Shown here: positions 1 to 20,000 of the stretch, one piece after another
How positions within the stretch are numbered: the stretch's first letter is position 1
Layout of the letters: each line of letters starts with the position of its first letter
Virus record (IMG/VR): IMGVR_UViG_3300022200_000036
DNA length: 20,000 nucleotides
Reading direction: 5' to 3' (one strand)
Source: an uncultured virus (IMG/VR IMGVR_UViG_3300022200_000036)
Lineage: Duplodnaviria; Heunggongvirae; Uroviricota; Caudoviricetes
Position numbers and translations under genes: made by a program
Notes under the pieces: generated by a model
Told to the model about the DNA's origin: nothing
Seen by the model: the letters and a program-made list of their open reading frames with translations, nothing else
The model's database searches: none

Positions 1-515
1 GCAGGTCGGTCTTCACCTGGAACTGCTGCACTTCGTTGCCGTACTCACCAGTGGTGTAGGAGATACGACCTTGGGAATCCTTGGTCTTACCACCAGCAAA
101 GTAGTAGCCACCCTGGGAGGTAGAAGCAGCACCATTAGCTTCTGCTTTGGCAAGTTCGTCGATGAACACGCGATCACGCCAGCGGCGATAGTCGTCAAGC
201 AGCGTCAGGCTACCGATCGACTGGTGGAACATATTCAGGTTACCGGTGTCCAGCAGAAGACGCTGGGCGGTAATCAGGGTCTCGCGCGCAATCTTGAAGG
301 TCGAAGGCTGGGTCGGATCACCCGGATCTGCAGGACCAGTATATTCCTTAAGCACCACCAGGACTTTCTCCTTGGTGATGTTACGGCTGTTAGCGGTACC
401 GATGGTTTGATCGGCAATACGCTCACGGCTGTCCTTAGTACCAGGGGTACCCCAGAACTTATAGCGGTCTAACTGGACGGTTTGACCAGGCTGACGAGTG
501 AAGTCGTGGACGACA
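1..515 (-). CDS. Probable major capsid protein, exon 2 (continues past the left edge of the window)
   Basis: Stop-free minus frame from 515 to 1, absent from the ORF track: (V)VVHDFTRQPGQTVQLDRYKFWGTPGTKDSRERIADQTIGTANSRNITKEKVLVVLKEYTGP...FQVKTDL. Codon use is strongly biased (CGT, GGT, ACC, CTG, AAG), as in a highly expressed gene. It lies downstream of TerL-portal-scaffold and joins exon 1 in frame after intron removal. Capsid identity is inferred from synteny and a coat-like G-x-T-V-x-x-x-R motif. Confidence 0.75.
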
Positions 516-1622
516 CGTGCTAGCATGTTCTCCATGCAGCTCCCTAGGTTTCTCATCCCTAGGGCACTGACTATATCTTGCTCCCAAAAATGACACTTTC
601 TCAAGAAACAGTTGAAAACTTTGCTTCTCGTATGTCAGATGTAGATGCGTCCAAAGAATTAGGAGTCTGTATGGTCACATTCTACAAAGCTAGAAAGTTG
701 TTTGGCATTCCCTCGTACTTCGAGGCAACCGGAAAACGTAAAACCAAAACAGGAAAAATTTACTCGTTTATGGAATACAACGACCGATATTTTCAGTCAA
801 TTGATTCTCCTGATAAGGCATACTTTTTAGGCTTGCTTGCTTCGGATGGGAACATAAGTCCTCGTTTAACAGCTGCACGTATTGCATTAAAAGCAGATGA
901 TGCAGATATCCTTGAAAAATTTAGATCTTTCTTGGGGGCAGGCGCACCTGCTTTGAAAGATAAGGTTCCAACGCTTAAAGGAATTAAAGGTAATCCCCAA
1001 AAGATTTTGGTGCTTAGCAGAAAAGTTTTAGTAAATGATTTGATGAAATTAGGTATAACTCCTAACAAATCACATACTCTAAAAATTAACTGCGATCTCA
1101 AGGACTTTAAAAAGGACTTTATCAGGGGCGTCTGGGACGGAGATGGATCAGTAACAGAACGAAGGTTTAAAGTAACCACTGCCTCTGAATGTTTTGCCTT
1201 TCAGCTTCAAGGCTGGATAGAAGAAATAAGCGGGGTTATTCTTCCTGTTAAATCAGAAGTAACCAAAAACGATAAAAACTTGTTCCATCTTCCTGGTTAC
1301 ATTCGAGACGCAAATGCAATACATGCAATTTACGGAGATTCCAACCTTTATATCGAACGTAAGTTTAAAAACTATGTTCGTTATTGGGAGCCCCGGCGCT
1401 AATGGGTTTCATAATCCGTTCTGGATTGTATACCCTAGTCGATGAACCTTCTTCTTATTCCTAAGAAGCTTGGCTGCTGATTGCCCCATGAGCTTGATCT
1501 TTTTAACCATTCACGCTTACTGTTACCAGTTACGTTGTAGGGACCAAACCTTAAGGTGAAGGGTTTCCAGCAATTCACCGGGTGTTCACTTTTTGATTAC
1601 TCAAAAAGGCGGCTGTCAATCA
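516..1622 (-). mobile_element. Group I self-splicing intron (1107 nt, IA-like with P7.1 extension) in the capsid gene
   Basis: Minus-strand elements: P1 CGGU|UG paired with CAGCCG, U.G at the 5' splice site; P2 CUUUUUGA-GUAA-UCAAAAAG (1589-1608); P3 CCCGGUG (1576-1582)/CGCCGGG (1392-1398); P AAUUGCUGGAAA (1564-1575); Q AAUCAGCAG (1474-1482); R UCAUCGACUA (1436-1445); P8 GCUCCCAA (1384-1391)/UUGGGAGC (580-587); S AAGAUAUAGUC (569-579); P9 CCCUAGG/CCUAGGG (542-564); terminal G at 516; P10 UGACA paired with exon-2 UGUCG. Splicing restores ...EPV-VVHDF. Confidence 0.95.
590..1402 (+). CDS. Double-motif LAGLIDADG homing endonuclease with N-terminal HTH-like segment, antisense within the intron P8 loop
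   Basis: Motifs KAYFLGLLASDGNI and DFIRGVWDGDGSV, plus N-terminal SDVDASKELGVCMVTFYKARKLFGI (HTH-like). AT-rich relative to the flanking exons. ATG at 590 is preferred over the in-frame TTG at 578, which lies inside S/P8. Confidence 0.9.
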   Translation: MTLSQETVENFASRMSDVDASKELGVCMVTFYKARKLFGIPSYFEATGKRKTKTGKIYSFMEYNDRYFQSIDSPDKAYFLGLLASDGNISPRLTAARIALKADDADILEKFRSFLGAGAPALKDKVPTLKGIKGNPQKILVLSRKVLVNDLMKLGITPNKSHTLKINCDLKDFKKDFIRGVWDGDGSVTERRFKVTTASECFAFQLQGWIEEISGVILPVKSEVTKNDKNLFHLPGYIRDANAIHAIYGDSNLYIERKFKNYVRYWEPRR

Positions 1623-1714
1623 ACCGGTTCCACGGCCATTTCCGCGATGTATGCGGGGTGAGGGCGGTATAGCTCTGCCCCTAAAATCTTAGGGAAATCA
1701 TTGTCAATAAACAC
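1623..1714 (-). CDS. Probable major capsid protein, exon 1
   Basis: GTG start at 1714 with GGAGG (1724-1728) upstream. Reads MFIDNDFPKILGAELYRPHPAYIAEMAVEP(V) and ends at the U of the P1 U.G pair. Unspliced, it hits TGA shortly inside the intron. Confidence 0.85.
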
Positions 1715-1785
1715 TTAGATTATCCTCCAGTGTCAGTGTTTTTATCGGGTGAAAGATAAAGACACGTGTGTCTTATCTAACACAA

Positions 1786-1794
1786 ATTTTAGCA
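1786..1794 (-). promoter_or_regulatory. Extended -10 promoter candidate (TGcTAAAAT) for the capsid gene
   Basis: Minus strand reads CCTGCTAAAAT. The same CCTGCTA context occurs upstream of the portal gene (CCTGCTAGTAT, 5157-5167). Confidence 0.5.
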
Positions 1795-1811
1795 GGTAGT
1801 GAACTTATGTG

Positions 1812-2384
1812 TTACACGTACTGCATAGTTGTCATACCAAGACCTCTTGGGTTTTGGGAGACATAGGGCGATTCCGGATCAATGGCACCACCTTGCTGGA
1901 AGCCTGGTACACCCATGGCGCCAATACCTGCTCCTAATGCAAGGCCGCCTGCGCCTGCGGCTGCCGCAGAGGCAGGAACTAAGCCAGCCGCAAAAGCAGG
2001 GTTAGCAGCAGAGGCAAGATTTGCAGGTAAAGCCAATAAACCTGTACGTGCAATATTACCAACGGTTTGAGGTGAATATAAAGTAGCAGCTTGACCGCGA
2101 CTCATGTATTCAGGACTGTTGACAATTCCTTGCTCAATACGTTGCCTTGCAGAACGTTTAGTTTTGCCTAAAGGTCTTTCCAAACCTTTCTCAACAAGAT
2201 TGGGAAGAACGTCGGCATACTTACCTGCTAGTGCGGTCGCACCACGGAGACCGCCATATGCACCAAGGCCACCAAGACCTGCCGCAAGTGCAGCCGAACC
2301 CGGATTTTCACCTTGAGAAAGGGCGTACCCGCCTATAGCTAAGCCAGCCGCAGCAGGTACACCGTATTTAAGAGCGCCACGCAT
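1812..2384 (-). CDS. Ala/Gly-rich hypothetical protein with hydrophobic segments (putative virion or membrane-associated)
   Basis: 190-aa ORF between scaffold and capsid genes. GGAG lies upstream at the end of the previous gene. Hydrophobic glycine-zipper-like stretches near the N- and C-termini. Confidence 0.7.
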   Translation of the reverse strand: MRGALKYGVPAAAGLAIGGYALSQGENPGSAALAAGLGGLGAYGGLRGATALAGKYADVLPNLVEKGLERPLGKTKRSARQRIEQGIVNSPEYMSRGQAATLYSPQTVGNIARTGLLALPANLASAANPAFAAGLVPASAAAAGAGGLALGAGIGAMGVPGFQQGGAIDPESPYVSQNPRGLGMTTMQYV

Positions 2385-2388
2385 GGCA

Positions 2389-3387
2389 TTACTCCATTAC
2401 AAACAGTTTGTTTGCAACGACTTGAGGTTGAGCTTGGTTCAAGATGCGCCAGGCTTGACTGGGATCCACATCCATCTGTTGCTTGAAGCTGCCCCAGAAG
2501 TTTTCAGGCTGCTGAGGAGCAGCGGCAGCAGGAGGAGCAGGGAACTGACCTAATACCCGCTGAACAGGAGTGGTGGGATAACCGAAGGTGCCAAGTTCAG
2601 CCTCATTCTCATACACAGGATACGGACCTTCTGGACCGAAGAACTTCAGCGTGTAATCACTGAGAACATCGGGATTGGTCAGAATCTCGTTATACGCAAG
2701 GTTCTCCTGGTGCTCGTTAACCGAAAATTCGGCATAACGATCGAGAACTTCTTGTGCTTTATGGCCCCAAGCGACGGCGCTATCCAGCATATTTTCAAGC
2801 TGGAGGGCATAGTTGTTGAGTATTGCAGGGGAGTTCCAGCCGTACGCGTCAATTACGTTTCGACTTTCCTCGTTTAGATGCAGGTAATCGGCGATTGCGC
2901 TCTGCACTTCCATCCGCAGCTCGTTGGCTACTCCCGGAGAGGATGCCGCTAAGGAGATTAGGGAAGAGCTGGGCGAGTAAGCCTGGTTGGGTGACCAGGT
3001 CTGCGGAGCCAATTGTTGCGTAGCTGGGTTGCTGTACAGCTGGCCGTAATTGGCTGGAGCGTACTGCGTCGTCTGTGATGGTTGACCCTGGAACGGGGAT
3101 TGAACTGGACTGCTCAACAGGTTCACTACCTTGTTGAACGCCGATTCCCATGGATTGCTCGCCGCCTCCGGTTGGGATTGGGGGGCGTACTGAATAGGGG
3201 CTGATTGGTAGCTGAGGGCCGCCTGAGGCACCGCTTGGGGGTAGCTGGTACCCACCTGATATTGGACTGGACTGCCCACTGGAGCTTGGGGTGCCGGAGC
3301 TGCTGCCGGAACCACGTAATTGCTTGGAGCCACCGCCACTGGTGCTTGGCTCGTCTGTGGGATCGATTGGACGGTAGCGTCCTGCAT
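2389..3387 (-). CDS. Putative capsid scaffolding/assembly protein
   Basis: 332 aa, AAGGAG 7 nt upstream of the ATG. P/Q/A-rich disordered N-half and helical acidic C-half. Position between portal and capsid genes; function inferred from synteny. Confidence 0.6.
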   Translation of the reverse strand: MQDATVQSIPQTSQAPVAVAPSNYVVPAAAPAPQAPVGSPVQYQVGTSYPQAVPQAALSYQSAPIQYAPQSQPEAASNPWESAFNKVVNLLSSPVQSPFQGQPSQTTQYAPANYGQLYSNPATQQLAPQTWSPNQAYSPSSSLISLAASSPGVANELRMEVQSAIADYLHLNEESRNVIDAYGWNSPAILNNYALQLENMLDSAVAWGHKAQEVLDRYAEFSVNEHQENLAYNEILTNPDVLSDYTLKFFGPEGPYPVYENEAELGTFGYPTTPVQRVLGQFPAPPAAAAPQQPENFWGSFKQQMDVDPSQAWRILNQAQPQVVANKLFVME

Positions 3388-5134
3388 AACTCATCTCCTT
3401 TTGTAGAGCTTCTAAAGTTCGATACAGATATGGAGTTAGATCCAATCTTGGGTCCGCAGCCATCGGAAGATCCGGTGCTTGCGGGTGGGGAGTCTGCATC
3501 ATGCCCCCCACTAACCTGGCGAACTGAGAGTAAGCACCCTGTAATTCGTTCACCATCCTGAAAGGGAACCCAGATAACATCTCGGCCCGTTCCTCATCCG
3601 TCTTAGACGGGAAGAGGTATTTCAATGCTTCAATGCTATCAACACCTAATTCTTGCAGATTTCGTACCACGATTGAGTTATTGAGAATATCTTGGGTTGA
3701 ATCTTCGTAAACAGGACCCATCCAACGCCACAAAATAGTGACATCACCATCTGGAATAAGACCAATAACCTTGGGTGGAATTTGTTGTGTCTCCACGCAA
3801 GCCATCATCAATCGTTTGAGCATGTCATTGTATTGCTTCATCGCGTCTTCATAGGCAGCTTCTTCTTCCGGTGAAGCCTCATCTGGTAGATCTACGGGCT
3901 TCTCAAGTCCTGCTGCCATTGCAAGTGTAGTCTTGAACAATTGTTCTTCTTGATAAATAATTAGTTCAAGACAACGACAGATGCCGTGGGTGTAAATGGC
4001 ATTTGCTTTTTTCTTCGATGTCGCGGCAACGCGGCCAAAGAGAGATTTGTATTCAGTTGCGGTAACACCAGCAGAGATGGAAAGCTCATCAACGCCACCA
4101 AGAGCAGTGCGAATTTCTTCACGATACTGACGTGCAAAAGCATTTTGGTCGCCAGTGATGGCGTCTGGAACAATGTAGCCAACACGGTCGTTTGGTTCTA
4201 AATTTGCAATGACACGTGGTACACGGATCTGACCGTCCATGCCACGACTGACTGGATCAGATTTAAACATCGACCTACTCATCGGTGATGGGCTTGTGAA
4301 TCCAGAGTTTGCTGCGATTGATGGACGCTGAATTGTGGTGTCACCACCGGCTTCCATCAGGTCTGTCTTGGGACGAGAAGACAATAATGTTGGGTTACCA
4401 AAGAATGTAATGTTCTTGCGCATGGTGCGCATCAAGTCATCATGCGTGCAGATGTGATTAGCAAGGGCATCAAACTCACCAGTACCTTCATTTGAAAACC
4501 CTTGAGTATTGTTAATGATCTCAACGCATGGAATAAAACCAAGGCTATTTTTTAACTGCTTGGTATTACCCGTAAGCGCATAAGTTGGCATGTCAAAATT
4601 TAATTCAGAATCTGAATGCGTCTCTTCGATTTCTTTTGCTTTAATTGCCAAGCGAATGTAACGTTTGGCTCCAGGACTATAGCTACTTTGATTGCCTGTA
4701 ATATTTGTTGTATTAATTTGATCGCCAAAACCATTACCTTTACGCACCTTGTAGCTATAGATGATTACAACCTCATCCAGCTCGCCATCAACGTTGTAAT
4801 AGGCACGATATTCATGATCACGAAAGTAGTAAAGCCTATAGCTTTGTTTCGTGGGACGGATGTAAAAAAGACCTTTGCCATCACACAAAAAATACTCCCA
4901 GATCGAATCTAGGCGTGTATCCATTTTGTTGTACTTGAGCACACGGTCGATAAAGTCCTTGCGTTGTGCACCGAAGTTGTCTTGAGATGGAAAGAACTCA
5001 ACTCCTTGGCGAATGCCAAAAAGTTTCATCTGAGCAATATGCGACGCAACAATGCCCGTATCGACAACAATATCGCTGTCCTTATCCAGGTAAGCGTTAA
5101 TAATCTCTTGTAAACGGGCTTTAGCGTCGGCCAT
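2849..5134 (-). CDS. Putative portal protein with a long low-complexity C-terminal extension overlapping the next gene
   Basis: 761-aa ORF downstream of TerL and upstream of scaffold/capsid. The first ~580 aa look like a helical portal core (GFIPCVEIIN, EIRTALGGVDE, ELGVDSIEALKYLFP). The last ~180 aa are S/G/P-rich and overlap 2389..3387. Confidence 0.7.
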   Translation of the reverse strand: MADAKARLQEIINAYLDKDSDIVVDTGIVASHIAQMKLFGIRQGVEFFPSQDNFGAQRKDFIDRVLKYNKMDTRLDSIWEYFLCDGKGLFYIRPTKQSYRLYYFRDHEYRAYYNVDGELDEVVIIYSYKVRKGNGFGDQINTTNITGNQSSYSPGAKRYIRLAIKAKEIEETHSDSELNFDMPTYALTGNTKQLKNSLGFIPCVEIINNTQGFSNEGTGEFDALANHICTHDDLMRTMRKNITFFGNPTLLSSRPKTDLMEAGGDTTIQRPSIAANSGFTSPSPMSRSMFKSDPVSRGMDGQIRVPRVIANLEPNDRVGYIVPDAITGDQNAFARQYREEIRTALGGVDELSISAGVTATEYKSLFGRVAATSKKKANAIYTHGICRCLELIIYQEEQLFKTTLAMAAGLEKPVDLPDEASPEEEAAYEDAMKQYNDMLKRLMMACVETQQIPPKVIGLIPDGDVTILWRWMGPVYEDSTQDILNNSIVVRNLQELGVDSIEALKYLFPSKTDEERAEMLSGFPFRMVNELQGAYSQFARLVGGMMQTPHPQAPDLPMAADPRLDLTPYLYRTLEALQKEMSYAGRYRPIDPTDEPSTSGGGSKQLRGSGSSSGTPSSSGQSSPISGGYQLPPSGASGGPQLPISPYSVRPPIPTGGGEQSMGIGVQQGSEPVEQSSSIPVPGSTITDDAVRSSQLRPAVQQPSYATIGSADLVTQPGLLAQLFPNLLSGILSGSSQRAADGSAERNRRLPASKRGKSKRN

Positions 5135-5169
5135 TATCTATTACCTTGTTGTTTAAATACTAGCAGGTT

Positions 5170-5250
5170 TTAAAAAGGACGCTGTTGCATAGGGTAAGTT
5201 ACAAACTGATTGGGACCTACTTGCATCTGGTCAGCCCCACGCATACGCAT
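5170..5250 (-). CDS. Candidate 26-aa small ORF (MRMRGADQMQVGPNQFVTYPMQQRPF)
   Basis: AAAAGGA 7 nt upstream of the ATG and TAGAAT (5281-5286) further upstream. Fills the gap between the AbrB-like and portal genes. Confidence 0.4.
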   Translation of the reverse strand: MRMRGADQMQVGPNQFVTYPMQQRPF

Positions 5251-5283
5251 ACGCTGTTCCTTTTAACGATCAATCCACTTATT

Positions 5284-5466
5284 CTACTCTTCTATAACTT
5301 CGTAACCAGCTGCGTCATTCACCTTGGAAATAACGATGCCAGTACCACGTACATCCCAATTCAAAACATCGCCTTCTTCCCAGCCAAGCTCTTCGGTTAC
5401 TTCATCAGGAAAAACAATGTACTGATATCCGTTCTCGTCCTCTTGGACTTCTAAGATGTAACTCAT
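5284..5466 (-). CDS. AbrB/MazE/SpoVT-like DNA-binding protein
   Basis: 60 aa with a swapped-hairpin-like pattern, GYQYIVFPDEVTEELGWEEGDVLNWDVRGTGIVISK. Start overlaps the upstream stop (ATGA). Confidence 0.7.
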   Translation of the reverse strand: MSYILEVQEDENGYQYIVFPDEVTEELGWEEGDVLNWDVRGTGIVISKVNDAAGYEVIEE

Positions 5467-5759
5467 TTCGCGTCGAGAAGCTTTTCGACCAGTTTATCAA
5501 GCTTAGCGTTGATCTGCGTAAAGTTTTCATGCATCTGTTGAATTTCTCTTAAGAAATCAACCTTGAGCACGTATTCAAGCGGCAAACGTTTCAGGTCGTC
5601 TTCCAAAACATCAATCCTTCTTTTCTGGGATCCAATGTAATCAAAAGCCCTTATAATGCGATCATTTTGTTGGGCCATAATTTTGTTGGCTACCCAGCCA
5701 CCACCTGTCACAGCGGATACAACAGCTGTTACAGCAATGGCAATATATTCCGGACCCAC
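5463..5759 (-). CDS. Small protein with N-terminal transmembrane helix and C-terminal coiled coil
   Basis: 98 aa. Hydrophobic YIAIAVTAVVSAVTGGGWVA followed by heptad-like IDVLEDDLKRLPLEYVLKVDFLREIQQM...INAKLDKLVEKLL. Confidence 0.7.
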   Translation of the reverse strand: MGPEYIAIAVTAVVSAVTGGGWVANKIMAQQNDRIIRAFDYIGSQKRRIDVLEDDLKRLPLEYVLKVDFLREIQQMHENFTQINAKLDKLVEKLLDAK

Positions 5760-5791
5760 GACCTGAATTGGCTTTTTTCTAATTCTAAAGG

Positions 5792-8329
5792 CTAGTAATC
5801 AACCTGTAGTTTTCCTTTGCGCATCAAACCGTTAATGACCCAAACCAAGCTATCGACGCAATCGTCGTGACTGCTAATACCAAAGTTCGTCAGCTCTTCG
5901 AACATTGCCGTGAAGTTACGGAATCGATTGAAAATTATCTTACGATCTTCAAAAAGACCCATGCAACCACGGAAACGCGCAAGTTTATCGGCGCGGAATC
6001 CTTTGACTGCGTGCCAATTTAAGTTATAAAGATTTTCATTGTTTAAACAAACACGCTTGAAGTCTGATTCAAGAGAAGCCTGGTATTGCACAGCTTCTGA
6101 ATAAATATCGCATGTGGAGTAGGTCGGATAGTAATTTCCGTTTTCGTCACGTCCCACGATAGACCAATCATTAAGAAGTTCTTTAAGGGCATCCAGCTTT
6201 TCAAGGTTGCCCATGACACGCAACCGGCGGTAATCAATCACGTGAATCTGATCGCCAATTCGACCGGCAAGCGTCATTACCGTGTAATCATTCTTTTCTT
6301 TTGTACCAGCAGATAGGTCGACTCCCACAGCAATCGTATCGAACTCAGTGGCGATCTCGGCTTTTATAATAAGCTCTGGTGCCAAGGACAGTTCATTCTG
6401 TCTGATCACCTGATTCATGTACTGGAACGAGAAGGCAATAGGTGCTTGCCTCTTCTTTTCTTTCAGGTAATCCAGTGACCACATCTCAGGCCAATACGAG
6501 ACTTCGTCCCCTGTTTTAGGGTCGTTCAAGATGGCGGACAACACAATTTGAATCCAGTTGTTTTGTGGGTTGAATGTTGTGGAGTGAATATCGTCATGTC
6601 TGAAGCGCGTACCAAGACAGATGGCACGTCCACCCTCAAACATTGTTGGTGCAATCACCGCATTCCAGTTCTCCTGCATCTGTTTACGGATGTCAGGGTT
6701 AGAAATATCTGCAGCTGACTTGATCGCGTCATCAATTATGCAATTCAAAACATTTAAACCATTAGCGATAAAGTTGTGGTCTAAATGCTCTACTTCTAGG
6801 TCATAGACGAACTCCTCTCTTTCGCTAAGAAACTCAACTCTGGAAACGGGCTCGGGCGACCAGCCTTGTCCGTTACCTGATGATGCGCCACATGACACTG
6901 GCGACATAATGTAATCAAATTTTGCGGGATATTGTTTGTCTTTTTGTGGTCGATATGATGTACGCAAAGATTTGTCCTGGACGTTCCGTTGCTTAATAAC
7001 AACTTCCGCTCCTTTGTATTGCATCCAACGCAAGTAAAATTGTCCCTTTCCAAAATCAACGGTCTCATTTCCTGAAAATCGTTGGAACTGCAGCCGTGTT
7101 GGTAATTGCTGTTCCCAGTCTTTTTCATTCGCCGTGAATGAAGGTGATTCGCACACTCCCGCGAGCAACAAGTTGTTTTGTGACTGACTGGTCGAAATAA
7201 TGCTTGACAAACTGGACAAGATTTTTCCTGAAGCTTTCGTGATGCTGCTCCAGTACACTGATGGCTGCAACAAATCACTAATGGATTTTTTGAAAGACGT
7301 TGGGATAAGCGATTTGAGGTTACGCAAAACTGTTGGCCACACTGCGGACAAGTTGGCCTTACCTGAAAAGCCTGTGTTGTACGAAAACAAGCCTCGCAGA
7401 TACGTTGTGTTTTTTTCTTTGGCCCCCCGCAGGAAAGACAGTTCTTTATCTTGTCTCCTGTTGGATGCTCTGACAAGGACATCCCCTGCACTAAGATCTC
7501 CCGCCCTCTTTTGTTTTCCGTCTTGCGTAACGAAAGGGTGCTCGGGAGTTGCTGAAATACGATTTCCAGAGGCTGTTGTAATGTCAACAATGCCTTTGGT
7601 AAAACGCCTTGTAACTGCCCCCACGTTGCTCCAATCAATTTGATTTGTTTCTGAGTTTCTAACAGCAATTTGGTATTGGTCTGGATCTTCATAAATAGCT
7701 TTAATTGGCACTTGACCAACGTTGGTCGTAACTAGTGTATCACCTGTCAAGCACAAGTGCGAGCGCTTAGAAGTCACGGAGCCCTTGAGGCCAGCAGCGC
7801 AGAGTGTGAATTGTTCTTCACCAGTGGTGTCAATACCTGCAAACCTGTGATCAATAGACCAATACTCATTGCTGGTAACGTTCTTGAGTAGCCGTACCTT
7901 TGGAAAAACTTCTTGGTAGCGCTTGCTTTCAATGATTCGTTTAATCGTTGCAGACTTAGATCGAGCAATATCGACTGTGTAGGAAAGATAAAGAATTTGT
8001 AGCGGCATTTTTGCCATGGTGTGAACACCAATAGCCCATGCCGTAAACAACCCAAGGACGGTACTTTTGGCGGAGCCCCTCGGCGCCAAGAGATCAACAT
8101 TTGGACCGGCAATCTTTATCAAACAATTACTATCATTGCCGGTAACAAACTGTCTATGCCATTCTTTGTGGTGAGCGGCTGGTGGTTTATCTGCTACATA
8201 CTCACAAAAGAACCCAAAATCTTCCCGTGCTTTCTCCAGGGATTCAAGATTTCGTGGAACTCGAATTTGTTGCCTGCGTGCAGCAGCCTGTGCGTTACGT
8301 CGGTAAGCAAGGTGTTGATAAGCAGGCAT
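5792..8329 (-). CDS. terL: Terminase large subunit precursor containing an intein (845 aa; 508 aa after splicing)
   Basis: Walker A-like LLAPRGSAKST; Walker B restored across the splice junction (SHL|CIIDD); coupling motif CLGTRF; RNase H-like nuclease residues VGVDLS and HDDCVDS. Confidence 0.93.
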   Translation of the reverse strand: MPAYQHLAYRRNAQAAARRQQIRVPRNLESLEKAREDFGFFCEYVADKPPAAHHKEWHRQFVTGNDSNCLIKIAGPNVDLLAPRGSAKSTVLGLFTAWAIGVHTMAKMPLQILYLSYTVDIARSKSATIKRIIESKRYQEVFPKVRLLKNVTSNEYWSIDHRFAGIDTTGEEQFTLCAAGLKGSVTSKRSHLCLTGDTLVTTNVGQVPIKAIYEDPDQYQIAVRNSETNQIDWSNVGAVTRRFTKGIVDITTASGNRISATPEHPFVTQDGKQKRAGDLSAGDVLVRASNRRQDKELSFLRGAKEKNTTYLRGLFSYNTGFSGKANLSAVWPTVLRNLKSLIPTSFKKSISDLLQPSVYWSSITKASGKILSSLSSIISTSQSQNNLLLAGVCESPSFTANEKDWEQQLPTRLQFQRFSGNETVDFGKGQFYLRWMQYKGAEVVIKQRNVQDKSLRTSYRPQKDKQYPAKFDYIMSPVSCGASSGNGQGWSPEPVSRVEFLSEREEFVYDLEVEHLDHNFIANGLNVLNCIIDDAIKSAADISNPDIRKQMQENWNAVIAPTMFEGGRAICLGTRFRHDDIHSTTFNPQNNWIQIVLSAILNDPKTGDEVSYWPEMWSLDYLKEKKRQAPIAFSFQYMNQVIRQNELSLAPELIIKAEIATEFDTIAVGVDLSAGTKEKNDYTVMTLAGRIGDQIHVIDYRRLRVMGNLEKLDALKELLNDWSIVGRDENGNYYPTYSTCDIYSEAVQYQASLESDFKRVCLNNENLYNLNWHAVKGFRADKLARFRGCMGLFEDRKIIFNRFRNFTAMFEELTNFGISSHDDCVDSLVWVINGLMRKGKLQVDY
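6743..7753 (-). mobile_element. Intein (337 aa, TerL residues 193-529)
   Basis: Block A CLTGDTLV; block B ISATPEHPF (TxxH); KRAGDLSAGDVL; block F FVYDLEVEHLDHNFIANG; C-terminal LN followed by +1 Cys. Confidence 0.93.
6796..7491 (-). CDS. Zinc-finger HNH endonuclease encoded in the +1 frame inside the intein
   Basis: Cys clusters CLSC..CEAC, CPQC..CCSHQC and CPVC..CCSREC, then an HNH domain ILERDNFTCVGC...LCVHHIDHKKTNNIPQNLITLCRQCHVAHH. GTG at 7491 has GGGAG 6 nt upstream; an alternative ATG is at 7482. Confidence 0.88.
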   Translation of the reverse strand: MQGMSLSEHPTGDKIKNCLSCGGPKKKTQRICEACFRTTQAFQVRPTCPQCGQQFCVTSNRLSQRLSKNPLVICCSHQCTGAASRKLQEKSCPVCQALFRPVSHKTTCCSRECANHLHSRRMKKTGNSNYQHGCSSNDFQEMRPLILERDNFTCVGCNTKERKLLLSNGTSRTNLCVHHIDHKKTNNIPQNLITLCRQCHVAHHQVTDKAGRPSPFPELSFLAKERSSSMT

Positions 8330-8359
8330 CTTATGCAGTAATCAGCGTATTACTGAATA

Positions 8360-8716
8360 CTACCTTATTTTCCCTCGTTGTTGCCTTTCTTCTTCTGTTC
8401 CTTGTACTTGCGAGCTTTCTCCAAAGCGGCCTTCCTCTTCTCGTTGTCCGACATCTCGCTGCCGTCCTTGTTCTTGGCCTCTTTCTTCTTGAAGTGCTCC
8501 AGTAGTTCTGGAGGCATCTTGTTCTTGCTCATTGGCTTTCTTTTCCATTAAGGCATTCATCACTTCTTGCCCTTGAGAAACCTTTTGGGCAATTGGTGTT
8601 GGACGACGCACACCAGCATGCTGCTCGCGATTCTTCTGTAGTTTACGTACTACATCAGCCATGCGGCCAGCAATATTTTCACCAAAAACTGGTGGCTGCG
8701 GCGATGGTTTTTCCAT
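8360..8716 (-). CDS. Hypothetical protein (118 aa; C-terminal half overlaps the 55-aa ORF)
   Basis: ORF track; same strand as the block and fills the gap between 8735 and terL. Confidence 0.6.
   Translation of the reverse strand: MEKPSPQPPVFGENIAGRMADVVRKLQKNREQHAGVRRPTPIAQKVSQGQEVMNALMEKKANEQEQDASRTTGALQEERGQEQGRQRDVGQREEEGRFGESSQVQGTEEERQQRGKIR
8365..8532 (-). CDS. Small Lys/Glu-rich protein (55 aa, MSKNKMPPELLEHFKKKEAK...), not in the ORF track
   Basis: ATG 8532 to TAA 8365. Charged, helical-looking sequence in the +1 frame of 8360..8716, immediately upstream of terL. Confidence 0.6.
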   Translation of the reverse strand: MSKNKMPPELLEHFKKKEAKNKDGSEMSDNEKRKAALEKARKYKEQKKKGNNEGK

Positions 8717-8734
8717 GAAACAAGTCTAAATTAA

Positions 8735-9352
8735 TTATTCTTCAAGTTGCATGTGAGACCATACACTCATCGAAGCCTCTTCCAGGGGCATTTCAATAGG
8801 ATCATCCTTAAAGATAGTAAGGAGTTCACGAATAGCGCGATCCGCACCCGCCATTAACAGGCCCTTGCGATCTTTATTAGAAGTAAACAGCTCTACTTGT
8901 GCAATAGTCCCACGTAATTCTTTTTGCATACCAGCGATACGCGCAACTCCTGCATCACGCTTGACAATGCCGTTATCTACGTCTTCACGGAGTTTACGGA
9001 TATCCTCCTGCATCTCATCGATTTCGTACAAAAGTACTTTCCTGTGATCAGGTTTTGGATAGTACTTTTGTAGCCAGTAATCACATCCAGCGATACCTCC
9101 GTTATATCCAAGAAAACGTGCATATAAATAGCATTCAATCACCGAAAAAGTTTCGGCGCAAAAAGCTCTGAACGCATTCTCGGTAGGTGAGTCAAGATTA
9201 TCGACCCATTGGTCGAATACCTCAATATCGATATGCTCTTTGGGATTGCGCGTAATCTCGAGCTTCGTCTTCTTGACCGAACTGCTGGGCTTGTGCTGCA
9301 GACTTACGCTGTTCTTCACCGGTCTTTCCGATTGAGGCACGTTCTTGCTCAC
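8735..9352 (-). CDS. Hypothetical helical protein, candidate terminase small subunit
   Basis: 205 aa with a globular region followed by a coiled coil (EIDEMQEDIRKLREDVDNG), close upstream of terL. GTG start with AAGGA upstream. The TerS call rests on size and synteny only. Confidence 0.5.
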   Translation of the reverse strand: MSKNVPQSERPVKNSVSLQHKPSSSVKKTKLEITRNPKEHIDIEVFDQWVDNLDSPTENAFRAFCAETFSVIECYLYARFLGYNGGIAGCDYWLQKYYPKPDHRKVLLYEIDEMQEDIRKLREDVDNGIVKRDAGVARIAGMQKELRGTIAQVELFTSNKDRKGLLMAGADRAIRELLTIFKDDPIEMPLEEASMSVWSHMQLEE

Positions 9353-9515
9353 CTGCTTCCTTCATTTTTTCCTTGGACGAACCAACAGATACATCCTGGA
9401 AGATTTTAACAGCAGACGCTGCCTTACGTGCTTTGTCCTCATCAAACAAAAGATCGTAAGGATCAGGGTTTGCTGGGCTTTTACTTTCGTCCCAATAGGC
9501 TTCAAAGTCAGCCAT
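9222..9515 (-). CDS. Hypothetical charged helical protein (97 aa)
   Basis: GAGG upstream; start coupled by TAATG to the 53-aa ORF. Confidence 0.7.
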   Translation of the reverse strand: MADFEAYWDESKSPANPDPYDLLFDEDKARKAASAVKIFQDVSVGSSKEKMKEAGEQERASIGKTGEEQRKSAAQAQQFGQEDEARDYAQSQRAYRY

Positions 9516-9676
9516 TAACGCACTTCCTCTTTGTTATCTGCCTTAAAAACATCTTCTTCTTTTTGTCCAGAAGAAGATTGTTTATCCTGTTCTAATTTGT
9601 TTTTGGCGTAGCGGTAAGCAACGTCAGCAGCCTGGCGGTAACGATTAAGTTCAGAAACGGTATCTGTCTCTTTCAT
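9515..9676 (-). CDS. Hypothetical 53-aa protein (MKETDTVSELNRYRQAADVAYRYAKNKLEQ...), not in the ORF track
   Basis: ATG 9676 to TAA at 9515-9517, overlapping the next ATG (TAATG). Fills the gap exactly. Confidence 0.7.
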   Translation of the reverse strand: MKETDTVSELNRYRQAADVAYRYAKNKLEQDKQSSSGQKEEDVFKADNKEEVR

Positions 9677-9697
9677 TACAACCAGGCTTTATATAGA

Positions 9698-10006
9698 TCA
9701 GAAGTTACCCATCATGCTGGCAAGGCCTCCAGCAAAGGTGTCCCGTTGACGTGCACGGTTAGCTTGTGCAGCCTGACGCAATTTGGAACCTTCAAGACGG
9801 CTGATCAGGGTCTCAAAATCCTGAAGCTCGGCATCAGACATACCACCGCCGTACTTGCGGGTGGTGATCTCATCTGCCAATGCTTGGGCTTCTGCTTCAC
9901 TCATGCCCTCGGACATGAGCTGTTCTTTAGTAGCACGGAATTTACTCTGGTCGCCAGCGCGTTTGCCGCTAGAGACGTTAGTAGTTGCAGCGAGATTGTA
10001 AGCCAT
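9698..10006 (-). CDS. Hypothetical protein, putative internal virion protein
   Basis: 102 aa, A/Q/E-rich helical, ending in GGLASMMGNF. TAAAAT upstream at 10031-10036. Confidence 0.7.
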   Translation of the reverse strand: MAYNLAATTNVSSGKRAGDQSKFRATKEQLMSEGMSEAEAQALADEITTRKYGGGMSDAELQDFETLISRLEGSKLRQAAQANRARQRDTFAGGLASMMGNF

Positions 10007-10047
10007 GTTTAAAAGATTAAATCTAAAGTTATTTTAGTATGTTTTAC

Positions 10048-10509
10048 CTAGAAATTAAACATACTGGTAATGCTGCGCATCATGTCAGCACCACGTTCAA
10101 TTCTAGTAACGTTTTCCAATCCAGCGTTAACAATTTTTTGTAGATCAATTTTGCCTTTGGCTTCTGCTTGTACCACAGGAATGCGATTATCAATTTCATA
10201 CTTAAGACGTTCTGTCTCGGCTGCTTGCCGAACATTTTCCATTGCTTTCTGTGCGTCCCAGCCGTAGTTAGAGATCTGAGAACGCGTTTGTAGTTCAGCG
10301 GCTGTTTGTGCAGCCTCGAACTCAGGAAGAGTGTAACTTGTCGTTGGTGCTGCGTACGCTTGCGCTTTAGGCCCAACTGCAACCCCTGCGCCTTGAACCC
10401 TATTGATCTCAGCTTGAATTTCGCGCATGCTGCGACCTGCAGCAAGGGCTCGATCAATATCAGCTTGGCCAATGCCAGGTGCTGATCCAGGTGTATCTAG
10501 CCAGGACAT
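10048..10509 (-). CDS. Hypothetical Ala/Gln-rich protein, putative internal virion protein
   Basis: 153 aa, helical, ending in ITSMFNF. Confidence 0.7.
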   Translation of the reverse strand: MSWLDTPGSAPGIGQADIDRALAAGRSMREIQAEINRVQGAGVAVGPKAQAYAAPTTSYTLPEFEAAQTAAELQTRSQISNYGWDAQKAMENVRQAAETERLKYEIDNRIPVVQAEAKGKIDLQKIVNAGLENVTRIERGADMMRSITSMFNF

Positions 10510-10535
10510 ATTAAAACCTTTTTTTATAGTTTAAT

Positions 10536-11084
10536 TTAGCCAAGCATTGCATTAACTAGATTCGTGACGTTACCTGGATTAAATTGAAAACGTCCTCTGT
10601 CTAGCGTGCCATCAGGCCGTGTTGATATAGGGCCATACGTGCGCTCCCAATCAAGATCAGCTTCGCTCCTAACGGCACCAGGATTTGCAGACAGTATACG
10701 AGTGTTCAATAAAGATTGAAAAGAGCTGGGATCTTTAGCCCCCATTGCCTTAGCATAGCGGGTCGTATCTGCCCACTCAGCATCTGTCATAGGACGGCTT
10801 AACAGATCCTGGAAAGAAACCTCAGCAATTGGTTTATATGCCTCATAATTAACATCAGCTGCACTGTATTTACCAATTAGTGCATCCGGACGAAAGTTTG
10901 TATACCCTCTATAACCCGATAAAAAACTAATAGCATCGCTAGGACTCTGCTCGAAGAGTTCTCTAGCTGTTTTTTTAATCCCTTTGCGCTCCTTACGAGA
11001 AAGGCGTGATACCTTTGCAGGGTAATCTTCAAAGATTGAAAGGCTTGTATGGTGGCCTTCGCCAGGAGATTTACCAAATGACAT
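10536..11084 (-). CDS. Hypothetical protein
   Basis: 182-aa ORF in the operon direction with GAGG upstream. Confidence 0.7.
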   Translation of the reverse strand: MSFGKSPGEGHHTSLSIFEDYPAKVSRLSRKERKGIKKTARELFEQSPSDAISFLSGYRGYTNFRPDALIGKYSAADVNYEAYKPIAEVSFQDLLSRPMTDAEWADTTRYAKAMGAKDPSSFQSLLNTRILSANPGAVRSEADLDWERTYGPISTRPDGTLDRGRFQFNPGNVTNLVNAMLG

Positions 11085-11124
11085 GTGTATTGCCTCTATC
11101 GTTCCAGTCTAAAACAACAAGTTT

Positions 11125-11556
11125 TTATGAAAGACGTGAAGCCATGGCCGTTAAGTACGGGTCAAACTTCCCGGACAGCATGAAATTTTGCCTGAAATCT
11201 TGCTGATTTTTTGCTTGGAATATAGGACTTTGCATGAAGCTATATCCCCCACGTAAAGCTTGCATTTGACTGCCCATATCACGATCTTGCATGGCCATAT
11301 CTAAGCCAATGTTCCGAACGCCCCATTTATTAGCTTCGTTCTGAGCTTCGCGGGCAGACTGCTGCCCCATGGCGCCCCCAACAATTCCGGCAAGGCCTTG
11401 AATACCTGCCGATGCTGCCATCCAAGGTCCTAATGCCATTGATCCTGCTCCTGTTGCTGCTGAGGTAGTTGCGCTAGTACCAGCTCCTGACATGGCTGCT
11501 CCTCCGCCAAAAATATCTGGGAAGAATCGACCTATAGAGCTAGCGCTACTTGCCAT
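11125..11556 (-). CDS. Putative internal virion/DNA-ejection (pilot-like) protein
   Basis: 143 aa. G/A/S-rich N-terminus, hydrophobic WMAASAGIQGLAGIVGGAMG, then Q/A/N-rich helix QQSAREAQNEANK, the architecture typical of pilot/ejection proteins. Confidence 0.6.
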   Translation of the reverse strand: MASSASSIGRFFPDIFGGGAAMSGAGTSATTSAATGAGSMALGPWMAASAGIQGLAGIVGGAMGQQSAREAQNEANKWGVRNIGLDMAMQDRDMGSQMQALRGGYSFMQSPIFQAKNQQDFRQNFMLSGKFDPYLTAMASRLS

Positions 11557-11573
11557 GGTTATTTTTTCTTATT

Positions 11574-12050
11574 TTAACCGACAAAGCCGTAATAGTTACG
11601 GGATTGATAAGGGCGTTGCATCTGCCCGGCACCACGAGCAGCAATTTCAATCTGCTCAGGTGTATAACGTTGTCTTTGTGCAAAGGCATTGCTAATGGCA
11701 GCTGGAACATCCTTAAGGAACGAACCAATTACCGTATTACGAATACCCATCTCGTTTGCTTCTTGTGCTGCTTGGCGTTGATAAGCAAGAGCTTTGTCAA
11801 ACATCGCTTCAGACCGACGAGCTGCTTCTGCATCACGAAGGCTTAACATGCCTCCCATGAGAGCAAAACCACGCATGTCTTCAGGCAGTTTACTAAGAGC
11901 GGGATTAGAAGCAAACCCGATTAAATCAGACATAAACCCACCTGCAATAGGCATAGTGGTACTAGTCTGACCCGAATCAAAACGCATACGATCCCATACA
12001 GGACCAGAGTTAAATGGACGACCTTGTGCAAATGAAGACATGACAATCAA
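11574..12050 (-). CDS. Hypothetical protein, putative internal virion protein
   Basis: 158 aa (start may be the ATG at 12041); A/Q/M-rich helical. Confidence 0.65.
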   Translation of the reverse strand: MIVMSSFAQGRPFNSGPVWDRMRFDSGQTSTTMPIAGGFMSDLIGFASNPALSKLPEDMRGFALMGGMLSLRDAEAARRSEAMFDKALAYQRQAAQEANEMGIRNTVIGSFLKDVPAAISNAFAQRQRYTPEQIEIAARGAGQMQRPYQSRNYYGFVG

Positions 12051-12958
12051 CCAAACCTAATTTGAGGAGCCTGCATCACAGAGCCGGCATAAGGATTGTT
12101 CGACAACGCAGTACGAACGGTAGCACCAGTCTCGGCTTGTGCGCCCTGGGCAAGAGCACCTGCCGTTGCTAACATGCCTTGCTGCAGATAACCTTGGTTT
12201 TGTGTGTTAAGTAAAGCTTGCTGTCGAACCAGGGCTGCGTTGTTGAGTTGGTTGATAATCGGAAGTTTACGTTGAAGATCCGAGTAAGATTGATCTGAAA
12301 TAGCTTTCTGCAGGTCTATCGCGTTACTGGTGATTACTCCCATGTTATTGCGAAACCTTGTTGTGCCAAGATCGTCGATCTGACGCGCTCTGGCAAGTTG
12401 ATTAGCAAAATCTTCTTTGCCAGTGGTAGGATCACCTGTTGCTTTGCGTTTTAAAGCTTCCATACCAGAAGCTGTGGCCCCTGGAAGAATAGCACCGAGA
12501 CCCATAAGACCCAGGCTAAGTACGGTTCCAGGTAGACCACCCTTGCCAAGCATTGCCGCACCAGCGGCAGATAAGCCGGCAGGAGCAAGTGCTGCAACAG
12601 CGCCAAGAGGACGACCTTCCTGAAGCTCTTCTATGGAGGTGCCAAGGGCTGGAGTAGCTGCGAGAGCGGCTGTACCTAAGCGTGCATAACCACCTGCCTG
12701 AGGGTAACGCTTAAGGAAATCCTGCGCAGCTACTCTTCCCTCCCTGAGCTTTTGCTTTCCTTTACCAATTACTTCCTTTGCTTGTTCACGCATGCCAGGC
12801 CCTGGAGGGGTGGGAATACCTGAAAGAACAGGAGTTGCACCACGGGAAGGAAGCGATTCCGGGTCAATTAAACCTGCACGTGCGGCTGCATAAGGATCTT
12901 GATAATAAGCTCTTGGGTCTAATCCCGCCTGCATGGCGGCAAGTTCTTCCGGCGTCAT
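12047..12958 (-). CDS. Putative internal virion protein with hydrophobic segments and Gln-rich coiled coil
   Basis: 303 aa with A/G/L-rich hydrophobic stretches (TVLSLGLMGLGAILPG) and a Q/N-rich helical C-half. Confidence 0.7.
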   Translation of the reverse strand: MTPEELAAMQAGLDPRAYYQDPYAAARAGLIDPESLPSRGATPVLSGIPTPPGPGMREQAKEVIGKGKQKLREGRVAAQDFLKRYPQAGGYARLGTAALAATPALGTSIEELQEGRPLGAVAALAPAGLSAAGAAMLGKGGLPGTVLSLGLMGLGAILPGATASGMEALKRKATGDPTTGKEDFANQLARARQIDDLGTTRFRNNMGVITSNAIDLQKAISDQSYSDLQRKLPIINQLNNAALVRQQALLNTQNQGYLQQGMLATAGALAQGAQAETGATVRTALSNNPYAGSVMQAPQIRFG

Positions 12959-12989
12959 TTATCAATAGTCTTTATTTACTTAAATTCTA

Positions 12990-13880
12990 TCACTGCATGC
13001 CTTGTGTATATTCTGTTGTTGTTGGTAATTTTGGTCGGTTAGCAGATGCAATAGCCTGGTTCATTACATTACCAACCAATGCGCCAGCACCAGAACCAGC
13101 AAGACCAGCAATAGCAGAACGCGCAAATCTTCCTTTAGGTCCACCAGTCCTTGCTGCAACACCAACAGCAGCCACACCACCAACAGCCGATGTAACAGAA
13201 GGAATGGTCACTGGGAAACCAAGGAGCCGTGCTTCTGGTACTCCTTGAAGATTTTCAGGTGTGAATTTTGCAACACCAAGTAAACCACGGTCTTGGTAGT
13301 AACTCCTCATGAAATTACCATAACGTTGTGGTGTAAGATCTGGAATTTCTTGCTTAGCTGTTTCGTACTTCAGTGGGCGACCAGAGCGCCCAAGGAAAAA
13401 GCGCTCAAATAATTCCATGGTTGGTTGAGAACTTTCTCTTCGATCTTCAGAGCCTTCTTCCGCATAGGTTTGAGCAAAACCCTTGGGCCTAAATTGTTGA
13501 GAGATATTTGTAATGTCATAAACCCCAGTAAGAGCTCGTGATGCTCCCAAAACAGAAGTAAGTAAAAGACCTTTCTTGATAGGCCCCATTTCTTTGGCCG
13601 CTTGCTTACCAATTGCTTTCTCAGCAATAACATTTTTAATTGCTTCAGGATGGTTGTAGCGCCACCATAAAGTACGTGTACCATCATTAGTAATATCCGC
13701 GATCATGCGTGCGGTATATGCGCCTACAAATTCAGCAGGACTTTGACGAAGCGTAATGCCTTCTTTTGCAAGTCGTTTCTTGAAAGTAGGAGAACCAATC
13801 GATAGATTATATGCATTGGTTTCCGTCATCAGCTGTTCAGCTGTGCGGTAACCTTGCTGTGCTTTCTGGAATAAATTCAT
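12990..13880 (-). CDS. Hypothetical protein with C-terminal glycine-zipper-like hydrophobic helices
   Basis: 296 aa containing VTSAVGGVAAVGVAA and SAIAGLAGSGAGALVGNVM. Confidence 0.75.
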   Translation of the reverse strand: MNLFQKAQQGYRTAEQLMTETNAYNLSIGSPTFKKRLAKEGITLRQSPAEFVGAYTARMIADITNDGTRTLWWRYNHPEAIKNVIAEKAIGKQAAKEMGPIKKGLLLTSVLGASRALTGVYDITNISQQFRPKGFAQTYAEEGSEDRRESSQPTMELFERFFLGRSGRPLKYETAKQEIPDLTPQRYGNFMRSYYQDRGLLGVAKFTPENLQGVPEARLLGFPVTIPSVTSAVGGVAAVGVAARTGGPKGRFARSAIAGLAGSGAGALVGNVMNQAIASANRPKLPTTTEYTQGMQ

Positions 13881-13883
13881 GGC

Positions 13884-14450
13884 TTACGCAATCCCGTATT
13901 GAGAAAGAACCGCTTGGTCCTGTGGTGTTAAGTATTGCTGCCAATTACCAGCAAGTTGCATTTGTCTTGGGACATCATCCAAGAACTCCATGCCTGCCAT
14001 CTGAAATTGAGTGCCAGGTGCTACGGCTTGGATAGGAAGATCATTAATTTGAGCACGTTCGATCATTTGTGCCATAATCTGCTGTTCCTGCGAATAGTTT
14101 GTAGGAACAGGTCGTGGTTCAAGGATGGAAGAAAGTCCGTATCCGGTACCAATAGAAGCTGCAATATTGGCAGGCAACTCGAGCCTACTACCTTTTGTTG
14201 TCGTTTCTACTTTGCCTGTATCCAGATTTTTTATTCGTTTTTGTTGATATGACTTAGGGCGCAATGCACGTACTGCCGCAACAGATCCACCAGATGCAAG
14301 GGTATCTCCGACACCGTACGCAAGTGCAGTAACTGGATCGGAACCTGTTAATAAAGACATGGCCGTGGTAAGGCCACCACTCATCAATGAAGGTGCGGCA
14401 ACCTGCTTAGCTGTATTCAATAAGCTTTGAAATAGTTTACCGCGAGCCAT
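13884..14450 (-). CDS. Hypothetical protein with hydrophobic N-terminal region
   Basis: 188 aa; perfect TATAAT at 14467-14472 upstream. Confidence 0.7.
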   Translation of the reverse strand: MARGKLFQSLLNTAKQVAAPSLMSGGLTTAMSLLTGSDPVTALAYGVGDTLASGGSVAAVRALRPKSYQQKRIKNLDTGKVETTTKGSRLELPANIAASIGTGYGLSSILEPRPVPTNYSQEQQIMAQMIERAQINDLPIQAVAPGTQFQMAGMEFLDDVPRQMQLAGNWQQYLTPQDQAVLSQYGIA

Positions 14451-14483
14451 GATATCGTTTTTCTTTATTATACGTGGCTAGAT

Positions 14484-15083
14484 TTAAGACTTTTGTGGCT
14501 CTTCGTTATTTTTCTTGAACGTCTTTTTTTTGTCTTCTGCTTTAGGTGTATCTTTTTCTTCTGACTTATTAGAAAGAAGCTGAGCAACAGACTTATCGCC
14601 TTCTGCTTCTTTCAATGCACGTTGCTCTGCAGCCGCCATCATATAACCCTTTGGATCTGGGTTGGAAACACGTGGCATTGGATTAGATGCACGTTTATCT
14701 GGGTTGACGGTTGGGCTAATGCGATAAGCTTCTACCCATACAGGAGAAAAGCCTGGTTGCTCCTCAGGACGCAATCGAGTGTTTGGCCTACCTTCTTCAA
14801 AGTTATAGCCCTCCTTGCGGGTAAAACGTCCGATATTGGCGAACACCTCATATTCTTCTGGGGTATCACCCACAAAGTTAAGAGTTGGGTTCAGTTGCAG
14901 TTTACGAGTTTGGATGCGGCGTAATAGGTCGGTCTCATCAAAACGACTTGGCATCCAAGGTGCTTTGCCACTGGAAGCCTTTGACATAAAAGAATCGTCA
15001 AAGTTAAGTTGACGTTTCTTGATGAATGGATCTTTTGTGTAATCAATATAACGATCTAGTGCCAGGCGGTGATCCTTTGCCAT
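14484..15083 (-). CDS. Hypothetical protein with Lys/Glu-rich tail
   Basis: 199 aa; GGAG upstream and TAATG coupling to the 72-aa gene. Confidence 0.75.
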   Translation of the reverse strand: MAKDHRLALDRYIDYTKDPFIKKRQLNFDDSFMSKASSGKAPWMPSRFDETDLLRRIQTRKLQLNPTLNFVGDTPEEYEVFANIGRFTRKEGYNFEEGRPNTRLRPEEQPGFSPVWVEAYRISPTVNPDKRASNPMPRVSNPDPKGYMMAAAEQRALKEAEGDKSVAQLLSNKSEEKDTPKAEDKKKTFKKNNEEPQKS

Positions 15084-15301
15084 TACTTCTTCTCCTTACG
15101 TTTTTTCAATCCTACTAACGTCTTACGCAACCGTGCTTGTTTCACAGTCTTTTCGTCATAGTCATCAGGATTGGAAAGAACGTTTTCCTGCAGCTGGGCA
15201 GTAGTAATCCCCTTTCGCTTGGCTTTGGCAGTGAAGGCACCTTCCTTCATCTCCATGCCTTGAATCCACTTCTTGTCTTTTTTCTTTTTCTTTTCAGCCA
15301 T
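15083..15301 (-). CDS. Small highly basic protein (possible DNA-binding/condensing virion protein)
   Basis: 72 aa with Lys-rich termini and KWIQGMEMKEGAFTAKAKRKG core. Function is inference from charge. Confidence 0.7.
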   Translation of the reverse strand: MAEKKKKKDKKWIQGMEMKEGAFTAKAKRKGITTAQLQENVLSNPDDYDEKTVKQARLRKTLVGLKKRKEKK

Positions 15302-15303
15302 GA

Positions 15304-18273
15304 TTAACGATTCCTACGTTTACCAGCGCGACGACTTGCTTGTGCGCGTAACTTACCCATCATATTAGAAAGCATCTGATCATCTACAGAAAAAATTTCT
15401 TGGCTGCCAGGGGGCTCTACTTTCGCGCGTGCTGCTTGTTTTGCTGTTAATTCAGCATCAATATCTATTTGTGACGGTCCTTGAATGGCTCTCTCGATGT
15501 CAGAGCCAATACTTTCACCAAAATCGTATTCCGCAATAGTTTGAGCAACTTCCTCTGCAGGGGATGGTTGGTCCATTGCGGCCAATGCACGCCGCCCTTG
15601 TGTCATTAGTTTTCCAGTAGCAAGCTCTTGTCCTTTACCACGGGAGAAGCGAGATGCTTGTTGAATAACTGCGTTGATATCAGCACCCTCTTGTTGAGCA
15701 ATAGATGAAGCAAACTGCATGAAATCAGATTGTTTCATTGGCTGCCCTGAACGTTGGCGATAATCAACTAAAGCGGCGGCAAGGCGCCTGCCGCCAAGTT
15801 CACCTGGATCGACTTTTTTGGTAATGGTTTTATAGGTAGCTTTTTCGCCTAAATACTCCATTGCATTTTTTTCTGGATTCCATTCATACACTGGCTCAAA
15901 TTCAGCGCCAACCAAAGGTACGGACGTTTGCCGACTTGGTAATGTACGCGTCGGCTTCTCAGAAACAGTGGCACCTAGCCCATAGCGCTCACCAAGGCCC
16001 TCTACTTGTCCTGGGGCACGTACAAGCTGACGTGTTGGCTCCGAAATTTGTGTCAATGTATTGGCTACAGTAAGTGCTTTATTTAAATAAGGATTAGAAC
16101 GTGATCCACCAAGGAAAGGGCCGGTTTTTTGTTTGCGAAGATCTAGGGCAAGATCAATATCTGCTAGTCGATTACCAGTAATGTTTTGATATGCATTTTG
16201 AACAGCCGTTAAATATTCGTAATCATTTTTCTTACCCTTGTCAAGGGTTGCTTCAAACATGCCAGAGTGCTCTGGGCCTAAAACCCAATTTGTTGTTTCT
16301 TGTCCCTCAATAATTTCCGGAACAGAATATCTTGTCTGCCTTAAATATTTAGCACCATCTTCTGTATAAGCCTCTTGGATCAAACCTTTTTGAAGGAGAG
16401 AATCTTGAATTTGTGAGGCAAAAGTTGCTTCGTCTGTCGCTGAAAGTTTTTGATAAGGATCAATCCATGTTTTGCGTTGACGGCCAGATGTATCTCTGCC
16501 TGTAAGGGCTACCTCCATTGCGCCGCGATAAGTTTCGGGCGTTTCAGTTTGCGCCCGCATTTTGCTAAGTTGTTTTTCATTGAATTGGCTATGTACGTTA
16601 TTTACAAACGCAGCAGCTTCTTCTGGTGAGTTCCATTTTTGTCCAGTAATTGGATGTTCGTAAAAAATATTGCCATACTCTTGGTTAAGACGAACAGATA
16701 AACGACTGTCTCCTGTTAGCGCAATTGGTTTGACTTTTGCAAACACATTGCCGTTACTGGACATACCTACAAATTTATTTTCAATTAACTCGCTAGCCGA
16801 CATTACTGGCAATGAAAAATCTTGGCCTGCCGTATAGCCAGCTCCAGGGCTGCCTCCAAATTCTTTTACGCCTCCAATGGCATAACCAGTACCCTGTTGT
16901 TTATAGCGCAGTTCTTTTTCACCCGTAACTCCAGGGGATGCAACAAAAGGCCCGAGTTTTTCTCGTGGCACAAAGGCTACGGCCTGGCCAATCTCCTCGC
17001 CAATACCAGTGCCTGTTGCGGCGTCAGATGTGCCGCTGGTACCAATAGCCGACTTGGGTATTAAATTTCCATTTGTATCTAGATAAAGAGGCTCGAGATC
17101 ACTAACATCAAACTGAGAAGAAGCACGTTTTTTAATAGAAATTTCAGGCTCGCCGCCTTCGCCTTTCTGTACGCTAATAACATCAGTACGAGAAGCAGGA
17201 CGTGCTGACCAACTAAATCCGCGCGATTGGATGGCTTGTATGTCACCAGGGAACTCGCCTGCAAGATAATTTTTTATAGATCCTTGATAATCTTGAGATA
17301 AAAGATTTTCTCTTACATAACGCGTTGCGTTAAACACTGCATTTGAATCATTAAAAGAAAGAATATTGCCGCGATTGTCTTTTATTGCACTACTTATTAA
17401 TTGTCGTGCAATTGGTTGTGGAATAACGTTTTCATCTCCAAGGTGCATGGAAATGATATCGGGCCGAAGCATGCCGCGGTTGTCAAATAGTTTTTCGTTC
17501 CAGTCACGACTGATTGGTGCAACAGAATTTTGTTGCTTTCGCTCCATGGCTTTATTCAAAGCTTCGGTAGAAGAGCTCCCCGCAGTTTGAATTTGACTTG
17601 TGCCAAGGTCGTAATCTTCTTGTTGCTCACCAGAAAGAAGTGCATCTTTTACGGAATTGGCAAGTTGTTGTGCTTGTTGTGCACGAATTTGACGGCGTTC
17701 ATTGAGTTTAGAAACGTAAGAAGGAGATTCTGGATTTCTTTCTTCTTGACGTGCCAAGGCTTCGCGAGTTGTACGATCTGCAAGAGAGCCTGGACGATAC
17801 GGCGTCACTGGACGACCAATACTGCGAAGCTCTTCTTGTTGACGTAAATCTTGCAAGAAAGAAGTCAAATCTGCTTTAACAACACCGCGGGGACGTTCTT
17901 TACGCGCTTCTTGAATAATTTGTTCGCTTTGGACAACCCGTGAAGGGGGAACGGCAATTTCTCGTAGAAGTGATTCGTTTTCTTCGGCGTATTTTGCTTG
18001 CGCAGCGGGAGTTGCATTAATAGGGGTCTCTTTCCTTGTTCCACGACCAGCCAATGCACGGTAACCTGCGTAACCCGCGCCAGCACCAGCAAGACCAAGG
18101 GCGCCTAGTCCCAAAATCTGGAGGAGATTTGACTCTTCTTGTGGTGCACGGAGCTGATTACGGCGAAATTCAAGTACTTCTGGGGCTAAAGCTGCCCTTT
18201 CCTCCGGATCTTCTGGTACCGGCACCCCGGTTGCACGGCTATAAGCGTAAAAATCGGCGGGTGCTAGTGCCAT
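15304..18273 (-). CDS. Large hypothetical protein (989 aa), putative internal virion protein
   Basis: First gene of the minus-strand block. N-terminal helical domain, a hydrophobic segment (LLQILGLGALGLAGAGAGYAGY) and a basic C-terminus. No catalytic motif recognised. Confidence 0.75.
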   Translation of the reverse strand: MALAPADFYAYSRATGVPVPEDPEERAALAPEVLEFRRNQLRAPQEESNLLQILGLGALGLAGAGAGYAGYRALAGRGTRKETPINATPAAQAKYAEENESLLREIAVPPSRVVQSEQIIQEARKERPRGVVKADLTSFLQDLRQQEELRSIGRPVTPYRPGSLADRTTREALARQEERNPESPSYVSKLNERRQIRAQQAQQLANSVKDALLSGEQQEDYDLGTSQIQTAGSSSTEALNKAMERKQQNSVAPISRDWNEKLFDNRGMLRPDIISMHLGDENVIPQPIARQLISSAIKDNRGNILSFNDSNAVFNATRYVRENLLSQDYQGSIKNYLAGEFPGDIQAIQSRGFSWSARPASRTDVISVQKGEGGEPEISIKKRASSQFDVSDLEPLYLDTNGNLIPKSAIGTSGTSDAATGTGIGEEIGQAVAFVPREKLGPFVASPGVTGEKELRYKQQGTGYAIGGVKEFGGSPGAGYTAGQDFSLPVMSASELIENKFVGMSSNGNVFAKVKPIALTGDSRLSVRLNQEYGNIFYEHPITGQKWNSPEEAAAFVNNVHSQFNEKQLSKMRAQTETPETYRGAMEVALTGRDTSGRQRKTWIDPYQKLSATDEATFASQIQDSLLQKGLIQEAYTEDGAKYLRQTRYSVPEIIEGQETTNWVLGPEHSGMFEATLDKGKKNDYEYLTAVQNAYQNITGNRLADIDLALDLRKQKTGPFLGGSRSNPYLNKALTVANTLTQISEPTRQLVRAPGQVEGLGERYGLGATVSEKPTRTLPSRQTSVPLVGAEFEPVYEWNPEKNAMEYLGEKATYKTITKKVDPGELGGRRLAAALVDYRQRSGQPMKQSDFMQFASSIAQQEGADINAVIQQASRFSRGKGQELATGKLMTQGRRALAAMDQPSPAEEVAQTIAEYDFGESIGSDIERAIQGPSQIDIDAELTAKQAARAKVEPPGSQEIFSVDDQMLSNMMGKLRAQASRRAGKRRNR

Positions 18274-18360
18274 GGGTGTTTTATTTGCTGATGTATTCTT
18301 GTTATTTGTATTTTAAGGGATAAAAACGCACACACATGGGCTAAAGTAGTAACAGATAAG

Positions 18361-18389
18361 TTGAATGACCCGAGAAACAAGGGTATTAT
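18361..18389 (+). promoter_or_regulatory. Sigma70-type promoter TTGAAT-N17-TATTAT
   Basis: -35 at 18361-18366 and -10 at 18384-18389, with the ATG at 18396 only 6 nt downstream. Confidence 0.55.
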
Positions 18390-18395
18390 TGGGAA

Positions 18396-18602
18396 ATGAA
18401 CCCTAAAAACCGTGCAGAACGCGTTGTTGCGTTAGATGCAATTACCGAAGAAGCGGAAAAGTTAGCGGCAAAGGGTGCTGACCCCCTTACCGTCAAGAGT
18501 TTTACGGTTGGCGCCAGGAAAGAACTAGCCAATCAACGACCTGATACGGAACAATACTTTGATGCAGCCGTTGCCGCAAAAAAAGCAAAGAACAGTTTTT
18601 AA
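18396..18602 (+). CDS. Hypothetical 68-aa protein, divergent from the structural block
   Basis: Bounded by the promoter above and the terminator at 18635; Ala/Lys-rich helical. Confidence 0.65.
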   Translation: MNPKNRAERVVALDAITEEAEKLAAKGADPLTVKSFTVGARKELANQRPDTEQYFDAAVAAKKAKNSF

Positions 18603-18634
18603 TTTTAGGTAACACAAAAGTAAATCTAGGTATA

Positions 18635-18660
18635 GCCGGGGATAAAACCCCGGCATTTTT
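18635..18660 (+). terminator. Rho-independent terminator
   Basis: GCCGGGG-ATAAAA-CCCCGGC followed by ATTTTT. Confidence 0.75.
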
Positions 18661-18905
18661 GTCTATAAATTAGGGTAAAACCTTAAATAGCACGACACTT
18701 TTTAAGGTTTAGTACACTGTGATACAAAAAAGGTCCCTATAGAGGTCAAAAAAGGAGAAAAAATTATCTGAGGCTTCTCCAACACCCCACGCGTAGTGAA
18801 TTGCGTATAGAAAAAAAGAAGGGGTGTGATGGGTAGATAAGTATAACGGGGGCTGCGCATCCGTGTAACGCAGATTGTCCACAGTTTCCAGAGGAGTTTA
18901 GTTCA

Positions 18906-19223
18906 ATGGCAACAGTTATCAGCACGATTTCAGCCGAAGAGCTTGACTATCGTTGCGAGTGTGCAGTTGCTTCGCTTGCTGAAGGCAAGCGTGTGACGTT
19001 AGCGCCAGGTTTCTTCAGGGCCGCCGGCATTACGCCGAAGGAACTGATGGAAACATTGCTTAAGTTCCTGTACATCCACGAGCTTGAAGTAGCTCAGGCC
19101 GAGATGTACATGGACAGCTATTATCGTGGCGACGATTGCATAAACATCCGCCAATGGCGAGTGTTTATCACACGTAAGCCACAGGATCTTAGCTTCGTTG
19201 TCAAGGCAACCTGCATCGATTGA
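18906..19223 (+). CDS. Hypothetical protein (105 aa)
   Basis: GAGGAG at 18891-18896 upstream; followed by a terminator hairpin. Confidence 0.75.
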   Translation: MATVISTISAEELDYRCECAVASLAEGKRVTLAPGFFRAAGITPKELMETLLKFLYIHELEVAQAEMYMDSYYRGDDCINIRQWRVFITRKPQDLSFVVKATCID

Positions 19224-19235
19224 CGGTTAACTTTT

Positions 19236-19262
19236 CCCCTGGTGAGAGCCAGGGGTTTACTT
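19236..19262 (+). terminator. Rho-independent terminator candidate
   Basis: CCCCTGGT-GAGA-GCCAGGGG followed by TTTACTT, 12 nt after the stop codon. Confidence 0.65.
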
Positions 19263-19369
19263 AGCCCTCAACACCTGCTTCGTTTGATACGAATTCGTAT
19301 CGCGCCCGCGGAATTTTTGCTTCGCGCGGCTGGGGTTTGGCTAGAACGGTTTGCGGCAAAGACCTACCG

Positions 19370-19402
19370 TTTTCCACAGTTTTTCCACAAGCCTGTGGAA
19401 AA
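19370..19402. repeat. Three perfect TTTTCCACA 9-mers (DnaA-box-like), two direct and one inverted
   Basis: 19370-19378 (+), 19381-19389 (+) and 19394-19402 (-). All match TT(A/T)TNCACA. Confidence 0.7.
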
Positions 19403-19511
19403 CTTTCGTCAAGCTGGACGTTAAACGTAGCAGACAACTCAGGTGGTAGGTCACCAGCTGTTCTTGGCATCCACACTTCAGTGGTGTAAGCCCAAGCTAC
19501 TGGAGAACACC

Positions 19512-19742
19512 GTGACCAACACCACCATCGCCACCGTTCGTCGCATCGATTGCGTTGACATCACTGAGATGTCGCAAGATCAGATCTTCGAAATGTGTGG
19601 CGTACCAACCCGGCAGGAAGCTGGCGATAACGTCATGCTCCAGGTCCTTGACCTGCTTGAGTATGGCCGCAGCCAAGTACTTACTGCCGAACATCTCCAG
19701 GTCATTAAGTCCTACGTGGACGAGATGCTGGAGAACAACTGA
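19512..19742 (+). CDS. Hypothetical acidic protein (76 aa)
   Basis: GTG at 19512 with GGAG 6 nt upstream, in frame with track ORF 19443..19742. Confidence 0.65.
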   Translation: MTNTTIATVRRIDCVDITEMSQDQIFEMCGVPTRQEAGDNVMLQVLDLLEYGRSQVLTAEHLQVIKSYVDEMLENN

Positions 19743-19819
19743 TCCGTTAAAGCGGGTTGGGAGGTGCAAACCCTCCCACAGTTATTGCCACAATCCCGTG
19801 GCATCTACCCCAACTCAAC

Positions 19820-19999
19820 ATGTACTACTCCGTACAGATCAAACGCAATCCTTTTGAAGGCCATGACTACACATTCGAGGAGGCTTACTTCCAAGGATGT
19901 GACAGGCATTACATGACCAAGGAGGAAGCTGAGGAATACTTGGCTTCCTTTGAAGATTGGGAGCAAGAGATGCTTTGCATCGACGAGTTTCCCTTCTGA
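19820..19999 (+). CDS. Hypothetical acidic protein (59 aa, MYYSVQIKRNPF...)
   Basis: ATG at 19820, in frame with track ORF 19757..19999, whose 5' part is hairpin-rich and probably noncoding. Confidence 0.6.
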   Translation: MYYSVQIKRNPFEGHDYTFEEAYFQGCDRHYMTKEEAEEYLASFEDWEQEMLCIDEFPF

Positions 20000-20000
20000 T

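Follow-up and report, generated by a model that had tools for sequence, protein, structure and literature searches.

The DNA analysed here (the window) is a stretch of 20,000 nucleotides from an uncultured member of the Caudoviricetes, recorded in IMG/VR as IMGVR_UViG_3300022200_000036, in which the minus strand carries every long open reading frame (ORF). Its virion genes include one that is split by a group I intron at the edge of the window:

2849-5134, minus strand: portal-like virion protein (phrog_20475, E = 1e-283)
5792-8329, minus strand: large terminase subunit (phrog_38, E = 7e-73), with an intein inside (Pfam Intein_splicing, E = 5e-16)
1623-1714, minus strand: exon 1 of the major head protein gene, starting at GTG 1714-1712; 30 codons and 2 nt of a split Val codon
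516-1622, minus strand: group I intron, 1,107 nt (RF00028), with U before the 5' splice site and a terminal G at 516
1-515, minus strand: exon 2 of the major head protein gene, continuing beyond the window end

The closest named genome is that of Synechococcus phage S-EIV1, from an arctic lake, with 78% DNA identity across the capsid exons; the nearest virus record (G001) had no match to positions 1-2400 of the window. The translation of exon 1 is 100% identical to the N-terminus of an intron-less homologue of 387 residues (L015), and it is because this full-length homologue matches phrog_1357, 'major head protein' (E = 9.6e-17), that we give the interrupted gene its name; a Pfam search with exon 2 of the window alone returned no match. 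S-EIV1-like cyanophages, which are abundant, carry introns at several sites of their capsid genes. As an aside on the reference genome, the S-EIV1 record has the wrong strand annotated at the capsid gene.

Exon 1 ends at 1623 with ...GAACCGGT and exon 2 begins at 515 with TGTCGTCCAC, and the exon-exon junction predicted for the spliced RNA on the minus strand reads GAACCGGT|TGTCGTCC. Excision of the intron yields ...AEMAVEPV|VVHDFTRQ..., of which the stretch EPVVVHDF is the same in the intron-less S-EIV1 and in 78 intron-less loci, whereas unspliced RNA read in the frame of exon 1 meets a stop two codons into the intron. The sole gathering-level Rfam match in the window is RF00028 at 1279-1631 on the minus strand (54.1 bits against a threshold of 50, E = 1.9e-11). 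Its alignment is good in the 5' half, covering P1, P2, P3, P4-P6, the P7 5' strand and P3', but the model pushes P8 and P9 into an ORF within the intron. We read the true 3' elements from the minus strand at 587-516, which holds the 3' strand of P8, the S element with the 3' strand of P7, P9, a further hairpin and the terminal G. Related introns score 55 bits in L002, 54.1 in L006 and 43.7-46, under the gathering threshold, in L003, L004 and L005. The ribozyme elements, from 5' to 3', are as follows:

1610-1626, minus strand: P1, exon CGGU and intron UG (1626-1621) paired with CAGCCG (1615-1610)
1589-1608, minus strand: P2 hairpin with a GUAA loop; 3 of 8 pairs with compensatory changes
1436-1582, minus strand: P3 5' strand (1582-1576), P4-P6 domain and P7 5' strand GACUA (1440-1436), from the Rfam alignment
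1403-1435, minus strand: extra P7.1/P7.2-like hairpin between P7 and P3'; 4 of 11 pairs compensatory
1392-1398, minus strand: P3' CGCCGGG, from the Rfam alignment; invariant in 9/9 introns
1384-1390, minus strand: P8 5' strand CUCCCAA; on the plus strand, within codons Tyr-Trp-Glu
581-587, minus strand: P8 3' strand UUGGGAG, 2 nt from the endonuclease ATG of the other strand
569-579, minus strand: S element AAGAUAUAGUC and P7 3' strand UAGUC (573-569), the latter invariant in 9/9 introns
516-564, minus strand: P9 hairpin (564-558/548-542), P9.1-type hairpin (537-523) and terminal ACG, supported by covariation

The fold was assessed in an alignment of nine intron 5' parts, eight from introns that bear an endonuclease gene and one from an ORF-less intron (L122). 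The consensus shows the expected helices, with 99.2% of cells paired, and 22 of its 70 pairs carry compensatory changes, against 11.5 ± 2.0 in shuffled alignments, none of 500 of which reached 22; sliding the partners as a control left only 0-4 compensatory pairs. P1 is paired in all nine introns and has a U.G wobble at the 5' splice site in each; P3, P4 and P7 are invariant. The segment 1436-1582, with an extended P5, P6a and the P, Q and R elements, contributes 15 compensatory pairs (helices 3-10). P9 has seven pairs with compensatory changes, and the P9.1-type hairpin varies in sequence between lineages while keeping its pairing. In P8, the outer C-G pair has become U-A in L148 and L122, a change that on the coding strand of the endonuclease is synonymous (GAG to GAA). 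The group I core helices P3-P8, with the P, Q, R and S elements, are thus backed by covariation, and several invariant G.U pairs, which would be A.C on the other strand, show that the folded RNA is the capsid-sense strand. The extra hairpin between P7 and P3' suggests that the intron belongs to subgroup IA.

On the opposite strand, the intron carries a homing endonuclease gene (HEG):

590-1402, plus strand: LAGLIDADG homing endonuclease gene, 270 residues, ATG at 590 and TAA at 1400-1402; antisense to the intron
590-730, plus strand: N-terminal three-helix (helix-turn-helix-like) domain, from the predicted structure
821-859, plus strand: LAGLIDADG motif 1, YFLGLLASDGNIS; D86 and G87 invariant in 8/8 sequences
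1118-1150, plus strand: LAGLIDADG motif 2, FIRGVWDGDGS; D183, G184, D185 and G186 invariant in 8/8 sequences

The ORF occupies the P8 loop (L8) end to end and then crosses the P8 5' strand and P3'. The reading frame closes with TGG GAG CCC CGG CGC TAA, codons complementary to the P8 5' strand, to P3' and to one base beyond it, with P3' (1392-1398) read on the plus strand as Pro-Arg-Arg (CCC CGG CGC), so that the last six to seven codons overlap the ribozyme core. The G+C content of the gene, 38.7% against 55% in exon 2, fits a foreign origin. The capsid-sense strand across the gene is not stop-free, with 11, 17 and 12 stops in its three frames.

These results agree with most of what the first-pass annotation had proposed from the letters alone. 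It had placed the intron core and the host gene on the minus strand, which the Rfam alignment and the restored exon frame bear out, and the group I covariance-model search that it had suggested as a check found RF00028 on that strand. Coordinates, Pfam match and P8 pairing all agree with its description of an intact 270-residue, double-motif LAGLIDADG ORF on the plus strand inside the P8 loop; its claim that the WEPRR-stop codons are complementary to the P8 5' strand and P3', with nucleotides common to the ribozyme core and the protein end, is confirmed by the sequence; and its label of capsid for the host gene is upheld by the phrog_1357 match of the intron-less homologue.

The endonuclease matches Pfam LAGLIDADG_3 (E = 4.2e-9) and phrog_4645, 'endonuclease' (E = 4.6e-37). 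An AlphaFold model built from eight homologues has moderate confidence overall (pLDDT 70.9) and matches 41 PDB chains at E <= 0.001 in Foldseek, among them I-DmoI, I-Tsp061I, I-SceI and intein endonuclease domains including that of TliVMA. With I-DmoI and the VMA intein domains (PDB 2vs7, 4unb, 7qsu) it shares the two-motif fold (Foldseek E = 5e-5 to 5e-6, probability 1.00; for I-DmoI, target-normalised TM 0.54-0.59 at E about 5e-5; phmmer against 7qsu, E = 0.004), although identity is only 14-21% and I-DmoI lacks the extra N-terminal helical domain. According to this model, the protein is a monomeric double-motif LAGLIDADG endonuclease with the two-fold alpha-beta-beta-alpha-beta-beta-alpha fold of I-DmoI. 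The N-terminal bundle is predicted with pLDDT of about 88-90, with helices at residues 5-12, 17-24 and 28-38 of residues 1-47; this domain of the 270-residue protein has no Pfam match, and helix-turn-helix Pfam domains are found in distant homologues.

Relatives came from a protein search, which returned five viral contigs, and from a search with a 19-nt core element, which returned three more. One of them (L006), with a 100% identical endonuclease, was excluded from later counts, and the window together with seven contigs makes up the eight sequences compared. They span about five lineages, with endonucleases 58-98% identical, and in all eight the intron lies at the same codon, measures 1,107-1,128 nt and has its endonuclease gene on the strand opposite the capsid exons. 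All eight ORFs are intact, encode 270-277 residues and end in WEPRR-stop. In every lineage, 0-5 nt separate the ATG from the P8 stem. Of the 28 pairs, 21 allowed dN/dS to be calculated, the other seven being too diverged, and they gave values of 0.06-0.20, with 0.11-0.17 in unsaturated pairs (dS below 1.1). The same ending extends to a large protein collection, in which 46 clusters are at least 54% identical to the endonuclease and the next relatives only 32-34%: 45 of the 46 clusters end in W-[ED]-x-x-R and one is truncated (WEPRR in 32, WESRR in six, WDPRR in five, WEPLR and WEFRR in one each). This conserved tail is a footprint of the overlap with the core and indicates that the antisense arrangement is old and stable. 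On the pattern of substitutions, the RNA and the protein are both under selection.

Several observations bear on mobility. Among the best 80 of at least 598 capsid relatives, 78 are contiguous, and thus intron-less, at the insertion site, and two begin too near to it to be assessed. At the same site, L122 has a 288-nt ORF-less intron with the same core and a short P8 hairpin. All intron-bearing alleles share the junction CCGGT|TGT, with codons CCG GTT, which P1 needs; only 2 of 79 intron-less alleles have CCGGTTGT. A contig from run X19 agrees with the window at every position of 402-1883 and differs at 24 positions in 1-401 and 17 in 1884-2298, an identical tract that may reflect homing with co-conversion, although any recent recombination could also give it. 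Judged by these sequence comparisons, the intron is mobile and long-lived. A short-P8, ORF-less intron such as that of L122 would be the progenitor form, and the simplest history would be the insertion of an endonuclease gene, most likely landing backwards in the short P8 hairpin of an intron already at the site; the reading frame would then extend past the loop through the P8 5' strand and P3', closing on a pre-existing stop in the complement of the core.

The locus very probably belongs to an S-EIV1-like cyanophage whose major head protein gene is interrupted by a mobile group I intron, with an antisense endonuclease gene expressed from a separate plus-strand transcript. The ribozyme, read on the capsid-sense strand, would self-splice from the late capsid mRNA, and ribosomes entering unspliced RNA would halt two codons into the intron. 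The P8 loop carries the reversed gene of a monomeric double-motif LAGLIDADG enzyme with a helix-turn-helix-like N-terminal domain. In mixed infections, this enzyme would be expected to cleave the conserved EPVVVHD site in capsid alleles that lack the intron, and repair from intron-bearing genomes would copy the intron together with adjoining exon sequence. The endonuclease itself would be made from the plus-strand transcript, which we tentatively ascribe to a weak promoter complementary to the intron's 3' part that would give an mRNA with little or no leader.

That a plus-strand transcript is required follows logically from the antisense position of the gene. As the first-pass annotation proposed, such a transcript might separate the timing of the nuclease from that of the late capsid, or interfere with splicing. 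Since the gene fills L8 completely, its expression signals must sit either opposite P8'-P7'-P9 or within exon 2, where one pair of hexamers resembles a promoter:

550-579, plus strand: hypothetical promoter-like pair, TTCTCA (550-555), 18-nt spacer and TATCTT (574-579); 8 of 12 consensus positions

One version of this idea holds that the promoter is built into the ribozyme, with the complement of the L9 loop as the -35 element and the complement of the S element as the -10 element, starting the mRNA at or near the ATG; one set of nucleotides would then be shared by the ribozyme core, the promoter and, at the opposite end, the codons. The pattern TT[CGT]TCA-18 nt-TATCTT recurs with 8-9 of 12 consensus positions in 6/8 sequences, with the -10 element ending 7-10 nt before the ATG in each, a distance that would make the mRNA leaderless or nearly so. 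No Shine-Dalgarno sequence precedes the ATG, which lies within 5 nt of the P8 stem and leaves the signals to the 3' part or exon 2, and leaderless initiation has been suggested for the intron ORF of mycobacteriophage LittleE (PMC11855218). Against this, a match at 8 of 12 positions is within chance: a sigma-70-like scan with a cut-off of 9/12 gave no plus-strand site and, over 2,400 nt, two sites in all against 3.1 ± 1.7 in shuffled sequences, none of them at 550-579; the sigma-70 consensus may, moreover, not be that of the polymerase that transcribes the phage. Both hexamers are complements of ribozyme elements and are kept even in the ORF-less intron of L122, so their conservation is uninformative about a promoter. 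The first-pass annotation had singled out TATCTT at 574-579 as -10-like, 10 nt before the ATG; position and spacing hold in the window, but the terminal T is lost in two lineages, where the hexamer reads TATCAC (L125) and TATCTC (L148). We consider a promoter within the ribozyme possible, if on the doubtful side.

Extending this idea, the 3' part of the intron may be dual-coded, the complements of the L9 loop and S element starting a leaderless endonuclease mRNA while the ORF borrows its end codons and stop from the complement of P8 and P3'. We put this forward as a speculative proposal that is rather improbable as a whole. Were it true, the backwards gene would be expressed without a single added regulatory base and with ribosomes never crossing the folding RNA, which could explain why the antisense layout persists in capsid introns. 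Contigs from three RNA libraries include pieces of the endonuclease region (X2, 652-864; X4, 1100-1369; X1, 1090-1240 and 1363-1513), which carry no strand information and may stem from DNA or from excised intron RNA. One joint among the RNA-library contigs, from 511 to 1769 (side 27), was considered as a splice product of this allele and rejected, because its loose end reads as a diverged intron-less exon 1 and the joint belongs to a diverged relative without the intron.

A second alternative concerns the protein, which might have ceased to act as a homing nuclease and now be chiefly a maturase, aiding the folding of the intron, or a DNA-binding regulator. LAGLIDADG maturases exist in bacterial introns, for example in Thermotoga neapolitana (PMC3984707), the bI3 maturase and WhiA are among the fold matches of our model, and the strong purifying selection shows that the protein has a function without telling which. 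However, both LAGLIDADG motifs keep their acidic residues in 8/8 sequences, the intron is rare and patchy, and an identical intron tract in a diverged capsid background fits recent movement; we therefore regard a protein that has given up homing as improbable. Still less credible, to the point that we give it hardly any weight, is that the arrangement is an inverted segment created by assembly, from which the window sequence does derive, or a dead element in a broken capsid gene: the same architecture and orientation recur in seven further viral contigs of several lineages, which speaks against both chance and misassembly, a contig from an independent run is colinear with the window over 1-1749, the ORF at its end runs in frame into the complement of the core, which an inversion artefact would not produce, compensatory changes preserve the ribozyme helices and the exons join into an intact reading frame.

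The nearest known counterpart of a homing intron with a reversed endonuclease gene is found in LittleE, in which the intron of major capsid gene 13 has a LAGLIDADG-like gene, gene 14, on the bottom strand (Pope et al. 2013, PMC3706429). Its splicing was demonstrated by RT-PCR and N-terminal protein sequencing (PMC3706429), and a 2025 paper describes translation of the intron ORF as still debated, with leaderless initiation as a likely answer (PMC11855218). As far as these accounts go, both systems have a group I-type intron in a capsid gene, a LAGLIDADG-type gene opposite the host gene and an optional distribution among related phages. They differ in host phage, capsid family and insertion site, and splicing was shown experimentally in LittleE whereas here it is predicted from sequence. 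The product of gene 14, described as 177 residues, I-CreI-like and with an HNH-related C-terminus, is set apart by this description from the 270-residue, double-motif monomer type with a helix-turn-helix-like N-terminus found here, which suggests a different LAGLIDADG subtype, and the description in PMC3706429 mentions no overlap between the ORF and the ribozyme core. The precedent of LittleE means that an antisense endonuclease gene in a phage capsid intron is already known as a kind, and the present element is no new kind. It also makes outdated a premise of the first-pass annotation, that antisense endonuclease genes are known mainly from nuclear rDNA introns. Our search of the literature, mostly outside subscription journals, returned no bacterial or phage antisense intron endonuclease gene besides that of LittleE.

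Two better-known systems frame the comparison. The nuclear rDNA intron Dir.S956-2 of Didymium iridis, with I-DirII, likewise has its endonuclease gene antisense, but this gene is of the His-Cys-box type, relies on its own Pol II promoter, has a spliceosomal intron and a poly(A) tail, and operates in a eukaryote, in which translation is uncoupled from transcription (PMC3073962, PMC3679873). The sense-strand endonuclease genes of phages, such as I-TevI in the td intron of T4, resemble the present one in belonging to mobile group I introns of phage protein genes, in lying in a peripheral loop and in being expressed separately from the host gene. They differ in their strand and in being of GIY-YIG or HNH type (PMC2988022, PMC3073962). 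Their position on the sense strand means that translating ribosomes move on the ribozyme RNA itself, whereas here translation and ribozyme folding fall on different RNAs.

The locus is of interest as a clean, well-supported natural example of a backwards endonuclease gene in a phage capsid intron. Three useful points of comparison accompany it: a sister intron at the same site that lacks an ORF, eight diverged full copies and about 46 clusters with a five-residue tail dictated by the core. The one interesting point that remains is the route by which the antisense gene is expressed. The family offers a good system for asking how an antisense intron gene is transcribed and translated in a bacterial setting, a question that LittleE raises as well, and whether placing the endonuclease on the opposite strand relieves the known conflict between translation and ribozyme folding.

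Related LAGLIDADG genes are common in phages, with tblastn matches to the endonuclease in 158 phage records, which is a further point on which the novelty premise of the first-pass annotation is outdated. We surveyed the orientation of such genes at two levels. Among ten phage records with homologues, the nine that are annotated have the homologue on the strand of the gene that it interrupts or adjoins, as judged from annotated neighbours and not from an intron model. In four records it lies between two halves of another gene, encoding a RecD-like helicase, a recombinase and, twice, a DNA polymerase, and only one of the ten loci has an RF00028 match (cr116_1, sense, 92 bits). We also scanned all 286 ORFs of at least 140 residues within about 1.3-1.9 kb of the 19-nt core element at 80 viral loci. 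Counting by vicinity, ORFs with an endonuclease domain lie on the intron strand at 25 loci (HNH, LAGLIDADG_2 and GIY-YIG) and on the opposite strand at seven. Five of these seven belong to the present family, and the other two are HNH_3 genes, in L122 and L170, located outside any intron and upstream of the capsid gene. Sense orientation is thus the rule, from which the antisense family departs within its own intron group; at the site studied here, the survey of homologous introns that the first-pass annotation had recommended gives an antisense endonuclease gene in 8/8 introns that bear one.

The exact 19-nt P (core) element of the window intron is common to at least 120 viral contigs. Among 80 loci recovered with this element (L097-L176), the flanking genes that Pfam recognises mostly encode capsid proteins (SU10_MCP, Phage_capsid_3 and Phage_capsid_4); others encode Hsp70, ThyX and an AAA ATPase. 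A single intron family carrying the 19-nt element seems to favour the capsid genes of unrelated phages. In one member, the intron of viral contig L126, the P and S elements lie a large distance apart, 1005 nt, and the insert contains an open reading frame:

L126 locus 1350-2252, sense strand: ORF of 301 aa inside the intron insert

No Pfam match was found for this ORF, which may represent an unrecognised intron-encoded protein.

Further intron positions occur in the capsid genes of the window's own capsid family, in viral contigs L122, L127, L168 and L170. The L122 gene harbours two ORF-less insertions, one at the EPVVVHDF site, where the window intron separates exon 1 from exon 2, and one after exon-2 residue 22. 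L127 and L168 each contain two insertions: one, with a sense LAGLIDADG_2 gene, lies roughly 12 codons upstream of that site, and the other follows exon-2 residue 17. In L170, an intron with a sense LAGLIDADG_2 gene is found farther downstream in the capsid gene. The N-terminal 60 codons of window-type capsid genes look like an intron hot spot.

The record of Synechococcus phage S-EIVl (KJ410740), the nearest named genome, places the 'hypothetical protein' AHV82227.1 (locus 2907-3668) in reverse orientation to every neighbouring gene, at a position that coincides exactly with the major head protein gene. On the other strand, the true head protein gene appears to be unannotated.

Upstream of the window capsid gene, in the stretch 1745-1815 of the minus strand, lies a promoter-like site:

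1815-1786, minus strand: candidate promoter upstream of the capsid start (GTAACA, 18 nt, TAAAAT, with TG before)

It is followed on the same strand by a palindrome at about 1755-1785 that is conserved with S-EIVl, and together the two may constitute the late promoter of the capsid gene plus an operator or a processing hairpin.

Elsewhere in the window, two ORFs overlap by about 540 nt (2849-3387) in different frames:

2849-5134: portal-like ORF, 761 aa
2389-3387: next ORF, 332 aa

The overlap is probably explained by a later ATG as the real start of the 332-aa ORF, or by a partly non-coding low-complexity tail of the portal-like ORF.

The large terminase subunit is also interrupted:

5792-8329, minus strand: large terminase subunit gene with intein (Pfam Intein_splicing)

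The Pfam match covers residues 205-525 (E 5e-16); before it comes the N-terminal part of the terminase, assigned to phrog_4758, and after it the Terminase_6C nuclease domain. This intein is a second selfish element of the window's packaging and head module, beside the capsid intron.

Follow-up and report, generated by a model that had tools for sequence, protein, structure and literature searches.

The window, by which we mean the whole 20,000-nucleotide stretch of uncultured virus DNA analysed here, contains a gene for the terminase large subunit (terL) that is interrupted by an intein, and a separate gene for a putative zinc-ribbon HNH nuclease lies nested in the +1 frame of that intein. Taken as a whole, the explanation we consider very probable is that this is a mobile intein at the Walker-B site of terL in an S-EIVl-like freshwater cyanophage, and that the nested HNH gene is its homing gene. 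Features of the locus are listed in Table 1.

Table 1. Features of the terL locus, in window coordinates.
Feature	Coordinates	Strand	Description
terL precursor ORF	5792..8329	-	845 codons + stop; terminase large subunit with intein
C-extein	5792..6742	-	316 codons + stop; first residue is the +1 Cys of CIIDD
Class-1 intein	6743..7753	-	1011 nt, 337 codons; Cys1, TPEHPF block B, VYDLEV..HNFIANG..VLN, then +1 Cys
C-terminal splicing domain	6743..6868	-	Intein residues 296-337, blocks F and G; pLDDT 83-92; conserved in alignment A3
HNH endonuclease ORF (putative)	6796..7692	-	+1 frame; 298 codons + TAG from ATG 7692; alternative start TTG 7668
HNH catalytic domain (predicted)	6799..7092	-	Residues 201-298 of the HNH protein
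Frame-0 passenger linker	6869..7459	-	Intein residues 99-295; stop-free, not protein-conserved, predicted disordered
Zinc-ribbon region of HNH protein	7095..7443	-	Residues about 84-200; repeated CxxC...CSxxC
N-terminal splicing domain	7460..7753	-	Intein residues 1-98; pLDDT 73-91, beta strands (AlphaFold2); conserved in alignment A3
GTG proposed earlier as HNH start	7489..7491	-	Kept in 4/22 relatives only
Doubly constrained overlap (proposed)	7493..7660	-	56 codons: part of N-terminal splicing domain (frame 0) and HNH N-terminal extension (+1)
N-extein	7754..8329	-	192 codons; ..KRSHL end directly before Walker-B-like hhhhDD motif

The product of the terL ORF matches PHROG 38 (terminase large subunit) with an E-value of 7e-73 and Pfam model Terminase_6C at 34.1 bits (cutoff 22.6). 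Model Intein_splicing, PF14890, scores 59.3 bits (cutoff 35.8) in a single stretch, residues 205-525, that bridges the insert. The boundaries given for the intein in a preliminary description of this DNA, made from sequence alone, proved exact: the first codon is Cys 7753-7751 (..SHL/CLTGDT, the slash marking the junction) and the last is Asn 6745-6743 (..NVLN/CIIDD). Intein residues C1, T69-F74, V316-E320, H326, N327 and N337 are invariant in alignment A3; C1 (CLTGDT), TPEHPF, ..HNFIANGLNVLN and the +1 Cys are all present, and invariant in 16/16 aligned relatives. Judged by these residues and by profile, the element is a class-1 intein, and it would be expected to splice itself out and leave ligated exteins. 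Intein-less terL alleles are shorter by 337 codons and have the exteins joined at KRSHL/V. The intein and its flanks have the same GC content. The host frame runs uninterrupted across all 845 codons, which makes this a contiguous and presumably cis-splicing intein, unlike the split inteins of fractured genes.

Reading in +1 stays open for 307 codons, 7719 to 6796, and, as the preliminary description had it, ends inside block F. That description had also called for HMM searches of both frames. In frame 0 these place Intein_splicing above its cutoff; in the +1 frame they find PHROG 1271, "HNH endonuclease", with an E-value of 2e-15, while Pfam models HNH_3 and HNH score below their curated cutoffs (15.9 vs. 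24.8 and 16.0 vs. 21.4 bits, respectively). Across 40 members of the family, HNH_3 matches 32 and HNH matches 27 (E <= 0.01), and residues D217, C221, C224, H245, H246, N258, C263, C266, H267 and H271 are invariant in all 40 sequences. The HNH gene first proposed from its motifs stands. The zinc-ribbon cysteines are invariant or nearly so in alignments A1 and A2; Pfam model DZR_2 scores below cutoff on that region. AlphaFold2 models the +1 product with a mean pLDDT of 84.6. By VIA-align, the modeled catalytic domain superimposes on EcoKMcrA with Z 8.7 and rmsd 3.2 over 86 aligned residues, on ScoMcrA with Z 7.9, and on IscB with Z 7.9. A Foldseek search of the HNH protein against PDB returned no match at E <= 0.001, its top rows being HNH nucleases at E >= 0.012. 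On conserved residues and predicted fold, the +1 product is an HNH (His-Me finger) nuclease, with its core and zinc ligands in place, and it is probably the agent that spreads the intein. The N-terminal 200 residues gave no more than weak structural rows (Z 3.2-3.5), to ribosome hibernation factors, to which we attach no meaning.

Selection acts very differently on the two frames of the intein middle. The terL frame of the window contains no stop codon, where 5000 synonymous permutations of the HNH codons contain a mean of 13.5 and never none; the third frame contains 14. The relatives used for this and the other counts and tests below are non-independent samples. The terL frame is stop-free in 23/23 distinct sequences. 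For 22 of the 23, the null mean is 9.9-19.0 stops and 0/5000 permutations are stop-free; for Gordonia phage Clown, which is GC-rich, permutation gives a mean of 3.9 stops and a stop-free fraction of 0.010. Across the sequences permuted, the third frame has 10-21 stops. The uninterrupted intein frame had been read from the outset as a sign of selection, and these numbers uphold that reading. Avoiding stops is cheap, since the terL frame gains a stop only when the last base of an HNH codon is T and the next codon opens with AA, AG or GA. What selection does not appear to preserve is a protein in frame 0: over the HNH core, mean pairwise amino-acid identity is 0.35-0.42 in frame 0, as in a non-coding frame, vs. 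0.57-0.66 in +1, and AlphaFold2 gives the frame-0 linker a pLDDT of 26-46, with values below 50 at residues 99-253, 255-275 and 278-295. Between about 7690 and 6850, codon-position diversity shifts its peak away from terL position 3 and onto terL position 1, which is the HNH wobble position. By these comparisons and models, a recognisable domain is encoded by the +1 frame and not by the in-frame middle of the intein, which gives comparative support to the picture, put forward earlier, of an in-frame passenger and a separate +1 HNH; the contrary finding, a linker that folds as a nuclease in frame, was not seen in the model.

The preliminary description placed the start of the HNH ORF at the end of the N-terminal splicing domain. 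This has to be revised, as constraint on the +1 frame begins at about 7660, some 56 codons farther upstream. Over this overlap, identity is 0.62 in frame 0 and 0.67 in +1, compared with 0.34-0.41 for the +1 frame of 12 extein control windows; diversity at the terL wobble position drops from 0.6 to 0.12-0.19, and terL position 3, which is HNH position 2, varies least. The 67 stop-free +1 codons upstream of 7491 are not significant by within-region permutation (stop-free fraction 0.12-0.82) and, with extein codon usage, reach modest significance at best (0.004-0.41). We lean toward a joint proposition: that 7660-7493 is bifunctional in the S-EIVl-like clade, and that the contiguous form and the fractured form described below are two states of one element. 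On the bifunctional reading, purifying selection would act on both frames of the stretch, which would encode beta strands and block B in frame 0 and an apparently folded HNH N-terminal domain in +1. If true, such an overlap contradicts the published generalisation that places secondary ORFs outside the splicing domain, and a contiguous dual-coding form and a fractured form could be interconverted simply by loss or gain of stops in the passenger frame.

Among candidate start codons, ATG 7692 is present in 18/22 relatives and missing in 4/22, and TTG 7668 is present in 21/22. It is unlikely that the protein instead starts at GTG 7491 or ATG 7482, with the upstream constraint reflecting a promoter, leader or ribosome-loading sequence. 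The GGGAG-N6-GTG signal once proposed for that start does exist in the window, the HNH genes of brucellaphage Tb and of the fractured loci L055 and L062 do begin directly after the N-terminal splicing domain, and the stop-freeness upstream is, as noted, statistically weak. The GTG itself, however, is kept in just 4/22 relatives, with GTA, GTC, GTT, ATT, ATA or ATC at that position in the rest; five relatives (L023, L026, L028, L029 and L030) have no ATG, GTG or TTG at all in the roughly 49 codons preceding the first zinc-ribbon Cys; the upstream signature, in identity and in codon position, is that of coding sequence; residues 13-70 are modeled at pLDDT 69-87; and a sigma-70-type scan of 6600-8500 places no minus-strand site upstream of the HNH. 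Some terL ribosomes might alternatively shift +1 within the N-terminal splicing domain to make a fusion of N-extein, partial intein and HNH. The +1 frame has no stop as far back as 7719, no start codon is kept in all relatives, and no Shine-Dalgarno-like motif was seen to mark the HNH start, all of which would suit a frameshift, yet frame 0 has neither a stop nor an obvious shift-prone site, RNAalifold on 12 relatives finds 0 pairs over 7740-7630, a +1 stop in Tb directly precedes its GTG start, a +1 stop occurs at alignment codon 20 in L022, and the HNH is a free gene in the fractured relatives. We regard this shift as quite improbable. A dedicated internal promoter or terminator for the HNH was also considered, and rejected: the sigma-70-type scan returned 2 sites vs. 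2.3 expected, none suitably placed. One public run, X19, covers parts of 6636-7558, and as its RNA label is a guess, it provides no evidence for transcription.

The same layout recurs in dozens of diverged loci. Among close IMG/VR loci, the terL frame is open across the HNH in 35/35 and the full-length HNH ORF is intact in 30/31. A profile search, taken to the best 80 of its 408 matches, adds 74 distant loci, of which 23 have the HNH nested in the window's phase. The host ORFs of all 23 match Intein_splicing or Hint, 17 of the 23 match a terminase family, and the HNH ORF is intact in 22/22 checked (mini-intein locus L072 left out). The HNH is nested in 3/3 loci from Streptomyces genomes, and it is in the +1 frame in all three of the phages S-EIVl, Brucella Tb and Gordonia Clown. 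The alignment across the intein is gap-free in 20 sequences. In 30 other loci of the survey, the HNH match falls within an ORF of 414-459 codons; the nine tested are all RRXRR + HNH proteins with no Hint domain, which we take to be IscB-like. An in-frame intein version of the zinc-ribbon HNH family was not found among the best 80 of the 408 matches. A related out-of-frame HNH does occur in a DNA methylase, at locus L098, where the host ORF matches N6_N4_Mtase and is +1 relative to the HNH. The protein database yielded just 19 relatives, while the DNA-level profile search yielded hundreds of candidate stretches; the S-EIVl annotation has a single terL CDS, with the nested HNH uncalled. Nested nucleases missed by gene callers in this way will be under-counted. 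The S-EIVl record describes an isolate and names Synechococcus as host.

The distribution within terL is that of a mobile element. In a search with the C-extein, 77/80 of the closest terL loci are intein-less and lack the nested HNH, with the junction KRSHL/VIIDD, as expected for such an element. In the extein tree, the window falls within a clade with 100/98 support that also contains 33 distinct intein-less alleles, so at least two gain or loss events are needed. Loose ends of contigs carrying the empty junction occur in the same public runs as intein contigs; of these four runs, three may be the source sample itself. Terminase is essential, and terL stays open while the nuclease decays: L019 has a nonsense codon in the HNH, L037 and L038 combine an HNH deletion with a stop, and in L072 a mini-intein retains an HNH remnant. 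A homing cycle would be expected to pass through such stages of decay. No co-conversion tract was seen beside the intein in comparison with the nearest empty alleles; mismatches are uniform, the nearest empty allele differing by ~15-20% in DNA throughout, and a recent invasion is therefore not supported.

The same observations bear on two other readings. The HNH might be a terminase-associated packaging factor, as in cos phages, nested in terL for co-expression; members of the family are always found inside terL, and the idea was raised for the brucellaphages (PMC4422536). A packaging HNH would be kept across a lineage, and here intein and HNH are together absent from 77/80 terL loci, the HNH decays with terL open in L019, L037, L038 and L072, HNHs of this family occur between the halves of split inteins, and a related out-of-frame HNH is found in the methylase of L098, all of which leaves a packaging role highly improbable. 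The remaining reading, an artefact or relic in which compensating indels displaced an in-frame HNH or in which the +1 ORF is dead, is refuted. All 35 + 23 + 3 loci and the three isolated phages share one phase, the intein alignment lacks gaps in its 20 sequences, and the +1 frame is under purifying selection. The compensating indels that the preliminary description had named as a possible objection were not seen over 6600-7900 in contigs of four public runs, three of which may be the source sample, and contig X7, spanning 6671-7829, has 1 substitution.

A homing intein with an out-of-frame nuclease would, as we envision it, work as follows. The ribosome translating terL would go straight through the intein. 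The ~197 frame-0 codons would encode a disordered passenger constrained only to contain no stop, and this passenger would leave with the intein through protein splicing to give a TerL of 508 residues. The homing endonuclease, a zinc-ribbon HNH protein roughly 290-298 residues long, would be made from its separate +1 gene, most likely by ribosomes that initiate internally, at ATG 7692 or TTG 7668, on the late mRNA that also serves terL; because both codons lie within the N-terminal splicing domain, some 56 codons would be constrained as protein in both frames. In a co-infection, the nuclease may cut intein-less terL alleles (..AAGCGTTCGCACCTG/GTCATCATTGATGAC..), and repair of the cut allele would copy in the whole intein unit. 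A selfish element inside an essential gene would thus need very little of its host frame, merely that it avoid stops, and splicing would be uncoupled from homing, so that each could decay or be replaced on its own. Contiguous, mini and split inteins all occur in a single terL family, which provides natural intermediates.

The layout itself is not new, contrary to what the preliminary description implied. A terL intein with a nested HNH was described in 2015 for brucellaphages Tb and Pr (Virol J, PMC4422536), in a paper whose portions drawn on here include no analysis of selection or distribution. In these phages (Perisivirus; NC_019446 gp07, "intein present", and gp08), the host gene is terL, as here; the HNH is a homologous zinc-ribbon protein (29% identity over 88% of the query), the phase is also +1, as (3170-2347) mod 3 = 1, and the terL frame is likewise stop-free, vs. 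9.9 stops expected. Tb comes from another host phylum and another phage lineage, and its HNH immediately follows the N-terminal splicing domain, a +1 stop lying just upstream of the HNH start, while the HNH ORF of the window extends ~56-67 codons into that domain. Out-of-frame intein nucleases have since been described as a class, in preprints of 2025-26. Gosselin, Arsenault and Gogarten (bioRxiv 10.1101/2025.01.02.630785) report actinophage inteins, often in terL, with out-of-frame or antisense homing endonucleases, and propose invasion by a free-standing nuclease as their origin. As in the window, the splicing domain is in the host frame, the nuclease in another, and the in-frame middle unrecognisable; the same-strand case in the portions drawn on is an endonuclease VII-like protein in "frame 3", rather than a zinc-ribbon HNH in +1. 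Clown is named there, in those portions, solely as having the largest class-1 intein; its terL carries a +1 HNH of the window's family. Phillips, DeSimone and Gogarten (bioRxiv 10.64898/2026.09.14.751524) describe a cyanobacterial dnaX intein whose homing endonuclease is out of frame, in a cellular host gene rather than phage terL; the text drawn on contains 0 mentions of HNH or terminase.

Two further systems share part of the arrangement. The ShiLan "hidden HNH" insertion in phage DNA methylases (Arsenault et al., Genes 2025, PMC11855218) is, as here, an out-of-frame HNH in a stop-free host ORF, but it is described without splicing domains, so that the in-frame insert would be kept in the mature protein; in the methylase-type locus L098 of our survey, the phase also differs from that of the window. 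In fractured genes (Dassa et al. 2009, PMC2677866), a free-standing endonuclease gene lies between split-intein halves; the loci described in the portions drawn on have GIY-YIG or Vsr-like nucleases and no HNH. L055 and L062 are fractured genes of this kind, with a TerL-N::IntN of 254 aa, an HNH of 272/275 aa and an IntC::TerL-C of 386/396 aa, and contain 39 and 56 frame-0 stops. Their HNH belongs to the window's family, is in the +1 phase, overlaps both neighbours, and occupies the same Walker-B site. The window, on its sequence features, fits the known class in which a nuclease ORF lies out of frame in an intein whose host frame is open.

The element in the window is a real, selected, dual-coding intein, lying in the terminase large subunit gene (terL) with an HNH endonuclease encoded in the +1 frame. 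Its boundaries, read directly from the sequence, proved to be exactly those claimed in the preliminary description: the N-terminal junction reads ..KRSHL|CLTGDT, the C-terminal junction reads ..NVLN|CIIDD with the +1 Cys next, and TerL minus the intein is 508 aa long. HMM searches of both frames confirmed the splicing domain, matched by PF14890 at 59.3 bits (cutoff 35.8) in a single stretch across terL residues 205-525. The +1 product matches PHROG 1271, and its Pfam HNH matches fall under curated cutoffs.

Coordinates of the features in the window, with supporting matches
Feature	Position (nt)	Strand	Evidence
terL ORF, 845 codons	8329..5792	-	PHROG 38 E 7e-73; Pfam Terminase_6C 34.1 bits
Intein, 337 codons	7753-6743	-	Cys1 7753-7751; terminal Asn 6745-6743
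Open +1 frame	7719 to 6796	-	PHROG 1271 'HNH endonuclease' E 2e-15
Portal-like gene, 761 codons	2849-5134	-	phrog_20475 E 1e-283, residues 3-736
332-codon ORF, other frame	2389-3387	-	no PHROG match

The HNH ORFs of the window, of 19 IMG/VR loci and of phages S-EIVl (Synechococcus), Tb (Brucella) and Clown (Gordonia), 23 distinct sequences in all, were each subjected to 5000 synonymous-codon permutations; L004 and L021 were left out as loci whose ORFs are identical to included rows. The terL frame contains no stop in any of the 23, against null means of 9.9-19.0 and not one stop-free permutation in 22 of them; for the GC-rich Clown the null mean was 3.9 and the stop-free fraction 0.010. The third frame holds 10-21 stops, matching expectation. 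The open terL frame over the HNH is thus more than chance would give. Compensating indels that would put the HNH in frame were absent from contigs of four public sequencing runs, three of which may be the source sample, with no indels at 6600-7900; a contig from run X2 shows no differences from the window over 6686-7813, and one from X7 shows a single substitution over 6671-7829. Over the HNH, three IMG/VR contigs, each from another metagenome, match the window at 100% identity. The +1 layout is not an artefact.

The terL DNA of the window, S-EIVl and 18 loci, 20 sequences in all, aligns with no gaps across the intein; left out of this alignment were L004-L006 (which do not differ from the window), L019, apparent duplicates and loci that are truncated or partial. 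In both exteins nucleotide diversity is highest (0.45-0.62) at terL position 3, and the peak moves to terL position 1, the HNH wobble position, from about 7690 to 6850. Because mean pairwise amino-acid identity in the HNH core is 0.35-0.42 in frame 0, close to the 0.32-0.42 of +2 and below the 0.57-0.66 of +1, the middle of frame 0 evolves like a non-coding frame. AlphaFold2 models agree with this reading: in the frame-0 intein, pLDDT is 73-92 for both splicing domains but stays under 50 across residues 99-295, and the +1 product has a mean pLDDT of 84.6. Structural alignment of the model matched +1 residues 201-298 to EcoKMcrA (Z 8.7, rmsd 3.2, 86 residues), ScoMcrA (Z 7.9), IscB (Z 7.9) and Cap5 (Z 7.5); Foldseek alone returned no match for the +1 model at E <= 0.001.

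The layout recurs widely. S-EIVl (KJ410740) carries the entire gene, 70.8% identical in DNA; its annotation shows one terL CDS, and its +1 frame encodes an HNH 63.5% identical to that of the window. Tb has a terL at 2347..4893 ('intein present') with a nested HNH CDS at 3170..3856, phase +1, and the HNH match in Clown is likewise located at +1 of terL. The window HNH found 35 IMG/VR loci at 54-100% identity, and in all 35 the HNH is spanned by an open frame lying one base upstream, typically of ~850 codons. The HNH frame is intact in 30 of the 31 with full-length matches, the exception, L019, having a single nonsense codon. A ~144-codon deletion and a stop are present in L037 and L038, and L035 and L036 end at contig ends. 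A profile search gave 408 confirmed matches, of which the best 80 were taken and added 74 new loci, 23 of them with a host frame at -1 around a nested HNH. All 23 host ORFs match an Intein_splicing or Hint family (E <= 0.001), 17 match Terminase_6C or 6N, and the HNH ORF is intact in all 22 checked, L072, a mini-intein with an HNH remnant only, being left out. Among the other new loci, L060 ends at a contig end, L098 is nested in the other phase, the match lies inside a 414-459-codon ORF in 30, and 20 are stand-alone or other. All nine tested of these 30 (L067, L070, L073, L076, L085, L089, L092, L097, L101; 418-459 aa, phage contigs) combine RRXRR and HNH with no Hint, and these proteins look IscB-like. 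The HNH is nested in three of three Streptomyces genome loci; these terL genes (L193-L195), probably prophage, carry the +1 nested HNH intein, so the family reaches bacterial chromosomes.

Relatives in other states were also observed. In L055 (1833-4463) and L062 (1824-4493), a split intein at the Walker-B site used in the window divides terL into TerL-N::IntN (254 aa) and IntC::TerL-C (386 and 396 aa), which share one frame with 39 and 56 stops between them; an HNH of the window's family (272 and 275 aa), in +1 phase, overlaps both neighbours. The terL genes of L022 (936-4694), L029 and L038 have a second intein of ~400 codons at the P-loop (..SPRG|...|SAKST..), upstream of the +1-HNH intein and with an ordinary in-frame LAGLIDADG endonuclease (PF14528, PF05204); in L038 it accompanies a degraded +1 HNH.

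GTG 7491, first proposed as the HNH start, is not conserved: only 4 of 22 relatives have a start codon there. Across 7700-7640, terL wobble diversity of 0.6 gives way to values of 0.12-0.19; over 7660-7493, identity is 0.67 in +1 and 0.62 in frame 0, while twelve extein control windows with frame-0 identity of 0.63-0.74 reach only 0.34-0.41 in +1; and residues 13-70 of a 298-aa HNH model form four strands at pLDDT 69-87 (AlphaFold2). The HNH ORF therefore reaches into the N-terminal splicing domain, ~56 codons of which are constrained in both frames. Stop avoidance by itself gives weak statistical support for this upstream stretch. The HNH may start at ATG 7692, present in 18 of 22 relatives, or at TTG 7668, present in 21 of 22; both codons are partly by-products of conserved frame-0 residues. 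Five relatives lack ATG, GTG and TTG in the ~49 codons upstream of the first zinc-ribbon Cys, and neither a promoter-like site nor a conserved RNA structure was found at the start region. The extension is not universal, since the HNH of Tb, L055 and L062 starts after the splicing domain. Elsewhere in the window, the 332-codon ORF overlapping the last ~540 nt of the portal-like gene is probably spurious or starts downstream.

The intein is present in only 3 of the 80 closest C-extein IMG/VR loci (89-100% identity), and these three differ from the window little or not at all; the empty junction KRSHL|VIIDD is found in the remaining 77 (73 complete, four truncated at the 5' end). A tree of C-exteins was built from 17 rows with the intein and 33 distinct rows lacking it (duplicates and rows <310 aa left out). 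There the window falls in a clade with 100/98 support in which it is joined by 33 intein-less members and no others, and presence and absence require at least two changes. Even the nearest empty allele differs by ~15-20% in DNA sequence, with no co-conversion tract seen, and so does not show the gain to be recent. Contigs from runs X2, X5 and X19 pass directly from C-extein to N-extein-like sequence, with loose ends at 6736, indicating that empty alleles occur in the same samples. Word depth summed over the contigs of X2 and of X5, a rough guide, is 93-540 over exteins (6600-6731, 7788-7900) versus 11-13 over the intein; with the empty-junction contigs, this suggests that intein-less terL of related phages is apparently much commoner there.

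In the papers compared, we did not find stated either the doubly constrained overlap of an out-of-frame intein nuclease with the splicing domain or an HNH family, site and phase common to the window and split-intein relatives. L098 (2516-5023) has an HNH-related ORF nested out of frame, in the other phase, in an 836-codon N6_N4 DNA methylase ORF, resembling the published ShiLan 'hidden HNH' insertions. The dual-coding terL intein of the window belongs to an already published kind: the sources describe actinophage inteins with out-of-frame and antisense nucleases (bioRxiv 10.1101/2025.01.02.630785), a dnaX intein case (bioRxiv 10.64898/2026.09.14.751524), phage methylases with a hidden out-of-frame HNH (PMC11855218), and GIY-YIG and Vsr-like nucleases in fractured genes (Dassa et al. 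2009, PMC2677866).
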